NCBI GenBank assembly: GCA_028874995.1
Contig: JAPPGM010000147.1
Location: 4,545-68,544, forward strand
Direction of reading: 5' to 3'
Origin: Gemmatimonadota bacterium
GTDB taxonomy: Bacteria > Gemmatimonadota > Gemmatimonadetes > Longimicrobiales > Gaopeijiaceae
Length of the DNA stretch: 64,000 nt
In this document: positions 1-64,000 of the stretch, in pieces
How the letters are laid out: each line of letters begins with the position of its first letter
Position numbering within the stretch: the first letter of the stretch is position 1
Program-made: the position numbers and the translations under genes
The notes under the pieces: generated by a model
Databases searched by the model: none
The model's input: only the letters and a program-made list of their open reading frames with translations
Told to the model about the DNA's origin: nothing

Positions 1-241
1 GGGCCTGCCAGAGATCGTACGCCATCTGCATCCCCAGCCACGTCTCGGGCGTCGAGCCGAAGGCCTTCGACAGCCGGATCGCCATCTCCACCGAGACTCC
101 AGTACGCCCGTTCAGCAATTCCGAGAGCGCCTGCCGCGTGACACCCAGCCCCTCGGCAGCCCGGGTCACTGTGAGGTCCAGCGGTTCCAGGCACTGCCGC
201 CTGATGATGCCGCCCGGATGCGGCGGGTCGTGCATGGCCAT
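1..241 (-). CDS. higA: HigA-family XRE/HTH antitoxin; its C-terminus runs off the left window edge
   Basis: Minus-strand ATG at 241. Translation MAMHDPPHPGGIIRRQCLEPLDLTVTRAAEGLGVTRQALSELLNGRTGVSVEMAIRLSKAFGSTPETWLGMQMAYDLWQA is a typical HigA/VapI HTH sequence. It lies 15 nt downstream of higB, the toxin-first order typical of higBA. It is missing from the ORF track because it is truncated. Confidence 0.8.
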   Translation of the reverse strand, partial: MAMHDPPHPGGIIRRQCLEPLDLTVTRAAEGLGVTRQALSELLNGRTGVSVEMAIRLSKAFGSTPETWLGMQMAYDLWQA

Positions 242-256
242 GATCGGTCCTCTCCC

Positions 257-535
257 TCAGTGATAGTCCACGTAGTCCACGTCAACCGCCTCGCCGTCCT
301 CGAACCGGAAGGTCACGCGCCAGTTGCCGGACACCGACACCGCGTAGTGCCCCTTCATCCGTCCTTTCAGGGCGTGCAGCCGAAACCCCGGCAGATCCAT
401 GCCCGCCGGTCCCGAACTGAAATCCAACGCGGCCAGTATGTCCCGCAGCTTGCCCAGATGCTCCGGCGCGACCCGCCGTGCCGTCCTGCCCTCGTAGAGC
501 GCCTTCAGGCCCCGGTGACGGAACGATGCGATCAT
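257..535 (-). CDS. higB: HigB-type (RelE/ParE superfamily) toxin, plasmid maintenance killer protein
   Basis: 92-aa ORF MIASFRHRGLKALYEGRTARRVAPEHLGKLRDILAALD...GHYAVSVSGNWRVTFRFEDGEAVDVDYVDYH matches the HigB signature (FRH.GL..L, G.[YW]S[IV].V..NWR[IL].F.F). It is directly followed by a HigA-type HTH gene. Confidence 0.85.
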   Translation of the reverse strand: MIASFRHRGLKALYEGRTARRVAPEHLGKLRDILAALDFSSGPAGMDLPGFRLHALKGRMKGHYAVSVSGNWRVTFRFEDGEAVDVDYVDYH

Positions 536-560
536 GGTCCAAGCTAAGACCGTCGCCCGT

Positions 561-573
561 CAATTGACAATTG
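561..573. promoter_or_regulatory. Candidate higBA operator: tandem CAATTG palindromes
   Basis: The sequence tCAATTGaCAATTGg lies 26-38 nt upstream of the higB start codon. TA operons are commonly autoregulated through short palindromes at this position. Confidence 0.3.
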
Positions 574-792
574 GCGAATCCGAGTTCGCCGTGGAGCGCA
601 CAGCGCGCGCTCTTTCCCCAGAGGTACGCATACCCTACTCGGAAGTGAACCCTGAAGCCCCCCCTTCCGAGCCCCTTCCGAGTAGCTCGCGCCCAACCCG
701 TTTGCGATTGCCCACCCCACCATCGCCGCGCACTTTGGGACCGTCCGATTCCCGACCATCCCCCCAACCCCCTCCCACCCGCGCCAACCCCC

Positions 793-1986
793 TTGACGAC
801 CACCGAACAACCCCCCCAGCCAGGTAACCGCCGTGTCCCCTGGTACCTCGGCGCCGTGCTCTTCGCGTCCACGAGCGTGATCGTGGGCATCATCTGGGAC
901 ATCTCGTGGCACCGGACGATCGGACGGGACTCGTTCTGGACCCCGGCCCATCTGGCGATCTACGCGGGCGGACTGGCGGCGGGGCTGTCCTGTGGATGGC
1001 TGGCCCTGAAGACGACCTTCTCGGGCACCGGCTCCGAAACCGGACGTTCGGTGCGGATGTGGGGCTTTCGTGCGCCGCTCGGCGCGTGGGTGGCGATCTG
1101 GGGCGCGATCGCCATGCTCACATCCGCGCCCTTCGACGACTGGTGGCACAACGCCTACGGCCTCGATGTCGAGATCCTGAGTCCGCCCCACGTGGTTCTG
1201 GCCCTCGGCATCTGCGCGATCCAGTTCGGTGCCCTGCTCATGGCGCTGTCATGGCAGAATCGCGCGTCCCGGCGCACGCGGCGCGGGCTGGCCCTCGCCT
1301 ACGCCTACAGCGCCGGCCTGCTCCTGCTGACCCTCGCGGTGCTCATCACGGAGTACTCGATGCCCAACGACTGGCGCGGGCCCGCGTTCCACCTCATCTC
1401 GGCCGGTGTGTTCCCCGTGGTGCTGTTCTCCGTGGGGCGGGCCGCGCGCCTCCGTTGGCCCGCCACTTGGACGACGCTGGTCTACATGGGGGTTACGCTG
1501 GTCATGATGTGGGTTCTGCCGCTCTTTCCCGCGGAGCCGCTGCTGGCGCCGATCCTGCGCCCCGTGGACTCGATGGTGCCGCCGGAGTTCCCGCTGTTGC
1601 TCGTCGCCCCCGCGGTCGCGCTCGACCTGCTCCTGCGAAGGGCCGCACAACCCGGCCGGGCGCCGGACCGGGTCTCGGTGGACTGGGGGGTCGCCGCGCT
1701 CGGCGCCGTGCTCTTCGTCGGCATCTTCGGAGTCGTCCACTGGCAATTCGGCGAGTTCATGCTCTCCGAGGCGGCGCGGAACCACTTCTTCCAGGGTGAC
1801 ACGTGGGGATACTTCAACGCCCCCGGCCCCTGGCAGTACGAGTTCTGGCAGGAGGACCGGTTCGCGCGAGGGGGTCTCCCGACGGGCGAATTCCTGTCGC
1901 GGGCGTGGTGGGCGCTGCCGATCGGGTTCCTGTCGGCGCGCGTGGGCCTGTGGGTGGGCAACTGGATGCTGGCGGTCCGCAGATGA
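793..1986 (+). CDS. Polytopic membrane protein of unknown function with conserved His motifs
   Basis: 397-aa ORF with many hydrophobic segments and motifs WDISWH, TPAHL, DDWWH and SPPH. High GC3. Its stop overlaps the start of the next gene (ATGA at 1983-1986). The TTG start is uncertain. Confidence 0.6.
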   Translation: MTTTEQPPQPGNRRVPWYLGAVLFASTSVIVGIIWDISWHRTIGRDSFWTPAHLAIYAGGLAAGLSCGWLALKTTFSGTGSETGRSVRMWGFRAPLGAWVAIWGAIAMLTSAPFDDWWHNAYGLDVEILSPPHVVLALGICAIQFGALLMALSWQNRASRRTRRGLALAYAYSAGLLLLTLAVLITEYSMPNDWRGPAFHLISAGVFPVVLFSVGRAARLRWPATWTTLVYMGVTLVMMWVLPLFPAEPLLAPILRPVDSMVPPEFPLLLVAPAVALDLLLRRAAQPGRAPDRVSVDWGVAALGAVLFVGIFGVVHWQFGEFMLSEAARNHFFQGDTWGYFNAPGPWQYEFWQEDRFARGGLPTGEFLSRAWWALPIGFLSARVGLWVGNWMLAVRR

Positions 1987-3512
1987 GACGCGCGGCGATG
2001 GTGGTCGCGGGCCTCTATCTGGCGACCGCGGGACACGTCGGCAGCAAGAACGTCTTCTTCGCGGGCGACGCCGGCCCCTACCCGGTGTCCGTCGTGGTTC
2101 GTCCTCCCGACGTGGTGCCCGGGCTGGCGGAGATCTCGGTGCGGGTTCCGGGCGGTGCCGGCGACGTGGAGCGGGTCACCGTGCGCCCCGTGCGTTGGGA
2201 TGCCGCGCCCGGGGGAGGGGCGCCCCCGCCCGACATGGCCCAGCCCGTGCCGGGCGATCCCGAGCTCCACGCCGCCGAGGTCTGGCTGATGACCGTGGGC
2301 GCGTACCGGATCGAGGTGACGGTTTCGGGTTCCCGCGGGACCGGGACCGCCTCCGTTCCCGTGACCTCGGTCATGCTGGCCGTGCGCGACCTGCCGCCCG
2401 CGCTGGGCGCGGCGCTCCTCCTGCTCGCGGCGCTCCTCGTCGCCGGGGCGGTGTCCATCGCGGGCGCGGCGGTTCGCGAGAGCCGGCTGGGGCCCGGACA
2501 AGCGGTCCGGGGGACGCATCGCCGCCGGGGCTGGATCGCGATGGCGGGCGCGGCGGTCCTGTTGATGGCGGCGGCCTGGTTCGGGAACGCCTGGTGGGAT
2601 GCGGTCGACCGCGACGTGCGCGGTGGCATCTTCAGGCGGCTCGCCGTCGACGCCGCGGTGACTCGTGGCGCGGACGGGTCCGTGCTCGCGATCCGGATCA
2701 CGGACCCGTCCTGGCTCGGCCGGAACTGGAGTCCCCTGGTGCCGGATCACGGCAAGCTCATGCATATGTTCGTGATCGGCGCGCCCGGCATGGAGGCATT
2801 CGCGCACCTCCACCCGGTCCCGGTGGACAGGGCCACATTCCGGGCGCGGTGGCCGGATCTCCCGTCGGGCGAGTACCGCATCTACGGCGACATCGTGCAC
2901 GAGTCCGGTTTCGCCCAGACGCTGGTGGACACGGTGTGGGTGGATGCGGCGGCGCGCGGCGATGCGGGAGCGGACCCGGCCCCGCAGCCCGACGCCGACG
3001 ACTCCCGGTGGCGGGGGACGCCCGCATTGGTCTCCGGCCCGGGCGCGTCCACGAACCTCTCGGACGGATCGGTCATGGAGTGGCTCGCAGCGCCGGAGCT
3101 GCGCGTCGACGAGGAGGTCGTGCTCTCGTTCGCGGTGCGCGACCCGGCGGGGAACCCCGCCGTGCTCGAGCCCTACATGGGGATGACCGGCCACGCCGCC
3201 CTCACCCGGGACGACGGCTCGGTGTTCGTGCACCTCCACCCTGCCGGCACGATCTCGATGGGCTCGCTGGCGGTCCTCGCGCCCCGGACGCGGCCGGCGA
3301 CCGAAAGCGGGGCCGCGGACGCCGTCGAGAGTGCCGGCGGGATCCGCGAAGTCCCCGCGGGTCCCCACGGTCGCACGGACGACTCCGCTGGCGTCGCGGA
3401 CGTCGGGTTCCCGTTCGCGTTCCCTCAACCGGGCGTCTACACCATCTGGGTGCAGGTGAAGCGAGCTGGAAACGTGCTTACGGGCGCGTTCCGGGCGCGG
3501 GTGGGCGAGTAG
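1983..3512 (+). CDS. Membrane-anchored exported protein of unknown function with two HLHP-motif domains
   Basis: ATG at 1983 overlaps the upstream stop. N-terminal signal or anchor MRRAAMVVAGLYLATAGH, two central TM helices (LGAALLLLAALLVAGAVSIAG, WIAMAGAAVLLMAAAWFG), and two domains carrying HMFVIG...FAHLHP and GHAAL...FVHLHP. The C-terminus reads YTIWVQVKRAGNVLTGAF. Confidence 0.6.
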   Translation: MRRAAMVVAGLYLATAGHVGSKNVFFAGDAGPYPVSVVVRPPDVVPGLAEISVRVPGGAGDVERVTVRPVRWDAAPGGGAPPPDMAQPVPGDPELHAAEVWLMTVGAYRIEVTVSGSRGTGTASVPVTSVMLAVRDLPPALGAALLLLAALLVAGAVSIAGAAVRESRLGPGQAVRGTHRRRGWIAMAGAAVLLMAAAWFGNAWWDAVDRDVRGGIFRRLAVDAAVTRGADGSVLAIRITDPSWLGRNWSPLVPDHGKLMHMFVIGAPGMEAFAHLHPVPVDRATFRARWPDLPSGEYRIYGDIVHESGFAQTLVDTVWVDAAARGDAGADPAPQPDADDSRWRGTPALVSGPGASTNLSDGSVMEWLAAPELRVDEEVVLSFAVRDPAGNPAVLEPYMGMTGHAALTRDDGSVFVHLHPAGTISMGSLAVLAPRTRPATESGAADAVESAGGIREVPAGPHGRTDDSAGVADVGFPFAFPQPGVYTIWVQVKRAGNVLTGAFRARVGE

Positions 3513-3602
3513 GGTCCGACGGGACTACCGTGGAGATCGAAGCGAACAACCGGAAGGCGATGTTCATAAGCGTTCAGCGAGCAGGGAACTGAGACGAAGA
3601 TC

Positions 3603-3833
3603 TTGCGGGAGGGAGATCGCGGGTACGCTCTGGCACCGGAAGGCGGGCCGGTCGAGATCGTTTACGAGTACCGAACAGTCACGCTCGAGAAGTCGAAGGC
3701 GACGGTCAGCAACGTCCTCGTCGGCGTGGATACCGAAACCGGAGAAGTTCTGACGGTGCCGGCCCAATCGACGCCGAAGCTGAAAGCAGCGAGGGAAGCG
3801 AAGAAAGAGGAGGAGCCGCTTGGCGACAGGTAG
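3603..3833 (+). CDS. Small hypothetical ORF, possibly a Cys-less remnant of a YgiT/MqsA-like antitoxin N-domain
   Basis: 76-aa ORF with a TTG start and fairly high GC3. VSNVLVGVDTETGEVLTVPAQS resembles the zinc-ribbon strand pattern of MqsA-type antitoxins but has no cysteines. The resemblance is weak. Confidence 0.25.
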   Translation: MREGDRGYALAPEGGPVEIVYEYRTVTLEKSKATVSNVLVGVDTETGEVLTVPAQSTPKLKAAREAKKEEEPLGDR

Positions 3834-3990
3834 GCGCAGGAAGGACCTGCGCTTGAGGATGCAGCCGGAGCCCGTTCGCCCATAGGGTATGACTTCTGAG
3901 GAGTGCATTCAACTGATGTCATTTCGTCGTGTCATGCTTTCAGGGAGCGAGGGGTTGTGGGTGTGTGGGGCTGGCGAATGGGTGGGGAAT

Positions 3991-4050
3991 AAGCCCGAAT
4001 TAGCCCCAATTGGCCCCAATTGGCCCCAATTGGCCCGAATGGGCCGAAGA
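3991..4050. repeat. Tandem 10-bp repeat array (consensus TGGCCCCAAT)
   Basis: aagcccgaat tagccccaat tggccccaat tggccccaat tggcccgaat gggccgaaga form six head-to-tail decamers. Further GCCCGA(A)T copies occur up to about 4083. The array is non-coding and sits next to a gene remnant. Confidence 0.85.
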
Positions 4051-4149
4051 ACTGGGCCGGCATGGGCCCGATAGAGCCCGAATGGCCGGCATACCGGCCG
4101 AGCCTGGAGGTCCAAAGGCGCTCTCACCCCACCTCGGTCGACTGCGCGA

Positions 4150-4400
4150 TCAGCGCTCGATCGTGTAGACCTCGATCAGAGTCTCTTCATGGGCGGGAGA
4201 GAATCGCCCAATCCCACCACCAGGCTTGGTTCCGCGGCGATCCGAAACGACTCGTCACCCAGCCACGCGCAGAACAGGTCCACGGCCGCCGCGTGACCCG
4301 TGCCCCCCGGGTTCGATGGTTCGTCCAGGCAGGCAGCGCAGAGCGCTAGGCAGGAAACGGCGAGCAGCGACCTCGGCCGCGGCCCGCTATCCGTTTTCAT
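4150..4400 (-). pseudogene. Internal-deletion remnant of a 6-bladed beta-propeller lipoprotein (paralogue of 5633..6835)
   Basis: The N-terminal roughly 70 codons (LLAVSCLALCAACLDEPSNPGGTGHAAAVDLFCAWLGDESFRIAAEPSLVVG) align with LLAVSCLVLYAACLDEPSDPGATGRPAAVDLFSAWPGDESFRIAAGPSLVVG of the full-length gene. They are fused out of frame to the last roughly 13 codons (AHEETLIEVYTIER versus AHDENLIEVYPIER). About 1 kb is missing. Confidence 0.7.
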
Positions 4401-5544
4401 CGCCCGCCAGCATGCCCGCGCAGGGCTCGCCGCTGACCATGCGGACGGGGTGGAGTGCGGCTTTGACGGCGCTGTTCGAGAAGAACGTCGGCTTTCCGTC
4501 CGGGGCGGTGCCGCGGTCGTTGTGGAATGTCAGGATGCTGTCGCCGCGAACGCCTATCATGCGGATATGCATGTCGGCGTCGGCGTCGAGGATGTTGTCG
4601 CGGGTGCCGGGATTCTTGCGAACGAGCGTGTAGCAGCCGGTGTCCAGGTCGATGATCGCGCCCGCGATGTCTCGGTGTGATGTCGACAGCACGAGATTGC
4701 CGCGTTCGTCGAACGACGGTCTGAGCCGCGCGTTCCATGGCCGACAGGGCAGCGTGACCGTTCGGCCGGCGAACGTTCTTGTCGTCTTGCAGTCCGCGTC
4801 GACGTAGTCGTTTGGGACGGTCACGCGGTCTGTTGCGCCGTTGCGATAGTAGATGAATACCGAGTCGGGCTGTCCCTGGCTCATCATTGTGTTTTCGCCC
4901 TGGTATCGCAGGTATCCCTTTACGAGGATGGCCATGGCGTCCGTGCACGCCAGGCGTGCCAACGTCATTTCTCCGGTGGCTTCGTGCAGCAGCGCGCCAG
5001 CCTCTCCGACTGATCGCCCCGGCTTGTCGATCACCCGGGTGGTATCCGCAATCGCGCGCGGGCCTATGGTTTCCAATTCGTGGCGAAGCACACCGCCGGT
5101 CGTGGGGACGGCCGGCTTGCCGCCGATGTCGCAGATGGCCCATGAGGGCGGTGCCCGTGGCGTCCAGGTTCTGATGGGCTGGTAGTTCGGGTCGTATGTG
5201 ATGACCCTGCGGTCGCCCGAGATGTGCAGGCCGCCGTCGTCGGCGAGAGCCATTCTGCGCCACTTATCCTTGATCTCGAACGGGCCTTCGCCCCTGGGTA
5301 TCCGGATCGTGGTGATGTGCGCACCCGTCTCGAGCGAGAAGACCATGATTCCGTCGGGCTCCTCCCGGTCGCGCACGTAGAGGCGTCCACGGTCCCAGTC
5401 CGGGATTACGTCGTCGGAGTTCATGGCGCGCCACTCGTGATCGACGATTGTGCGCCCGGTCGAGTAGTCGATCTCAACGACATGCTGGGCGCGTGCGGGC
5501 GCCGGAATGGCCAGTGCGATCAGTAGAAGGGCTGGTCTGGTCAT
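4387..5544 (-). CDS. Secreted hypothetical protein, divergent member of the GEGP-motif beta-propeller family
   Basis: 385-aa ORF with signal peptide MTRPALLLIALAIPAPARAQ and a RGEGPFE motif like the GEGPG[ED][FY] motif of the neighbouring paralogues. Confidence 0.65.
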   Translation of the reverse strand: MTRPALLLIALAIPAPARAQHVVEIDYSTGRTIVDHEWRAMNSDDVIPDWDRGRLYVRDREEPDGIMVFSLETGAHITTIRIPRGEGPFEIKDKWRRMALADDGGLHISGDRRVITYDPNYQPIRTWTPRAPPSWAICDIGGKPAVPTTGGVLRHELETIGPRAIADTTRVIDKPGRSVGEAGALLHEATGEMTLARLACTDAMAILVKGYLRYQGENTMMSQGQPDSVFIYYRNGATDRVTVPNDYVDADCKTTRTFAGRTVTLPCRPWNARLRPSFDERGNLVLSTSHRDIAGAIIDLDTGCYTLVRKNPGTRDNILDADADMHIRMIGVRGDSILTFHNDRGTAPDGKPTFFSNSAVKAALHPVRMVSGEPCAGMLAGDENG

Positions 5545-5632
5545 GGTGGTCTCTTCACCTGTCGTGGTGGGTGGTGAGCACGAGGATCGTCGGTTCGATC
5601 CCGATCGGCTCCACGTTCGGTCACCTGCCCGA

Positions 5633-6835
5633 TCACCGCTCGATCGGGTAGACCTCGATCAGGTTTTCGTCATGGGCGCCCTTTGCCTGGACGAGTACCC
5701 GGTCCTCCGAAATGTCCAGAACGTTCAGGCGCACGGGCATCGTGATCCGCTTTTTCCGTTCCCACGCTTCGCTGAAACCGACCCAGACCACCTGGTCCTG
5801 AAGCGGGTTAGGGTACTCCCGGATCCACAGAAGGCCGTCGGCGCCGCCCATCATGGCGGAAAACGCGGGAAGGGTGGGGCGGGCCGGCAGGTCCTCGAGC
5901 AGGCGCTCCGATCTGAACTCGTTCGCCCGCAGGGTATCGCTGACGAAGCGCACCCAGTCTGCCTCAGCGCTCTCTCGGGGCTGCTCGAATGAGACGACTT
6001 CCACGGGGGTCCCGGCCTCGTCGTAGCGCGTGATCGTGATCGAGTCGGTATCCGCCAGGTAGGCGTAGCGATCGGTGACCGCAGACACGGCAGTCCGTCC
6101 GAAGATCACGGGTTCCCAGCTACTAGCTGAGTTGCCGGCGTCGTTAACCTCCCTCAACGCCCACTGCTCCTCACCGGGACGGGTGCCCTCGAAGACGATC
6201 TCCCCGTCAGAAAGACGAACGATCCTATATGTCACCGGCCGCCGGATCTCCATCGGCCCGGCGGGCAAGCGATTATCCCACCATCCCATCTCCGAGATTT
6301 CGAGCAGCACGCTGTTTCCGAAGGCCCCAACGATCCTGCTCATTTGAGCACCGATCGGTCCGAGTTTCGTATCCCCGATGTACCTCCCGGACGCGTCGAG
6401 CCGGGTTGCTCGCATGAGGAATGATGCGTCCGAGGTGACCAGTCCGTCCGCGTGGCGAGCGATCGCGGCCAGATTCATGTAGTCGCCGGGACCTTCTCCC
6501 TTCCTGCCGTGCCGGGAAAGCAGCCGGCCCGCAGCATCCAGGATCAGGACTTCGTACGACATGACATCCGCGATAGCGATGCCGTCGCCGAAGAAGACCG
6601 CTCCGGAGACCCTGCCCAGCGGGAGAGACTCGTCCGATCCCACCACCAGGCTTGGTCCCGCGGCGATCCGGAAAGACTCGTCCCCAGGCCACGCGGAGAA
6701 CAGGTCCACAGCTGCCGGGCGACCCGTGGCCCCCGGGTCCGATGGCTCGTCCAGGCAGGCGGCGTAGAGCACCAGACATGAAACGGCGAGCAGCGGCTTC
6801 AGCGGCGTGACCTGCAGTGCGTCTCTGAGTCTCAT
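5633..6835 (-). CDS. 6-bladed beta-propeller (TolB/NHL-like) lipoprotein
   Basis: I take the start at ATG 6835 (MRLRDALQVTPLKPLLAVSCLVLYAAC lipobox) rather than the track start at 7033. It carries the [10 protein letters not shown] motif and is a paralogue of 58313..59548. Confidence 0.7.
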   Translation of the reverse strand: MRLRDALQVTPLKPLLAVSCLVLYAACLDEPSDPGATGRPAAVDLFSAWPGDESFRIAAGPSLVVGSDESLPLGRVSGAVFFGDGIAIADVMSYEVLILDAAGRLLSRHGRKGEGPGDYMNLAAIARHADGLVTSDASFLMRATRLDASGRYIGDTKLGPIGAQMSRIVGAFGNSVLLEISEMGWWDNRLPAGPMEIRRPVTYRIVRLSDGEIVFEGTRPGEEQWALREVNDAGNSASSWEPVIFGRTAVSAVTDRYAYLADTDSITITRYDEAGTPVEVVSFEQPRESAEADWVRFVSDTLRANEFRSERLLEDLPARPTLPAFSAMMGGADGLLWIREYPNPLQDQVVWVGFSEAWERKKRITMPVRLNVLDISEDRVLVQAKGAHDENLIEVYPIER

Positions 6836-7008
6836 GTCTTTCACCGGCTTTCGTCCCGCTGCTTCGTCCCTAAAGCAGTGACCCGCGCGGAAAACAACTA
6901 TAAAGATAGGAACTGGGAACCCTCGCGCAACACGGAGAGGGAGATTGTCTGGAGCAATCAGGAGTCTCCCCGAGTTGCCTGGTCTGCCCCATTGGGTTAC
7001 CATGCTCC

Positions 7009-7347
7009 ATGCAGACCGTTGCCGAGACACCAACTTTCTCCCGCCAAGCCGACAAGCTGCTCAGCGAGAAAGAAAGGCGCGAACTGATCGACTACTTGGC
7101 CGAACATCCCTTGGAGGGCGACGAGATACCGGGGACGGGAGGGGTCCGAAAAATGAGATTCGGAGCCTCCGGGCGTGGTAAGCGGAGTGGCGTCCGGGTG
7201 ATCTACTTCTTTGGAGGCGAAGGAATACCGATCTACGCGCTTCTCGCCTATTCGAAGGCCGACAGGACCGACCTGAGCCCCGGCGAACGGCGAGTGGTCG
7301 CGAAGCTCGTAGACACGATCAAACGTCAAGAAAGGCAGAGGAAATGA
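7009..7347 (+). CDS. RelE/HigB-2-like type II toxin
   Basis: 112-aa MQTVAETPTFSRQADKLLSEKERRELIDYLAEHPLEGDEIPGTGGVRKMRFGASGRGKRSGVRVIYFF...IYALLAYSKADRTDLS is typical of the RelE (DUF1044-type) family. It overlaps the downstream HTH gene by 4 nt. Confidence 0.8.
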   Translation: MQTVAETPTFSRQADKLLSEKERRELIDYLAEHPLEGDEIPGTGGVRKMRFGASGRGKRSGVRVIYFFGGEGIPIYALLAYSKADRTDLSPGERRVVAKLVDTIKRQERQRK

Positions 7348-7628
7348 GCACGTTCGGAGAAGACCTGATCCAGTCCCTGAACGAAGCCTTGGCCCATGCG
7401 AAGGGCGAGGGTCCCGCCATCGTTCACGCCCCGATCTCCCCCCGCGAGGTTCGGATGCAGGCGGAACTGACTCAGGCTCAAATGGCGACACTGATGGGTA
7501 TGAGTCTGTCCGGCTACCGAAAGTGGGAGCAGGGGAGGCGGCGTGTTAGCGGCCCGGCCGCGACGCTCCTGCGCATCATCAAGCACGATCCCAACGCGGT
7601 CCGGCAGGCACTCCTGGCAGCGCCGTAA
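7344..7628 (+). CDS. XRE-family HTH antitoxin (HigA-2/NadS-like)
   Basis: 94-aa protein with the HTH segment ELTQAQMATLMGMSLSGYRKWEQGRRRVSGPAATLLRII. It is translationally coupled to the upstream toxin (ATGA overlap). Confidence 0.8.
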   Translation: MSTFGEDLIQSLNEALAHAKGEGPAIVHAPISPREVRMQAELTQAQMATLMGMSLSGYRKWEQGRRRVSGPAATLLRIIKHDPNAVRQALLAAP

Positions 7629-7642
7629 CGGTTCGGGACCGG

Positions 7643-8533
7643 CTAATCCCCCGCCTGCGCATCATCACTCGGGTCAGGCCGCACGATGATCCGCACAGGG
7701 TCGGAGGGTGCGGCGCCGGCGAAGTACCCGTAGGCGCCTTCCAGTCCGAAGGAGGGCCAGGGTTGCCGCAAGGGGTATCTGCCCGACGCCTCGACGAAAT
7801 CGGCGTAGTTCCGTCCCAGTCCGAGCACTGCAACGGAAAGATGCACGGGTCGGCCCAGATAGATCCTCTTGTAGAGCGACGGGCTGGCGCGACTGAGAAT
7901 GAGATCGGCCCGGCCTGCTTCCAGACCGAGTACCAACGGTTCGCAAGAGATGGGACCTATGGGTTTCCGGGAACCGTCGGACTGAATCTCAAACGCATCG
8001 ATCACCTCCGAGTGCAGCATCGCGACATCGGAAGGGACTTCGAAGTGGATTGGCACGGTGAGGTAGTCCCCCTCACTTTGTGGCGGTAGCCGATGTCCGT
8101 CGGCCGGCTCGGTAATCACGGGTGCGGAAGGCACAACAGTGGCGCCGGTGAAGGAACCTGCCGGACCGGTCCCCGCGATGCTGTACCGGGTGCGCTCGCG
8201 GATTGGTTCCGGGAGCCGTGCGCGGAGGCACACCAAAGTGCCGGGCCAGGCTGTCAAGTCGGTTATCCCGCAATCGGCCAAGTCCGTCTCTTCGGAGAAC
8301 GCAGTCACCCAGCCGGGTCCCATCAGGCGTACGTTGACCTCCGGAGGCGAGCCGGATCGGGAACGGTGCGGATGCGCGGCCAACATGTGTACGTCGCTCT
8401 GCCCGGCCACCAGCATTGCTGTCACCACCAGCGCGTCCGATTCCGGAGCGAGTGGGTCCGCTGAACGAATACAACCGGCGCACGCAATAGCCGCCAACAC
8501 GGTGCATGGACGCAGCCCGGCAAGCGGTGTCAA
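7643..8533 (-). CDS. DUF4249-like lipoprotein, the usual partner of this TonB receptor type
   Basis: 296-aa ORF with lipobox LAAIACAGC. Its start overlaps the stop of the TonB receptor. Size and position match the DUF4249 proteins encoded downstream of CarboxypepD_reg-type receptors. The family call is from memory and not verified. Confidence 0.55.
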   Translation of the reverse strand: MTPLAGLRPCTVLAAIACAGCIRSADPLAPESDALVVTAMLVAGQSDVHMLAAHPHRSRSGSPPEVNVRLMGPGWVTAFSEETDLADCGITDLTAWPGTLVCLRARLPEPIRERTRYSIAGTGPAGSFTGATVVPSAPVITEPADGHRLPPQSEGDYLTVPIHFEVPSDVAMLHSEVIDAFEIQSDGSRKPIGPISCEPLVLGLEAGRADLILSRASPSLYKRIYLGRPVHLSVAVLGLGRNYADFVEASGRYPLRQPWPSFGLEGAYGYFAGAAPSDPVRIIVRPDPSDDAQAGD

Positions 8534-10857
8534 AACCGGAACTCCACGCCAAAGAAGGGTAGCATCGGCATTTGAGGCAGGTACACCTGGTCGATGATGC
8601 CGGCGCGGTCGCTCACCACGTCACGATCAAGGTTGGGCTCCGCGACCGCCGCCACCACGTTCGGCAAGCTGAAGAGGTTGGCAATGCTCACGAAGGGAGT
8701 GACCGAGCCGCCTCCGAACCAGGACACATCGCTGCTGTGTCGCCAGCCGACATCGAGCCGTACGTAGGGTGGGAGTCTCGCCGAATTATACTCCCCTCCG
8801 AAGGCCACCAAATCGCGGGACCCGGAGTTGTAGGTCACGTATGGTGCCACAGCCAGAATCGGGGTGGTCGGCTGTCCCGATCGCGCCGACACGCGACCGG
8901 ACCATGAGGACCCACCCCCCTCGATCGCTACACCAAACTCGAATTCATGATCGCGGTGAAGGCGGGGCGTGAAGGTCTCGTCGCCCACCGTGCGCGAGAC
9001 CCTGCTCCAGCGGTAGCTCCCGAGGGTCGCAACCGGTCCCCGGGCCCAGTTCCAGGAAGCCTCGATGCCCCGCGCCGCGCCGCCGGCCACCTTGCGCCGT
9101 CCCGGATCGCCCAGTGTTGTCGCCCCGAGCGGATTGGTTCCCAGCTCGGGTACGCGGAGGTTTTCCAGTTCTCGCAGGAATGCGTCCAGCCGCAGGCTGA
9201 GGAATCCGCGCTCCGCTTCCCACCCGACCGAGACTTCGGTGTTGCGCGGAACGGGGCCCTCGACGACCGGGGCCAGCAGGTCGTAGGCGAGGAAGCTTGC
9301 CCCGACCGACTCTTCATCTCGCATTGATGACAGTGATTGGTGCGATCGGGCCGCGAGGAGACGCGCCCGCCACCACGAGCCCGAGTAGCCGAGTTCGGCA
9401 AAGGGCGCCAAGGTGGTCGCCAGCCGCGTGAAATGGTCCAGCCGCAATCCCACACGCGAAGACCATCGTGGACCCATGCCGACATCCACGCTCGAATATG
9501 CCGCGAGTCGCCACTGGGCCGCCCGCACGTGCAGAGACGACAGTATGATCTGTTGCAGGTGCCTGTGCTCATCGTCCACCGCGAAGTTGTGGTCGGCGCT
9601 GAAACCGGTGGCCTGAACGCCGACCGTCGCGGTGGTATGGTCCGTGTAGCGGGTCACGCGCACGTCCGCCCGGTGTTCGCTCATGAACCCGTTGCCAAGG
9701 ATCACCGTGTCTTCGGGCGGCTCATAGGCTCCTCCAGGGAGTCTGGCGACCAGCGTGCGGCCGCCGCCAAGCCCAAGGATGTTGCTGGAAAAGCGGCTGT
9801 GCCCGACCGTCGCGTCAACCAGGGTGGCCGGGCCGAGCCGTTGGCGGTAGTGGGCCGCTACGGCGGCGTTGCCCCAATCAAGTTTGGCGGTCTCCTTGAA
9901 TTCTTCGTCAAGGTTGTCGAATGCCTCCGAGTTGATGTAGCCCGTGACCGAGAGGCGGCGAACACCCCCGAAGTCCTTCGTGAACTTCGCGTGCAGGTCG
10001 TCGAACGCGTACGGGATCACTGCCTCCGTCGCGCCGAACCCCCTGAGTCCCGAGAAGATGAGGTCGATGTAGGTTCGGCGGCCGTCGACGATGAAAGATG
10101 CGCTCTCACCGATCGGGCCCTCCACCGCGAGCCGCGATGAGGCGAGGCCCAACGAGCCCGTCACGCGCCGGCGGTCCCGGGCGCCGTCACGGGTCTGGAT
10201 TTCGATCGCCCCCGACAACGATCCGAGAGGCTGTGCCCCGTCGCCGGAGCTGGTCAGGAGAGTCGCCCGTTCCACGGCCTCTGCGTTTACAGCCGAAAGG
10301 AAGCCCCCAAGGTGATGGGGACTGAACAAACGCACCCCGTCGAGCATGACGGGTGTCTCCGCGCTGGTACCGCCCCGGATGTAGGGAATCGAGATCCAAT
10401 CCGACGGGGCCGAGGCGGACGGCGACATGGCGACCGCTCGCAGCGCGTCGGTCTCGAGAATCGCGGGTATCATCCGCATAAACGCTGTGTCGACGACGAA
10501 AGCGTCTCTCGACCGCGAGATCGGGTTTCCCACCTGCCCGCGAACGTTCACGACGATTGAGTCGATCGGGACCGGGTCGGGTCGCAACAACACTAGCAGT
10601 TCCCCGGGCGGGAGCTCGGAGTACGACCTGACCCACGTCGAATAGCCGGAGGCATCGACTTCCACTCGAACCGCTCCCGCCGGGGCGTTCGCCACGACGA
10701 ATGCGCCGAAGCGGTCGGAATCGGCCGAGGCCGTCGGGCCGTCCGGGACCGAGACGGTGATGCGTGCGAACCCTACCGGCTCAAGACTGACACTGTCGCG
10801 CACGACGCCGGAGACGGGCGCCTGCTGAATGAGGGCAAGCAACAGCGCCGTAGTCAT
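8530..10857 (-). CDS. TonB-dependent outer-membrane receptor with an N-terminal carboxypeptidase-regulatory-like domain
   Basis: 775 aa. It has the VSGVVRDSVSLEPVGFARITV beta-sandwich, the plug motif IPYIRGGTSAETPVMLDGVRLFSP, a long barrel, and a C-terminal FFGVEFRF with terminal Phe. Confidence 0.85.
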   Translation of the reverse strand: MTTALLLALIQQAPVSGVVRDSVSLEPVGFARITVSVPDGPTASADSDRFGAFVVANAPAGAVRVEVDASGYSTWVRSYSELPPGELLVLLRPDPVPIDSIVVNVRGQVGNPISRSRDAFVVDTAFMRMIPAILETDALRAVAMSPSASAPSDWISIPYIRGGTSAETPVMLDGVRLFSPHHLGGFLSAVNAEAVERATLLTSSGDGAQPLGSLSGAIEIQTRDGARDRRRVTGSLGLASSRLAVEGPIGESASFIVDGRRTYIDLIFSGLRGFGATEAVIPYAFDDLHAKFTKDFGGVRRLSVTGYINSEAFDNLDEEFKETAKLDWGNAAVAAHYRQRLGPATLVDATVGHSRFSSNILGLGGGRTLVARLPGGAYEPPEDTVILGNGFMSEHRADVRVTRYTDHTTATVGVQATGFSADHNFAVDDEHRHLQQIILSSLHVRAAQWRLAAYSSVDVGMGPRWSSRVGLRLDHFTRLATTLAPFAELGYSGSWWRARLLAARSHQSLSSMRDEESVGASFLAYDLLAPVVEGPVPRNTEVSVGWEAERGFLSLRLDAFLRELENLRVPELGTNPLGATTLGDPGRRKVAGGAARGIEASWNWARGPVATLGSYRWSRVSRTVGDETFTPRLHRDHEFEFGVAIEGGGSSWSGRVSARSGQPTTPILAVAPYVTYNSGSRDLVAFGGEYNSARLPPYVRLDVGWRHSSDVSWFGGGSVTPFVSIANLFSLPNVVAAVAEPNLDRDVVSDRAGIIDQVYLPQMPMLPFFGVEFRF

Positions 10858-11028
10858 GAGCCCAAGGTGGTATCGTGTTCGGCTCGGACCTGCGGAGAGC
10901 GCGGCCGATCATGTGGTTGGCCACCGCTCCGACTGGATTGGGGGTACTTTTCCAACGCTCTCGACCCGTCTGAGGGGGTAGACGGGGGTTGCCAGCTGAG
11001 GGCCGAATCCTTCCCTGTCAACCCCTTA

Positions 11029-11056
11029 GCGAGAAAATACCTTCGCGAGAAAATAC
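11029..11056. repeat. Direct repeat GCGAGAAAATAC x2 with 16-bp period in the receptor upstream region
   Basis: ttaGCGAGAAAATACcttcGCGAGAAAATACgccattagc lies about 170-200 nt upstream of the TonB receptor start. It is an AT-rich patch in GC-rich DNA. Confidence 0.5.
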
Positions 11057-11177
11057 GCCATTAGCCGACGGAGTATTACGCGAAACCTGAAGAACACCTC
11101 CGCAGAGCCCCCATTTGCCCCATCACGTAGGTCTGCACCGCCTTTAGGGGCGTCGATGCCATCGTGAACGGTTGATG

Positions 11178-13239
11178 CTACCCCGCCCCCCTCCTCCTCT
11201 CCAGCTCCGTCCTCACCTCCAGCGCACTCCCCTCCGTAATCGGATACATATACACCGCAAAGATCGCGATCCCCGACGCCACGAGCGGCACGAACGCATC
11301 ATAGAACCGCAGCCAGAAGATCGTCCCCTCGGGCTGGTTCGCCCCCAGCGCCGGATCCAGCCCGGTCGAGTACAGCAGGAACCCGCCGAGCAGGATCGCG
11401 AGACTCTGGCCGACCTTCACCACCCACCAGAAGACCGATCCGAACATTCCCTCGCGCCGCTCTCCGGTGCTGAGCTCGTCCAGGTCCACCACGTCCGCGA
11501 TCATCGACCCCATCAGGGTAAACAGCCCACCCAGACCGAAGGCCAGGAACGGGGCGGGGAGCAGCGCCAGCATGGGATAGTCCGGCGTATAGCAGAACCA
11601 CTTCAGCGCATAGCCGAACATCGAGATGCCGGTCGACACGAAGAAGGCGTTCTTCTTCCCGATCTTCGTCCCGAGCCAGGTCACCATGACGATCACCAGG
11701 AAGCCGGCGACGATCCCCAGTGTGCCGACCAGTCCCGCCAGCCCCGCCCCCTCCCCGATATTCCCCCCGGAGATGTAGAAGGCGAAGACCCAGAACTGGA
11801 ACTGGGAGATCATGATGAAGCTGTTGAAGATCAGGAAGGTCGCGATGCAGAGCATCAGGAACGGACCGGGTCTTCACCGTCTGCCACAGGCCCCGCAGGA
11901 ACTCCATCACGCTTTGCCCGAAGGTGGGGCCATCCGCGTCGGCGTCCTTGTCGCCGCCACCCGCGTGCATGCGTTCGCGCAGGAAGATCGCGGGGATCAC
12001 ACCCAACGCGATGGTCGTCACGCAGATCGCGACGGCCAGGAAGCGGGCCCCGGCCATCTGGTTTCGGAACCAGGCCGCGTTGGTCATGATCACGAGGAAC
12101 CAGGGCCCGATCACGAACGCAATGTTCGAGACGAAGTTCTGCACGCCCATCAGGCGCGTGCGCTCGTTGTAGTCGGGGGTGAGTTCGTACCCGAGCGCGA
12201 CCCACGGCGTGGCGAAGACGGTGTAGGCGAGGAAGAAGATCAGCGACCCGATCAGGAAGTACCAGAAGTAGTAGCCCTGGCTTCGCCCCTCGCCCGTAGG
12301 CTCCGGAGTCCAGATGTCCATGTGGACGTGCGTCATCCCGTGGGCGTCGACCGGGGTTTCGCCGAAGTCGATCGCGGCGAAGCGCATGCCGGTGTAGTGC
12401 TTGACGTCATCGTCGGCCGCCTGCGCGTCGGCCACCTCGGACTCGTCCCACTCGGTGGACCAGAACTGGACGGGGACGTCGTCGTAGGCGCCGGAGAAGA
12501 AGGAGATGACGTCTTCGGCCGGCACCGTGGGCGTGGGGGCGGCGGTGGACGGCGCCGTGGCTCCATCCACGTCCTCACCCGTGGGCTCCGCACGTGTGGT
12601 ATCGTCGGTGCGGTAGAGGTAGACGTTGTCGACGTAGACTTCGGTCAGGTCTCCCGAAATCAGGATCTGTGAGAGGTGCTCGCGGGTGGAAAGCTGGTCG
12701 AAGTCGGTGAGCGGAACGTCAACGCTCACCCAACCGCCGGTCAACAGGGCCGGGGGCAGGATGGTGACTTCGTCCTCGACATCGTCGATCAACTCGACCG
12801 TAACGATCCCCTTCAGCGAGTTCCCGACAGACTCCAGGAACCCGACCGGCTCACCGGTCTCGCCGCCGCTGTAGACGCCGTCGGCTCCGTAGTCGACCAG
12901 CTTGAGGCGGAACTGGGTCGGCGCCGGCATCTGCCAGAGCAGCGCGAAGATGATCCCGGACGCGATCGCTCCCACGAACAGGAACGGCCGCCGCCGCCCC
13001 CAGCGCGACTTCGTCTTGTCCGATATGAAACCGACAAGGGGATCGGTGATCGCATCGAAAGCCCGCGGCAGGCTGCCGAGCAGGCCGACGGCCCGGAAGT
13101 CCATCCCCAGCGCCAGGGTCAGCACCACCATCATGTTGCCGATGCCCTGCGCCAGCAGGTTGTTGACGAACCCGCCGATGCCGTAGCAGACCTTGTGCGG
13201 GAACGATATGCGGTCTTTGGGCGCGGTCCGTTGGATCAC
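11178..13239 (-). pseudogene. GPH-family (MelB/YicJ-like) glycoside:cation symporter with a large periplasmic-loop insertion; reading frame broken by a 1-nt frameshift near 11860-11875
   Basis: The N-part (13239 down to about 11870) reads KVCYGIGGFVNNL...DAITDPLVGFISDKTKSRWGRRRPF, the GPH signature. The C-part (11855..11178, other frame) reads PFLMLCIATFLIFNSF...MIADVVDLDELSTGERREGMF. The two frames join at gtgaagacccggTccgttcctgatg, where removing one nt gives VKTRPFLML. This is either a sequencing error or a true frameshift. Confidence 0.75.
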
Positions 13240-13242
13240 GGG

Positions 13243-14133
13243 TCATTCGCTACGGAAGACGCGCACCCAGTCGACGAGCATGGTTTGCGGGAAGCTCGTG
13301 GACTCGTCGGGCGGGCCGACGAAGCCGCCTCCCACGGCGACATTCAGCAGGATGAAGAAGGGGTGGTCGAAGACCCACTCGCCGCTGGGTTCGTCGCGGT
13401 CGACCGTGTGGTACAGTTCGCCGTCCACGAACCAGTCGATGCCCTCTTCGTCCCACTCGATACCGAAGACGTGGAAGTCCGTGTCGAAACGGGCGCCGGA
13501 GAGGACGTAGCGGCCGGTGACACCCGCGCTGGCGGAGTAGCCGGGCCCGTGGATGGTGCCGATCACAACGCTCGGCTCCTGGCCGCGGTACTCCATGATG
13601 TCGATCTCGCCGCACTGCGGCCAGCTCACCGTGTCGATGTCGTTGCCCAGCATCCAGAAGGCGGGCCAGATCCCCTGCCCGGTGGGCAGCTTGATGCGCG
13701 CCTCGAAGCGTCCGTGGGTCTGTTCGAAGAGCCCTTGGGTCTTGATGCGGCCGGAGGTGTAGGCGCTTCCCATGTAGGACTCCTCGCGCGCCGTGATCGC
13801 CAGGTTGCCGTTGCCGTCGAGCGACACGTTCTCGGGGCGGTCGGTGTCGTACTCCAGCTGCTGGTTGCCCCAGTCGGTGCCGATGTCGAAGGCCCAGTTG
13901 GCGGCGCTAGGGAGCTGTTCGGCGGGTCCGTCGAACTCGTCGCTCCAGACCATTTGCCAGGTGGGATCGTCCCCGTCGGCTCCGCATGCCGGGAGGAGCA
14001 GGGGGATGAAGAGCGGGGCGACCTTCGCCAGCGGTCCGTGGATGATGGCGGGGGGCTTCTTTCCCCGAGCTGCCAAGTGTGTCGTGCGCGTGCGCCGGGC
14101 GGATGATGTCGGGAAGAGCGCTGTTCGTTTCAT
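13243..14133 (-). CDS. GH16 endo-beta-1,3-glucanase (laminarinase-type) lipoprotein
   Basis: Start at ATG 14133 (MKRTALF...LLLPACGADG). Motifs WSDEFDG, GRFEARIKLP, WPAFWMLG, the catalytic GEIDIMEY (E-x-D-x-x-E), and a C-terminal MLVDWVRVF. The 595-aa track ORF is a shadow extension. Confidence 0.9.
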   Translation of the reverse strand: MKRTALFPTSSARRTRTTHLAARGKKPPAIIHGPLAKVAPLFIPLLLPACGADGDDPTWQMVWSDEFDGPAEQLPSAANWAFDIGTDWGNQQLEYDTDRPENVSLDGNGNLAITAREESYMGSAYTSGRIKTQGLFEQTHGRFEARIKLPTGQGIWPAFWMLGNDIDTVSWPQCGEIDIMEYRGQEPSVVIGTIHGPGYSASAGVTGRYVLSGARFDTDFHVFGIEWDEEGIDWFVDGELYHTVDRDEPSGEWVFDHPFFILLNVAVGGGFVGPPDESTSFPQTMLVDWVRVFRSE

Positions 14134-15365
14134 CGGGCCTTCACTCCCGGAAAGAGGCTTGGGTCGGCGAGGGCGGCGACCAGCACGTGGGTGGCGGCGC
14201 CGAGGGCCGTCGCACGCGGGCCGAGCTCGCTGGTACGGATATCTGAAGCCGCGGCCGAGGCCACCAGGGTCCGGCTGGCCACGGCCTCCTTGAGCGGTTT
14301 GACCAGCCGGTCGCCGAGCCGGGCCAGACTGCCGCCCAGGATCACCGAGCCGGGGTTCATCAGGTTGAGGACGCCGGCGATCACGATGCCCAGGTTGCGG
14401 GCGGCCTCGTCGACCACCTTGAGCGCGAGGGGATCGTCGGCCAGGGCGGCGTCTTCCAGGGCCCATATGTCGGGGTCGGTTCCAGCCAGCACACTCTGCG
14501 GGAAGTCGGACAGCAGCGTCCGGGTTCGCGCCACCAGCGCCCGGGTCCCCACGAACGTCGCCAGGCACCCCCGGTTTCCGCAGACGCACGGCGGTCCCCG
14601 CGGATCGATGGCCACGTGGCCGATCTCGCCGGCCACCCCGGTGGCGCCGCGGTAGATCTCGCCGTCGATCATCAGCCCGGCTCCGATCCCTGTCGCCACC
14701 TTCAGGTAGGCGAAGTCGTCGATTCCGACCGCCTTGCCCCAATGGTGTTCCGCGAGTGCGCCCAGGTTGGCGTCGTTGTCGAAGAAGACCGGGATGCCGA
14801 AATGCCCGCGCAGCTCTCCCAGCAAGTCGAATTCGTGCCAGGCGGGGAGGATGCGCTCGAGGATGCGGTAGGGCGAAAGGGGATCGACCGGACTGGGCAC
14901 CGCGACGCCGATCCCCATCGGATCGGGCGCGCCCGGTCCCCGCGCGGCCAGACACGCGTCTCCCAGCTTCACCGCCAACGCGGCCGTCCCGTGCGGGTCG
15001 CTCCGCACCGGATGGTTCTCCTCCCGCCACTCGAGGATTCGCCCGCGCAGATCCGTGAGCGCCACGGACACATGCGCGGCGCCGATGTCCACCCCGAGAA
15101 TCGTGCTCGCATCATCCCGGAATCCGATCAGGATGGGTCTCCTGCCCCCACGGCTCTCCCCGCTGCCCACCTCCTCGATGAGCCCCGTGGGCAGGAGGCG
15201 AGCCACCGCCTCGGAGATCGTGGAACGGGAACGGCCGGTGCGGCGCGCAATCTCGGCCCTGGAGACCTCCCGTCGCCGCCAGACGAACTCCAGCACCTCG
15301 TTGGCAAGACCGCCTTCGCGTGCAATGCCGGATCCGGACTGCTTCGCGCGCGTTGAAGTGGTCAT
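14130..15365 (-). CDS. ROK-family transcriptional regulator (NagC/XylR-like)
   Basis: 411 aa. N-terminal wHTH SRAEIARRTGRSRSTISEAVARLL, ROK sugar-kinase-like fold with GVDIGAAHV and DNDANLGALAEHWG, and the zinc motif GHVAIDP...CVCGNRGCLATF. The stop overlaps the GH16 start (ATGA). Confidence 0.9.
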   Translation of the reverse strand: MTTSTRAKQSGSGIAREGGLANEVLEFVWRRREVSRAEIARRTGRSRSTISEAVARLLPTGLIEEVGSGESRGGRRPILIGFRDDASTILGVDIGAAHVSVALTDLRGRILEWREENHPVRSDPHGTAALAVKLGDACLAARGPGAPDPMGIGVAVPSPVDPLSPYRILERILPAWHEFDLLGELRGHFGIPVFFDNDANLGALAEHHWGKAVGIDDFAYLKVATGIGAGLMIDGEIYRGATGVAGEIGHVAIDPRGPPCVCGNRGCLATFVGTRALVARTRTLLSDFPQSVLAGTDPDIWALEDAALADDPLALKVVDEAARNLGIVIAGVLNLMNPGSVILGGSLARLGDRLVKPLKEAVASRTLVASAAASDIRTSELGPRATALGAATHVLVAALADPSLFPGVKAR

Positions 15366-15410
15366 TGCTCTCCCCGTCAGGGATGCCCGATCAGAGCCGG
15401 CCGGCCGTCG

Positions 15411-17500
15411 CTACTTGCGCAGGTACACGTTGTCCAGGAACACCGTGTTCGGGTCTCCGGAGATGATCAACTGCGCAAGATGCCTGCGCGCCGCCAACCC
15501 GCTGAACTCCGAGAACGGGATGTCGTAGCTGACCCACATGCCCGTGGCGAGCGCCGGATCGGACGCTGCCGTCAGCGTCAGCTCGTGTTCGCTGTCGTCC
15601 CCTCCGCCGAAGGCGCCGTCGGCCCCGAAGTCCACCAGCTTGACCCGGAACGCCGCCGGATCGGCGGTGGGATCGGGGGTCCAGAAGTCGAAGCGAAAGT
15701 GGGTCATTTCGCCGGCGTCGATCGTCGACGAGGTGAATTCGATCCCGGCGAAGACGAGGTTGGTGTACTTCTTGACCGTGTCCCCCTGGATGTCGACATC
15801 CTCGACATCGGCCTGGTCCCACGATGCCGACCATGTGTCCACGGTCACATCCGTGTAGGCGTCGCTGAAGAGCGAGATGACGCTGTCGGCCGCGTGGGCC
15901 GGGGTCGGCGCGGGCTCGGTGGGCTCGTTGGGCGTGCCGTAGAAGTAGACGTTGTCCACGAAAACGGTGTTCGGGTCGCCCGAGATGATCATCTGGGCGA
16001 GGTGGGCGCGTTCGGCGAGCCCCTCGAAGGCTGAGAAGGGGATATCAAGGGCCACCCACCTGGCGGCGGCCAGCGCCGGATCGGTCTCGGCGGTGAAGGT
16101 CAGCTCGTGCTCGCTGTCGTCGCCTCCCTGGAAGCCTCCGTCGGCCCCGAAGTCCACGAGCTTCACGCGGAAGGCCGCAGGGGCGGCGGTCGCGTCCGGC
16201 GTCCAGATGTCCATGTGGAAATGGGTCGCGTCCGAAGCGTCCACGGTCTGTGACGTGAACTCGATGCCCGCGAAGACGAGGTTGGTGTACTTCTTCACTG
16301 CATCCCCCTGGACTTCCGTGTCCTCCACATCAGCCTGGTCCCACCCGGCCGACCAGGTGTCGACATTCGCGTCCTCGTAGGCATCGCTGTAGAGGGACAC
16401 GACGCTCGCAGCCGGATGCGTGGGCGTCGGGGCCGGCTCGGCGGGCTCCGTGGCCGCCGGGGAGTAGAAGTAGACATTGTCGACAAAGACCGTGTTCGGA
16501 TCACCCGAGATGATCATCTGCGCGAGGTGGGCGCGTTCGGCGAGCCCCTCGAAAGCGGAGAAGGGGACATCGAGACCCACCCACTCGGCGGTGGCAAGCG
16601 CGGGGTCGGTCTCCGCGGTGAAGGTCAGCTCGTGCTCGCTGTCGTCGCCCCCCTGGAAACCGCCGTCAGGCCCGAAGTCCACGAGCTTGACCCGGAAAGC
16701 CGCGGGCGCGTCGGTCCCGTCCGGGGTCCAGATGTCCATGTGGAAATGGGTCGCCGCGCCAGCGTCCACCGTCTGCGAGGTAAACTCGATCCCCGCGAAG
16801 ACCAGGTTGGTGTACTTCTTCATCCCGTTGTCGTCGATCGCCACGTCCTCCACGTCCGCCTGGTCCCACCCGGCCGACCAGGTGTCGACATTCGCGTCTT
16901 CGTACGCGTCGCTGTAGAGCGAGACGACGCTGCCGGCCGGATGGGCAGGCGTGGGCGCGGGCCTGGATGGTTCCGTGGGCCCCGGGGGTTCGGTGGTGAA
17001 GAAGAAGATGTTGTCGAGGTAGACCGTCGGACTCGCCCCCGAGATGATCAGCTGGGCCAGGTGACCCTTGTTCGCGAGTCCGGCGAAGTCGGTGAGGGGA
17101 ATGTCCAGCACGTTCCAGGCGCCGGCCCGGATGGGAGGCATCGAATTCTCGTCCAGTGTGATCTCGTGCTCGCTGTCGTCCCCTCCGCCGAAGACCCCGT
17201 TGCCGCCGAAGTCGACCAGCTTGATGCGGAAGGCGGACGCATCATTCGTCCACAGGTCCACGTGCATGGTGGTCATCCTCGAGGCGTCGACGGGCTGCGA
17301 GGTGAACTCGATGCCGGCGTAGTTCAGGTTGGTGTACTTCTTGGCCCCGTTGCCCGCGATCGCCACGTCCTCGACGTCGGCCTGGTCCCACTCCGCCGAC
17401 CAGGTGTCCACGTGCACGTCGTCGTAGGCGTCGCTGAAGAGGGAGATCACGTCTTCGGCGGGGATGGTCGGGGTGGGCGGCGGCTCGCGTGGCGGCTCGG
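15411..17500. repeat. Four in-frame tandem repeats of about 525 bp inside the lipoprotein gene
   Basis: Repeat landmarks (gtagaagtagac.ttgtc.ac.aa.ac.gtgttcgg) occur at 15414, 15939, 16464 and about 16995, giving periods of 525/525/531 bp. The two middle copies are roughly 85-90% identical at protein level by eye. Confidence 0.85.
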
Positions 17501-18419
17501 TCACGATCACGGTCACGGCGCCGCTCGCCTGGGTGGATCCCAGCGCCGCGGTGATGGTGGCGGTTCCGGTGCCGACCAGGGAGATGTCGCCGGTGGGGGT
17601 CACGGTTGCCACGCTGTTGTCCGACGAGGTGAAGGTGAAGTAATGAGGCGAGGCGAAGACTGTCTGGTCCTTGCCGTTCACGTCGAAGGTCACCCGGGTG
17701 CCCCCGACTCCCAGCGTGCCGCCGACCTCGCCGGACACCGTCTGCGTAGCGATGGCCGGCCGCGGGTTGATGATCGTGCCCAGCCGCTCGAACTGTACGT
17801 CGTCGAAGTAGATCGTGTAGCCGACGTCGTATTCCGAGCCCTCAGCCATCAGGAAGAGGCCGGTTTCGCGTGACAGCTTGGAGGGCAGCGGAATGGGGAC
17901 CGCGTACTTGGTCCAGCGGGTGGAGAGCGGGAGACCCTCCATCGTGGCGGGGTATAGGGAGTTCCCGGTGTTGTCGTTGCCGATGCCGACGGTGTTGAGT
18001 GTCGCGGCGGTGGTGGCCTTGGCCCAGAAGGTCAGCGCGTCGAACCCGGTCAGGTCGCGCGGCACCTCGGCGTAGAAGACGCCGCCCGCGTAGCTGCCCG
18101 ACGGGTCGGATGGGGCCGGAATCGTGAACTTGAGCGCGGCCGTTCCCCGGTACACCTCCTCGTACTCGATATCCAGCGCGTCCACCTTCGATCCCCCGAA
18201 GGCGGAGAACTGCACGGACGGCCCGAAGGCGTCGTAGAAGACCTCCGGCTCGGCGGGGTAGGGCGCCGGCTCGAGCATGTCGAGGTCCCGCGTGCAGGTC
18301 GTCGAGAGGAGGAGGATCGCCATTGCGGCAGCAATTCCCCGTTCAGCGCCCCGCGCCAGCCCGGCGCCCCGCCGCTCCCGGTCCGCGTGCGAATTCCTGT
18401 GTGGGGTGCTCGCTGTCAT
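15411..18419 (-). CDS. Multimodular surface glycan-binding-like lipoprotein: CBM-like beta-sandwich, Big_2, then four tandem 175-aa modules
   Basis: I take the start at ATG 18419 (MTAST...AAAMAILLLSTTC). The track start at 18512 would include an operator-like palindrome. The N-domain ends in YTIYFDDVQFERLG, followed by a Big_2-like segment (SSDNSVATVTPTGDISLVGTGTATITA). Four repeats then follow of VISL[FY]SDAY.D..VDTWSA.WDQADVED...KKYTNL.[FY]AGIEFTS..VDA...THFHMD[IL]WT...AFR[VI]KLVDFG..G.F.GGDDSEHE[LI]T...LD[IV]P[FL][ST].F.GLA...HLAQ.IISG...TV[FY][VL]DN[VI][YF]F. Confidence 0.8.
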   Translation of the reverse strand: MTASTPHRNSHADRERRGAGLARGAERGIAAAMAILLLSTTCTRDLDMLEPAPYPAEPEVFYDAFGPSVQFSAFGGSKVDALDIEYEEVYRGTAALKFTIPAPSDPSGSYAGGVFYAEVPRDLTGFDALTFWAKATTAATLNTVGIGNDNTGNSLYPATMEGLPLSTRWTKYAVPIPLPSKLSRETGLFLMAEGSEYDVGYTIYFDDVQFERLGTIINPRPAIATQTVSGEVGGTLGVGGTRVTFDVNGKDQTVFASPHYFTFTSSDNSVATVTPTGDISLVGTGTATITAALGSTQASGAVTVIVTEPPREPPPTPTIPAEDVISLFSDAYDDVHVDTWSAEWDQADVEDVAIAGNGAKKYTNLNYAGIEFTSQPVDASRMTTMHVDLWTNDASAFRIKLVDFGGNGVFGGGDDSEHEITLDENSMPPIRAGAWNVLDIPLTDFAGLANKGHLAQLIISGASPTVYLDNIFFFTTEPPGPTEPSRPAPTPAHPAGSVVSLYSDAYEDANVDTWSAGWDQADVEDVAIDDNGMKKYTNLVFAGIEFTSQTVDAGAATHFHMDIWTPDGTDAPAAFRVKLVDFGPDGGFQGGDDSEHELTFTAETDPALATAEWVGLDVPFSAFEGLAERAHLAQMIISGDPNTVFVDNVYFYSPAATEPAEPAPTPTHPAASVVSLYSDAYEDANVDTWSAGWDQADVEDTEVQGDAVKKYTNLVFAGIEFTSQTVDASDATHFHMDIWTPDATAAPAAFRVKLVDFGADGGFQGGDDSEHELTFTAETDPALAAARWVALDIPFSAFEGLAERAHLAQMIISGDPNTVFVDNVYFYGTPNEPTEPAPTPAHAADSVISLFSDAYTDVTVDTWSASWDQADVEDVDIQGDTVKKYTNLVFAGIEFTSSTIDAGEMTHFRFDFWTPDPTADPAAFRVKLVDFGADGAFGGGDDSEHELTLTAASDPALATGMWVSYDIPFSEFSGLAARRHLAQLIISGDPNTVFLDNVYLRK

Positions 18420-18490
18420 CGTTCCATCCCGAGTTTGTTCGGGTACCCCCGGAGCCCAGCGAACTGCGGAGCGCCGGAACACCACGCCTG

Positions 18491-18515
18491 ACTTTGTTCG
18501 GTTGCCGAACAAAGT
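18491..18515. promoter_or_regulatory. Perfect 11-bp inverted repeat ACTTTGTTCGG-ttg-CCGAACAAAGT; candidate operator for the ROK regulator
   Basis: The 25-bp palindrome lies 72-96 nt upstream of the lipoprotein start. A third half-site TTTGTTCGG lies at 18434..18442, next to the RBS region. The site is in the divergent intergenic region of the glucan locus. Confidence 0.4.
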
Positions 18516-18779
18516 GCGGGGGGTGATCGCCTGCTGTCAAGCAGGGCATTGAGCCGACGCCGCCCCATCCGTGCAAGTCAAGTCCGTGACGACCTTCGCA
18601 GGTACGGCCGACGCGCCAGCTGGCGAGTTGACAGACGTCTCGGCCACTCCCTATGCTGCGGTGGGGATCCAACGGGCGGAGAAGCGGTGGCTGCGGGATC
18701 CGCCTGGCGGTGTCCTCCGCGCCAATTTGAATGAAGCACTTGCCGGTCTTGCAGTGACACTTGAAGGAGGAGGAGGATT

Positions 18780-21700
18780 GTGTTCGGCAATGGTATTGCT
18801 CGCTCTGCGACAAGTCTTGGTTCCCTTTTGCCCGGAATCACCCTCGGACCGCGCCGGTTCTTCGGTACGGCGATCGTTCTGGCCCTTGTTGCCACCCTGT
18901 CCTGTGGTGACGAACCAATCCCGCCCGACCCTGCCGAGCCGACACGCGTAACGGTGAGTCCGGGTTCCCTGCAATTCGAGGCTCTGCAGGATACCGCGCG
19001 GCTGACGGCCCAGGTGCAGGACCAGTACGGCAACGTCATGGCCGGCGCGGCGGTGACCTGGGTGAGCAGCGATGGGTCCGTGGCGGTGGTGAACTCCGAG
19101 GGCCTGGTGCGTTCGGTGGGTAACGGGGAGGCGGTGGTGACGGCCACGGCAGGGTCGGCCTCCGGAACGGCGTCAGTCACGGTGGCCCAGCGCGTGACCG
19201 CTATGACGATCTCACCCCCCGGTGACACCCTGGTCGAGCGCGAGACGAGACAGCTGGTCGCTGCGGCCAGCGACGCCAACGGGAACGCTGTGGACGTCAC
19301 GTTTTCGTGGACCACGAGCACGCCTGCGGTCGCCACGGTTGACGAGTCCGGGCTGGTCACCGCCGTGGCAGCGGGGGAAGCGCGGATCACGGCGACCGCA
19401 GCGGAGGTCAGCGGAAGCGCGGATCTGCTCATCGTCGTTCCCGTGCCCACCACCGTGACGGTTGCCCCGGGCATGGTGGAGTTGATGGGCGTTGGCGACA
19501 CGGCGCGTTTCTCGGCGGAAGTCCTCGACCAGATCGGGCGGCCCATGGACTACGGGCCGGTCGATTGGTCTACCGGGGACGCAGGTGTGGCGAGCATCGA
19601 TTCCTCGGGGCTTGCCACGGCGATCGGCCTTGGGCAGACGCAGATCGGCGCGCGTGCCGGCTCAGCCGAGGGAACCGCGGAAGTCAGGGTGAACCTGCGT
19701 ATCACGCTGACGATATCCCCCCCGGCGATGACTCTGAGTCCTGGTGACTCGGTGTCACTGATCGTGGAAGCCAGGGACGAGGCCGGCAACGTTGTCGGAG
19801 TCAACTCCCACGTGGAATCGTCGGATACGTCGGTGGTAAAGATAGTCCGTGGTGATCTGGTGACGGCGGTGGCCCTGGGTGAAGCCGACGTGATCGTGCG
19901 CGCGACCTGGGAAGGGGGCGGCGACACTGTGACCGTGCCGGTGGAGGTGACGGACAGGGTGCATTCGATCACCCTGACGCCTGCCGTCGACACGATCGTC
20001 ATGTTGGACACGGTGAGGATCGTGGCTGAGGCGAGGGATGCGGACGGGCAGGTGTTGTCGGACGTGTACCCCCTGTGGAACTCGAGCAACTACGGCATCG
20101 CCGGCGTGAACGACGCAGGCCTGGTTTCCGCGCAACAGAACAGGGAGGGTACGGCGGCGGTCACGGCCACGGTAGGAACCGCCTCGGACACGGCGTGGAT
20201 CACCGTGGTCAGCCCGGACCGTGAGCCGCTGCGGGCCTTCTTTCTCGCAACCAACGGGACGCGTTGGCGCTTTCGGCACCGTTGGCTCACCGGCGATCCG
20301 TTGCCCAATTGGTATGGCGTGAGAATGCACTTCGGCTCGCCGCGAGTCCGCTCGCTGGCTCTGCCGGACAACCGGCTCAGCGGTGTCATCCCGCCGGAGA
20401 TCGAAGGCCTCACCGAGATCCAGCACATCGACCTTTACCTCAACTACATTGGCGGTTCAATCCCGCCGGAAATCGGCAATCTGGGCAAGCTGGAGGGCGT
20501 GCACCTTTCCGCCAACGCGCTGGTGGGACCGGTGCCGGGGGAACTCGGCAATCTCTCCGAATTGAAGGGACTCTCGCTCGGCACGAACCCTCTCGGCGGC
20601 CCGATTCCGCGGGAATTGGGGAACCTCTCCGAGCTGCAGTACCTGGAGATCAACGGCGGCGAGCTGTCCGGTGCGATACCGCGGGAGCTTGGCAACCTCT
20701 CCCGGTTGGAGACACTCCTTCTCGCCGGCAACGATCTCGGGGGAGCGATTCCCCGGGAATTCGGCCGACTCGGCGGCCTGGTACGCACGGAACTCCAGTT
20801 CAATAACCTGACCGGGCAGATACCGGGTGGTTTCCTGGAGCTCGAAAACCTGGAAGAGGCGGATCTTTCGAACAACAGGTTCACGTCGATAGGAAGTCCG
20901 CCGGGCAACAGCCAACGCTCCGGCATAGCGCAGTTGTTCCTCCACAACAACGAGATCAGCGGGCAGCTTCCTCCCGAACTCGCGAGACTGTCCAACCTCG
21001 AGGTGCTGACTCTCGAGAACAACAGATTCAGCGGGCAGCTTCCCGCCGAATTCGCGAGACTGTCCAACCTCGAGGTCCTGACGCTCCACGACAACGACCT
21101 TGGCGGACAGCTTCCTCCCGAGGTCGGCGGAATGGCGAACCTGCGCCTCCTGGACATCCGGAACAATCCTCGGATGACCGGCCCGCTTCCGCACAGCCTG
21201 ACGGCCCTCGGCAGGCTGGAGGCCCTTCAGACCGAAGGAACGGAACTGTGCGCGCCCGCCGACGAGGGGTTCCAGGAGTGGCTGGAACGGATTCCCAGGC
21301 ACCGAATACGCAACTGCGACGCAGCGGACAGCGAGCTGTATCTGGTGCAGGCGGTGCAGTCGCGGCGTTTTCCGGTCCCGCTGGTTGCCGGGGAGGCGGC
21401 CCTGCTTCGTGTGTTCGTGGCGGCCCCGAACGCGGGCAGCGCCACGATTCCCCCGGTCCGGGCGACCTTCTACCTCGACGGGTCGATGGTTCACGAGGTG
21501 GAGATCCCCGCGAAGTCCGAGTCCATTCCGGCGGAGATCGACGAGAGCGACCTGGACTTGTCTTCCAATGCCGAGATTCCCGCGCGTGTGCTGAAAAGCG
21601 GTCTGGAGATGGTTGTCGAAATCGATCCGGACAGCACGCTGGATCCCGGGCTGGGCGTCACAAGGACCATCCCTCCCACGGGACGGATGCCGGCCACGGT

Positions 21701-22748
21701 GCGCGAGGTGCCGGCGCTCGACCTGACGGTGATCCCGTTCCTGAGCTTCACCCAGCCCGACTCGTCGATCATCGACCTGGTGAATGCAATGGCGTCGGAC
21801 CCGGAGGGTCACGAACTCCTCGGAGCCACGCGTACGCTCATGCCGGTTCAGGACATGGACGTGACCGCCCACCACCCCGTGCTTACCGGAGCGACCGAAG
21901 CCTTCGGCCTCCTCGCGGATGTGATCGCCATCCGGGCGCTGGAGGGAGGAACCGGCCACTACATGGGCACGATTCCCTCGGTCACAACCCATGTTGCTGG
22001 AGTCGCGATACTCGGAGGCTGGACGTTCTTCTCCCTGCCCCTCGAGGGGACGATCGCACACGAACTCGGACACAACTTCGGTCTCTTCCATGCACCATGC
22101 GGGAATCCCGGAGCGGTGGATCCCGCGTTTCCGGAAGCGAACGGGTCAATCGGTGCGTGGGGGTACGACTTCGAATCGGGAAGCCTGGTACCCGAGACGT
22201 ACTCGGATCTCATGGGCTATTGCGGCGAACAGTGGATCAGCGACTACCACTTCTCCAGCGCCCTCCGCTATCGGCGCAATCCGGTCGCGGCTCCGGACCG
22301 GCGCTCCGGCGAGTCGCTCCTGCTCTGGGGCGGCACGGATCCGGACGGTGCTCCGTTCCTCGAGCCGGTCTTCCTGGCCGACGCCCCGCCCACGCTTCCC
22401 GACTCGGCAGGTGACTACGAGATCGTCGGTCGCGACGCCGGCGGTACCGAACTCTTCGCGCTGTCGTTTGCCATGCCCTTGCTGGCGGACGGCGACGGTC
22501 GTTCGGCGTTTGCCTTCACCCTGCCCGCGGACGATGACTGGAGCGGTTCCCTGGCCAGCCTCACCCTTGAAGGCCCCGGGGGCTCCGCCGGCATCGACGC
22601 GACCACCGACCGGCCGACGGTGATCCTCCGCGATCGCGGCAGCGGACAGGTGCGCGGCATTCTGAGGGAGATCCCGCTCGCGGCCATGTCCCCGCCCGGT
22701 GTCGACGTGCTGTTCAGCCGCGGTCTGCCGGCCGTCGGCACACGCTGA
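18780..22748 (+). CDS. Giant lipoprotein: five Big_2 Ig-like domains, about 12 plant-type LRRs, and a C-terminal metzincin-like zinc protease domain
   Basis: 1322 aa. GTG start preceded by ggaggaggagga, lipobox LVATLSCGD. Five repeats of the .T[VI][ST]P......G....L.A...D..G type. 24-residue LRRs follow the pattern L..L..L.L..N.L.G.IP.ELGNL. Zinc motif IAHELGHNFGLFHAPCG (HExxHxxGxxH) near 22058..22090. Confidence 0.85.
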   Translation: MFGNGIARSATSLGSLLPGITLGPRRFFGTAIVLALVATLSCGDEPIPPDPAEPTRVTVSPGSLQFEALQDTARLTAQVQDQYGNVMAGAAVTWVSSDGSVAVVNSEGLVRSVGNGEAVVTATAGSASGTASVTVAQRVTAMTISPPGDTLVERETRQLVAAASDANGNAVDVTFSWTTSTPAVATVDESGLVTAVAAGEARITATAAEVSGSADLLIVVPVPTTVTVAPGMVELMGVGDTARFSAEVLDQIGRPMDYGPVDWSTGDAGVASIDSSGLATAIGLGQTQIGARAGSAEGTAEVRVNLRITLTISPPAMTLSPGDSVSLIVEARDEAGNVVGVNSHVESSDTSVVKIVRGDLVTAVALGEADVIVRATWEGGGDTVTVPVEVTDRVHSITLTPAVDTIVMLDTVRIVAEARDADGQVLSDVYPLWNSSNYGIAGVNDAGLVSAQQNREGTAAVTATVGTASDTAWITVVSPDREPLRAFFLATNGTRWRFRHRWLTGDPLPNWYGVRMHFGSPRVRSLALPDNRLSGVIPPEIEGLTEIQHIDLYLNYIGGSIPPEIGNLGKLEGVHLSANALVGPVPGELGNLSELKGLSLGTNPLGGPIPRELGNLSELQYLEINGGELSGAIPRELGNLSRLETLLLAGNDLGGAIPREFGRLGGLVRTELQFNNLTGQIPGGFLELENLEEADLSNNRFTSIGSPPGNSQRSGIAQLFLHNNEISGQLPPELARLSNLEVLTLENNRFSGQLPAEFARLSNLEVLTLHDNDLGGQLPPEVGGMANLRLLDIRNNPRMTGPLPHSLTALGRLEALQTEGTELCAPADEGFQEWLERIPRHRIRNCDAADSELYLVQAVQSRRFPVPLVAGEAALLRVFVAAPNAGSATIPPVRATFYLDGSMVHEVEIPAKSESIPAEIDESDLDLSSNAEIPARVLKSGLEMVVEIDPDSTLDPGLGVTRTIPPTGRMPATVREVPALDLTVIPFLSFTQPDSSIIDLVNAMASDPEGHELLGATRTLMPVQDMDVTAHHPVLTGATEAFGLLADVIAIRALEGGTGHYMGTIPSVTTHVAGVAILGGWTFFSLPLEGTIAHELGHNFGLFHAPCGNPGAVDPAFPEANGSIGAWGYDFESGSLVPETYSDLMGYCGEQWISDYHFSSALRYRRNPVAAPDRRSGESLLLWGGTDPDGAPFLEPVFLADAPPTLPDSAGDYEIVGRDAGGTELFALSFAMPLLADGDGRSAFAFTLPADDDWSGSLASLTLEGPGGSAGIDATTDRPTVILRDRGSGQVRGILREIPLAAMSPPGVDVLFSRGLPAVGTR
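20957..21100. repeat. Near-identical 72-bp (one LRR unit) tandem duplication
   Basis: cgcgagactgtccaacctcgaggt.ctgac.ctc occurs at 20981 and again at 21053, encoding ARLSNLEVLTLENNRFSGQLP and ARLSNLEVLTLHDNDLGGQLP. Confidence 0.8.
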
Positions 22749-22752
22749 CGGC

Positions 22753-24303
22753 TTACTCCAGCGGCCCGCCCGAGATCGACCTCGCCCACTCCGGCACCAC
22801 CGACGGATCGATGTCGAAGACCGCCAGTCCCACCGTGTAGACCACCGTCGCGATCACCACCACCCCGATCAGGTTCAGGAAGATCCCCGTGCGCGCCATC
22901 TGGCCTACCGTGATCCGCTCGCTCCCGAAGACGATCGCGTTGGGCGGCGTGGCCACCGGCATCATGAAGGCGCACGAAGCGGACAGCGTCGCCGGAATCA
23001 TGAGCACGAGCGGATGCGTCCCGGTCACCACCGCGACCGACGCCAGGATCGGCAGGATCATCTCGGTGGTGGCGGTGTTGCTAGTGAACTCGGTGAGGAA
23101 GGTCAGCGCCGCGCACACGAGGAGGATCATCACGAAGGTGGGCAGGTTGGCGAGCGCCTCGAACCGGCTGCCGATGATGTGCGCGAGCCCCGTCTCCTGA
23201 AAGCCGGCCGCCAGCGCGAAGCCGCCCCCGAAGAGCAGCACGATGTTCCAGGGAAGCCGGGGGATCACATCCGGTCCCATGACGCGCGTGTAGCCGTGTT
23301 CGCGGTTGCGCGTCGGGATGAAGAAGAGAAGCGACGCGAGGGTGATCGCCACCGTGCCGTCGTCGATCAGGCCCGGTTCGGGCAGGAGGCGGGACCACCC
23401 GGGCAGTGTGAGGAAGCCGAGTTGCAGGTCCACCCGGAACACCCACAGCAGCGCCGTGGCGATGAACACACCGAGCACGGCCCGCTCCTCGAAGGAGACG
23501 GCACCCAGGCGCGCGCGCTCCGTGGCCACCACCTCCTGGTCGACGGCAAGTTCGTCGGGCACGCGGTGGAATACCCGGGTGATGAGAAGCCACGCCACCA
23601 CCAGCATGATCGCGCCGACGGGGAACGCCATCACGAGCCACTGCCCGAAGGCGATCGACGGCGCTTCGGGGAAGAGGATCTCGAAGATGCGGACGAAGGA
23701 GAGGTTGGGCGGCGTGCCCACCAGGGTCGTGAGCCCCCCGACCGTACACCCGTAGGCGATTCCGAGCATCAGCCCCACCGAGAAGTGGCGCGAGGCCTCC
23801 TTCCCCGCCGCGTCCTCGATCTGAAGGATGATGGCCAGCCCGATCGGGACCATCATCAGCGTGGTTGCCGTGTTCGCGATCCACATCGACAGGAAGGCGG
23901 CCGCGATCATGAACCCCAGCACGATCCGCGCCGGCCCGCCCCCCACCGCGTGAATGATGTTCAGCGCGATGCGGCGGTGCAGGTTCCACTTCTCCATGGT
24001 CAGCGCGATCATGAACCCGCCGAGGAATAGCACGATCGTGCTGTTGAAGTAGATCGGCGCGGTTTCGCGTCCCGCCATGATGCCCAGGAGCGGGTAGAGG
24101 ACCAGGGGGAGCAGCGCGGTGGCGAAGAGCGGGATTGCGTCGGTGACCCACCAGACCGTCATGAGGAGGGCGACCGCGGCGAGGTGGCTGGCCGCCGGGT
24201 TCCCGGGGTCCACCGGGAAGATCATCAGCGCGAGGAATGCCGTCAGACCCAGCCAGATTCCGATGGTGCGGCCCCGCGAAGTGGAGTGGCGGTCAACGGC
24301 CAC
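22753..24303 (-). CDS. DASS/SLC13-family sodium-coupled anion (di/tricarboxylate or sulfate) symporter
   Basis: 516 aa, polytopic. It has the two hairpin SNT motifs (WIANTATTLMMVPI and FTSNTATTEMILPI) and an N-terminal WWVTDAIPLFATALLP. Confidence 0.85.
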   Translation of the reverse strand: MAVDRHSTSRGRTIGIWLGLTAFLALMIFPVDPGNPAASHLAAVALLMTVWWVTDAIPLFATALLPLVLYPLLGIMAGRETAPIYFNSTIVLFLGGFMIALTMEKWNLHRRIALNIIHAVGGGPARIVLGFMIAAAFLSMWIANTATTLMMVPIGLAIILQIEDAAGKEASRHFSVGLMLGIAYGCTVGGLTTLVGTPPNLSFVRIFEILFPEAPSIAFGQWLVMAFPVGAIMLVVAWLLITRVFHRVPDELAVDQEVVATERARLGAVSFEERAVLGVFIATALLWVFRVDLQLGFLTLPGWSRLLPEPGLIDDGTVAITLASLLFFIPTRNREHGYTRVMGPDVIPRLPWNIVLLFGGGFALAAGFQETGLAHIIGSRFEALANLPTFVMILLVCAALTFLTEFTSNTATTEMILPILASVAVVTGTHPLVLMIPATLSASCAFMMPVATPPNAIVFGSERITVGQMARTGIFLNLIGVVVIATVVYTVGLAVFDIDPSVVPEWARSISGGPLE

Positions 24304-25519
24304 GCGGTTCTCGCTTCACGGGTGGGTTGAGGGCCCGTGCCAGCAGACCGGCGGTGCCCATCGCCGCGGTGCTCCACAGCCGGGCCAACCGGCCGGACCC
24401 GCGCACGTCACCCGGCCGGAAGGGCCGCGACCCCGCGAGCATCGGCTTCAGCACCTTGCGGTGGAAGTCGTCGATCACCGGCCGCGACCGGATGACCGCG
24501 ACGATTTCCGCCAGGAAGCCGTGGTAGCTGAGCAGATCGAAGTTCGACGAGCCGGTGACCAGGACACTGTCGTCGATCAGCATGCACTTCATGTGGATCA
24601 TGCGGTCCTCGAAGAGGTGCAGCTCGAAGCCGAAGCGTGCCGCTTCCGCGAAAAGGAACCTCTGAAGGTAGCCCAGGTTGTTCTCAAGTGGACCTGCGAC
24701 TTGCACTTTGACGCCTCGCTTCACTGCGGCCGCGAGATGGCGCGTGAACGGAGGTCCCAGATAGGGACTGATCACCTGGATGGAGCGCTCGGCATTCTCA
24801 ACGCGGGCGACAAGTCCACCGAAGGCCTCACGGTTCCCCCTGCCCGGCAGCGTGTGCAGGTCCAGTCCCAACCTCGAAAACCGTCGCGACGATCTCTCGG
24901 ACCGTCCCTCCCAGGAGCAGAGGAAATCTCGCTTCAGAAAACGGACGACCTCGGCATCCTCGATGCGGATCATGAAGTCATGCCACTCGAAATTGTGTTC
25001 CGAGAAGTTGATTCCGCCCATGTACGCCACGCGGTCGTCGAAGAGCATGAGCTTCTTGTGGTCGCGGCGGAGGATCCTGCGCCCCATGAACCCGAAGGGG
25101 CGGCCGAAACGGACGCCGGCCCCGTCGGAGCGGAGGGCGGCGACGAGCCGTCGGGTGTTCCGCACCTCCTCGCGCAATTCGCGGTCGAAGAGATAACCGG
25201 GCGCCGGGACCCAGCGGTCGCTCTGGTTCGCGCGGGTGTAGGAGTCGATGAGCAGCCTGCGGTCGCCGACCTTCGCGGCGAGCAGCTCCTCCGTGAGGGC
25301 CGTGCCCACCGAGTCGCCGTCGAATGAGTACGTCTGGAAGTATGCGTACTCGCGTGCCTCGGCCAGATCGGCCTGCAGAGCTTTCCAGAAGGGCGCCGAA
25401 TCGACGAGGAGCGTGATCCGCGCTGCGTCGCCGGGATGCGCCAGCCGGAGGTCGGGTGTGGTTTCGGTCCCCTCCGCCACCGCTGCCGCCCCTGAGCCGA
25501 TGTGGCCGGCCCTGCTCAC
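24293..25519 (-). CDS. Phospholipase D / cardiolipin synthase-like protein with two HKD motifs
   Basis: HKD motifs are RDHKKLMLFDDRVAYMGGINF and MIHMKCMLIDDSVLVTGSSNF. I infer a GTG start at 25519, overlapping the dedA stop (GTGA). The 586-aa track ORF is an over-extension. Confidence 0.8.
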   Translation of the reverse strand: MSRAGHIGSGAAAVAEGTETTPDLRLAHPGDAARITLLVDSAPFWKALQADLAEAREYAYFQTYSFDGDSVGTALTEELLAAKVGDRRLLIDSYTRANQSDRWVPAPGYLFDRELREEVRNTRRLVAALRSDGAGVRFGRPFGFMGRRILRRDHKKLMLFDDRVAYMGGINFSEHNFEWHDFMIRIEDAEVVRFLKRDFLCSWEGRSERSSRRFSRLGLDLHTLPGRGNREAFGGLVARVENAERSIQVISPYLGPPFTRHLAAAVKRGVKVQVAGPLENNLGYLQRFLFAEAARFGFELHLFEDRMIHMKCMLIDDSVLVTGSSNFDLLSYHGFLAEIVAVIRSRPVIDDFHRKVLKPMLAGSRPFRPGDVRGSGRLARLWSTAAMGTAGLLARALNPPVKREPRGR

Positions 25520-25977
25520 AACGTGCCCTGGATGGCGTCGCCCGCCGCCACCGCACCATAGGCGATGATGGCGAAACGGATGGCCCGGCCCACCGTGCCC
25601 GTCACGATGAAGCCAGTGAGGTTCAGCTTCATCGCGCCGGCCGCCAGCGAGATCAGGTAGAAGGGCGGAAGTCCCACGATGGCGCTGACCAGGACGAGCG
25701 TGAGCCCGGCCTGCTCCAGCTTCTTCACCCGTTCGGAGGCGCGCTCGAGGCGCGCGGTGGCCTTCTTGGGCAGGCGTTCGGGAAGCCACCGCATCCCCGC
25801 GTACAGCGCCACCTTGGCAAGCATCTGCCCGACCGAACACACGGCGATGACCGGGATCATGTACCCGGGCGGCGCGGCCACGGCCGCCCCCGCGACCACC
25901 ACCTCGGCGTTCACGAAGGGTATGAACCCGCTGACCACCGATGCCACGAAGGCCGATGACAGCAGCGCGATCTCCAC
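25516..25977 (-). CDS. DedA/YqaA-like small membrane protein (VTT/SNARE-associated domain)
   Basis: 153 aa with 4 predicted TM segments. FIPFVNAEVVVAGAA and the GRAIRFAIIAYG pattern are typical of YqaA-type DedA proteins. It is the first gene of the dedA-pld-DASS operon. Confidence 0.7.
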   Translation of the reverse strand: MEIALLSSAFVASVVSGFIPFVNAEVVVAGAAVAAPPGYMIPVIAVCSVGQMLAKVALYAGMRWLPERLPKKATARLERASERVKKLEQAGLTLVLVSAIVGLPPFYLISLAAGAMKLNLTGFIVTGTVGRAIRFAIIAYGAVAAGDAIQGTL

Positions 25978-26083
25978 CTGGCTCTGTTTCCTCCCCTTCG
26001 CGGTTCCTGTTCGATCCAGAGCGAATGACTCCTGCCAGCGAGCCGGTCACCACCCCGATTGCCCCGATCCTCCCCCATGCGCA

Positions 26084-26124
26084 CCGAAGCCGGTCGTCTC
26101 ACAATCGATGGCGACCGGCTTCGG
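26084..26124 (-). terminator. 13-bp stem hairpin downstream of the cytochrome/monooxygenase gene
   Basis: CCGAAGCCGGTCG-15 nt-CGACCGGCTTCGG starts 46 nt past the stop at 26170. There is no clean U-tract on the minus strand, so the call is tentative. Confidence 0.45.
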
Positions 26125-26169
26125 ATGTTCTTCGAGCCTGAGGTACTGTACCGGCACCCGCTCCTGAAT

Positions 26170-27546
26170 CTACCGCTTTCCGCCGTCCTTTGTTTCCTGG
26201 TCCTGGGCCATCGCCTCGCGCCTGGCCACCTCGGCCGCGTACTGCTCCTCGGTCAGGTACGTCACGTCGACCCACGCATGGGCCATCTCGTCCACGGTCC
26301 GGTCACCCCACCCCACCCACTGCGTGTGATCGGGATTGTTGGGGTTCTCGGGAGTGTTGTCGTGCCACGCCGTGAAGGCGAGCGTCGTGCCCGCGGGGAG
26401 CAGCGGCGCAGCGTGGTCGGCGTAGATGTAGTTGACGTGCCATTGCCACTGGAAGTTGTTGACTTGGCTGAGGATCTCCTTGCGGCCGTCCGGATAGAAG
26501 GCCGCCATGGACATCGCCTTGCCCCGCATGTGCATGTGCGGCTGGAAGTTCTCCAGGCGCGCCGGCCATCGGAGGGTGTAGAAGTCCTGGGTGACAGCGA
26601 TCTTGCCCGGCGCGATGTCCAGCCCGTCGCCGGTGGCGTTGAACATCCGCAGGCGGGTCCGGTTCCGGGGCACCTCACCCTTCGGATAGAACCAGAGGCC
26701 GAGTTCGACGTAGCTGTCCTCGACCTCTCGGCCGATCGCGTGATAGTGCACCTCCCAGCTGATCCTGGACCCCGGGAGCATCAGCTTGCCGGCCCCGTCG
26801 GGAAAGATCTCGCCGACCTTTCCGACGGCCCATTCCATGAAGAGTCCCGGGCCGCCCATGGAACGGCTGCTGGTCGCGAGCGCGGCCGTCTCTTCACTCA
26901 TCTCGTCCGGATCCTCCTGCTGAACCAGGAAGGCGAGGGTATGGTGCACGACGCGCCGCCCGTCCGGCCAGGAAGGACGGATCTCGATGGCCTTGACCCA
27001 CCGCTCCTCGGTCAGTCCGGTCTCCGTCAGGGGACGGAACCACTTGTCCTGCGTCTGAGCGGCCAGCGTGTAGGGGTCGGATCGCACGACAAGGTCCGGC
27101 TCCCTGCCGAACGTCTCCTTGAACTGCCATTCGCTGCCGTCGGGGAAATCGGGCGTGGGCGGAAGGTCCGCCTCGTCGCCAAAGGGCATGTCACCGTCGA
27201 GCCAGGCGACCAGCGTCTCCAGCTCCTCGTCGGTCAGACCCCGGTCGTTCTTGAACTCCTGGATCCCCACCGACCGGTCGATATGCCACGGGGGCATGAT
27301 CCGCTGCGACACCTTTTCCCGGATCCTGGGCGCGTAGCGCTTGACTGCGTCGAAGGTCATGAGCGACATGGGCGCGATCGAGCCGGGCTGGTGGCAGACC
27401 TGGCAGTTCTGCTGCAGGATGGGCGCCACGTCCCTGGCGTAGGTCAGCTCCTCCTGTGCTGCGGCCGGATCCGGACGAGCCGTGATCGCGCACGCGAGCA
27501 CGAGAGACATGGTTGCCGGTCCGCGAATGAGACTGTTACTGCGCAT
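26170..27546 (-). CDS. Exported cytochrome c domain fused to a PHM/DBH-like (copper type II ascorbate-dependent monooxygenase fold) domain
   Basis: Start at ATG 27546 (MRSNSLIRGPATMSLVLACAITA). Heme motif DVAPILQQNCQVCHQPG. Candidate Cu ligand motifs in PHM order: VVHHTLAF, WEVHYHAIG, FQPHMHMRG, VDEMAHAW. Confidence 0.7.
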   Translation of the reverse strand: MRSNSLIRGPATMSLVLACAITARPDPAAAQEELTYARDVAPILQQNCQVCHQPGSIAPMSLMTFDAVKRYAPRIREKVSQRIMPPWHIDRSVGIQEFKNDRGLTDEELETLVAWLDGDMPFGDEADLPPTPDFPDGSEWQFKETFGREPDLVVRSDPYTLAAQTQDKWFRPLTETGLTEERWVKAIEIRPSWPDGRRVVHHTLAFLVQQEDPDEMSEETAALATSSRSMGGPGLFMEWAVGKVGEIFPDGAGKLMLPGSRISWEVHYHAIGREVEDSYVELGLWFYPKGEVPRNRTRLRMFNATGDGLDIAPGKIAVTQDFYTLRWPARLENFQPHMHMRGKAMSMAAFYPDGRKEILSQVNNFQWQWHVNYIYADHAAPLLPAGTTLAFTAWHDNTPENPNNPDHTQWVGWGDRTVDEMAHAWVDVTYLTEEQYAAEVARREAMAQDQETKDGGKR

Positions 27547-27563
27547 GCGATTCCTCCTAAGCG

Positions 27564-28400
27564 TCAGTGAATGACGTTGACTCTCACGAATCCGTTGGTC
27601 CAGCAGCACTGGGCGTGTCCCCCGCTCGAGACGCCGGACGAGTCGTTTGCGCGAACGCGAACCACGTATTCACCCGGTCCTTCAAAGGTGGCCATGGTCG
27701 TCATGGCGCCGCCATCGACCGGGACCTCGCCGCTTTCCTCGCTGAAGGTGACGTCGCCGGGCCCAAGGTGCTTGAACCACCTCAAGGCCACCGACGATTG
27801 CGGGCGCCGCCCGATACGGACCCGCCCGTCGTCGCTTCCCCAAACGGTCAGCTCCACGGGTATCCCCGCCCTGGCTTCGATCGGTCCACCCCAGGTTCCG
27901 GCTGGACCCGCACCCTCCGTCGCACCCTCGTCGAAGGACAGAACCGGCGGCGTGTTGCCCGCCGACGCCTCGCCCTCCAGCGCGTCGATCTGCCAGTCCA
28001 CGTGGAGGGTCCCCGGGATCGAGTCGCGCTGACCGCGGAAATCGATGGTCCACACGACCGCCTGGTCGCCGAAGTCGGCCGGGACCTTGACCGCGAAGAC
28101 GCCCCAGTGCCGCCTCGGGTGGAAGCGCGTGGGCTGCGTGCCGTTGTAGTCCGCGGGCTCCAGGTGGTTGGCGGAACCGTGCGGCAGTTCGACGATCTCT
28201 TCGAAGTTGCGGTTGTAGTAGCCGAAGGAGAGGCTGAAGGTGCCGTCGGGGTTCCTGTACCAGCCTTCGAAGACCGGTGTGACGGTGAGTCCGTTGGCGG
28301 TGCGGATGCCGAGAGGGACCTGGGAGGTGGCGGGGTTGGAGGTTGCCGGGCCGAGGGCGACGGCGGCGGCTGCCGTGAGGACGAGACGGTGTCTTGACAT
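27564..28400 (-). CDS. Secreted hypothetical protein, operon partner of the cytochrome/monooxygenase gene
   Basis: I take the start at ATG 28400 (MSRHRLVLTAAAAVALGPA signal). 278 aa, beta-rich, with the C-terminal motif GGHAQCCWTNGFVRVNV. Its stop lies 18 nt before the next start. Confidence 0.6.
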   Translation of the reverse strand: MSRHRLVLTAAAAVALGPATSNPATSQVPLGIRTANGLTVTPVFEGWYRNPDGTFSLSFGYYNRNFEEIVELPHGSANHLEPADYNGTQPTRFHPRRHWGVFAVKVPADFGDQAVVWTIDFRGQRDSIPGTLHVDWQIDALEGEASAGNTPPVLSFDEGATEGAGPAGTWGGPIEARAGIPVELTVWGSDDGRVRIGRRPQSSVALRWFKHLGPGDVTFSEESGEVPVDGGAMTTMATFEGPGEYVVRVRANDSSGVSSGGHAQCCWTNGFVRVNVIH

Positions 28401-28506
28401 GGCGCGCGGGGAGATGGGGAACTGACTGACATTAAGGTGTCGGGGGTTCTGGCGCAAAGCACTTGGCATAGGGCGAACTTCCGAGTCAGCCATTCGGCAA
28501 CATGGA

Positions 28507-28535
28507 AACTATAGTTTACATATTGTCAACTATAG
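28507..28535. promoter_or_regulatory. AT-rich island with direct repeat AACTATAG x2 at 21-bp spacing; candidate promoter or operator
   Basis: ggaAACTATAGtttacatattgtcAACTATAGatg lies about 107-135 nt upstream of the 28400 start, in a roughly 45-bp AT-rich patch. The first copy is part of the palindrome AACTATAGTT. A related cttTATAGTTgtt lies 61-67 nt upstream of the 6835 start. Confidence 0.3.
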
Positions 28536-28572
28536 ATGTCCTCAAGTCGGAAACGGCGCGCTCCCTCCCTGG

Positions 28573-29961
28573 CTACCTCACCAGGTGCAACTCGGTCTGC
28601 CGTCTGAGCATCCACCGTATCTCCCCGTCCGCCGTGATCTCGGCCTCCTCCTCCTGGGCCATGCGCACGGGCTGCCCGTCCCATTCGGGCACCGGAGTCG
28701 TGACCTGCAGCTCCGTGGAAAACCACATGCTGGGGATCACGAACGGGTCCCCCCGACCCGGGACGCCCGTCTGGTAGTCCCACAGTCCAATCAAGGGACC
28801 CGCGCCGTGACCGTGGTCGCCGATGGGATGCGTATACATCGTACCGTTTAACCCTTCTGCCCTCATCCTCTCCAGCACGATGGCGAGGATCTCGTTGCCG
28901 CTCCGGCCCACCTTCGTCTCCTCCAGCAGGATATCCTGCAGGCGGTTCGAGTTGGCAAGTGCCTGGCGCAATCCCGCGGGGGCCTCCATCTCGCCCTCGC
29001 GCAGCACGTAGGCCATGTGCTGCGTGTCGGTCGTGAGACCCAGTGCGACGAGCCCGAAATCGCAATGGAGCACGTCGCCCCGCTCGATCACCGGCGCGAC
29101 CACACCCGCCATTGACTCGCCCCGGCGCTGCACCGACACCGACGGCTGGAACCACGAGCCGAGACCCATGTCATGCACCCGCTGCCGCATCCACCACACC
29201 ACGTCGGCGGTCGTCGTGCGGCCCGGCTCGATGACCACGTCCGAGAACGCCGTCGCGATGATCTCGTGCACGATCGCCTGCATCTTGCGGTAGACCGGGG
29301 TCATGGCGGGGACGCGCATCGCCAGGTATTCGATCGCCAGCAGTGGCTCCCGCACCACGCGCCCCACCAGCTCGGGGCCGAGCGCTTCCTCCATCTGTTC
29401 CCACTCACCGGCGCTGAGCCCGTCGGCGAAATTGTGGTCGTGTGAGATGTTGACGGCGATCCGCTCCGGGTCGCGCTCGCGCACCATGTCCGCGAAGAGG
29501 TTCCACTGGTCCTTGCCCCAGAGTTCGGCCGCGCGGCCGTCGGGAGCCTGCACGGTGGCGCGCACGGCCTCGTAGACGCCCCCTTGCGAGCTGCCGCCCA
29601 GCGCCAGCCGCTCCACTCCCTCGTCCGGGCCGCGGTCGTGGAAGATGTAGATCGTGCGGCGGCGGGCGGCGAAGGTCGTGGGCGAGACCAGGGCGCGGAA
29701 GACGGGGTCCTCGTTGTATTCGCGCATGGTGACGACCCACATGTCCACGTTGTGCTTGCGCATCAGCATCGGGAGGTTCTTCTCGAGCCGCTCCTGCAGC
29801 CACGCCTGCTGTGTGCGGGCTTGTTCGCGCAGGGTGCCGAAGGGGCGTTCGGGGCGGTAGTCGCGGGTTTGGGCGTGGAGGGGAGTGGTGGAGAGGACGA
29901 GCAGGGCCGCCACCAACAGGCGGGCGGGCCAGCGGACGCGAGGTCGGATCGAATCTGTCAT
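28573..29961 (-). CDS. M24-family Xaa-Pro aminopeptidase-like metallopeptidase (exported)
   Basis: Start at ATG 29961 (MTDSIRPRVRWPARLLVAALLVLSTTPLHAQ). Pita-bread fold motifs VLHCDFG, HPIGDHGHGAGP and FSTELQV. Confidence 0.8.
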   Translation of the reverse strand: MTDSIRPRVRWPARLLVAALLVLSTTPLHAQTRDYRPERPFGTLREQARTQQAWLQERLEKNLPMLMRKHNVDMWVVTMREYNEDPVFRALVSPTTFAARRRTIYIFHDRGPDEGVERLALGGSSQGGVYEAVRATVQAPDGRAAELWGKDQWNLFADMVRERDPERIAVNISHDHNFADGLSAGEWEQMEEALGPELVGRVVREPLLAIEYLAMRVPAMTPVYRKMQAIVHEIIATAFSDVVIEPGRTTTADVVWWMRQRVHDMGLGSWFQPSVSVQRRGESMAGVVAPVIERGDVLHCDFGLVALGLTTDTQHMAYVLREGEMEAPAGLRQALANSNRLQDILLEETKVGRSGNEILAIVLERMRAEGLNGTMYTHPIGDHGHGAGPLIGLWDYQTGVPGRGDPFVIPSMWFSTELQVTTPVPEWDGQPVRMAQEEEAEITADGEIRWMLRRQTELHLVR

Positions 29962-29971
29962 GGCTATCTCA

Positions 29972-30514
29972 CTAGTCTGACTGGTCATGTACACCTGAGC
30001 GGAGGAGTTCGAGGACCTCGGCAAGAATCGCCTTGCCCTTGTCGCGTGCGTAGAAGCGGCGGGTTTCGGCGTAGCGCGGGCCGGGTTCCATCTTCATGCC
30101 TTCCTCCATCACCCACTTCTGGAGTCGGCTGGGCCGCGGACCCCACCAGCCGCGTTCCCGAAAGTCCTCGTCGTAGAGGATGACCACGGGGATCGAACGG
30201 CTGCGGCCGGTGAGATGCGCGTCCATGATGTCCAGATTCTCATCGCGGGAAAGGACCCGCAACTCGACGTTGGGGAGCGCCTCGGTGAAGCGGGCGACCA
30301 CGGGAAGGATGTTCACGGCGTCGCCGCACCAGTCCTCGCTCAGGGCGAGCAGGTGCCAGGTGCCGGGGAGCGCGCGGGCCTCGGCGACGACGGCGTCCGG
30401 GACTCGGGCGCGGCGATACACGCCTCGCCAGAGCGACTCGTTCTCTTGGACGGTCTCCAAGTAGGCGGGGAAGGAGAGGGCGGACTCGAAACGATCACGC
30501 ATGGGTGGGTGCAT
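29972..30514 (-). CDS. Thioredoxin-fold family protein
   Basis: Start at ATG 30514 (MHPPMRDRF...), 180 aa. LLALSEDWCGDAVNILPVVARF and IPVVILYDEDF are typical of the thioredoxin-like (Thioredoxin_9-type) family. The track N-extension is not credible. Confidence 0.7.
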   Translation of the reverse strand: MHPPMRDRFESALSFPAYLETVQENESLWRGVYRRARVPDAVVAEARALPGTWHLLALSEDWCGDAVNILPVVARFTEALPNVELRVLSRDENLDIMDAHLTGRSRSIPVVILYDEDFRERGWWGPRPSRLQKWVMEEGMKMEPGPRYAETRRFYARDKGKAILAEVLELLRSGVHDQSD

Positions 30515-30653
30515 GCCTGTTTGGAGTGTTGGGTAACGGGGGATGCGAAGCCGTCGCGGTCCCGCCGGCCGCCCCGGAGGGGGATTGTCGCAACGTTTGG
30601 TATCCGAGGACGCCGCGTCCGGCCCGGCCCGATCCCGTCTGGCACCCGTAAGG

Positions 30654-31538
30654 TCACCGACGGTTGCGACGGGGCCTGATCCCCGTGCGGAGCAACCCCT
30701 CCTGCGCCGCCGACGCGACGAGCTGCCCGTCCCGGGTATGGAAAGTTCCCCTCCCGAAGCCCCTGGCGCCATGGGTGACGGGGCTGTCGATCGAGTAGAG
30801 GAGCCAGTCGTCGGCGCGGAAGGGCCGGTGGAACCACATGGAGTGATCGAGCGAAGCCGCCATCAGGTCCTCGTCGCGCACCGTGCGCCCGTGCGGCTGC
30901 AGAGCGGTCGAGAGGATCCCGTAGTCCGACGCGTAGGCGAGCGCGGCCTGGTGGTGGACGAGGTTGTCGTCGAGCGCTCCCGAACTGCGGACCCAGATGT
31001 GGCGGAAGGGGGGATGGGTGGTGCGGTCGAGAAAGGTGAAGGGCTCGACGGGACGGGAATCCAGCGGGCGGTCCTGGGTCAGGATGTCCCGTAGATGAGC
31101 GGGGATCAGGTGGGCGTGCTCCCTCAGCATGTCGAGCTCGGAGGCGAGCTCCTCCGGCGGCGGAACGTCGGGCATGGGGCTTCGGTGGGACAAGCCGCTT
31201 TCCGTGCGGTGAAACGACGCCGACAGGGTGAAGATGGCCTTCCCGTGCTGGATCGCCGTGACCCGGCGGGTGGTGAAACTTCGCCCGTCGCGCGTGCGGT
31301 CCACGAAATAGACGACCGGGATGTCCAGGTCGCCCTCCAGGATGAAGTAGCCGTGCAGCGAGTGCGCGTCTCGGTCGGGATCGTCGATCGTGCGGCGGGC
31401 GGCGACCAGCGCCTGGGCCAGCACCTGTCCGCCGAAGATCCGGCCCGAACCGATGTCGCGGTTCTGGCCGCGATAGATGTTCCGCTCGATCGGTTCGAGA
31501 TCGAGAAGGGCGATCAGGGTGTCGGTGGAGTGGAGCAT
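30654..31538 (-). CDS. tesB: Acyl-CoA thioesterase II (double hotdog)
   Basis: MLHSTDTLIALLDLEPIERNIYRGQN...GRIFGGQVLAQAL...HSLHGYF...DHSMWFHRPFRADDWLLY...ARGFGRGTFHTRDGQLVASAAQEGL is the classical TesB pattern. Start chosen at M24 of the track ORF. Confidence 0.85.
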   Translation of the reverse strand: MLHSTDTLIALLDLEPIERNIYRGQNRDIGSGRIFGGQVLAQALVAARRTIDDPDRDAHSLHGYFILEGDLDIPVVYFVDRTRDGRSFTTRRVTAIQHGKAIFTLSASFHRTESGLSHRSPMPDVPPPEELASELDMLREHAHLIPAHLRDILTQDRPLDSRPVEPFTFLDRTTHPPFRHIWVRSSGALDDNLVHHQAALAYASDYGILSTALQPHGRTVRDEDLMAASLDHSMWFHRPFRADDWLLYSIDSPVTHGARGFGRGTFHTRDGQLVASAAQEGLLRTGIRPRRNRR

Positions 31539-31723
31539 GGGGATGAGGATAGTGATTTCGGGGGCGGGGTGGTACGGGGGGTGGCCCATACCGCGTGACG
31601 TACCCACCCACGCGGATTTTCAGGATCGGGGTACCCTGAGGGACGATGCCACGGTAATCTGAACACTCTCCTTCGTTCTCCTCGCATCCTCGTCACCCCG
31701 ACCCCTTGAGCAAACCCAAGTCC

Positions 31724-33412
31724 ATGTTGAGGCTGGCCCGCCCCTCCGCTGCCCTCCTCGCTGTCGCGGTCTTTGCACAGACGGCCTCCCATCCCGGTCC
31801 GGCGGCCTCCCCCACCGCGCCGGGCCGCGCCGAGACGACATCGCTCGGGGCCCGATTGCCGTTCACCGCGGCGCCTGCCACAGCATCCGACACCCTCGAC
31901 ATCCTCGAACTCACCGCCACCCAGGTCCACGACGACCTCCTCGCCGGCCGCTACACCATCACCGAACTCGTGCAGGCCTTCCTAGATCGCATCGCCCGCT
32001 ACGAGGACCACTACAACGCCTTCATCTCGATGAACCCCAAGGCGCTGGCCATCGCGGCCGCCCTCGACGAGGAACTCCGCGCGTCGGGTCCGCGCGGCCC
32101 CCTGCATGGCGTCCCGGTCGTCATCAAGGACAACCTCGACTACGCGGGCCTGGTCACCACGGCGGGGTTCGACGGGTTCAGCGCCGCCACGGGAGGCGTC
32201 GACATGATCCCCGGAGACGACGCGGCCGCCGTGGAGCGCCTGAGGGCCGCCGGCGCGGTCATCCTGGGAAAGACCAACATGCCGGACTTCGCGGGGCACG
32301 GCACGCGCACCCTCAGCTCGGTCGCGGGCGAGACCCTGAACCCCTATGCGGTCGACCGGGTTCCGGGCGGATCGAGCGGTGGCACGGCGACGGCGGTGAA
32401 CGCCAGCTTTGCGGTGCTGGGGCTCGGCACGGAGACCGGCGGTTCGATCCAGAACCCGGCGGCTGCCCAGGCGCTGGTGGGCTTCAAGCCGACCTTCGGG
32501 CTGGTTCCGCTGGAAGGCGTACTTCCCATGGATGCCACCTACCGGGACGTGGTCGGCCCGCTGGCGCGCACCGTTCGAGACGCGGCGCTGGTTCTCGACG
32601 TCATCGTGGGTCCCACGCCCGAGGACCTGGCCACCTACGCCGCAACCGAGCACATCCCGGAGGAGGGCTACGCGGTCGGGCTGACCACCACTGCGCTCGA
32701 GGGCAGGCGCTTCGGGCTCGTGGGTGCGGGATGGCGCGATTCCTTCCTGCCGCTGGCGGCGGAAACCGAGGCGCTGTACGCGGATGCCATCGCGGCGCTC
32801 GAGGCCGAAGGCGCCGAGGTGGTCGAGGATCCGTTCGCCGGGCGCGGGTGGGTCGAACTGTACGGGGAGCGCCCCGGGGTGCGTTCGGTGGGGACGCACG
32901 GCCTTCTGGTCTACCTGCGCGGACTCGGCCCGCAGGCGGCCTTCCACACCATCGAGGAGTGGGAGGCACTGTCGGGGAGGGCGTTTCGCGGCGGACGGGG
33001 GCCCCGCACTCCGGCGGCGCCCACGGCGACCGAGGAGGGGGACGCCTTCCAGGCATGGCGCATGGAGATGCGCGCCCTCTTCCGCGAGGTCCTCGCGGCC
33101 CACGAACTCGACGGACTCTTCTTCCCCCAGGCCGGCGAACCCATCCGGCCGCTCGTCGAGGATCCCGAGCGCCCCGAATACCGGCCCAACAACCACGCCG
33201 AGCTCCCGAGCAACATCATCAACGACATTGGCTTGCCGACCGTCACGGTTCCGTTCGCCTACTACGACGACGGTACCCCCTTCGTGCTCGCCCTTATAGG
33301 AGATCTTTGGAGCGACGCGGATCTGCTGGCCTGGGCGTACGACCTGGAGCAGGCGACGATGGCCCGGGTGGCGCCGGTCCTCACCGAGAAGCATGGCTCT
33401 GGTGATTGGTGA
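31724..33412 (+). CDS. Amidase-signature family amidase (exported)
   Basis: Signal MLRLARPSAALLAVAVFAQ. Motifs PLHGVPVVIKDN, GGSSGGTATAV and GTETGGSIQNPAA (Ser-cisSer-Lys triad context). Confidence 0.85.
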   Translation: MLRLARPSAALLAVAVFAQTASHPGPAASPTAPGRAETTSLGARLPFTAAPATASDTLDILELTATQVHDDLLAGRYTITELVQAFLDRIARYEDHYNAFISMNPKALAIAAALDEELRASGPRGPLHGVPVVIKDNLDYAGLVTTAGFDGFSAATGGVDMIPGDDAAAVERLRAAGAVILGKTNMPDFAGHGTRTLSSVAGETLNPYAVDRVPGGSSGGTATAVNASFAVLGLGTETGGSIQNPAAAQALVGFKPTFGLVPLEGVLPMDATYRDVVGPLARTVRDAALVLDVIVGPTPEDLATYAATEHIPEEGYAVGLTTTALEGRRFGLVGAGWRDSFLPLAAETEALYADAIAALEAEGAEVVEDPFAGRGWVELYGERPGVRSVGTHGLLVYLRGLGPQAAFHTIEEWEALSGRAFRGGRGPRTPAAPTATEEGDAFQAWRMEMRALFREVLAAHELDGLFFPQAGEPIRPLVEDPERPEYRPNNHAELPSNIINDIGLPTVTVPFAYYDDGTPFVLALIGDLWSDADLLAWAYDLEQATMARVAPVLTEKHGSGDW

Positions 33413-33438
33413 GATAAACCGGTTAGCTTGGGACAGGT

Positions 33439-33467
33439 CTGCAACGCCAAAGGCTACCACGTTGCAG
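33439..33467 (+). terminator. Rho-independent-type terminator after the amidase gene
   Basis: CTGCAACG-13 nt-CGTTGCAG followed by TTTGG, 27 nt after the stop codon. Confidence 0.5.
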
Positions 33468-33660
33468 TTTGGCCGGAATCGACATTCCAGCGCCCGATCC
33501 TCGGGGCGTTATTGAATGCGCGGCTCCGGGAAAGTCCCGGATTCGGGGCAAACCGGTCCTGCACGCGGGAGCGCCAGGGCGACAGGCAGGAGTGGACGAT
33601 GATGCGGACGAAAGAGCACGACGGTCGGTTGGGGGTTGCACTGTCCAGGGGTTCAATGCC

Positions 33661-34254
33661 GTGAGCGCGGAACTCATCGCTGTCCTGGGCGTTGGGGTGG
33701 CCTTGGCGGGGCTGAACTGGCGGATGAGCAGCGTGCTGCGTCGGGAGATGGGAACGTTACGGGCGAACACCCGAAACGACCTTACGGGTCTTCGCGAGGA
33801 GATGCGCTCCGAGATTAGGGGTCTTCGCGAGGAGATGCGGACCGAAATTGCGGGTCTTCGCGAGGAGATGCACACGGAGATTGCCGCGGTGCGCTCTGAG
33901 ATCGCGGGTCTTCGCGAGGAGATGCGGACCGAGAGCGGAGGTTTGCGCGAGGAGATGCGCTCCGAGATCACAGGGCTTCGGGACGAAATCGCGTCTTTGC
34001 GCCGGGACTTCGGCGCAGAATTCACTGTCCTTCGCGGCGAAATCGCGGGCTTGCGCACGGAGTTCAAGGGCGAGTTGGTCGCACTTCGGGGGGAGTTCCG
34101 CGAAGACATGTCGGAGTTTCGCGCCGAGACGCGGACCAGCATTGCGGGTGTGAGGACCGAGATGAGTGAGGGATTCCGCCAGCTGGATGTGCGCCTTCGC
34201 TTCCTGGAGGAACATTTCTTCCTGGACCAGTCCGCGAAGCAGGCGTCGGCCTGA
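33661..34254 (+). CDS. N-terminally anchored coiled-coil protein built from 11-residue (hendecad) repeats
   Basis: I infer a GTG start at 33661 (VSAELIAVLGVGVALAGLNW TM segment). The rest is repeats GLREEMRSEIR/GLREEMRTEIA/GLREEMHTEIA and so on, degenerating into LRGEIAGLRTEFKGELVALRGEFREDMSEFRAETR. The antisense 279-aa ORF is a repeat artefact. Confidence 0.6.
   Translation: MSAELIAVLGVGVALAGLNWRMSSVLRREMGTLRANTRNDLTGLREEMRSEIRGLREEMRTEIAGLREEMHTEIAAVRSEIAGLREEMRTESGGLREEMRSEITGLRDEIASLRRDFGAEFTVLRGEIAGLRTEFKGELVALRGEFREDMSEFRAETRTSIAGVRTEMSEGFRQLDVRLRFLEEHFFLDQSAKQASA
33787..33993. repeat. In-frame 33-bp tandem repeats (ggtcttcgcgaggagatgcg.Nccgag...)
   Basis: There are five near-identical 33-bp units plus shorter 21-bp variants. 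More degenerate copies continue to about 34180. Confidence 0.85.
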
Positions 34255-34455
34255 CATTGCATCCGGGCCGGCGACCGTCACCGGCTTGCAGTCACGAAGG
34301 TCTTTTCTTCGGCTGCGCTCCACCCGGCTGCGCCCTTGCGCCGGACCATCACCGCTCGCAGTCTCCCGCGTGCGATCCCCGGCCGCTCACCTGACGCGCC
34401 AGGAGCGGCCTCTAACAACCTGCAGCGCCGGCAACCCCGGGTAAGGCACCCTGCA

Positions 34456-37020
34456 ATGTCTCCACGCACGTCCGCCGAGTTTCGTCGAGCCACGCCATCG
34501 CTCCTCCTCTCCTTGGCCTCAGCCTTGCTTGCCACCCTCGTCCCCTTGGCCACTCCCATGGTGACCGCGCAAGAGCCCCTCCCCACCATAGCCGAAAAAA
34601 CCCGGGGCACCACCGCCAAGGAGGGCTTCTTCAACCTCTACTGGCACGACGGCGACGGCGTCCTCTACTGGGAAATGGATCTCACCGCCGGTGAGTTCCT
34701 CTACCAGATCTCCATGGGATCAGGGCTCGGGTCGAACCCTGTTGGAATCGATCGCGGCCAGCTCCGCGGCACCCACGTCCTCGAGGTCAGGCGGATCGGA
34801 CCCCGCGTCCTCCTCATGCAGCCCAACTACCAGTTCCAGGCACGCAGCGACAACCCAACCGAGGTGCAGGCCGTGCGGGACGCCTTCGCCCCTTCGGTGT
34901 ACTGGGGGTTTGACATCGTGGCCCGTACCGGGGACCGCGTTTTGGTCGACGCCACCCCCTTTTTCCTCCGCGACGCGCGCAACGTGATCGGCCAGATCGC
35001 GCAGCGTGGCGAGGGCAACTTCCGCCTCGACGTGTCCCGTTCGGCCGTTCATCTGCCCGCGACGCAGTCCTTCCCCGACAATACAGAGGTGGAGGCGCTG
35101 CTGACCTTCACCAGCGACAACCCCGGCGGGCTCGTGAGCGGGGTGGCCGCAAACCCGCGCGCGGTGACGCTCCGCCAGCACCACTCCTTCATCCAGCTCC
35201 CCGACGACGGCTACCGGACCCGCATCGCCGACCCCCGCGTCGGCGTCAACGGCCCGACCATCTTCGACTACGCCACCCCCATCGACGAGGACCTGCGCCT
35301 GCGCCTCGCCGCCCGCCACCGCCTCCAGAAACGCAACCCGGGCCCGGAGCCGTCCGAGCCCGTGGAGCCGATCGTGTACTACCTCGATCCCGGCACGCCG
35401 GAGCCGATCCGCAGCGCGCTAATCGAAGGGGCTGCGTGGTGGGGAGAAGCCTTCGAAGCCGCGGGGTTCATCGACGCCTACCGGGTCGAGGTGCTCCCCG
35501 AAGGCGTCGATCCGCAGGACATCCGCTACAACATGATCCACTGGACGCACCGGCGCACGCGCGGGTACTCCTACGGCAACACGGTCATCGATCCGCGCAC
35601 GGGCGAGATCATCCGCGGGGTGGTGAACCTGGGGAGCCTCCGCCTGCGGCAGGACTACCTGCTCGGCAAGGGGATGGTGTCGCCCTTCGCGGGCACGGTG
35701 GGCGACGGCGCAGACGCCTCGACCGACCCGATGTTCTGCGCCCTCTCGGCCGCCCCCGGCTTCGAGTACCTGGCCCAGGTCGCCGGCAACTCGGACGCGG
35801 TCGAGATGGCTCTCGCCCGGGTACGCCAGCTGTCGGCCCACGAAGTCGGCCACACGATCGGCTTCCCGCACAACTACGTAGCCAGCACTTACGGCCGCGA
35901 AAGCGTGATGGACTATCCGGCCCCGTACGTCGAGATCGACGCCGACGGAAACCTGGACCTCTCGAACGCGTACGTGCAGCGGATCGGCGAGTACGACAAG
36001 CTCTCGGTCAACTGGCTCTACCGGGAGTTCCCCGAGGGGACCGACGAGGCGGCCGCGCTCGAGGAGATCGTCCGGCAGGGCATCCGCGACGGCCTGATCT
36101 TCATGGCGCACACCAACAACAACTTCATCGGCGCGGGACACCCCTACGCCGGCGTGTGGGACAACGGCGCCAACCTGGTCGACCACCTCAAGCACGAGAT
36201 CGAGGTCCGCAACATCGGAATGCGGGATTTCGGCGACCACATGATCCGCGCCGGGCGCCCCCTCTCCGATCTCGAGTACGTGCTGCTGCCGCTCTACATG
36301 CACCACCGCTTCCAGCTGCGCGCCGCCGCGCAGAGCCTGGGCGGGGCCGACTACAGCTACGCCGTGAGGGGCGATGGTCAGATCCCCGTCGCGATCGTGC
36401 CGGGCGAGGAGCAGCGCGACGCCCTCGAGACGATCCTGTCGGCGCTCACGGTGGACTTCCTGGCGCTGCCCGAGGAAGTGGTAGCGATGATCCCGCCGGG
36501 GGCGTTCCGCCACCAGGAGGGCGAGGTCTTTCCGGGCCACACCGAGCTGCTCTTCGACCCGCTGGGCGCGGCCGAGGCGGCAGCCGACTTCACCGTGGGC
36601 GAGATCCTGCACCCGGCCCGCATGGCGCGGCTGGTCGTCTATGGCAGCATGGACGACAACCCGGATCTGGAGGAAATCGTCGACCGCCTCATCGAAGCCA
36701 CATGGAGCGCCACCGCGCAACGCGACGAATACCGTACACGCGTACAGCACGTCATCCAGCGCGCGGTGGTGGACCGCATGATGCGCCACGCCGGCAGCGC
36801 GGGCACGATGACCGAGGCGCGGGCGGTCCTCTCCGACCGGCTGGATCGCTTGGCGGGTCAGCTCGAGGCGCTCATGGCGGCGTCGCCGCACCAGCGGCTG
36901 GTAGCGGCCGACATTCGCCGCTGGCAACAGCGGATCGACAACACGACGCCGGCGCCGGCGCTGCAATTGCCCGCCGGGGACCCGATCGGAGGAAACGGGG
37001 GAAGCCGTCGGTCGAGGTAG
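34456..37020 (+). CDS. Large secreted zinc-dependent metalloprotease (DUF5117/DUF4953-type, HExxHxxGxxH)
   Basis: Start at ATG 34456 (MSPRTSAEFRRATPSLLLSLASALLATLVPLATPMVTAQ). Motifs FFNLYWHDGDGVLYWEM, IVYYLDPGTPEP and the active site LSAHEVGHTIGFPHNY ... SVMDYPAPY. Confidence 0.8.
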   Translation: MSPRTSAEFRRATPSLLLSLASALLATLVPLATPMVTAQEPLPTIAEKTRGTTAKEGFFNLYWHDGDGVLYWEMDLTAGEFLYQISMGSGLGSNPVGIDRGQLRGTHVLEVRRIGPRVLLMQPNYQFQARSDNPTEVQAVRDAFAPSVYWGFDIVARTGDRVLVDATPFFLRDARNVIGQIAQRGEGNFRLDVSRSAVHLPATQSFPDNTEVEALLTFTSDNPGGLVSGVAANPRAVTLRQHHSFIQLPDDGYRTRIADPRVGVNGPTIFDYATPIDEDLRLRLAARHRLQKRNPGPEPSEPVEPIVYYLDPGTPEPIRSALIEGAAWWGEAFEAAGFIDAYRVEVLPEGVDPQDIRYNMIHWTHRRTRGYSYGNTVIDPRTGEIIRGVVNLGSLRLRQDYLLGKGMVSPFAGTVGDGADASTDPMFCALSAAPGFEYLAQVAGNSDAVEMALARVRQLSAHEVGHTIGFPHNYVASTYGRESVMDYPAPYVEIDADGNLDLSNAYVQRIGEYDKLSVNWLYREFPEGTDEAAALEEIVRQGIRDGLIFMAHTNNNFIGAGHPYAGVWDNGANLVDHLKHEIEVRNIGMRDFGDHMIRAGRPLSDLEYVLLPLYMHHRFQLRAAAQSLGGADYSYAVRGDGQIPVAIVPGEEQRDALETILSALTVDFLALPEEVVAMIPPGAFRHQEGEVFPGHTELLFDPLGAAEAAADFTVGEILHPARMARLVVYGSMDDNPDLEEIVDRLIEATWSATAQRDEYRTRVQHVIQRAVVDRMMRHAGSAGTMTEARAVLSDRLDRLAGQLEALMAASPHQRLVAADIRRWQQRIDNTTPAPALQLPAGDPIGGNGGSRRSR

Positions 37021-37034
37021 GGGCCGTCCAAGGA

Positions 37035-37058
37035 GCCGCGGGACTGCCAACCCGCGGC
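37035..37058. terminator. GC-rich hairpin between convergent genes
   Basis: GCCGCGGG-actgccaa-CCCGCGGC lies 15 nt after the metalloprotease stop, between convergent genes. No clear U-tract. Confidence 0.4.
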
Positions 37059-37131
37059 AGAACCGGGGGACCGGCCCTTCCTTGCATAGTGCTAGCAGAT
37101 TCTGCTGTCACTCGTCACCGGCGCCCCCCCT

Positions 37132-37860
37132 TCAGCTGACCGGCTTCTGAAACCGGTACCCGAACCCCCGCACGGTCTCGATCCACTCACCCGCGGGGCC
37201 GAGCTTCCCCCTGAGCCGCCGCACGTGCATGTCGACAGTGCGGGTCTGCAGCCGGCTGGCCGCCACGGAATCCACATCCCAGGCCTCGGAGAGCAGTTGG
37301 CGCCGGCTCTGGGTGCGGCCGCGTCGCTCCATCAGCGTCTGCAGGAGGCGGAATTCGGTCGGCGTGAGCGGGACCTCCTCATCGTCGATCGCAACGATAT
37401 GGGCGCCAACGTCCATCCGGAGCGGTCCGGCCCGCAGGATGCGCCCACCCCCGGTGGTGGCCCGGAGTTCTCCCTTTGCACGCCGGAGGATCGCGTCCAC
37501 ACGAAGCACCAGCTCGCGCGGGCTGAAGGGCTTGGTGAGGTAGTCGTCCGCGCCGAGCTCCAGGCCCTGGATACGGTCGGCCTGGTCCTTCTTCGCGGTG
37601 AGGATCAGAACGGGCACTGCCTGGGTGGCGGGGTTGTCGCGGAGCGCCTTGAGTACGTCGTCCCCCGAGATCTCCGGCAACATCCTGTCAAGCACGAGAA
37701 GGTCGGGCAGGTCCCGGTGCAGGGCATCCAGGGCAGCCGCGCCGGTGAGTGCCGTCTCGACCCGGTAGCCTTCGCGGGTGAGCTGGTAGGCGATGAGCGC
37801 CGCGATTTCGGCTTCATCCTCGACGACCAGCACGCGCGGAGGCGTCTTTGTTTCACTCAT
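37132..37860 (-). CDS. OmpR/PhoB-family response regulator; no histidine kinase gene adjacent
   Basis: 242 aa. Receiver domain with RVLVVEDE, LLVLDRMLPEISG, LILTAKK and KPF. Winged helix with LTPTEFRLLQTLM and VRGFGYRF. Confidence 0.9.
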   Translation of the reverse strand: MSETKTPPRVLVVEDEAEIAALIAYQLTREGYRVETALTGAAALDALHRDLPDLLVLDRMLPEISGDDVLKALRDNPATQAVPVLILTAKKDQADRIQGLELGADDYLTKPFSPRELVLRVDAILRRAKGELRATTGGGRILRAGPLRMDVGAHIVAIDDEEVPLTPTEFRLLQTLMERRGRTQSRRQLLSEAWDVDSVAASRLQTRTVDMHVRRLRGKLGPAGEWIETVRGFGYRFQKPVS

Positions 37861-38243
37861 GTGGGCCCGTGGGTTGGCCGCGCTGGTGGCGGCTCCCGAT
37901 CCATGGGGGGAGTGGTCTCATGCTCCCTCCCGCCGAAGGCCGTGCCTCGCTGTCCGACCACTCCGTAGCGGTCACGAAGTTCAGGGTCCTCGTCGTAGTA
38001 GCGAAGAATCTTGAAGTCCGCCGTTCCTCTCCAGAACATCCTTGAACAGCTGAGTCCTGTAAAGCCTTCCCGGGTCCGAAAACGGGTGTAGCAGTCCGTG
38101 TGGACCGAGAAGGTCTCGAGGCCTGCGTCTCGCCGAGGCACTCGACCGACTCGAATTCGAGGGGTTGCGCCGCCGCCCGCACGGACGATTACGGTCACAC
38201 GCTTGCCAGCCGCGGTTCTCTGTGTATGATCTCCGGTGTCCAC
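37857..38243 (-). CDS. Hypothetical 128-aa ORF translationally coupled to the response regulator (uncertain)
   Basis: GTG start at 38243. Its stop overlaps the regulator ATG (ATGA at 37857-37860). GC3 is clearly lower (about 65% by eye) than in neighbouring genes, and I recognise no family. It could be non-coding. Confidence 0.3.
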   Translation of the reverse strand: MDTGDHTQRTAAGKRVTVIVRAGGGATPRIRVGRVPRRDAGLETFSVHTDCYTRFRTREGFTGLSCSRMFWRGTADFKILRYYDEDPELRDRYGVVGQRGTAFGGREHETTPPMDREPPPARPTHGPT

Positions 38244-38418
38244 ACGCAGATAAGGCCCGAAGAGCGTCGGCAGCGTTGGCGCAGATACCCGGCAATCCCA
38301 TGAAACGACGCTGGTGCGGTTCCGGTTCGGTGGCGGGATTCGGCTCCGCAGGCTGGCCCGACCCGGCCAGGGGAATCTCTTGCGCCAGCCTGTGCGTGGC
38401 GGCGGGCGCGTTTTCAGC

Positions 38419-39051
38419 GTGAGTCCCCGTCACACGAAGGACACCGGGGGGGACAGTCTTTCGCGGGCGGTCCGCAGGACCGAGGGCGTGCAGCCATGGC
38501 GCCGCGTGTTTCACATGCTCTGCGGGGTGGCGATGGCGGCCGCCGTGCACCTCATCGGACCGGGGTCCGTGGTGCCCGTGGCAACGCTGGCCGGCGCGCT
38601 GGCCGCGGCCCTGGCGCTGGACTGGATCCGGCTGCGGTCCCGGGCGGCCAACAGGAGATTCTTCCGCTTCTTCTCGGCTCTGGCGTCTCCGCGCGAGGCC
38701 CGCAAGCTGGCATCATCGACCTGGTTTCTGCTGGGCGCACTGACCGTGCTCGTCGTAACGCCGGACCGCGTGTTCGTCCCGGCGATGCTGGTTCTGGCCT
38801 TGGCCGACCCGTCCGCGAGTGTGATCGGGCGGCTGTGGGGCCGGCACAAACTGGGCAAGGGGAGCTGGGAGGGCACGGCGGCCTTCTTCGTGGTTGCGAC
38901 CGCCGTCCTGGTCCCGTTCGCCGGCCTGCAGGCGGCGCTGGTCGCGGCCGCGGCGGTCGCGGTTCTCGAAGTGATGCCCATCGGCATCGACGACAACCTG
39001 ACGGTGCCGTTGGCTACCGCCCTTGTGCTCTGGCTGTTGGGAGCCGCCTGA
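38419..39051 (+). CDS. CTP_transf_1-like membrane protein (phosphatidate cytidylyltransferase/polyprenol kinase family)
   Basis: GTG start at 38419 is inferred. Polytopic, with the C-terminal motif LALADPSASVIGRLWGRHKLGKGSWEGTAAFF typical of this family. Confidence 0.6.
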   Translation: MSPRHTKDTGGDSLSRAVRRTEGVQPWRRVFHMLCGVAMAAAVHLIGPGSVVPVATLAGALAAALALDWIRLRSRAANRRFFRFFSALASPREARKLASSTWFLLGALTVLVVTPDRVFVPAMLVLALADPSASVIGRLWGRHKLGKGSWEGTAAFFVVATAVLVPFAGLQAALVAAAAVAVLEVMPIGIDDNLTVPLATALVLWLLGAA

Positions 39052-39075
39052 GTCCTTCCGGACCGTCCGGCGCGG

Positions 39076-39696
39076 TCAAGCGGTGGTGTTGTCCGCGGCC
39101 ACGCGTCCGCGTCCCCCGGTAACTTCGGCGATCGCCGGGGCAAGATCTTCCAGGTGATGGCTGGGAACCAGGATCCGGTAGTGGACATCCGCACCGAAGG
39201 TCCGCTCGTTGACGGTGGCACCGAAGTCCTCGAGAACGCGGTCCACCCGCCGCACCGCGTCATAGGCCACCGTGACCACGACCGCCCGCCGCTCCACCTT
39301 TTCCACGGTTGGGCACACCTGCAGGACGTGCTTCACGCCCGCGGCATAGGCGCGAGCGAGCCCCCCCGTCCCCAGCTTCACCCCTCCGTAGTAGCGCGCG
39401 CACACCACCACCACCTCGCCCACCCCCGAGTGCAGCAGCGTGTGCAGCATGGGCCTGCCCGCCGTACCGTGCGGCTCCCCTGCGTCGCTCATGCCGACTT
39501 GGGCCGTCGAGCCCGGTTGGCCCGCGTTGTACGCCCAGCAGTAGTGGGTCGCGCCGGGAAACCGTTGACGCGTCTCCCGTACGAACCGCACGGCCTCCAC
39601 TCTGCTGGCCGCCCTGCCCGCGCGGGTCACGAAGCGGCTCCGCCGGACCACGTCCTCGACTTCGGCGACCGCCGCGGGAACTCGGTAGGCATCCAT
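39076..39696 (-). CDS. yigZ: YigZ/IMPACT-family protein (UPF0029)
   Basis: Start at ATG 39696 (MDAYRVP...). Motifs SRFVTRAG, HYCWAY, DAGEPHGTAGRPML and VVVCARYYGGVKLGTGGL. Confidence 0.8.
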   Translation of the reverse strand: MDAYRVPAAVAEVEDVVRRSRFVTRAGRAASRVEAVRFVRETRQRFPGATHYCWAYNAGQPGSTAQVGMSDAGEPHGTAGRPMLHTLLHSGVGEVVVVCARYYGGVKLGTGGLARAYAAGVKHVLQVCPTVEKVERRAVVVTVAYDAVRRVDRVLEDFGATVNERTFGADVHYRILVPSHHLEDLAPAIAEVTGGRGRVAADNTTA

Positions 39697-39810
39697 GGCC
39701 GGGGCACATGTGAAGTGGACTTTCCAATTCGAAAACACCACCTTACTCTACTACCGCGTGACGCGGATCGGAAAACGCCGCACCCAATCGGACCCTTACC
39801 GGGAGAAAGC

Positions 39811-40128
39811 GTGAAGAGGACAGGCGACTCCGCCTCTCGGCCCACCGGGGATTCGCAGAGGGAAGTGCCCCTGCGCGTCCTGGCCGACATCCCCCTGGAA
39901 GAGGAAGTCATCCTGGTGCGGATCGACGTGGCCGGGGATGACGTGGTGCCGCTGCTGGAGCAGGGCATCGTGCCGGGCTGCAAGCTGTGTCCGGTGCGGC
40001 ATGCTCCCGTGGGCGGGCCGACCGTCTATCGCGTGGACGGCGCCCTCGTCGCGCTCCGGAGAGAGACCGCGTCCTGTCTCTGCGTGCGCAGTGCACTGGA
40101 AGCCGCGGGGGTTCTCGACTCGAATTGA
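39811..40128 (+). CDS. feoA: FeoA-family ferrous iron transport protein
   Basis: GTG at 39811 is preceded by gggaga. The SH3-like FeoA pattern reads ILVRIDVAGDDVVPLLEQGIVPGCKLCPVRHAPVGGPTVYRVDGALVALRRETASCLCV. It is directly followed by feoB. Confidence 0.8.
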   Translation: MKRTGDSASRPTGDSQREVPLRVLADIPLEEEVILVRIDVAGDDVVPLLEQGIVPGCKLCPVRHAPVGGPTVYRVDGALVALRRETASCLCVRSALEAAGVLDSN

Positions 40129-42068
40129 ACGCGGGTAGCGCGTCCGCCACACTGTCGGCGGAAGCGGCCGAGGGAACCGCGGCGGACGCCGCCCGCCCGC
40201 TGGTCGCGCTGGTAGGCCCCCCCAATTCGGGGAAGTCCACTCTCTTCAACAACCTCACGGGTCTGCGCCAGAAGGTCGCGAACTACCCTGGGGTCACGGT
40301 CGAGCGACGGTCCGGCGTGGCCGATTCGGATGCCGGTCCGGTCGAGTTGATTGACCTTCCCGGCGTGCACGGACTCTCTCCCCGCAGCGTGGATCAGATG
40401 ATCACGCACAATGCGCTGCTCGGCGAACTGGAAGGTGACCGAAAGCCAGATGCGGTCGTGCTGGTGCTCGACGCCACCCGTCTCCGGTCCCACCTGATGG
40501 TCGCGGAGCCGGTGCTGGGGCTCGGGCTGCCGGCGCTGGTCGTCCTCACCATGGCCGACGAACTGGACCGCCGCGACGGTGAGCTCCGTAGCGCCCGGCT
40601 GTCGCGGGACCTGGGTGTCGAAGTCGCGCTGGTGAACGCCCGCGACACCGGCACGCTGGAACCCGTGCGCCGTTTCCTCACCGCCCTCCACACGGGTGGG
40701 GAGGAGGTGCGCGCCTGTCCGATCGTCGTCGCGGCCGACCACCTCGAGGGGCACCCGTCGGGCCGCTCTCTCCCCGTCATCGACGTCTTCGCCGCCCGGC
40801 GCGAGCGCGCCCGGGAACTGGGACGGTCGGCCGGGTTCAAGGCGCCGCGGCCGTCTCGGTTCACGAACCGGCTCGACGGCCTCGTGCTGCACCGTGTGTG
40901 GGGGCCGGTGATCTTCGCCGTGGTGGTGGGGCTGGTCTTCCAGGCCATCTTCACGTGGGCGGTTCCCCTGATGGACGGCACCGAAGCGCTGATCGGGGCC
41001 TCGGGCGCATACCTCTCGGGCGCGCTGCCCGACACCTGGTTCCGCGCCCTGCTGATCGACGGGGTTTGGGCGGGGGTGGGGTCGGTGCTCGTCTTCCTGC
41101 CCCAGATCCTCATCCTCTTCTTCTTCATCGCGATCATGGAGGACTCCGGGTACATGGCCCGCGCGGCGGTGATTGCGGATCGCGTCATGCACCGCGTGGG
41201 ACTCCAGGGCAAGTCCTTCCTGCCCCTGCTCTCCGCCTACGCCTGCGCGATCCCCGCGATCATGTCCGCGCGCACGGTGGAGGACGAACGGGACCGCATC
41301 GCCACGGTGTTCATCGCGCCGTTCATGACCTGTTCCGCCCGGCTTCCCGTCTACGCGCTGCTGATCGCGGCCTTTGTCCCCGCCGGGCCGCTCCTGGGAC
41401 CGTTCCTGGGACGTCGCACCGCCGTCCTCATCGGCCTCTACGCCCTCGGGCTCCTGGCGGCGGTCGGCACGGCGGCGCTCCTGAAGAGCACGCTGCTGCG
41501 CGGCAGGTCCATGCCCTTCGTCATGGAACTGCCCCCCTACCGCTGGCCCAGCGCCCGCTCGATCGGGACGCGCCTGCTGGACCGCACGAAGATCTTTCTG
41601 CGGCGCGCCGGCAAGATCATCCTGGCCGTGACCATCGTGCTGTGGATCCTTGCCCAGTTCCCGAGGACGCCGGCCGGGGCGCCACCCGAGATCGGCGACA
41701 GCGCGCTCGGTCGCATGGGACAGGTCGTCGAGCCGGCGATCGAGCCGCTCGGTTTCGATTGGCGGGTCGGAATCGGGCTGGTCACGTCGCTGGCCGCCAG
41801 AGAGGTGATCGTTGGCACCCTGGGCACGATCTACGGGGTGGAGGCGGAGGACGACCAGGACTTCGAACTGCGCGCCGCCCTGCAGCAGGATCTGGATTTC
41901 GGGGCCGCGGTGGCGCTGCTCATCTTCTTCGTCTTCGCGCTCCAGTGCATGTCCACCGTGGCCGTGATGCGCCGGGAGACGGGGGGCTGGCGATGGCCGA
42001 TTCTGCAGTTCTGCTACATGCTGACCCTGGCGTACGTGGGCGCCTGGGCGGCGAACACGCTGTTGTGA
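40125..42068 (+). CDS. feoB: Ferrous iron transporter FeoB
   Basis: A TTG start at 40125 overlapping the feoA stop is inferred. G-domain motifs VALVGPPNSGKSTLFNNLTG, DLPG and MADE. The permease gate motifs follow. Confidence 0.9.
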   Translation: MNAGSASATLSAEAAEGTAADAARPLVALVGPPNSGKSTLFNNLTGLRQKVANYPGVTVERRSGVADSDAGPVELIDLPGVHGLSPRSVDQMITHNALLGELEGDRKPDAVVLVLDATRLRSHLMVAEPVLGLGLPALVVLTMADELDRRDGELRSARLSRDLGVEVALVNARDTGTLEPVRRFLTALHTGGEEVRACPIVVAADHLEGHPSGRSLPVIDVFAARRERARELGRSAGFKAPRPSRFTNRLDGLVLHRVWGPVIFAVVVGLVFQAIFTWAVPLMDGTEALIGASGAYLSGALPDTWFRALLIDGVWAGVGSVLVFLPQILILFFFIAIMEDSGYMARAAVIADRVMHRVGLQGKSFLPLLSAYACAIPAIMSARTVEDERDRIATVFIAPFMTCSARLPVYALLIAAFVPAGPLLGPFLGRRTAVLIGLYALGLLAAVGTAALLKSTLLRGRSMPFVMELPPYRWPSARSIGTRLLDRTKIFLRRAGKIILAVTIVLWILAQFPRTPAGAPPEIGDSALGRMGQVVEPAIEPLGFDWRVGIGLVTSLAAREVIVGTLGTIYGVEAEDDQDFELRAALQQDLDFGAAVALLIFFVFALQCMSTVAVMRRETGGWRWPILQFCYMLTLAYVGAWAANTLL

Positions 42069-42176
42069 CGGTCGGGCCGGCGCAGTGCAAATCGCGTGCC
42101 CAGCCGTCGACGCGACGGGAGCCCTGCAGCGATTGCATGTACACTACACCTTCCATAATGGAAAGTAGTCATTACA

Positions 42177-43163
42177 TTGGGTAACGCCAAAGCCAAACCG
42201 TCCAGCCAGGATGCATCGCCGGTCGAAAGCCGGGGGGAATTCCTCCGCGGGAGGCTGGCAGTCCTCACAGTGCTCGCGGGGTTGTCGGGTTGCACCCCCG
42301 ATCAACCCCCTGTGGTGGGAGGTGCCGCTGTGGTGGACGACCGGGGTCGCGCGCACGAGCCCTCCGCCCCCCTCACCCGCATCGTCTCGCTGATCCCGGC
42401 TGTCACCGAGACGCTGGTGGCGATCGGCGGTGCGGACCGACTGGTCGCCCGCACCCGCTACGACGAGGATCCCGCGTTGGCGGACCTGCCGTCGGTGGGC
42501 GGCGGGATCGACCCCAGCCTCGAGTTCCTGGCGCAACTCGACCCCGACCTTGTCGTCCTGTGGGCCTCCGGTGCGAACGGGGTCCTGCTCGAGGACCGCC
42601 TCGATGAGATCGGCCTGGACTGGTACGCTGCCGCCATCCAGACGGTAGACGACTTCCGCCGGCACGCGCGCAACCTGGGCCGCCTGGCCGGTCTGTCCGA
42701 CGCTGCCGACTCCGTGATCGCCCGGGTGGAGCGCGACCTTGCGGCCGCGGAGCGGTTGTGGTCGGGCCGGGACCCGGTGGAGGTGGTGTATGTCGTGCAG
42801 CTCGAGCCTCCAATGACCGTCGGGCCCGGCACCTTTCTGGACTCGCTGCTCGGCACGGCAGGGGCCGTCAACGCCTTCGGCGACATCGCGGGGTCGTGGC
42901 CGCTGGTGAGCATGGAAGAGGTTGTGAGGCGGGACCCAGACTACGTGATCATGCCGGTTCAGGGCTACGGCACGCCCGAGGCGCGGCCAGGCTACCGCGA
43001 CCCTTCCATCGGCCGCCTGGGCGCACGACCGGGCTGGTCCGCGGTCCCGGCGGTGGCGGTGGGCCGGGTCATCTCGGTCGATGGATCGCTCTTCGGCCGA
43101 CCGGGGCCGCGGATGGGCGAAGCCGCGCTCTACCTGGCCACTCGCCTGCACGGGTCACGCTGA
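42177..43163 (+). CDS. Periplasmic binding lipoprotein of the BtuF/FecB (Peripla_BP_2) class, iron-chelate or cobalamin type
   Basis: Lipobox LAGLSGC. Motifs RIVSLIPAVTETLVAIGGADRLVARTRY and DPDLVVLW, and a C-terminal GPRMGEAALYLA. No cognate permease or ATPase gene is present in the window. Confidence 0.8.
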   Translation: MGNAKAKPSSQDASPVESRGEFLRGRLAVLTVLAGLSGCTPDQPPVVGGAAVVDDRGRAHEPSAPLTRIVSLIPAVTETLVAIGGADRLVARTRYDEDPALADLPSVGGGIDPSLEFLAQLDPDLVVLWASGANGVLLEDRLDEIGLDWYAAAIQTVDDFRRHARNLGRLAGLSDAADSVIARVERDLAAAERLWSGRDPVEVVYVVQLEPPMTVGPGTFLDSLLGTAGAVNAFGDIAGSWPLVSMEEVVRRDPDYVIMPVQGYGTPEARPGYRDPSIGRLGARPGWSAVPAVAVGRVISVDGSLFGRPGPRMGEAALYLATRLHGSR

Positions 43164-43194
43164 GGTCCCTCACCACCCGGCCTCCTGCCTGAGC

Positions 43195-43305
43195 GGCCCC
43201 CGCTGACGCCACGATGTAACGTCGCTGCCCGGCCCGCGGTCCCCGCTGACGTCACGCTGTAGCCTGGCGACCCGGGCTCACGGCCCCCATTGACGCCCGC
43301 TACGG
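43195..43305. repeat. Three direct repeats of about 24 bp (GGYCCCCGCTGACGYCACGMTGTARC) with 43-44-bp period
   Basis: ggcccccgctgacgccacgatgtaacg at 43195, ggtccccgctgacgtcacgctgtagcc at 43238, and the degenerate ggcccccattgacgcccgctacgg at 43282. They lie in the intergenic region between convergent genes. Confidence 0.55.
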
Positions 43306-45669
43306 AATCAGCACCCTCGGGGCCCGCTTCACGAAGAACACGCCCTCCTTGCCCGAGGTCACCACGATGATTCCGCTCTCGAAGTACGGGTAGTTGCTCC
43401 ACGACCCGTCGAAGCCCGGCGCGTCCTCGCCCCACGGCACCGTGTCGAAGAAGCCGGTCTCCACCGGATTCTCGCGGTCGGAGATGTCCAGCACGCGCAG
43501 CCCGCTCACGTAGTTGGACTGGTACATGAAGTCGCCGCGGATGTACAGGTTGTGGTCCGACGAGGTGTTCTCCGAGAAGTGCTCCTTGACCAGGATCGGG
43601 TCGTCGAGGTCCTTTACGTCCCACACCAGAGTGCGGGTGTTCGAGACCATGCCGTCCAGCTCGTCGAGCTCGTCGTTCATGTAGAAGTACTCGTGGGCCT
43701 CGTCGATCCAGCCCTGGTGGGAGTAGGAGGCGCTGGGGTACGTGCTCATGGCCAGTGCGACGGGGGCGTTCTTGTCGGTGACGTCGGCGATGCTCAGCGC
43801 AGTCTCGTTGGAGCCGAAGCAGATCTCCTTGCCGCGGTGCTCCGCGTCGGGCCCGTCGTAGATGATGCACATGGCGTCGTGGCTGTAGCCGGTCTGAGCC
43901 CGTCCGGTGGCGGCGTCGGCGAAGCAGCCGGCGAAGGTCGGATTCCGTGGATCGCGGATGTCGATCATGTGGAGCCCGCCGCCGCAGGTGTCGCCGCCGC
44001 CGCTGGATCCCACCGAGTACGCGAAGCCGGTGGCCTCGTTGATGACGATGTTGTGGGCGCTGTGGATCCCGTCGTAGCGTGCCGTTTCCTCGAAAATGAC
44101 GGGTTCTCCGGTGGCTTCACGCAGCTGGGTGAGGTCGAAGATCTGCATGCCGTGCCGGCCCGAATTGTCGGAGACGATGAAGGCGTGATCGGCGTAGACC
44201 TTGATGTCGCGCCACGTGCTCGGACTGGCCCCCTCGGTCAGTGGCAGGTTGCCGGCGTTTCTCGGGTGCGCAGGGTCGCTGAGGTCGATGAAGGAAGTAC
44301 CGTCGTAGCGGCCCACGATCGCCCACTCCGTCCCCGTGACCGGATCCGTCCACCCCCACACGTCGTTGACCTCGGCGCCGCGCCCGCCGCCCAACTGCTG
44401 CACCGGCAGAAAGGACACGATGTCGACGTTGGCGCAGGTGAAGACATCGGCGGACCCGTCCTGGCAGGCGACCTCGTCACCGGTGATCGGGTCGAGACCG
44501 GCGACTTCACTGGCCACGCGGACCCCCCGGTTCCAGCCATCGCCTTCGCGCTCGATGATCGCGGCTGTGCCCAGACCGTAGTCGTCACCTTCCACCCCCA
44601 CGATCCCGACGTCTTCGCCCAACGCGAGAACCGACCCCATCTGGTCGCCCGGGGACAGTCCATCCACGGAGAACTTCGTCATCGCGCCCCAGCCGCCGCC
44701 TCCGGGCTCCGGGGACATCACGTAGAAGCGTCCCTCGAATCCTCCGGCTCCCGGTGCCGCAATCCAGATGTCGTCGCCACTGAGCGCAACGGCGCTGCCG
44801 AACCGGGTCCCGTAACTCCCGTCGAATGGTCGGTAGGTCGCCTCCGGGCTCCATTCACCCGAAGACTCGTCAAGGACGTAGCGGTAGACCGCGCCGACAA
44901 ACCCGTCCTGGTGCGGTGCGCCGATCACGGCCGTGCCGTTTCGCATCACCAGCGCCGACCCGAACCCGGTCCGACCCGTGTCTTCCGGTTGCAGCTTGGC
45001 CGTCTCGGACCAGCTTCCATCAGCCCCGCGGCGAAAAACGTACACGGCACCCCGGCCCTGGTTCTTCCGCGCAGTCCCTATCAACGCGTAGTCTCCTTCG
45101 ACTGCCATCGCACCCCCGAACCAGTCCTGCGGCTCGGCGTCGCTCGCCATCAGCTTGGCCGTTTCACTCCACCGGCCGGAATCGTCGCGTGCGAGCACGT
45201 AGACGGCGCCGCGACCTTCATCGTGGCCCCAGGCGGCCACGAGGGCCAGGTCGTCCCCCACCGCAATGGCACGCCCGAAGGCTTCACCCGCGACCACGTC
45301 ACTGGCGGAGATCCTGGCCGTCTCGGTCCATTCCCCCGCTTGGTTCCTTCGGAAGACATAGACCGCGCCCCGGGTTTCGTCGATGACCGTGGATCCGACC
45401 AGGAGGTCGCCACCCACTACCGCCAGCGCCCGCCCGAAGTGGTCCCCGTCTGCCGCGTCCGAGGCGGAAAGACGCTGCACTTCAGTCCACCCGCCTCCGT
45501 TCCTCCGGTAGACATACACGTACCCCGGAGCGCGTTCGTTGAGCGATTCGCCGATGAGGACATCGCCCCCGCTCATGGCGGCGGAGCTCCCGAACCCCTG
45601 TGCCGTGACCTGCGAAGGCTGCAGGAAGAAAACCAGCGACGCGAACAGTGGAAGAATGGACAGCCTCAC
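43300..45669 (-). CDS. Secreted FG-GAP-like beta-propeller fused to a choice-of-anchor B/LVIVD-type domain (paralogue 1)
   Basis: GTG start at 45669 (VRLSILPLFASLVFFLQPSQVTAQ). The N-half has about 8 repeats of FG.A.A..GD..[LV][VI]GA....GAVYV[FY]. The C-half carries VNDVWGWTDPVTGTEWAIVG, WRDIKVYADHAFIVSD, GGLHMIDIRDP, HQGWIDE and HNLYIRGDFMYQSNYVSGLRVLDIS. Confidence 0.8.
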   Translation of the reverse strand: MRLSILPLFASLVFFLQPSQVTAQGFGSSAAMSGGDVLIGESLNERAPGYVYVYRRNGGGWTEVQRLSASDAADGDHFGRALAVVGGDLLVGSTVIDETRGAVYVFRRNQAGEWTETARISASDVVAGEAFGRAIAVGDDLALVAAWGHDEGRGAVYVLARDDSGRWSETAKLMASDAEPQDWFGGAMAVEGDYALIGTARKNQGRGAVYVFRRGADGSWSETAKLQPEDTGRTGFGSALVMRNGTAVIGAPHQDGFVGAVYRYVLDESSGEWSPEATYRPFDGSYGTRFGSAVALSGDDIWIAAPGAGGFEGRFYVMSPEPGGGGWGAMTKFSVDGLSPGDQMGSVLALGEDVGIVGVEGDDYGLGTAAIIEREGDGWNRGVRVASEVAGLDPITGDEVACQDGSADVFTCANVDIVSFLPVQQLGGGRGAEVNDVWGWTDPVTGTEWAIVGRYDGTSFIDLSDPAHPRNAGNLPLTEGASPSTWRDIKVYADHAFIVSDNSGRHGMQIFDLTQLREATGEPVIFEETARYDGIHSAHNIVINEATGFAYSVGSSGGGDTCGGGLHMIDIRDPRNPTFAGCFADAATGRAQTGYSHDAMCIIYDGPDAEHRGKEICFGSNETALSIADVTDKNAPVALAMSTYPSASYSHQGWIDEAHEYFYMNDELDELDGMVSNTRTLVWDVKDLDDPILVKEHFSENTSSDHNLYIRGDFMYQSNYVSGLRVLDISDRENPVETGFFDTVPWGEDAPGFDGSWSNYPYFESGIIVVTSGKEGVFFVKRAPRVLIP

Positions 45670-45807
45670 GATCGTCACCTCGTTGCTTTGGGTTTGCCCG
45701 GCCCCCCGGGTGACGGGGTACCGGGAGCTGGATGGCGGTGCGGCCGAAATGCCGCCCCCGGGTGTCTGCGGTCTGTCAATGCATCCCGGTGACACCAATC
45801 AATCCTA

Positions 45808-48258
45808 CTACGAAACCGCCGGCGGCCGCTTCTTCAGCACGAAGAGCCCTTCCTTGATGCTCGACACGATGATCACCCCGCTCTTGAAGTACGGATAGAC
45901 GCTCCACGCCCCCGCGAACCCCGCCTTGTCCTCGCCGAAGGGCACGGTGTCGAAGAACCCGACCTCGCGCGGCTCCTCCGGGTTCGAGATGTCCAGGATC
46001 CGCAGCCCGCTGAGGTAGTTGGCCTGGTACATGTAGTCGCCGAGCACGTACAGGTTGTGGTCCGACGACCCGGTCGTACCCAGGTGCTCCTTGACCAGCA
46101 CCGGATCATCGAGTTCGCTGATGTCCCAGATCAGCGTGCGCGTGCGGGACACGTTGCCCGCGAGCTCGTCGGTCTCGTCGTTCATGTAGAAGTAGCGATG
46201 ATCGTCCGACAGCCACCCCTGGTGCAGGTATCCGCTGTTGGGATAGGTGGCGCTGGACAGGGCCACGGGCTCCTCCTTGTCGGTCACGTCCGAGATCGAG
46301 AGCGCATTCTCGTTGGCTCCGAGGCAGATTTCGCGATCCCGGTACTGTTCGTCGGGGCCCCGATAGCGCACGCATTGGGCGTCGTGGCTGTAGCCGGTGC
46401 CCATGTTCCCCGTCGCGGCGTCGGCGAAGCAGCCCGCGAAGGTGGGATTCTGCGGATCCCGGATGTCGACCATGTGAAGACCTCCACCGCACGTCTCCCC
46501 ACCGCCCGACGCCCCCACCACGTACGCGAAGCCCGTCTCCTCGTTGATCACGATGTTGTGGGCCGAGTGGATGCCATCGTACCTGGCCGTCGGCTCGAAG
46601 GTCATTGGAGGATCGCTCACGTTGCGCAGCCGGGTGAGGTCGAAGACCTGCACGCCGTGCGCCCCGGCGTTGTCCGCCACCACGAAGGCGTGGTCGCTGT
46701 AGACCTTGATGTCACGCCACATGTTGGGCGTGGCCCCTTCGGTGAGCGGCAGTTCGCCCAGGTACACCGGGTTGGAGGGATCGGTCAGGTCGACGAAGGT
46801 CGTTGCGTCCGAACGCCCCATGATGGCGTATTCGCGCCCCGTTTCGGAGTCCGTCCACCCCCACAGGTCGTTGGCGACCGCGCCCCGCTGGCCGCCCAGG
46901 TCATGGGTGGGCACGAAGGCGACCAAGTCGACCTCGCCGCATGCGAATCCCCCCGCCGAGCCTCCATCGCACCCGATCTCGCCGCCGGTAAGCGCCTCGA
47001 TTTCGCCCCCCTCGTCAACGATCCTGCCCTCCGACCGCCACCCGTCGGGAGTCCGGCCGAAGAGGAACCCGACCCCATCGAAGAAATCGGCGCCGGGCGC
47101 GCCCACCACCGCCACATCCCCGCCCAGGGCAACGGAGAGACCGTAGAAGTTGAACGGTCCACCGGAGCCGAACTCGGCGACCTCGGCCCAATCCCCGGAC
47201 TCATCGCGGCGGAACGCGTATCCACCGCCAAGACCTCCTCCCGCCAACGGCGTCCCTGCAACGAGGTCGTCTCCGGAGGCGGCGACCGCCATTCCGAACC
47301 CGGACGCCGCGACCGGCGTTCCCGGCTGGATCGTGTGTGCATGCGTCCACTCCGTGCCCGCGCCTCCCCCGGCCGGGGTGAAGTGATAGACGGCACCGCT
47401 CAGCTGCCCGCCGAGTGGCGCACCCGCGAAGACCTCGCCCCGCGACACGGCCACGCTGGCTCCCATGGAAGCCGGGACAAGTTCGGGTGGCTCGAGACGT
47501 ATGAGCGGTGTCCACGTCCCCGTCGCCCCGCCGAAAAGATAGACCGACCCCGGCTGCAGGTCGGGAACGCCTGTTCCCGGGATCAGGGAGATCGCCCCGC
47601 CCGGCGCGCCGACCGCCAGCAGGTCGTCCTCCAGGTCGAGCGAGGTGCCGTACCCCGCGCCGTCGGGCAGGTCGGCGGGCTGGAGGGCTCCGCTTGGCGA
47701 GTAACCGACCCCATACGCCCGGAAGCCGAATACCGCGCCCCTGCCCTCGTCCGCCCCGGGTGCACCGACGAGGATGTCGCTCCCGTTCGTGGCCACCGCG
47801 GCCCCGAAACGGGCGTCCGCCGGTGCCTCGCCCCAGGCGAGCCGCTGAATCCGCGACCACCCGTCGCCCTCCCGGCGGTACACGTAAACCGCGCCGGTCC
47901 CTTCTCCGGGCGCGCCGACAACGAGCACGTCGCCGCTCACGTCCAACCCTTCGCCGAAGCCCGTGGCGGCATCGGTCACGGGCGTTGGCAGCGATGCCGT
48001 TTCGGTCCACCCGTCGCCTGCGCGGGTGAAGATGTGCACGCCCCCTGCGCGGTTTCCCGGCATGGGGAAGATCGCGAGCCCGCCGGGCCTTGCCACGAAG
48101 ATCTCGTCACCCTGCACCACGACGCTGGCTGAAAACGCGGTCGCGACGGTTGGAGACGGGATGGATCCGGCGGTTGTCTGTCCGGCGACCCCCGAAGGCG
48201 GGCTGACAAGGAGTCCCACGGCAATGCTGACGTAAAGTCCTGCGAGGCGGGTGTGCAT
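45808..48258 (-). CDS. Secreted FG-GAP-like beta-propeller fused to a choice-of-anchor B-type domain (paralogue 2)
   Basis: ATG at 48258 (MHTRLAGLYVSIAVGLLVSPPSGVAGQ). Same architecture as paralogue 1. The C-halves look highly similar by eye (ANDLWGWTDSETGREYAIMG, WRDIKVYSDHAFVVAD, GGLHMVDIRDP). Confidence 0.8.
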   Translation of the reverse strand: MHTRLAGLYVSIAVGLLVSPPSGVAGQTTAGSIPSPTVATAFSASVVVQGDEIFVARPGGLAIFPMPGNRAGGVHIFTRAGDGWTETASLPTPVTDAATGFGEGLDVSGDVLVVGAPGEGTGAVYVYRREGDGWSRIQRLAWGEAPADARFGAAVATNGSDILVGAPGADEGRGAVFGFRAYGVGYSPSGALQPADLPDGAGYGTSLDLEDDLLAVGAPGGAISLIPGTGVPDLQPGSVYLFGGATGTWTPLIRLEPPELVPASMGASVAVSRGEVFAGAPLGGQLSGAVYHFTPAGGGAGTEWTHAHTIQPGTPVAASGFGMAVAASGDDLVAGTPLAGGGLGGGYAFRRDESGDWAEVAEFGSGGPFNFYGLSVALGGDVAVVGAPGADFFDGVGFLFGRTPDGWRSEGRIVDEGGEIEALTGGEIGCDGGSAGGFACGEVDLVAFVPTHDLGGQRGAVANDLWGWTDSETGREYAIMGRSDATTFVDLTDPSNPVYLGELPLTEGATPNMWRDIKVYSDHAFVVADNAGAHGVQVFDLTRLRNVSDPPMTFEPTARYDGIHSAHNIVINEETGFAYVVGASGGGETCGGGLHMVDIRDPQNPTFAGCFADAATGNMGTGYSHDAQCVRYRGPDEQYRDREICLGANENALSISDVTDKEEPVALSSATYPNSGYLHQGWLSDDHRYFYMNDETDELAGNVSRTRTLIWDISELDDPVLVKEHLGTTGSSDHNLYVLGDYMYQANYLSGLRILDISNPEEPREVGFFDTVPFGEDKAGFAGAWSVYPYFKSGVIIVSSIKEGLFVLKKRPPAVS

Positions 48259-48337
48259 GGTGTTCGGATTTCCAGGTTGGGGGGCGTGCTTTGGAGCGAC
48301 TCCGGGCGGGCGAGCCCGACCGATCCGGGCACAATAA

Positions 48338-49292
48338 TCAAACCATGCGCGCCGGCCCACCGGATCGGGCCGGAGCGACCTCCCGCTGTGGGCGCTCGCG
48401 GTTCGAGATGTCCACGATCCTCAGGCCGCTCTGGTAGTTCGACTGGTACATCAGGTCGCCCCGGATGTAGAGATTGTGGTCCGTGGTGCGGGTCTCGCCT
48501 CCGATCGAGCCGGCCAGGACGGGGTCGGCCAGGTCCCGCAGATCCCACACGAGGGTTCGCGTATTCCGCTCACCGGCCGCCTCGTCCATTTCGTCGTTCA
48601 GGTAGAAGAACTCGTGCTCCTCGTCCATCCATCCCTGGTGGGCATACCACACGCGGGGATAGGTCGCCACGGCGATGGTGAACGGCCGACCCTTGTCCGT
48701 CACATCGACGATGGCCACCGCGGTCTCGTTGGCGCCCACACAGATCTCGCGTCCCCGGTAGTCGGTGTCGGGCCCGCGGTAGACGATGGGTGAGATCGAA
48801 GACCTGCATGCCGTGTGCGCCCGCCCCGTCGGAGACGACGAAGGCATGGTCACGATAGACCTTCATGTCCCGCCACAGGCTTTCCCGCGCGCCGTCGGTC
48901 ATCGGCAGCACGCCGGCGTGCACCGGATTCTCGGCATCGCTCAGGTCGATGAAGGAGGTTCCGGCGGAGTGTCCCACCAGCGCCCATTCCGTGCCCGTCG
49001 CGGGGTCGGTCCATCCCCAGATGTCGTTCGTCGAGCCATCGAGCGACGCGCCGATGTCGGCCAGACGGAGGAACGCAACCAGGTCGACGTTCTTGCAGGG
49101 GAACCCGCGGGCCCATCCTCATTCGCACGCCACGGTGCCGCCGGTGATCGCGACCTCTCCCGGTGGAATCGTGTCCACAACCACGCTGCGGACGACCGGT
49201 CCGGCATGGTCACCTTCCACGCAGGCCGACAGGAAGGTCCCCGGCGCCGCGACCAACGCGGCGACACGAACCCCTCGAATCCTGCGCGCCAT
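48338..49292 (-). pseudogene. Decayed third choice-of-anchor B paralogue (short form, no FG-GAP half)
   Basis: Starts at ATG 49292 (MARRIRGVRVAALVAAPGTFLSAC lipobox). There is an in-frame TGA at 49119-49121 inside the conserved VAC(E/Q)xG...F.C segment. An out-of-frame internal deletion of roughly 87 codons sits at about 48786-48792, between QVFDLT and IVYRGPD. The C-terminus is truncated after LRIVDISNRERP. Confidence 0.7.
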
Positions 49293-49517
49293 GACGATTC
49301 TCTCCTGGGGCAGTGTGTTCCGATGGGATACGTCCACCGGCTCGGCCGCCCAGCCCCGGAAAAAGGACCGAACTGTCCCAACAATTGTATGCGTGAAGAG
49401 CGCTGGTTCCCTTCGGTAGAGCTTAGCGGAGCCTGTGGAGGGATCGGCGGCGGGAAGCGGGCTGCGGTGGACCTGGGCCGGATTGTTACGCGTCAGCGTC
49501 CTTGAAGTAAAACATAC

Positions 49518-49546
49518 TTTACATTTTGTAATGTGTAGATTACTAT
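49518..49546 (+). promoter_or_regulatory. Candidate sigma70-like promoter TTTACA-N17-TACTAT
   Basis: It lies in the only strongly AT-rich patch (about 49500-49600) upstream of the gene starting at 49616 and would give a leader of about 60 nt. Motif match only. Confidence 0.3.
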
Positions 49547-49615
49547 TGAGGCGCGGTGTCCCAGATCGTGTCATCTTGAAAAACAATCTGTCCGCTACCG
49601 CGCCCGGAGATCCGC

Positions 49616-51391
49616 ATGCACTCTGCCCGCATCCGCCCGCTCGTCGCCACCGCGCTTGCCGCAGGGACTGTCGGAGCCGGCACGTCCTGCGACCCGGGCC
49701 CGCGTCCCGCCCATCTGGCCACAGCCCACCAGATGGGTCCGGTTGCATACCGCGATCCCGCAGGCGGCGTCTCGCCCGACGGACGCTTTCTCGCCTACAC
49801 CCAGGGCCGCGAGTTGCTCGTGCATGACCTTGCCGGAGGCGAGATCCGCAGCCTGGGCCTCGCTCCCAGCCAGCTCCGCTACGTCACCTGGCATCCGGAC
49901 AGCGATCGCCTGCTCGTCCACGAACGCTCCTTCAACCGGCGCCGGCAGGCCTGGTTCGTCTACAACGTTGAAAGCGGCGCCAAGCAGACCATGTGGGGTA
50001 CCGGGTACGCCACCGGCCTGCCCTCTCCGTCCACGCTGCTGGAACTCGGTTGGGCGCCCGACGGCGAATCGGTGGTCGGTGTCGTGAGGAACGGGAAGGT
50101 CTCCCGGGTCTGGCGTATCCGCGCCGACGGCACCTCCGGCGAGGTCGTGGCCGAAAGCCTGCGCCTTTCCTACCCGGTGGTCTCGCCCATTGGCGAAGTC
50201 GCGTGCGTCGAGCGGTATGGAGGCGTGCAGCACCTCCGCTACCCGTGCGCTGAACCGCGCGTCCACTGGCTGGACGGGCAGCAGCCGTACGGACGCGTCG
50301 CGTTCTCCGCCGATGGCACCACCATCTACTACGCCGCACCGAACGACAACGGTGTCCTCGAACTCTGGTCGAGACCCGTCGGGGGTGGCGAAGCCCGCCA
50401 ACTGGCGGTCGCCGAGCGCGACGCGTACGGTCCCGCCGTTACAGCTGGCGGCGACGTCGTCTACCGGAGCCAGCACTACATGGTCTCCCTGTCCGCGGTC
50501 CCCGCCGGGGTCGGCCCCCCCAGACGGATCACCACCTTTCAGTCCGAAACCCCGGCCTGGAGCCCCGACCGCACCGAGATCTCGTTCACCTTCGGCCGCT
50601 GGCGCGTGGCCACCGACGACGTGAACTATCCCGACATCGACCAGCACATCGGCGTCGTGGACGCGACCTCGCCGTCGCCGAAGAACGCGCCCGACCGGAT
50701 CGTCCGTAGCTCGTACTCGGAAGATCAGGGCATGCACTGGTCGCCGAACGGCCGCTGGATCACCTACCACAGCCACATCGGCGGCACCGACGACACGTAC
50801 CTGATCCCCGCCGACGATCCCTCGGACCCCCGCATCATCTCGGAGGAGGGCCACGAGACCGGATGGCCCCGCTGGTCACCCGACGGCCGCTGGATCGTCT
50901 TCCCCAGCTACACCCGCGACGCGGCCGGGGCACGCAGGAGTTTCCTGTACATCATCCCCGTCGACCAGGAGACCGGCGTGACGCTGCCGCAGCGAGCGGT
51001 GGACCTGGCCGGCTTCGGCCACGACGCGCTCCAGGCCGAGTGGACCCCGGATTCGGAGGGACTGGTGTTCGAGGCGGCCGAGGGAGCGGGCAGGAAGGCG
51101 CTATACCGGGTCCCGCGCGACGGCGGCGTCCCCGAGCGCTTCCACGAATGGGCATCGGACCAGGTGCATTCGGGGATCGCGGTATCGCCGGACGGCAGGT
51201 GGGTCGCGTACATCGGCCCGGACGAGGCGGGGTTCTTCCAGGTATACCGGGTGCCGCTGGGTGGGGGGACGGCGGAGCAGGTGACGATGGATCCGGCGCG
51301 GAAGACGCAGCCGGCCTACGATCCGACGGGGAAGTGGCTGGCGTATACGGTGTTCAGCTACGAGGCGCGGTTCTGGCGGTTGGGGGGATAG
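49616..51391 (+). CDS. TolB-like protein with WD40-like (PD40) beta-propeller repeats
   Basis: 591 aa with signal or lipobox AAGTVGAGTSC. Recurrent PD40 motifs: VSPDGRFLAY, FSADGTTIYY, PAWSPDRTEISF, HWSPNGRWITY, RWSPDGRWIVF, VSPDGRWVAY, YDPTGKWLAY. Confidence 0.75.
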   Translation: MHSARIRPLVATALAAGTVGAGTSCDPGPRPAHLATAHQMGPVAYRDPAGGVSPDGRFLAYTQGRELLVHDLAGGEIRSLGLAPSQLRYVTWHPDSDRLLVHERSFNRRRQAWFVYNVESGAKQTMWGTGYATGLPSPSTLLELGWAPDGESVVGVVRNGKVSRVWRIRADGTSGEVVAESLRLSYPVVSPIGEVACVERYGGVQHLRYPCAEPRVHWLDGQQPYGRVAFSADGTTIYYAAPNDNGVLELWSRPVGGGEARQLAVAERDAYGPAVTAGGDVVYRSQHYMVSLSAVPAGVGPPRRITTFQSETPAWSPDRTEISFTFGRWRVATDDVNYPDIDQHIGVVDATSPSPKNAPDRIVRSSYSEDQGMHWSPNGRWITYHSHIGGTDDTYLIPADDPSDPRIISEEGHETGWPRWSPDGRWIVFPSYTRDAAGARRSFLYIIPVDQETGVTLPQRAVDLAGFGHDALQAEWTPDSEGLVFEAAEGAGRKALYRVPRDGGVPERFHEWASDQVHSGIAVSPDGRWVAYIGPDEAGFFQVYRVPLGGGTAEQVTMDPARKTQPAYDPTGKWLAYTVFSYEARFWRLGG

Positions 51392-51394
51392 CCC

Positions 51395-51610
51395 CTACCA
51401 CCGCCGCATCTTCCCCGTCACCTCCACGTCGACCTTCACCCCGTCCACCGACCGCGGAATCTTCGCCCGCAACCGTGGGTCATCGCGCTCCAGGTAGACC
51501 TTCACGCAAGCCCTCCCCCCCTTCAGGCCGATCGCCGTACCGGCCACCCCGTCAATCCCGATCACCTTGCGTGTGACCTCCTTGCACGCGTCCTCGAACC
51601 GGTCCCGCAC
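51395..51610 (-). CDS. Small stand-alone ORF homologous to the N-terminal (prodomain-like) region of the upstream S1 protease
   Basis: GTG at 51610 is 4 nt after the protease stop. The 71-aa sequence VRDRFEDACKEVTRKVIGIDGVAGTAIGLKGGRACVKVYLERDDPRLRAKIPRSVDGVKVDVEVTGKMRRW aligns with LLGIPGVAGTAVGIGLNGLPVVKVYLAHSGVLGLPASLDGHAFVTEVTGEF of the protease. Confidence 0.45.
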   Translation of the reverse strand: MRDRFEDACKEVTRKVIGIDGVAGTAIGLKGGRACVKVYLERDDPRLRAKIPRSVDGVKVDVEVTGKMRRW

Positions 51611-51614
51611 GGGG

Positions 51615-52670
51615 TCAACTCCCGTCGATCGTGATGTCGAAGCGCTTGAGCACCACGTCGATGGGATTGGCCAGCGTACTGTTTTGGCTCCCCGCAAAGA
51701 GCAGCCCCACCGGACGTCGCGCATTCGAACCGGAACCACCGGACACGATGAGCGACCCGGAATCTCCCGGTGCCGAGAAGCCATTCCCCGAAATCATGAT
51801 CTGGCCCACGAAGCGCGCGGTGCCGTCTCGGAAGCCGACGTTCATGGTGGCGTTGATGCCGGTCACCTTGCCCGTGGTGTGGCCGGTCGTGCGTCCGTAC
51901 TTCTGGACCTCCATTCCGAGACGGGCCGCGGTTGTCTCGCTCTGCGGCGTACCGTAGCCGTTCGGCGGGGTGCTGTTGCCGAGCTGCTCGGTGGAGGTTG
52001 CCGCGATGGCCGCGTCGATGCGGTTCTCGGGGCAGGTGGGGAAGGGGGCGCAGAAGCGGATGGGCTCGAAGTCGTGCAGCGTGCCGATCGCGTCGTCGGG
52101 GTTCACGCCCCCGTCCACCGTGCCCGGCTGAAGGATGTGGTCGCCCAGCTTGGCCGCGTTGCGGTTGGCGTAGACATGGTTGTTGCTGAGAGCAAAGACA
52201 TCCGCGCCGGAGACGACCCGCGCGGCGATGGTGCCTGCCGTCACGTCGACCTGTCCGGTGGAGACGCCGATGGGCACGGGGCGCGGGAAGGAGCGTTTGG
52301 GGTCGGCTTCATCACCGGTGGCCGGCGGCATGTCGCCCCGGCCGGTGAACTCGCCGGTGACCTCGGTCACGAAGGCGTGTCCGTCGAGGCTGGCCGGGAG
52401 GCCGAGGACGCCGGAGTGCGCCAGGTAGACCTTGACGACCGGCAGGCCGTTGAGCCCGATCCCCACGGCCGTTCCCGCCACCCCGGGGATGCCGAGCAGG
52501 TCCTGGTTGTACCGCTCCTGAACCGCCATGGCGGCCGCGAAGTCGCCGTGCGCAAAGCTGAGGAATTCGGGTCCGACGGTTGCCGGATCGCCGATCGGCC
52601 GGAAGAAGAGGACGTCCAGCACCACGGCGGCGGCCAGGGTCGCGAAGCGCACCCCATTCCTCTTGCTCAT
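51615..52670 (-). CDS. Secreted chymotrypsin-fold (S1 family) serine protease with an N-terminal prodomain-like region
   Basis: Start at ATG 52670 (MSKRNGVRFATLAAAVVLDVLFF). Triad contexts are LSNNHVYAN (His), RIDAAIAAT (Asp) and SAPGDSGSLIV (Ser). The 749-aa track ORF is an over-extension. Confidence 0.75.
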   Translation of the reverse strand: MSKRNGVRFATLAAAVVLDVLFFRPIGDPATVGPEFLSFAHGDFAAAMAVQERYNQDLLGIPGVAGTAVGIGLNGLPVVKVYLAHSGVLGLPASLDGHAFVTEVTGEFTGRGDMPPATGDEADPKRSFPRPVPIGVSTGQVDVTAGTIAARVVSGADVFALSNNHVYANRNAAKLGDHILQPGTVDGGVNPDDAIGTLHDFEPIRFCAPFPTCPENRIDAAIAATSTEQLGNSTPPNGYGTPQSETTAARLGMEVQKYGRTTGHTTGKVTGINATMNVGFRDGTARFVGQIMISGNGFSAPGDSGSLIVSGGSGSNARRPVGLLFAGSQNSTLANPIDVVLKRFDITIDGS

Positions 52671-52864
52671 GTCCGAAACCTCCTTCGCCGCTCGAACGGG
52701 TTTGGATATCGGTACTCTCCAAGCCACGGAAAGGTTTCCCTCTCGGGGACGTTTGCGCCAGTGCCGGGCAGGCCGCGGGGTGCCGCCGGACCGGCGCGGC
52801 GGCGTCCTCCACCACCGCCTGCCGACGCACCGCGGGGACATCCTCCGCCACCCTGACTGCGCGT

Positions 52865-54097
52865 TCATACGTCCTCCGGGAACAGTTCGCCCTGGTGCTG
52901 GCCGATCTCCGGAGGGAACCTGCGAAGTCCCGCCCGGCGCCCGTTCCACCGGACGGGCATCGGAACATCGACGTAATCCTCGATCGCGGGGTGCTCGCAC
53001 TTGCGCAGCATCCCGGCCGCGGCCGTCTGGGGATCGGCCAGCGCGGAGGCCACGGTGTGGATGGGGGCGGCGGGGACCTGGTGTTGGCGCAGAATACCCA
53101 ACAGTGCCTCGGTGGAAAACCGCCGTGTGCGCTCCGCGAGAATCCCCGCCAGCCTCTCCCGGTTCGCCACCCGGGACGGATTCGAGCGGAAGTCGGGGTC
53201 CTCCGCCAGGTCGATTTCGAGGGCGTCGCAGAGGCGCCGGAAGATGACGTCGTTGCCGGCCGCGATCATCACGCTGCCGTCGGTGCATGGAAACCCCTGG
53301 TACGGCGCGATCATCGCGAGCCCGGTGCCCATCCGTTCCGGCAGCGTCCCCCCGGCCAGGTAGCTCGTCATGTGGTAGGACATCCACGCGAGCGCGGTGT
53401 CCAGCAGGGAGACGGTGACGTGACAGCCGTTTCCGTTCTGCTCCCGGTCCATGACCGCGCCCATCACCCCGATCGCGATCCACATCCCCGTGCCCATGTC
53501 GACGATCGACGTGCCCACGCGGGCCGGGCCTCCCTCCGCGTCCCCCGTCACCGACATCAGACCGGAGCGCGCCTGCATGAGCGGGTCGTATCCCGGGTCG
53601 TCGGCGAGGGGACCCTCGGTTCCGTGTGAAGTGACCGACACGTAGATGGCTCCGGGGTTCGCCGCGCGCACGGCCTCGTACCCGATGCCCAGTCGCTCCG
53701 CCACGCCCCGCCGCAGCGCCTGGAGCACCACGTCGGCGCCGGCGGCGAGTTCGAGCGCCCTTTCGCGCCCCCGCGCCGTCTTCAGGTCCAGGACCACGCC
53801 GCGCTTGTTGCGGTTCACCACCTGGAAGAGGTGACTGTTTCCACCGACGAACGGAGGTCCCCACATGCGGGCGGGATCGCCGCCGGGCGGTTCCACCTTG
53901 ATCACGTCGGCGCCCAGGTCGCCCAGGATCTGCGTCGCGAACGGCCCCGCGAGGTTCTGCGTGAAGTCGAGGACGCGCAGCCCCGCCAGCGGCGACGGGG
54001 CGTCCCCTGGAGAATTGACGGATGTCACGTCGCGGGGGTCCGCGGCAGGCGGTTGAGCGCCGCCGGACGGCGTCATCCCGGGTTCGGACTGGAACAC
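52865..54097 (-). CDS. Family III CoA-transferase (CaiB/BaiF type)
   Basis: LAGLRVLDFTQNLAGPFATQILGDLGADVIKVEPPGGDP, NRNKRGVVLDLK and GYDPLMQARSGLMSVTG are typical CoA_transf_3 motifs. An alternative start is ATG 54076. Confidence 0.85.
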   Translation of the reverse strand: MFQSEPGMTPSGGAQPPAADPRDVTSVNSPGDAPSPLAGLRVLDFTQNLAGPFATQILGDLGADVIKVEPPGGDPARMWGPPFVGGNSHLFQVVNRNKRGVVLDLKTARGRERALELAAGADVVLQALRRGVAERLGIGYEAVRAANPGAIYVSVTSHGTEGPLADDPGYDPLMQARSGLMSVTGDAEGGPARVGTSIVDMGTGMWIAIGVMGAVMDREQNGNGCHVTVSLLDTALAWMSYHMTSYLAGGTLPERMGTGLAMIAPYQGFPCTDGSVMIAAGNDVIFRRLCDALEIDLAEDPDFRSNPSRVANRERLAGILAERTRRFSTEALLGILRQHQVPAAPIHTVASALADPQTAAAGMLRKCEHPAIEDYVDVPMPVRWNGRRAGLRRFPPEIGQHQGELFPEDV

Positions 54098-54226
54098 GCG
54101 GATCGTTGTACCTTGCTGGGGTATCTAGGGTGACGCTTCTTTAGAGGCACGGTCACGCAACAGACGGTTGGCTCGCCATCCACTCCGGACGGGAAACCAG
54201 CCCCGGCGCGGTGCCGTGATAGAAAT

Positions 54227-55147
54227 ATGGAGACGATTCGAATTCCGAACAGCGCGACGTACTCCCCCGTCTCGCTCACCGACCTGATGTTCGCGGCGCC
54301 GCTGGCGACCCGCCTCCTTCTCGGGGCCACGCTGCCCGGCCGCCTCGTGCAGGCCGCGGCCGCCGGTGCCTACGCGGGCTGCGTCCTCAGCGACTGGGCC
54401 AGTCGGCGCGGCGTGCGAAAGATCGACTTTCTGGCCACCTACGGCGCCGATGTCAAGCACATGGACGAGATGCCGGTGGCCCGGCGCGAGGAGGACGTTC
54501 AACGCTACAGCGAAGAGCTGATGCGGATCTACGAGCCCGTCGCGCGGAGCCGGTCGGCGGTCGCGGCCGACATCAACGAACGCCTCACCACGTACATCGC
54601 CGGGATCACCGGCCAGCGCGTGGAGACCAGCAGTTCGGTGCGTGAAATGACCCTGGCCCGGCTCATCATGCCCTTCGCTTCGGGAAGCTGCGATGTCCTT
54701 TCCGGGGATGTCGCCGTATTCCGCGCCACCGGCGTCTTCGAGCCGCACATCCTGGCCCACGAGTTCTGCCACCGGAAGGGCTACCTCAAGGAGCTGGAGG
54801 CCCAGGCGCTGGCCTACCTGGCACTGTCGCGCTCCCGCGATCCGCAGCTCCGCCAGTCGGCGCTGGCCGAACGGGTGTACCGGAACCTCCGCGTGCTCGA
54901 CAACGACGACCCCGCACGCTACGGCGAACTCCTCGAAGAGACGCCCCTGGACGGTCCGGTCCTCGAGGACTTCCTCCGCCTGCGCCCGCCGGACCAGCGC
55001 GCCGGCACCTTCGCGACCGCCATGAGGGAGCTGTACGACTCGCGCATGAAGCTGACCGGCCAGAACGGCCTGTCCGACTACGACCGTGGCTTCACCAACT
55101 TCCTGTACACCTACGAGCGTGGAGCGGAGGAGGGTCGGGTGGCCTGA
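54227..55147 (+). CDS. DUF3810-like putative zinc metallopeptidase (HExxH)
   Basis: 306 aa with ILAHEFCHRKGYLKELEAQALAYLAL, matching the HExxH...E.EA pattern of the DUF3810 family. The family call is from memory. Confidence 0.6.
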   Translation: METIRIPNSATYSPVSLTDLMFAAPLATRLLLGATLPGRLVQAAAAGAYAGCVLSDWASRRGVRKIDFLATYGADVKHMDEMPVARREEDVQRYSEELMRIYEPVARSRSAVAADINERLTTYIAGITGQRVETSSSVREMTLARLIMPFASGSCDVLSGDVAVFRATGVFEPHILAHEFCHRKGYLKELEAQALAYLALSRSRDPQLRQSALAERVYRNLRVLDNDDPARYGELLEETPLDGPVLEDFLRLRPPDQRAGTFATAMRELYDSRMKLTGQNGLSDYDRGFTNFLYTYERGAEEGRVA

Positions 55148-55149
55148 TC

Positions 55150-57150
55150 CTACAGGTACGGCCGCAGCCACCGGTCCACCGAAAAGACCAGCTCGAAGCC
55201 GTTCCCCGGCAGCCCCCACACGCCGTCGATCCGCAGGATGTCGTGCAGGGTCGACAGCCCGGCGCCCAGGTAGCCGCGCAACCCATCGGTGGCGGCCACC
55301 TCCCATTCATCGGCGAGCGACGCGGGGGTGGCTCCAACTGCGCCCGCACCGGCAAGCAGCCGTGCTGTCAACCACGCGGGCACAACGGATAGCGACGCCT
55401 CACCCCGGACCAGCACGAAGCGGCGTCCTCCGTACGTGCGGAACGGGTGGCCGGGAAGGGTGCCCCGTCCTCCCAGGAAGAAGTGGAGCTGGTGTGGCAG
55501 GACGCCCCCGGATGCGCCCGCTTCCACGGCCAGCCGGGCCTGGCGGCTGACGTCCTGGGTGGCCAGACGGGCGTCCACGCGTGCCCTGATCGTGGCGCTG
55601 CTGTTTCCATCCCACCGGCCCACGCTACCGGTCAGGCCGGTCTCAACACTCCAGGCGGGCACGGATGACCAGCGCATCGTGAACCCGCCGCTGCCGCTCG
55701 CGTAAGCTCCTTTCCCCACGGGGCGAAGCGGTCGCTGCCGGTCATCCGAGGCCAGCCCGGCGGACCAGGCGGTGCCGATGCCGTCGAAGTCCTCCCACGC
55801 CGCGCCGAGGTCAAGGCTCGCCCCGCCGTCTCCCGTCCGGTGCTCCATCGCCAAGCGCGCGCCGGTTGCGAAGTAGGGGTCGCTATAGTCGAGGTTGCGG
55901 AGCACCATCGAGAGGGTGTTCAGCGCCACCGACGCCCCGGACCGGGGTCCCGGATCGCGCAATTGCCGGGCGAACAGCTCCACCGTGCTGATCGTCCCCC
56001 CCCCGCCGGCCCGTCGCCCCCGCAACGTCGCCGAAGCCTTCCGGCTCGCAAACCCGTATCCCGCCAGCCCGTGGAGCTTGAGAGAGGGCCGGGGCGAAAA
56101 CGACGTTCCCATCCCCACGTGCACCCCCTCGGCCCGGTTGGCGCGCAGCACCGACGAGAACCGATCCGTGTATAGGCGGGTCTTCGGCAGCCCGCTTACC
56201 AGCTGCCGGCGAGCGATCCGCCTGGCCTCGGCTTCGAGCCGGGCCACGCTCACGGGTGAAAGTCCCTCCTCGGCCATCCGGTCCAGCAGGCCTTCCCGGA
56301 ATGCGGTGGAGTCGGCGGTGCCGTATGGGACCAGCGTCACCGGGGGTCCCAGAAAGAAACCCGGTTCGAGTTCGGGTTCGAAATCGTAGTTGCCCACCTC
56401 CAGGCTGGCCCGGATCACGGTTCCCACCGGGAGGTCGAACTCGGGCATCTCGCGCCGTACCTGCACCTCCTGCCGGTACGGGAGCCAGTAGCTGTCCTCC
56501 CACTGCGCCGGCTCCGGCCCGGAAAGGGGGCCACCCGGGCGGGGCAGCAACCAGGGGGCGTGCTCCAGCCGGACGTGGATCCGGTCGGTGCGGGGATCGA
56601 TGTATGAAGCCGCTGTGAAGCCGAACGACATCCGGGCCAGCGCCCCCGTTTCCTCCTCCAGGTAGACGCTGCCCACGAAAGCGGGCACGTCCTCGCTGCG
56701 GGGCCTGACCTCCACCTGATGGACCCGAATGGGGGCGGGCAGGGTCGGGACGGTCATCTGCAGCGTGCTGACGATCCGGTAGCGGTAGAGTGCCTCGCCC
56801 TCGGAACCGAGCGGGTGCGGCACGTCCCGCACATCGCGCCCCTGGCCGATCGCGATCCGGTCGCCGAAGCCGTTCTGAACCGCGGTCAGCCGGTCGACGT
56901 AGTAGCGGAAGTCCTTGACCGGCAAAAGTTCCTGGCGCCGCAGCCCGCGCACGATCTGGCGCGTCCGCCCGTCGCTGCTCCTGTAGAGGTCCACCGCCAC
57001 CTGGTCCACCCGCATCGGGACCGGATCACCGCCGTCGTCGCGCTCCAGGTAGAAGTAGATGTGTCCTTCGGCACGGGCCTGGTAGGCGACCGTGTGAGCG
57101 TATGTGGCGCCGGACGCTCTGAGTGCGCGCGCACGGTGAACCAGCGACAT
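55150..57150 (-). CDS. Omp85/BamA-superfamily (surface antigen D15-like) outer-membrane beta-barrel protein; the 5' end is problematic
   Basis: The C-terminal barrel carries HFFLGGRGTLPGHPFRTYGGRRFVLVRGE (Omp85 loop-6-like). The first canonical start is ATG 57150, but a signal-peptide-like segment (KRTLAQRRHLGFLVAVGVLLADAEA) is encoded in frame upstream with no ATG/GTG/TTG. Confidence 0.6.
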   Translation of the reverse strand: MSLVHRARALRASGATYAHTVAYQARAEGHIYFYLERDDGGDPVPMRVDQVAVDLYRSSDGRTRQIVRGLRRQELLPVKDFRYYVDRLTAVQNGFGDRIAIGQGRDVRDVPHPLGSEGEALYRYRIVSTLQMTVPTLPAPIRVHQVEVRPRSEDVPAFVGSVYLEEETGALARMSFGFTAASYIDPRTDRIHVRLEHAPWLLPRPGGPLSGPEPAQWEDSYWLPYRQEVQVRREMPEFDLPVGTVIRASLEVGNYDFEPELEPGFFLGPPVTLVPYGTADSTAFREGLLDRMAEEGLSPVSVARLEAEARRIARRQLVSGLPKTRLYTDRFSSVLRANRAEGVHVGMGTSFSPRPSLKLHGLAGYGFASRKASATLRGRRAGGGGTISTVELFARQLRDPGPRSGASVALNTLSMVLRNLDYSDPYFATGARLAMEHRTGDGGASLDLGAAWEDFDGIGTAWSAGLASDDRQRPLRPVGKGAYASGSGGFTMRWSSVPAWSVETGLTGSVGRWDGNSSATIRARVDARLATQDVSRQARLAVEAGASGGVLPHQLHFFLGGRGTLPGHPFRTYGGRRFVLVRGEASLSVVPAWLTARLLAGAGAVGATPASLADEWEVAATDGLRGYLGAGLSTLHDILRIDGVWGLPGNGFELVFSVDRWLRPYL

Positions 57151-57233
57151 CGTGGCCGAGTCGTCGAACTCCGCTTCCTGGCAGAAAACCGCCTCCGCGT
57201 CCGCCAGGAGGACGCCAACAGCGACCAGAAACC

Positions 57234-57473
57234 CTAGGTGACGTCGCTGAGCGAGAGTCCGTTTTTCCGCAGGAATGCCGCCAACCCCATCTTGTCGATC
57301 GACCGCAAGGCGGAAGTGGAGACCTTGATCCGCACCCTCTTCCCCAGCTCGGGGACGAAGATCCGCTTCGTCTGCAGGTTCGGCAGCTGCCGCTTCTTGG
57401 TCTTGTTGTGAGCGTGGGAGACGTTGTACCCGACGAGGGGCCGTTTCCCCGTGATGTCGCACTTGCGGGACAT
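57234..57473 (-). CDS. rpmB: 50S ribosomal protein L28
   Basis: MSRKCDITGKRPLVGYNVSHAHNKTKKRQLPNLQTKRIFVPELGKRVRIKVSTSALRSIDK is the canonical L28 sequence. 79 aa. Confidence 0.92.
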   Translation of the reverse strand: MSRKCDITGKRPLVGYNVSHAHNKTKKRQLPNLQTKRIFVPELGKRVRIKVSTSALRSIDKMGLAAFLRKNGLSLSDVT

Positions 57474-57523
57474 CGTGATCCTCCGTTCGTACCCCAGAGT
57501 CCGTGGATGATTCCGCGCGGAGC

Positions 57524-57694
57524 CTACTTTTCTTCCTTGAAGAGGACGTGGCGCCGCAGGACGGGGTCGTAGCGCCTGAGCTCCAGACGCTGGGGGTGGT
57601 TTCTCTTGTTCTTCGTGGTGCTGAAGCGATAGGGGCTCTCGGTGCTGGACATCTTGATGATGACCCGGGGGCCCTTGCCGGACTTCTTCGCCAT
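57524..57694 (-). CDS. rpmG: 50S ribosomal protein L33 (Cys-less form)
   Basis: [56 protein letters not shown] is the canonical L33 sequence with no CxxC zinc ribbon. Confidence 0.92.
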
Positions 57695-57786
57695 GATTCT
57701 CTCCTTCGCGGGCCCGCTGGATCTCACCGGCTTCCTCGACCCGGCGCTCGCCGGATCCGCCGTGGGCCGCCAGATAAGATAGCCCG

Positions 57787-57816
57787 TTGACCGCATTCGT
57801 CCAGTCGGAATAGAAT
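57787..57816 (+). promoter_or_regulatory. Candidate promoter TTGACC-N18-TAGAAT upstream of rpmE2
   Basis: It lies in the divergent rpmG/rpmE2 intergenic region, about 67 nt before the GTG start. Motif match only. The overlapping gaatagaatggttgttc is only weakly palindromic. Confidence 0.25.
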
Positions 57817-57882
57817 GGTTGTTCGCCAATACGGAACCCTGCACACGCGCCCGCCGCGGCAGCGAGACCCGGAATACCGGAA

Positions 57883-58134
57883 GTGAAGAAAGACATTCAT
57901 CCCAAGTACCGGCCCGTCGTCTTCCAGGACGTTTCCACGGGCTACGCCTTCCTTACCCGCTCCACCGTCTCGACCAAACGGACGATCCAGTGGGAGGACG
58001 GCAACGAGTACCCGCTCGTCACCCTCGAGATCTCGTCGTCGTCGCACCCGTTCTACACGGGCACCCAGCGCCTGCTTGACACTGCGGGCCGCGTGGAGCG
58101 CTTCCAGCGCCGCTACGGGATCCAGGAGGAGTAG
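57883..58134 (+). CDS. rpmE2: 50S ribosomal protein L31 type B (zinc-independent, YkgM-like)
   Basis: [63 protein letters not shown]... has the type B pattern ([13 protein letters not shown]) and lacks the CxxC pair of type A L31. Confidence 0.9.
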
Positions 58135-58312
58135 CAGCCGGAAGACGTCTCCCCGCCTCTTCGCGCCTGCAGGGATTCCTTTCTGGGGTATCGCAGATCC
58201 TCTGCGCGGCCCATGCAACCGAAGTGCCCGTCTGCCCGTAGTTTGTGAGAGCACCGGAGAGCTTGCGAGGTGCGGAACCGTCGATCGGTCAGGAGTCGAA
58301 ACGGGACAGGAC

Positions 58313-59548
58313 ATGAGAATATCGGTTGGTGTTTTGATCGGCATCGGGCTGGGGGTGTCACTCGCAATCGCGCGCCAGGCAGCCGCGCAGGACCGGCCGG
58401 TGGGCGCTGACTTCACCGACGTCTACCGCGTGGGGGGAGTGAATGCGCCGGAATGGGCACAGTTCACCAATCCCACCCGGATGGGGTTCGACGCCAAAGG
58501 CAACCTCTACCTTCTGGACCTCGGAGGGTTCCGTATCGTCGTGATCGACAGCGGCGGCAACCTGGTAATGACCGTCGGCCGCAAGGGGGAGGGTCCGGGA
58601 GAGTTCCGAACCCCCACCGATGTCGTGGTGTGGCGCGACGGCCGCTTCGGTGTGGTCGACATCGGGCACGCTGCGTATCAGTTGTTCACCCCGGACGGCC
58701 AGCTCGAGCGGTTCGTCAAAATGAGTTCGGCCGCTGGCGAGGCTGGAATAGCGGCGGCGCGGTGGGAGGTGCGGGCCGACCCGGCCGGCGGCGCGGTCAT
58801 AGCAGAGGGAGCCGGGTTCGGCGCAATGCTGGCCTCGGTCTTCATGGACGAGTTGGGCGGCGAGCAGGTTCATGTCGTCGGTGAGGAGGGGAAGTTGGAA
58901 CGGCTGGATCTGCGAGGTGACGTGGCTGTTGCGGAATCGATCGCGCGGGCAAGGCGAATCCCCCCTGATGAGGAAGACGCTCTCACCTTCGCACCCTCCG
59001 TGATCTGGGACGTGTTGCCCGACGGAACCATCGCCTACGTCGACTCCACTGCCTACGAGATCAGTCTGGTCGGGCCCGACGGGAGAACCAGAGGGGTGCT
59101 GGAACGAGCACTTTCCCCGGAAAGGGTCACAGCCGGAATTCGCTCGGCCCTGATTGAGCATGAGCTGGAGGAAATGGAAGAGGAACTCGAGGAACAGAGA
59201 GAGCGAATGGGCGACCAGTTCGCAGCGCTGTTCACCGACGAAACGTTGGATGGGTTGCGGGAAACCGTCGAGACGCAGGAGTTCTATTCCGAGATCCCCG
59301 TGTTGCGATCGCTGCGCGCAACCTGGGAAGGCTCGTTCTGGGTTCAGCGGCGCGGCGAAGAACCGTGGAACGACGGGGGGCCAATCGATGTTCTGGGGGC
59401 GGAGGGACAATACCGTGGTACTCTCCCGGCGGGTGATCCGGGGATGCCCAGGGCATTCGGACCGAACGGGCTGGTTGCGTTTGTGGAGCGGGACGAACTG
59501 GACGTGCCGACGATTGTGGTGAAGCGGTTGCCGGAGGAGGTGCGTTAG
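58313..59548 (+). CDS. 6-bladed beta-propeller (TolB/NHL-like) secreted protein
   Basis: ATG at 58313 ([26 protein letters not shown]). [41 protein letters not shown] is the hallmark motif. It is a paralogue of 5633..6835. Confidence 0.7.
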
Positions 59549-59586
59549 AACCGCCTACCCACCCCTCCCCTGCGGCCCTCGCACGA

Positions 59587-60387
59587 CTACCTGGGCCGTG
59601 CCTCCTCCACCTCCGCGTACGCGTCGTGCTCGTGGATCGACTCGAAGTTGACCACGTGCACGCGGAACCACGTCACCTGCTTCATCGCGCGGAGCCCCAG
59701 CGTCACCTCGCGCACCAGGTCCTCCACGAAGCGCGGGTTGTCGTAGGCCCGCTCCGTGACCCACTTCTCGTCGGCCCGCTTCAGGACCGGGTATAGGCCG
59801 CACGACGCTGACTCGTCCACCAGCGCCACCACGTCCTCGATCCAGAGTTCGGCTTCGAAGCGCGCCTGCACGGTGACCAGGCTGCGCTGGTTGTGGGCGC
59901 CCCGGGCGCTGATCTCGCGTGAGCAGGGGCAGAGCGTGGTGACCGGGACCTTCACCGTGAGCACGAAGTCGTCCTCGATCCCGCTCGACGCGTCGAAGGC
60001 ACAGTCGTAGGACAGCAGGCCCGCCGCGCCCGTGACCGGCGCCCGCTTTTCCATGAAGTAGGGAAAGGAGACGCGGAGGTGCGCGGTCTCGGCGTCCAGC
60101 CGTTCGCGCATGGTGCGCAGGATGTCGGGCAGCGCGTCCCCCGAAACGACCCCGTCGTAGGAGTTGAGGATCTCCATGAAGCGGCTCATGTGGGTGCCCT
60201 TGAAGTGGTGCGGCAGGTCCACCGACATGTCGATCGTGGCCACGGTGTGCTGCGCCACCTTCTGCCGGTCCTTCACGGCGATCGGGAAACGGATGTTCTG
60301 GACCCCCACCTTGGCGATGGGGACCTGGCGCCCGTCGGGGTTGGCCTGCACGTCGGCCAGGGTGGCCGTCTCGAAGGGTGCGTTCAT
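59587..60387 (-). CDS. folE2: GTP cyclohydrolase FolE2 (type IB, zinc-independent)
   Basis: Start at ATG 60387 (MNAPFETATLADVQ...). Motifs IAKVGVQNIRFPI, HHFKGTHMSRF, TLCPCSREIS and the C-terminal FESIHEHDAYA. Confidence 0.9.
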   Translation of the reverse strand: MNAPFETATLADVQANPDGRQVPIAKVGVQNIRFPIAVKDRQKVAQHTVATIDMSVDLPHHFKGTHMSRFMEILNSYDGVVSGDALPDILRTMRERLDAETAHLRVSFPYFMEKRAPVTGAAGLLSYDCAFDASSGIEDDFVLTVKVPVTTLCPCSREISARGAHNQRSLVTVQARFEAELWIEDVVALVDESASCGLYPVLKRADEKWVTERAYDNPRFVEDLVREVTLGLRAMKQVTWFRVHVVNFESIHEHDAYAEVEEARPR

Positions 60388-60755
60388 GATTCGTCCGGCG
60401 CGCCGGGGGTTTCCGGCTCGGCCCGTCGCTTCCTGTCTATGTGTCGCATCTTGTGTTTCACCGCGGCCGCCAGGTCGATGCCGCGGCTGTTGGCGAAGTT
60501 CAGCAGCGCGATGCAAACGTCGGCCGCTTCGTCCACGAAGTCGGCCTCGTCCACGTGTCGGCCCTTCCAGACCTTCTTCTCCAGGTTGGCGAGTTCGCCC
60601 GTCTCGCCGGCCAGTTCCAGGGCGAAGAACCGGGGTGGGCGGTGGGAGAAGGCGGCCTCCTGGTAGCGCCGGAACTCGGCTTGCAGTGTCGCGAGTCCGA
60701 AATAGCTGGCGGGAAGGAGGGCGTTGGCGGAGTCCGCGGGGATGTCGTCGTTCAT
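60384..60755 (-). CDS. MazG-like nucleotide pyrophosphohydrolase
   Basis: Start at ATG 60755 (MNDDIPADS...). ALELAGETGELANLEKKVWKG....DEAADVCIALLNFA is the all-alpha NTP-PPase EExxE...D pattern. The stop overlaps the folE2 start (ATGA). Confidence 0.7.
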   Translation of the reverse strand: MNDDIPADSANALLPASYFGLATLQAEFRRYQEAAFSHRPPRFFALELAGETGELANLEKKVWKGRHVDEADFVDEAADVCIALLNFANSRGIDLAAAVKHKMRHIDRKRRAEPETPGAPDES

Positions 60756-60834
60756 GGGCGAGGGCTGGCGTGGGTCGGGCGGCGGCTCCGCCCGTGCCGT
60801 GAAAAAATGCCACAACCGGGCCATATTGTCGAAC

Positions 60835-61389
60835 ATGGGCGACAAGGACGGAGGTTCGGACGGGAGACCTGTACGCGTCGGCATCGTGTCGGTGTCGGAC
60901 CGCGCGTCCCGCGGCGAGTACGAGGACCGCGGTGGGCCGGCGGTGCGAGAGTACCTAGCGGAGGTGCTGGTGACTTCGTGGGAAGCCGAGGGCCGGGTGA
61001 TTCCGGATGAGGCGGAGTTGATTCGCGCGACTCTGGTGGAGCTCGTGGACGACCTGGGGTGCTGTCTGGTGATCACGACCGGAGGGACAGGTCCCTCGCC
61101 CCGCGACGTCACGCCCGAGGCGACAGCGGCGGTGATCGAGAAGGAGCTGGCCGGGTTTGGCGAGGCGATGCGGGCGGTGTCGCGTCCCCACGTGCCTACG
61201 GCGATCCTGTCGCGGCAGGTGGCGGGGGTGCGGGGGAGAGGGCTGATCATCAACCTGCCGGGCTCGCCCAAGGCCGTGCGCGAGTGTCTGGACGCCGTCT
61301 TCGCGGCGGTGCCGGACTGCGTGGACCTGATCGGGGGGCCGTATCTGGAGACGGACCGGGCGCGCGTCGAGGCGTATCGGCCGCATTGA
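60835..61389 (+). CDS. mog: Molybdopterin adenylyltransferase Mog/MoaB family
   Basis: VGIVSVSDRASRGEYEDRGGPAV, LVITTGGTGPSPRDVTPEAT, GVRGRGLIINLPGSPKAV. Confidence 0.85.
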   Translation: MGDKDGGSDGRPVRVGIVSVSDRASRGEYEDRGGPAVREYLAEVLVTSWEAEGRVIPDEAELIRATLVELVDDLGCCLVITTGGTGPSPRDVTPEATAAVIEKELAGFGEAMRAVSRPHVPTAILSRQVAGVRGRGLIINLPGSPKAVRECLDAVFAAVPDCVDLIGGPYLETDRARVEAYRPH

Positions 61390-61402
61390 GAGCAGGTTCG
61401 TT

Positions 61403-61708
61403 GTGCGGTGTGCCGACCTGCAAACGGTGAAGACTCTCTTCGCCGTCGGGCTATCCCTCGCTGTTTCGACCGGCTGTCAGCCCGACAGCACCCCGTCGGC
61501 GCGGTCCGCCGGACCTTCGACCATCGGGGGAGGATGCGAGTGGATGGCCGCCTGGTGGCATCCGTTCGATTCGAATCCCTCGAGGACGCCCCGCACCCTG
61601 TCGCCGGGAACCTGTGGTATCGCTGTCCATCGTGATTCCGGAGGCGGTGCAGGCGGAGCGTGGACGGAACTGACCTTGACGTGTCCCCCCGGTTTTCGCG
61701 ACGATTAA
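61403..61708 (+). CDS. Small Cys-containing lipoprotein (hypothetical)
   Basis: Lipobox LSLAVSTGC. GTG start at 61403 or the alternative GTG at 61427 (VKTLFAVGL...). Moderately high GC3 and no recognisable family. Confidence 0.4.
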   Translation: MRCADLQTVKTLFAVGLSLAVSTGCQPDSTPSARSAGPSTIGGGCEWMAAWWHPFDSNPSRTPRTLSPGTCGIAVHRDSGGGAGGAWTELTLTCPPGFRDD

Positions 61709-61765
61709 AGGCTACGGTGCGTGCTACCTCCAGACACCACCCCCACACCCCCAGAGAATCACCGA

Positions 61766-62071
61766 ATGGCCAAGAAGGGCAAACTGCAGAAGAACGACCG
61801 CCGCGCGGAGCTGGTCGCGAAGTACGCCGAGAAGCGGCAGGAACTCACGAGCGTCATGAAGGATCCGGAGGCGTCGCCCGACGCGAAGCGGAAGGCCATG
61901 GCGTCGCTGCAGGCGCTGCCCCGCGACTCGGCAGCCGTCCGCTACCGCAACCGCTGCCAGATGACCGGTCGGCCGCGCGGCTTCATCGGCAAGTTCGGCA
62001 TCTCCCGGATCGCCTTTCGGGAGATGTCTCTGCACGGGTTGATCCCGGGCGTACGCAAGTCATCCTGGTAG
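61766..62071 (+). CDS. rpsN: 30S ribosomal protein S14, long Cys-poor (zinc-independent) form, located outside any ribosomal protein cluster
   Basis: [31 protein letters not shown]...[43 protein letters not shown]. 101 aa, with no CxxC...CxxC zinc ribbon. Confidence 0.9.
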
Positions 62072-62848
62072 GGCGGGGGGGCTCCGGCCCTCCGGCAACC
62101 CGGTTTCGTCATCCGGGTGGGCGTATTCGGCAATCCGATCCGCCAGCGCTTCGAGTATCGTGCGGCGGCGCCCGCTGATCCACCGCATGATGCGACGGGC
62201 ACCGAAGTAGAGTCCGCCGATCAGGGCGATCGGGAACAGGACGCTGAAGAGTGTGGAACCGAGGATCTTGCCGCCCACGAAGATCCCGACGCCCAGCCCC
62301 ACTGCCAGTCCCCCCGCGCCAACCATGCCGCCGAAGAGATTGTCGGCCACCGAATGCAATTCCTCCGAGGTGTTGATTCGGGTTTCACCCATTCTTGACG
62401 ACACGGCGACATGGATGGAGCGGTTCCCCTCCTCCGCCGACTTCCAGGTGAGCGTGCGGCCGGTCGTCGAAACGCTTCCGGGTCCCAGCAAAGTGTGCTT
62501 GGCATCCATTTCCGCAGGGACCTGCCTGAAGTCCTCAACCGCGATTTCACCCGGCACGACCCGCTCCGTACGGATCGTCAGTGGTGTCCCTGCCAACCAC
62601 GCCCACCACACCTCCGGCTCCGACGTGATGGACACGTCCATCCGGGCCGCGGCGCGCTGGACGTAGGCGGGATCGATCCCCGCCTCGGCCGCCGCATCCT
62701 GAATCTGGGTCAGCGTGAGCCCTTCGCCGTGTCTGCCATGACCGCGCCCCTCCTCCTCTTCCTGAATCTTCGTGGCCAGCTCCAGCAGGCGGCGCACGGC
62801 CTCGTCGCCGTACCGGCGGGAAGGGGGGCGTCGGTCGTCGGATGCCAT
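62060..62848 (-). CDS. Hypothetical protein with a C-terminal Gly-rich TM pair
   Basis: 262 aa. Soluble N-part followed by [46 protein letters not shown]. Divergent from the NMO gene. Confidence 0.55.
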
Positions 62849-62904
62849 TGCGCGTGGAGAGCCCGAGGTTCAGGAATGGGTATGCCCGCGACTACCAAGC
62901 TAAC

Positions 62905-63876
62905 ATGACCGTTCGCGCCACCGCGCTGACCGCGCACGCCGGAATCGAGGTCCCGCTGATCTGCGGGGCGATGTACCCGTGCAGCAATCCCGAGCTGGTG
63001 GCGGCGGCGTCGGAAGCGGGGGGGATCGGGATCGTGCAGCCCATCAGCCTTACATGGGTTCACGGATACGACTTTCGCGAGGGGCTGCGCCACATCCGCA
63101 GCCTGACCGACAGGCCGATCGGCATGAACGCGCTGATCGAGAAGGCTTCGAAGACGTACCACGAGCGGATGACCGCGTGGATCGACATCGCGCTGGAGGA
63201 GGGGGTGCGCTTCTTCGTCACTTCGCTGGGCAAGCCGAGCTGGGTGGTGGATCGTGTGGAGCCGCACGGGGGGGTGGTCTACCACGACGTGACCGAGCGC
63301 AAATGGGCGCTGAAGGGACTCGATTCGGGGGTGCACGGGCTGATCGCGGTGAATCGGCGGGCCGGGGGGCACGCGGGTCCCCGAGGCGTGGAGGCGCTGC
63401 TGGAGGAGGTGGGGGACCTTGGGGTTCCGGTGGTGTGCGCCGGTGGGGTGGGGACGCCCCGCGAATTCGCCCGGGCGCTGGAACTCGGCTACGCGGGGGT
63501 GCAGCTCGGGACCCGGTTCATCGCCACGCACGAATGCACCGCCTCGGACGCCTACAAACGGGCCATCCTGGAGGCGGGCGAAGAGGACGTCGTGCTCTCG
63601 GAGAAGCTGACGGGGGTACCGGTCTCACTGCTGCACACCCCGTACGTGCGCCGCATGGGTCTCAGAGCGGGTCCGCTGGCGAAGCGGCTGCTGCGCCACA
63701 ACCGCACCAGGCACTGGATGCGCCTGGCCTACTCGGTGAAGTCCTTCTGGCAGCTCAAACGGTCGCTGCGCGACGAGGACAAGGAACTGTGGCAGGCGGG
63801 CAAGAGCGTGGCCGGGATATCGGCGATCGAGTCGGCGGGGCAGGTGGTGCGGCGCTACGCGGCCGCGCTGGGTTGA
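62905..63876 (+). CDS. Nitronate monooxygenase / FabK-like FMN-dependent oxidoreductase (NMO family)
   Basis: ATG at 62905. Motifs PLICGAMYPCSNPELVAAASEAGGIGIV, GLIAVNRRAGGHAG, VVCAGGVGTPREFARALELGYAGVQLGTRF. Confidence 0.85.
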   Translation: MTVRATALTAHAGIEVPLICGAMYPCSNPELVAAASEAGGIGIVQPISLTWVHGYDFREGLRHIRSLTDRPIGMNALIEKASKTYHERMTAWIDIALEEGVRFFVTSLGKPSWVVDRVEPHGGVVYHDVTERKWALKGLDSGVHGLIAVNRRAGGHAGPRGVEALLEEVGDLGVPVVCAGGVGTPREFARALELGYAGVQLGTRFIATHECTASDAYKRAILEAGEEDVVLSEKLTGVPVSLLHTPYVRRMGLRAGPLAKRLLRHNRTRHWMRLAYSVKSFWQLKRSLRDEDKELWQAGKSVAGISAIESAGQVVRRYAAALG

Positions 63877-63879
63877 TTC

Positions 63880-64000
63880 CTAACTCCTCCCGCCCCTCTG
63901 TACGCCGGTCGTGTCGGTCGAAGCCGGCCCGGCCTTCACGCTGTCGGCCGCCTCTCCACCCTTCGGCCCCTCCTCCTCCGCCGCCACCGTCACCGTATCG
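63880..64000 (-). CDS. Possible 3' end of a minus-strand gene that starts beyond the right window edge
   Basis: An open high-GC3 frame ...DTVTVAAEEEGPKGGEAADSVKAGPASTDTTGVQRGGRS ends at TAG 63880-63882. Only 40 codons are visible and no family can be assigned. Confidence 0.25.
   Translation of the reverse strand, partial: DTVTVAAEEEGPKGGEAADSVKAGPASTDTTGVQRGGRS

Follow-up and report, generated by a model that had tools for sequence, protein, structure and literature searches.

Whether a secondary sugar symporter can hold a substrate-capture domain within its own chain is the question raised by a gene cluster of a Gemmatimonadota bacterium. Secondary sugar symporters are thought to act without dedicated binding proteins, and high-affinity scavenging in Gram-negative bacteria is usually ascribed to ABC or TRAP systems and their soluble binding proteins. 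In the window, i.e. the whole stretch of 64,000 nucleotides that was analysed, one symporter gene carries a long insert in an inter-helix loop. The identity, origin and probable role of this insert are considered here.

The symporter gene and its TM3-TM4 loop

The symporter gene comprises the following features.

11178..13239, minus strand: gene of a GPH (MelB/YicJ-type, Pfam MFS_2) sugar:cation symporter (MFS_2 and TIGR00792 matches)
12928..13239, minus strand: N-terminus and TM1-TM3, with the cytoplasmic loop 2-3 motif DPLVGFISDKTKSRWGRRRP (MelB/MFSD2A alignment)
12280..12927, minus strand: insert, a predicted circularly permuted CBM-like module in the TM3-TM4 loop (permuted homology, AF2, dN/dS)
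11178..12279, minus strand: TM4-TM12, with the frame broken once (MFS_2 positions 86-427, alignment of intact homologues)
11868-11870, minus strand: one-base frameshift, an extra C (CCC vs CC in the 94%-identical intact L001 gene)

The minus-strand ORF 13239..11299 encodes TM1-TM3 (...RWGRRRPFLFVGAIASGIIFALLWQMP), then 216 extra in-frame residues (protein residues 105-320) and then TM4 (GYYFWYFLIGSLIFFLAYTVF); after removal of the frameshift, the protein has 686 aa. PF13347 (MFS_2) matches with E 7.4e-58 (196 bits vs a cut-off of 27) in two stretches flanking the insert, the second starting at residue 310. TIGR00792 (E 1.2e-48) is split exactly at the insert, its positions 5-101 corresponding to residues 10-105 and its positions 96-437 to residues 322-682; the score of 165.9 bits is under the curated 231-bit cut-off, to which this split may contribute. 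The interruption between TM3 and TM4 described in the first-pass annotation is therefore seen in both GPH profiles. As judged by profile match over the membrane core, the protein is a member of the GPH family (TC 2.A.2). Its loop 2-3 motif (D..G..SD....R.GRRRP) is invariant in 29 homologues, and its N-terminal part aligns with residues 2-95 of MelB and 31-136 of MFSD2A. The charge distribution agrees with a twelve-TM layout with both termini inside, the hydropathy segmentation being crude. Intact homologues have 681-760 aa and share 62-96% identity.

A global DNA alignment of the window with L001 contains only one gap, at 11868-11870, and deletion of one C at this position gives back the family consensus ...TVKTGPFLMLCIATF... 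The frameshift occurs in a short homopolymer run outside the insert, >400 bp from both junctions, and related symporter genes are intact in 46/46 cases. Thus, a single-base change downstream of the insert accounts for the earlier wording of a 'repaired' transporter.

The insert is strongly acidic (K+R 9 vs D+E 42, net charge about -33) and devoid of Cys, whereas the preceding loop 2-3 is basic (K+R 7). Homology with MelB and MFSD2A and the positive-inside charge bias support a predicted periplasmic location, in loop 3-4 of a MelB/MFSD2A-type topology, as had been proposed at first reading.

The neighbouring tandem module and its permuted counterpart

Three other genes of the cluster bear on the insert.

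13243..14133, minus strand: GH16 glycoside hydrolase; signal of lipoprotein type (..LLLPAC) (Glyco_hydro_16, E 7e-27)
14130..15365, minus strand: ROK-family protein, a regulator or a sugar kinase, whose N-terminus is a wHTH domain (Pfam ROK, E 6.5e-55)
15411..18512, minus strand: tandem-module gene (donor-type) for a secreted, lipoprotein-like protein (HMM, AF2, Foldseek)

The GH16 gene lies directly upstream of the symporter in the window and the tandem-module gene three genes upstream. The tandem-module protein (1033 aa) consists of an N-terminal β-rich region, a Big_2 Ig-like domain and four modules of 160-175 aa (HMM domains at residues 348-505, 522-683, 697-858 and 871-1032), with PT-rich linkers; the period of 174-175 aa agrees with the four-fold repeat of ∼175 aa noted initially. 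Downstream in the window is the gene of a TonB-dependent receptor, which is not conserved in L001, a relative of 96% identity. Elsewhere, the module is attached to GH16 enzymes and T9SS-secreted proteins, and a fusion with a GH17 domain is seen in a sister GPH. Collectively, the module-GH16 fusions, the GPH-GH17 fusion and the existence of four-repeat laminarin binders form a context pointing to β-glucan. From the GH16/GH17 context, the substrate of the symporter would be a β-glucan-type sugar, and cation-coupled transport is predicted.

The insert is built of these segments.

12607..12921, minus strand: first part, matching the module's second half with strands 6-10 (FRLKLVDYG ... VYVDNVYLY) (HMM, AF2 strands)
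12787..12870, minus strand: family-specific segment of ∼28 residues (SGGETGEPVGFLESVGNSLKGIVTVELI) (BLASTP gap, low pLDDT, variable columns)
12523..12606, minus strand: retained PT-rich inter-repeat linker (colinear in BLASTP with linkers of the neighbour)
12295..12522, minus strand: last part, matching the module's first half with strands 1-5 (EDVISFFSGAY ... THVHMDIWTPEP) (HMM, hhalign)

In BLASTP, the insert matches the neighbouring protein of 1033 aa with E = 9e-45 and 42% identity, in an alignment that runs colinearly over a repeat boundary, from the second half of one repeat through the PT-rich linker into the first half of the next. The natural-order repeat HMM matches insert residues 134-212 (HMM 1-79), 4-27 (78-102) and 49-107 (99-160), and these pieces together cover the module with nothing missing. 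All members of the insert family (21/21) can be de-permuted onto the module HMM. Comparison of the insert and module profiles by hhalign, which covers the best-scoring half only, gives a probability of 99.9% and E 1.5e-37 for the last part; the other half is matched by hmmsearch. At the sequence level, the insert is an exact circular permutation of the repeat of its neighbour. The swapped-order homology claimed by the first-pass annotation rests on this BLASTP match and the HMM pieces, and its proposal of a cut from the middle of a tandem pair is upheld by the inter-repeat linker kept in the middle of the insert. This linker connects the natural C-terminus of the module to its natural N-terminus; its length varies among homologues, with at least 28 residues kept in all. 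The SGGETGEPVGFLESVGNSLKGIVTVELI segment (insert residues 21-48, pLDDT <50 in AF2) stands in place of the short GGFQGG loop of the module and varies among homologues.

The fold was approached through models. Module 3 of the neighbouring protein, in natural order, is modelled by AF2 with a pLDDT of 95.5, and Foldseek finds 73 matches to this model at E ≤ 1e-3. The best is CBM11 with β-1,3-1,4 glucan (6r3m, E 1e-6, TM 0.62); the CBM11 structures 6r3m/1v0a match with E 1e-6 to 2e-6 and TM 0.57-0.62, and structures of CBM8, CBM30, CBM28 and CBM22 match as well (E 1e-6 to 1e-4, TM 0.55-0.66). As modelled, the module has the β-jelly-roll fold of type B CBMs, in line with the glycan-binding-type fold suggested earlier. 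The resemblance to CBM11 is at the fold level only, with ∼15% identity in the Foldseek alignments, and neither the insert nor the modules match CBM11 in Pfam at E ≤ 0.1. Searches of Pfam, NCBIfam and PDB sequences gave no family for the insert, the module or a 42-sequence module profile.

The isolated insert is modelled by AF2 as one compact all-β domain (pTM 0.78, pLDDT ∼90 for each half). Its ten strands are those of the module model in rotated order, the first-part strands being at insert residues E7-13, 51-57, 67-73, 86-93 and 97-106. The earlier idea that two half-modules refold as one domain agrees with this model. Foldseek, which depends on strand order, gave nothing significant for the insert model (best E 0.16, TM <0.25); we attribute this to the permutation, since the unpermuted module has its 73 significant CBM-type matches. 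Among 43 positions conserved at ≥85% in the module family, 35 are also kept in the insert family, including Y16, W24, Y46, W74, W120, the DD.E.E motif and DN. The module motif VDTW..W is partly altered, with D22 and T23 lost and W28 replaced in one sub-clade; therefore, the site may be remodelled.

Distribution, origin and competing explanations

The search of related genomes for GPH genes with the same insertion, suggested at first reading, yielded 46 loci with an intact insert-bearing symporter in ∼42 species-level Gemmatimonadota genomes (Longimicrobiales/Palauibacter). Independent assemblies, 3-5 Mb chromosomes included, provide at least 120 protein clusters of this architecture. The GH16 gene is directly upstream of the symporter in 45/46 loci, the tandem-module gene is upstream in 45/46 (within the 6 kb read) and the ROK gene is present in 40/46. 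The insert halves have dN/dS values of 0.19-0.24, vs 0.12-0.19 for the membrane core, and the PT-rich linker has the highest value within the gene (0.39); the insert is conserved to the same degree as the symporter C-lobe. In other phyla and in some other Gemmatimonadota, a module gene lies 1-5 kb upstream of an orthologous GPH gene without insert, by which the direction of the event is fixed. At the DNA level, the insert and the repeats are 65-70% identical, and the insert shares 42% identity with the modules of its own neighbour vs 44-46% with those of other phyla. A recent recombination artefact was rejected on these grounds. The moderate DNA similarity, the 46 intact loci, dN/dS of ∼0.2 and conserved synteny all fit the old, selected fusion that had been postulated.

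The favoured reading, to which we give a probability of roughly 60%, is that of a conserved GPH symporter whose periplasmic loop is a permuted CBM-type domain, captured out of phase and binding β-1,3-glucan oligosaccharides. The binding function is suggested by the fold, the neighbouring genes and the conserved residues. The transporter gene of a Longimicrobiales/Palauibacter ancestor would have received a copy of a piece of a tandem-module gene taken out of phase, comprising the second half of one module, the PT-rich linker and the first half of the following module. The tandem-module gene found in this lipoprotein-ROK-GH16-GPH cluster would be the likely donor. Both halves would pack as one sandwich, with the former inter-repeat linker closing the natural termini and the new termini at what was the strand5-strand6 loop, separated from TM3 and TM4 by 5-11 residues. 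These new termini are adjacent in the proposed domain, which therefore suits insertion in a tight inter-helix loop. On the periplasmic side, the insert would be located at the N-lobe and next to the mouth of the outward-open cavity, where it may bind laminarin-type β-1,3-glucan oligosaccharides freed by the GH16 enzyme of the cluster, raise their local concentration and pass them to the symporter.

Other explanations were weighed against this one. The insert may have ceased to bind glycans and may serve as a protein-protein docking platform for a periplasmic partner (such as the GH16 lipoprotein, the tandem-module protein or the plug of a TonB-dependent transporter), so that product is channelled. 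Arguments for docking are that GH16 and the module protein strictly accompany the insert, that D22/T23 are lost and W28 is variable relative to the module family, and that the variable 28-residue segment is a conceivable interaction loop. We hold it to be unlikely: most of the aromatic and acidic positions conserved in the module family are kept (35 of 43), which a retained ligand site explains more easily, and the downstream TonB-dependent receptor of the window is not conserved in L001. A gate or sensor, in which ligand would open or occlude the periplasmic entrance and so regulate transport instead of feeding it, appears quite improbable. Tethers of ∼5 and ∼11 residues hold the domain near the cavity-lining TM4, and conservation at the C-lobe level would also fit, but GPH transporters offer no precedent, the position of the domain is only predicted and orthologues without insert work in the same gene context.

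Since either half alone is an incomplete sandwich and half-domains of tandem arrays can swap in principle, the halves could instead complement each other in trans between protomers and make the insert a device for dimerization by domain swapping. The AF2 run, of a monomer only, is compatible with this arrangement. We consider it very improbable, because the linker of at least 28 residues in all homologues is enough for intramolecular closure, AF2 packs the halves within one chain (pTM 0.78) and GPH transporters, as known for MelB, are functional as monomers. Finally, the one-base frameshift in the window copy could betray a chimeric assembly or a pseudogene with a neutral passenger insert. This is scarcely credible: the same intact architecture recurs in the 46 loci and the ≥120 clusters from independent assemblies, both insert halves are under purifying selection, and the frameshift is distant from the junctions and in a homopolymer run. 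For the family as a whole, misassembly or pseudogene status was rejected on the intact loci and dN/dS values.

A domain of another kind occurs at the same site. GPH transporters of Cloacimonadota, Marinimicrobia and Planctomycetota carry in loop 3-4 an unrelated β-rich insert of 180 aa, as a single or a double copy, which was seen in at least 120 clusters and on which no literature was found. It is tempting, if still rather doubtful, to propose that one GPH subfamily has repeatedly acquired periplasmic ligand-capture domains in its loop 3-4. If so, these proteins would form an as yet unrecognised class of secondary transporters whose binding domain is built in, the counterpart of the binding-protein-dependent ABC and TRAP systems. 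This second type of insert, as found in P0133, was tried as a diverged copy of the module and has no detectable relation to it (hhalign probability 0.3%). As a separate observation, one contig of 1x coverage encodes a possible third type of loop 3-4 insert, a WD40 propeller.

Laminarin is among the largest carbon fluxes of the ocean. If the capture reading is correct, a GPH symporter with a CBM-type domain at its periplasmic entrance would be a third solution to scavenging, in laminarin-processing marine Gemmatimonadota, and its insert would combine insertion and circular permutation in one step, by out-of-phase capture from an array of the same operon. It would also be a natural example of domain insertion into a membrane protein, in which a slice of a tandem array taken out of phase becomes a permuted and complete domain. 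A comparison set is at hand, made up of a likely donor array, 46 derived copies and the ancestral state without insert that other phyla have kept, and the design could be used for engineering transporters with added capture domains.

Comparison with known systems

With the GPH family (MelB, YicJ, UidB), the symporter shares profiles, twelve-helix layout, sugar-utilization context and the loop 2-3 motif D-x-x-x-G-x-x-S-D-x-x-x-S-R-W-G-R-R-R-P; MFSD2A is the nearest solved structure. In MelB, YicJ, UidB and MFSD2A the periplasmic TM3-TM4 loop is short, and it consists of 7 residues, PDGHSEM, in the insert-less orthologue P0130, whereas here it is a folded domain of 216 residues. The known accessory domain of the family, the IIA domain of LacS/RafP, is C-terminal and cytoplasmic, in contrast to an insert in a periplasmic loop. 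A literature search on MFS/GPH transporters with carbohydrate-binding modules and inserted or periplasmic-loop domains found no such transporter; one with a built-in permuted CBM-type domain is apparently undescribed so far.

The donor module shares the β-jelly-roll type B fold of CBM11, CBM8, CBM30, CBM28 and CBM22, as well as attachment to GH16. It differs from CBM11 by an identity of only ∼15% without profile match, and the transporter copy is permuted and part of a membrane protein. Laminarin-binding surface proteins of four repeats have been described from marine Bacteroidota, such as Cf-SGBP of Christiangramia forsetii, whose four repeats in tandem are of the laminarin-binding type 'CBMxx', for the founding member of which a crystal structure with laminaritriose is reported; the paper makes no mention of transporters (Zuhlke et al., bioRxiv 10.1101/2023.09.07.556657). 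The tandem-module protein shares with Cf-SGBP a lipoprotein-like N-terminus, Ig-like domain(s), four β-sandwich repeats and a GH16-containing β-glucan locus. The nearest structure of CBMxx is the GH50-attached module 4BQ2, whereas that of the tandem module is CBM11. Profile and single-sequence searches of the module against all PDB chains gave no match, and the top 50 Foldseek matches include no Cf-SGBP-type entry, the presence of such an entry in either library being unconfirmed. Given the lack of a solved-chain match and the different nearest structures, CBMxx membership of the module is not established.

Covalent tethering of a binding domain to the outer face of a translocator, the logic proposed here, is found in GlnPQ and OpuA. 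In these ABC importers, substrate-binding domains with the periplasmic-binding-protein fold are fused terminally through a flexible linker. They are primary transporters; the present case is a secondary transporter with a β-sandwich placed in a loop on very short tethers. Among eukaryotic MFS transporters, an inserted extracellular domain is known in PepT1/PepT2 (between TM9-10), and SV2 has an inserted luminal domain. These domains are likewise folded, β-rich and located in an extracytoplasmic loop, but the loop and the fold family are others, the proteins are eukaryotic and a substrate-capture role is not evident. Lastly, the 'permutation by duplication' model derives circular permutation from duplication followed by truncation. 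The insert is as this model predicts, an out-of-phase window of a tandem duplicate with its inter-repeat linker kept. The model trims the duplicated gene itself, whereas here a segment of the array would have moved to another gene, and the likely donor is still in the operon.

Gene cluster and position of the insert

The insert-bearing symporter of the window is the last of four consecutive minus-strand genes, preceded by those for a tandem-module protein, a ROK regulator and a GH16 enzyme.

Features of the cluster (window coordinates)
18512..15411, minus: secreted, lipoprotein-like tandem-module protein, 1033 aa
15365..14130, minus: ROK-family regulator
14133..13243, minus: GH16 glycoside hydrolase with a lipoprotein-type signal
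13239..11178, minus: GPH-family symporter (Pfam MFS_2)
12927..12280, minus: 216-residue in-frame insert of the symporter, between TM3 and TM4

By profile and motif, the window symporter is a member of the GPH family. It is normal through the loop 2-3 motif and TM3, followed by the insert and then by TM4. The TIGR00792 profile is accordingly split, with positions 5-101 matching residues 10-105 and positions 96-437 matching residues 322-682. At the insertion point, the insert-less close relative P0130 has just seven residues. The first-pass annotation had reported about 215 extra in-frame residues between TM3 and TM4, homologous to the module in permuted order with a PT-rich linker and moderately similar in DNA to the lipoprotein repeats. 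These statements hold: 216 residues interrupt TIGR00792 exactly there, BLASTP aligns them with the upstream tandem-module protein (E = 9e-45, 42% identity) colinearly over a repeat boundary, and DNA identity to the repeats is 65-70%. A module HMM built from 42 modules in natural order (the four repeats of the tandem-module protein and homologues from several phyla) matches the insert in three pieces, with HMM 78-102 at insert 4-27, HMM 99-160 at 49-107 and HMM 1-79 at 134-212. Together they cover the whole module, with no part absent and none doubled, in the order HMM 78-160, linker, HMM 1-79; the permutation cuts the module at position 78/79. The PT-rich linker between repeats is kept and joins the natural C- and N-termini of the module, and a variable extra segment of 28 residues takes the place of a short module loop.

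The window transporter gene carries one extra C at 11868-11870 (minus strand), with CCC for the CC of the intact, 94%-identical gene of the close relative L001. Deletion of one C restores the family consensus KTGPFLML. Either the assembly is wrong in this short homopolymer or the gene has very recently been inactivated; the extra base lies outside the insert and its junctions and affects neither.

Several features of the surroundings deserve mention. The N-terminus of the tandem-module protein (18305-18323, minus) has a hydrophobic segment ending in LLLSTTC; having Thr at -1, this departs from the canonical lipobox and makes the lipoprotein label tentative; in L001, the gene caller placed the start after this segment. 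In the window GH16 (14022-14133, minus), about 31 extra residues, PTSSARRTRTTHLAARGKKPPAIIHGPLAKVAP, separate the initial MKRTALF from the hydrophobic lipoprotein signal and are missing from the L001 counterpart (MKRTAIFLPLIPLLLSAC). This stretch may be a genuine extension, the product of a pair of indels, or a sign that translation starts elsewhere. Downstream of the transporter, 320 bp away and likewise on the minus strand, is a TonB-dependent receptor with N-terminal CarboxypepD_reg (8530-10857); it is not conserved as a neighbour in the 96%-identical relative L001. The divergently oriented gene at 18780-22748 (plus) encodes 1322 aa, in which Big_2 Ig-like repeats and leucine-rich repeats are accompanied by a region weakly resembling Peptidase_M66.

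Fold of the module and the insert

The sequence of the module has no match in Pfam, NCBIfam or PDB. The AlphaFold2 model of module 3 of the tandem-module protein (pLDDT 95.5, pTM 0.90) gives 73 Foldseek matches in the PDB at E <= 1e-3, led by 6r3m, a complex of CBM11 with beta-1,3-1,4 glucan (E 1e-6, TM 0.62), and further by CBM8, CBM30, CBM28, CBM27, CBM22 and CBM16. On the strength of these matches, the predicted fold is a type-B-CBM-like jelly roll. The insert alone, modelled by AlphaFold2 with 21 homologous inserts, reaches pTM 0.78 with pLDDT of about 90 in both halves, and displays the ten strands and short helix of the module in rotated order. A pTM as high as 0.78 would not be expected from two unpacked half-sandwiches, and the model supports the earlier suggestion that the two half-modules could fold as one domain. 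Foldseek returns nothing significant for the insert model, as fits a permutant, since the method is order-dependent.

Conservation and origin of the insertion

Scanning one genome for each GTDB species finds the N part, the insert and the C part in this order at 46 loci in about 42 genomes, all Gemmatimonadota (Longimicrobiales/Palauibacter), and the reading frame is open in 46/46. An assembly artefact is thereby ruled out. A protein search with the repaired transporter yields at least 120 clusters; none of the matches listed falls below 62% identity over the aligned region, most being full-length (674-760 aa; 95-100% query coverage) and a few shorter partials, and many of the listed clusters lie on 3-5 Mb contigs annotated Gemmatimonadota or Candidatus Palauibacter. 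Pairwise dN/dS (NG86; 271-272 pairs per region, 78-95% identity) is 0.19 and 0.24 in the two halves of the insert, 0.39 in the linker, 0.12 in TM1-3, 0.15 in TM4-6 and 0.19 in the C-lobe. The search of related genomes proposed at first pass thus found the same insertion, and the 46 open loci and the values for the insert halves agree with the view of an old, selected fusion rather than a recent artefact.

Of 43 module-family positions conserved at >= 85%, 35 are kept in the insert family, among them the aromatic residues and two acidic motifs, DD.E.E and DN; the VDTW motif of the module has lost D22/T23 there. W28 (..WSxxWD..), invariant in free modules, is P, R or T in one insert sub-clade (P0051, P0054, P0065, P0067, P0073, P0075, P0077 and P0085; columns ~360-370 of the family alignment A1), a replacement that hints at a remodelled ligand site.

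GH16 lies directly upstream of the insert-bearing transporter at 45/46 loci, and the tandem-module gene is upstream at 45/46, the exception having only 1.4 kb of upstream sequence; ROK separates the two at 40/46. Four genomes harbour two insert-bearing paralogues (L004/L035, L005/L026, L007/L010 and L009/L011), each with its own upstream GH16 or module genes, indicating whole-cassette duplication in some lineages. An orthologous, insert-less GPH gene (N part, 21 nt, then C part) occurs in Ignavibacteria, Calditrichia, Zixibacteria, Cytophagia and some other Gemmatimonadota, with the tandem-module gene 1-5 kb upstream of it. Therefore, the neighbourhood is older than the insertion, which, judged from these gene orders, is the derived state. 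The simplest account would be that a segment of the tandem array in the same operon was copied, out of phase, into the transporter gene. Since the insert is 42% identical to the modules of its own neighbour versus 44-46% to those of other phyla, this same-operon origin is suggested by proximity, not by phylogeny.

Proposed function and related architectures

In the structures of MelB and MFSD2A, loop 3-4 is on the extracytoplasmic side, and the N-terminus is on the cytoplasmic side together with loop 2-3. The N part of the window symporter can be aligned with MelB residues 2-95 and with MFSD2A; its loop 2-3 has seven Lys/Arg, and the insert contains 9 Lys/Arg versus 42 Asp/Glu and no cysteine. 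Homology and charge distribution both support the periplasmic placement put forward in the first-pass annotation. About five residues connect TM3 with the first strand, and about eleven lead from the last strand into TM4; tethers so short would put the domain on the periplasmic face of the N-lobe, beside the cavity-lining TM4. Thus placed, it might capture oligosaccharides while tethered and concentrate them at the transporter entrance. Alternatively, it might dock a periplasmic partner, act as a gate or sensor, or dimerise the transporter by complementation in trans; tethered capture is favoured, at roughly even odds. The whole statement, permuted-domain origin together with tethered capture, is given a probability of about 0.6, and its structural and evolutionary part is highly probable.

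Beta-1,3-glucan oligosaccharides are the putative substrate on several grounds, namely GH16 as constant partner gene, the presence of the module on GH16 enzymes and T9SS-secreted proteins, and its fold match to a beta-glucan-binding CBM. In addition, the sister transporter P0157, a related insert-less GPH protein, has a GH17 (beta-1,3-glucanase) domain fused to its C-terminal end, which points to these oligosaccharides as what this transporter clade carries.

When 1.84 billion representative proteins are searched by profile, the Gemmatimonadota insert family is reduced to a single representative at 50% identity (P0122), and GPH transporters with other inserts in the TM3-TM4 loop are retrieved as well. 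Two of these (P0133, 654 aa, and P0132, 840 aa; locus L081) contain, once or twice, a beta-rich domain of about 180 aa that is not detectably related to the module (hhalign probability 0.3%). A protein search with P0133 gives at least 120 clusters; among the matches listed, identities are 57-100%, most lengths are 620-890 aa, and those named are from Cloacimonadota, Marinimicrobia and Planctomycetota. Their annotation is merely MFS/GPH transporter. P0128 (L082, 6245-8773), seen on a single contig of 1x coverage, is a tentative further case with a WD40-type beta-propeller of about 360 aa in this loop, and its gene is directly downstream of a GH16 gene. With such different inserts at one place, insertion into the TM3-TM4 loop of GPH transporters appears to have happened repeatedly.

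A full-text literature search turned up no account of a CBM-type domain inserted into an MFS or GPH transporter, and the database names of the present transporters are merely 'MFS transporter'. LacS-type GPH members have an accessory IIA domain that is cytoplasmic and C-terminal; the accessory domain of the window symporter differs in position and kind. Inserted extracytoplasmic domains occur in the eukaryotic MFS proteins PepT1/2 and SV2, and fused binding domains in the ABC importers GlnPQ and OpuA. The tandem-module protein shares its overall plan, if not necessarily its CBM family, with the four-repeat laminarin-binding surface proteins documented in marine Bacteroidota (bioRxiv 10.1101/2023.09.07.556657).
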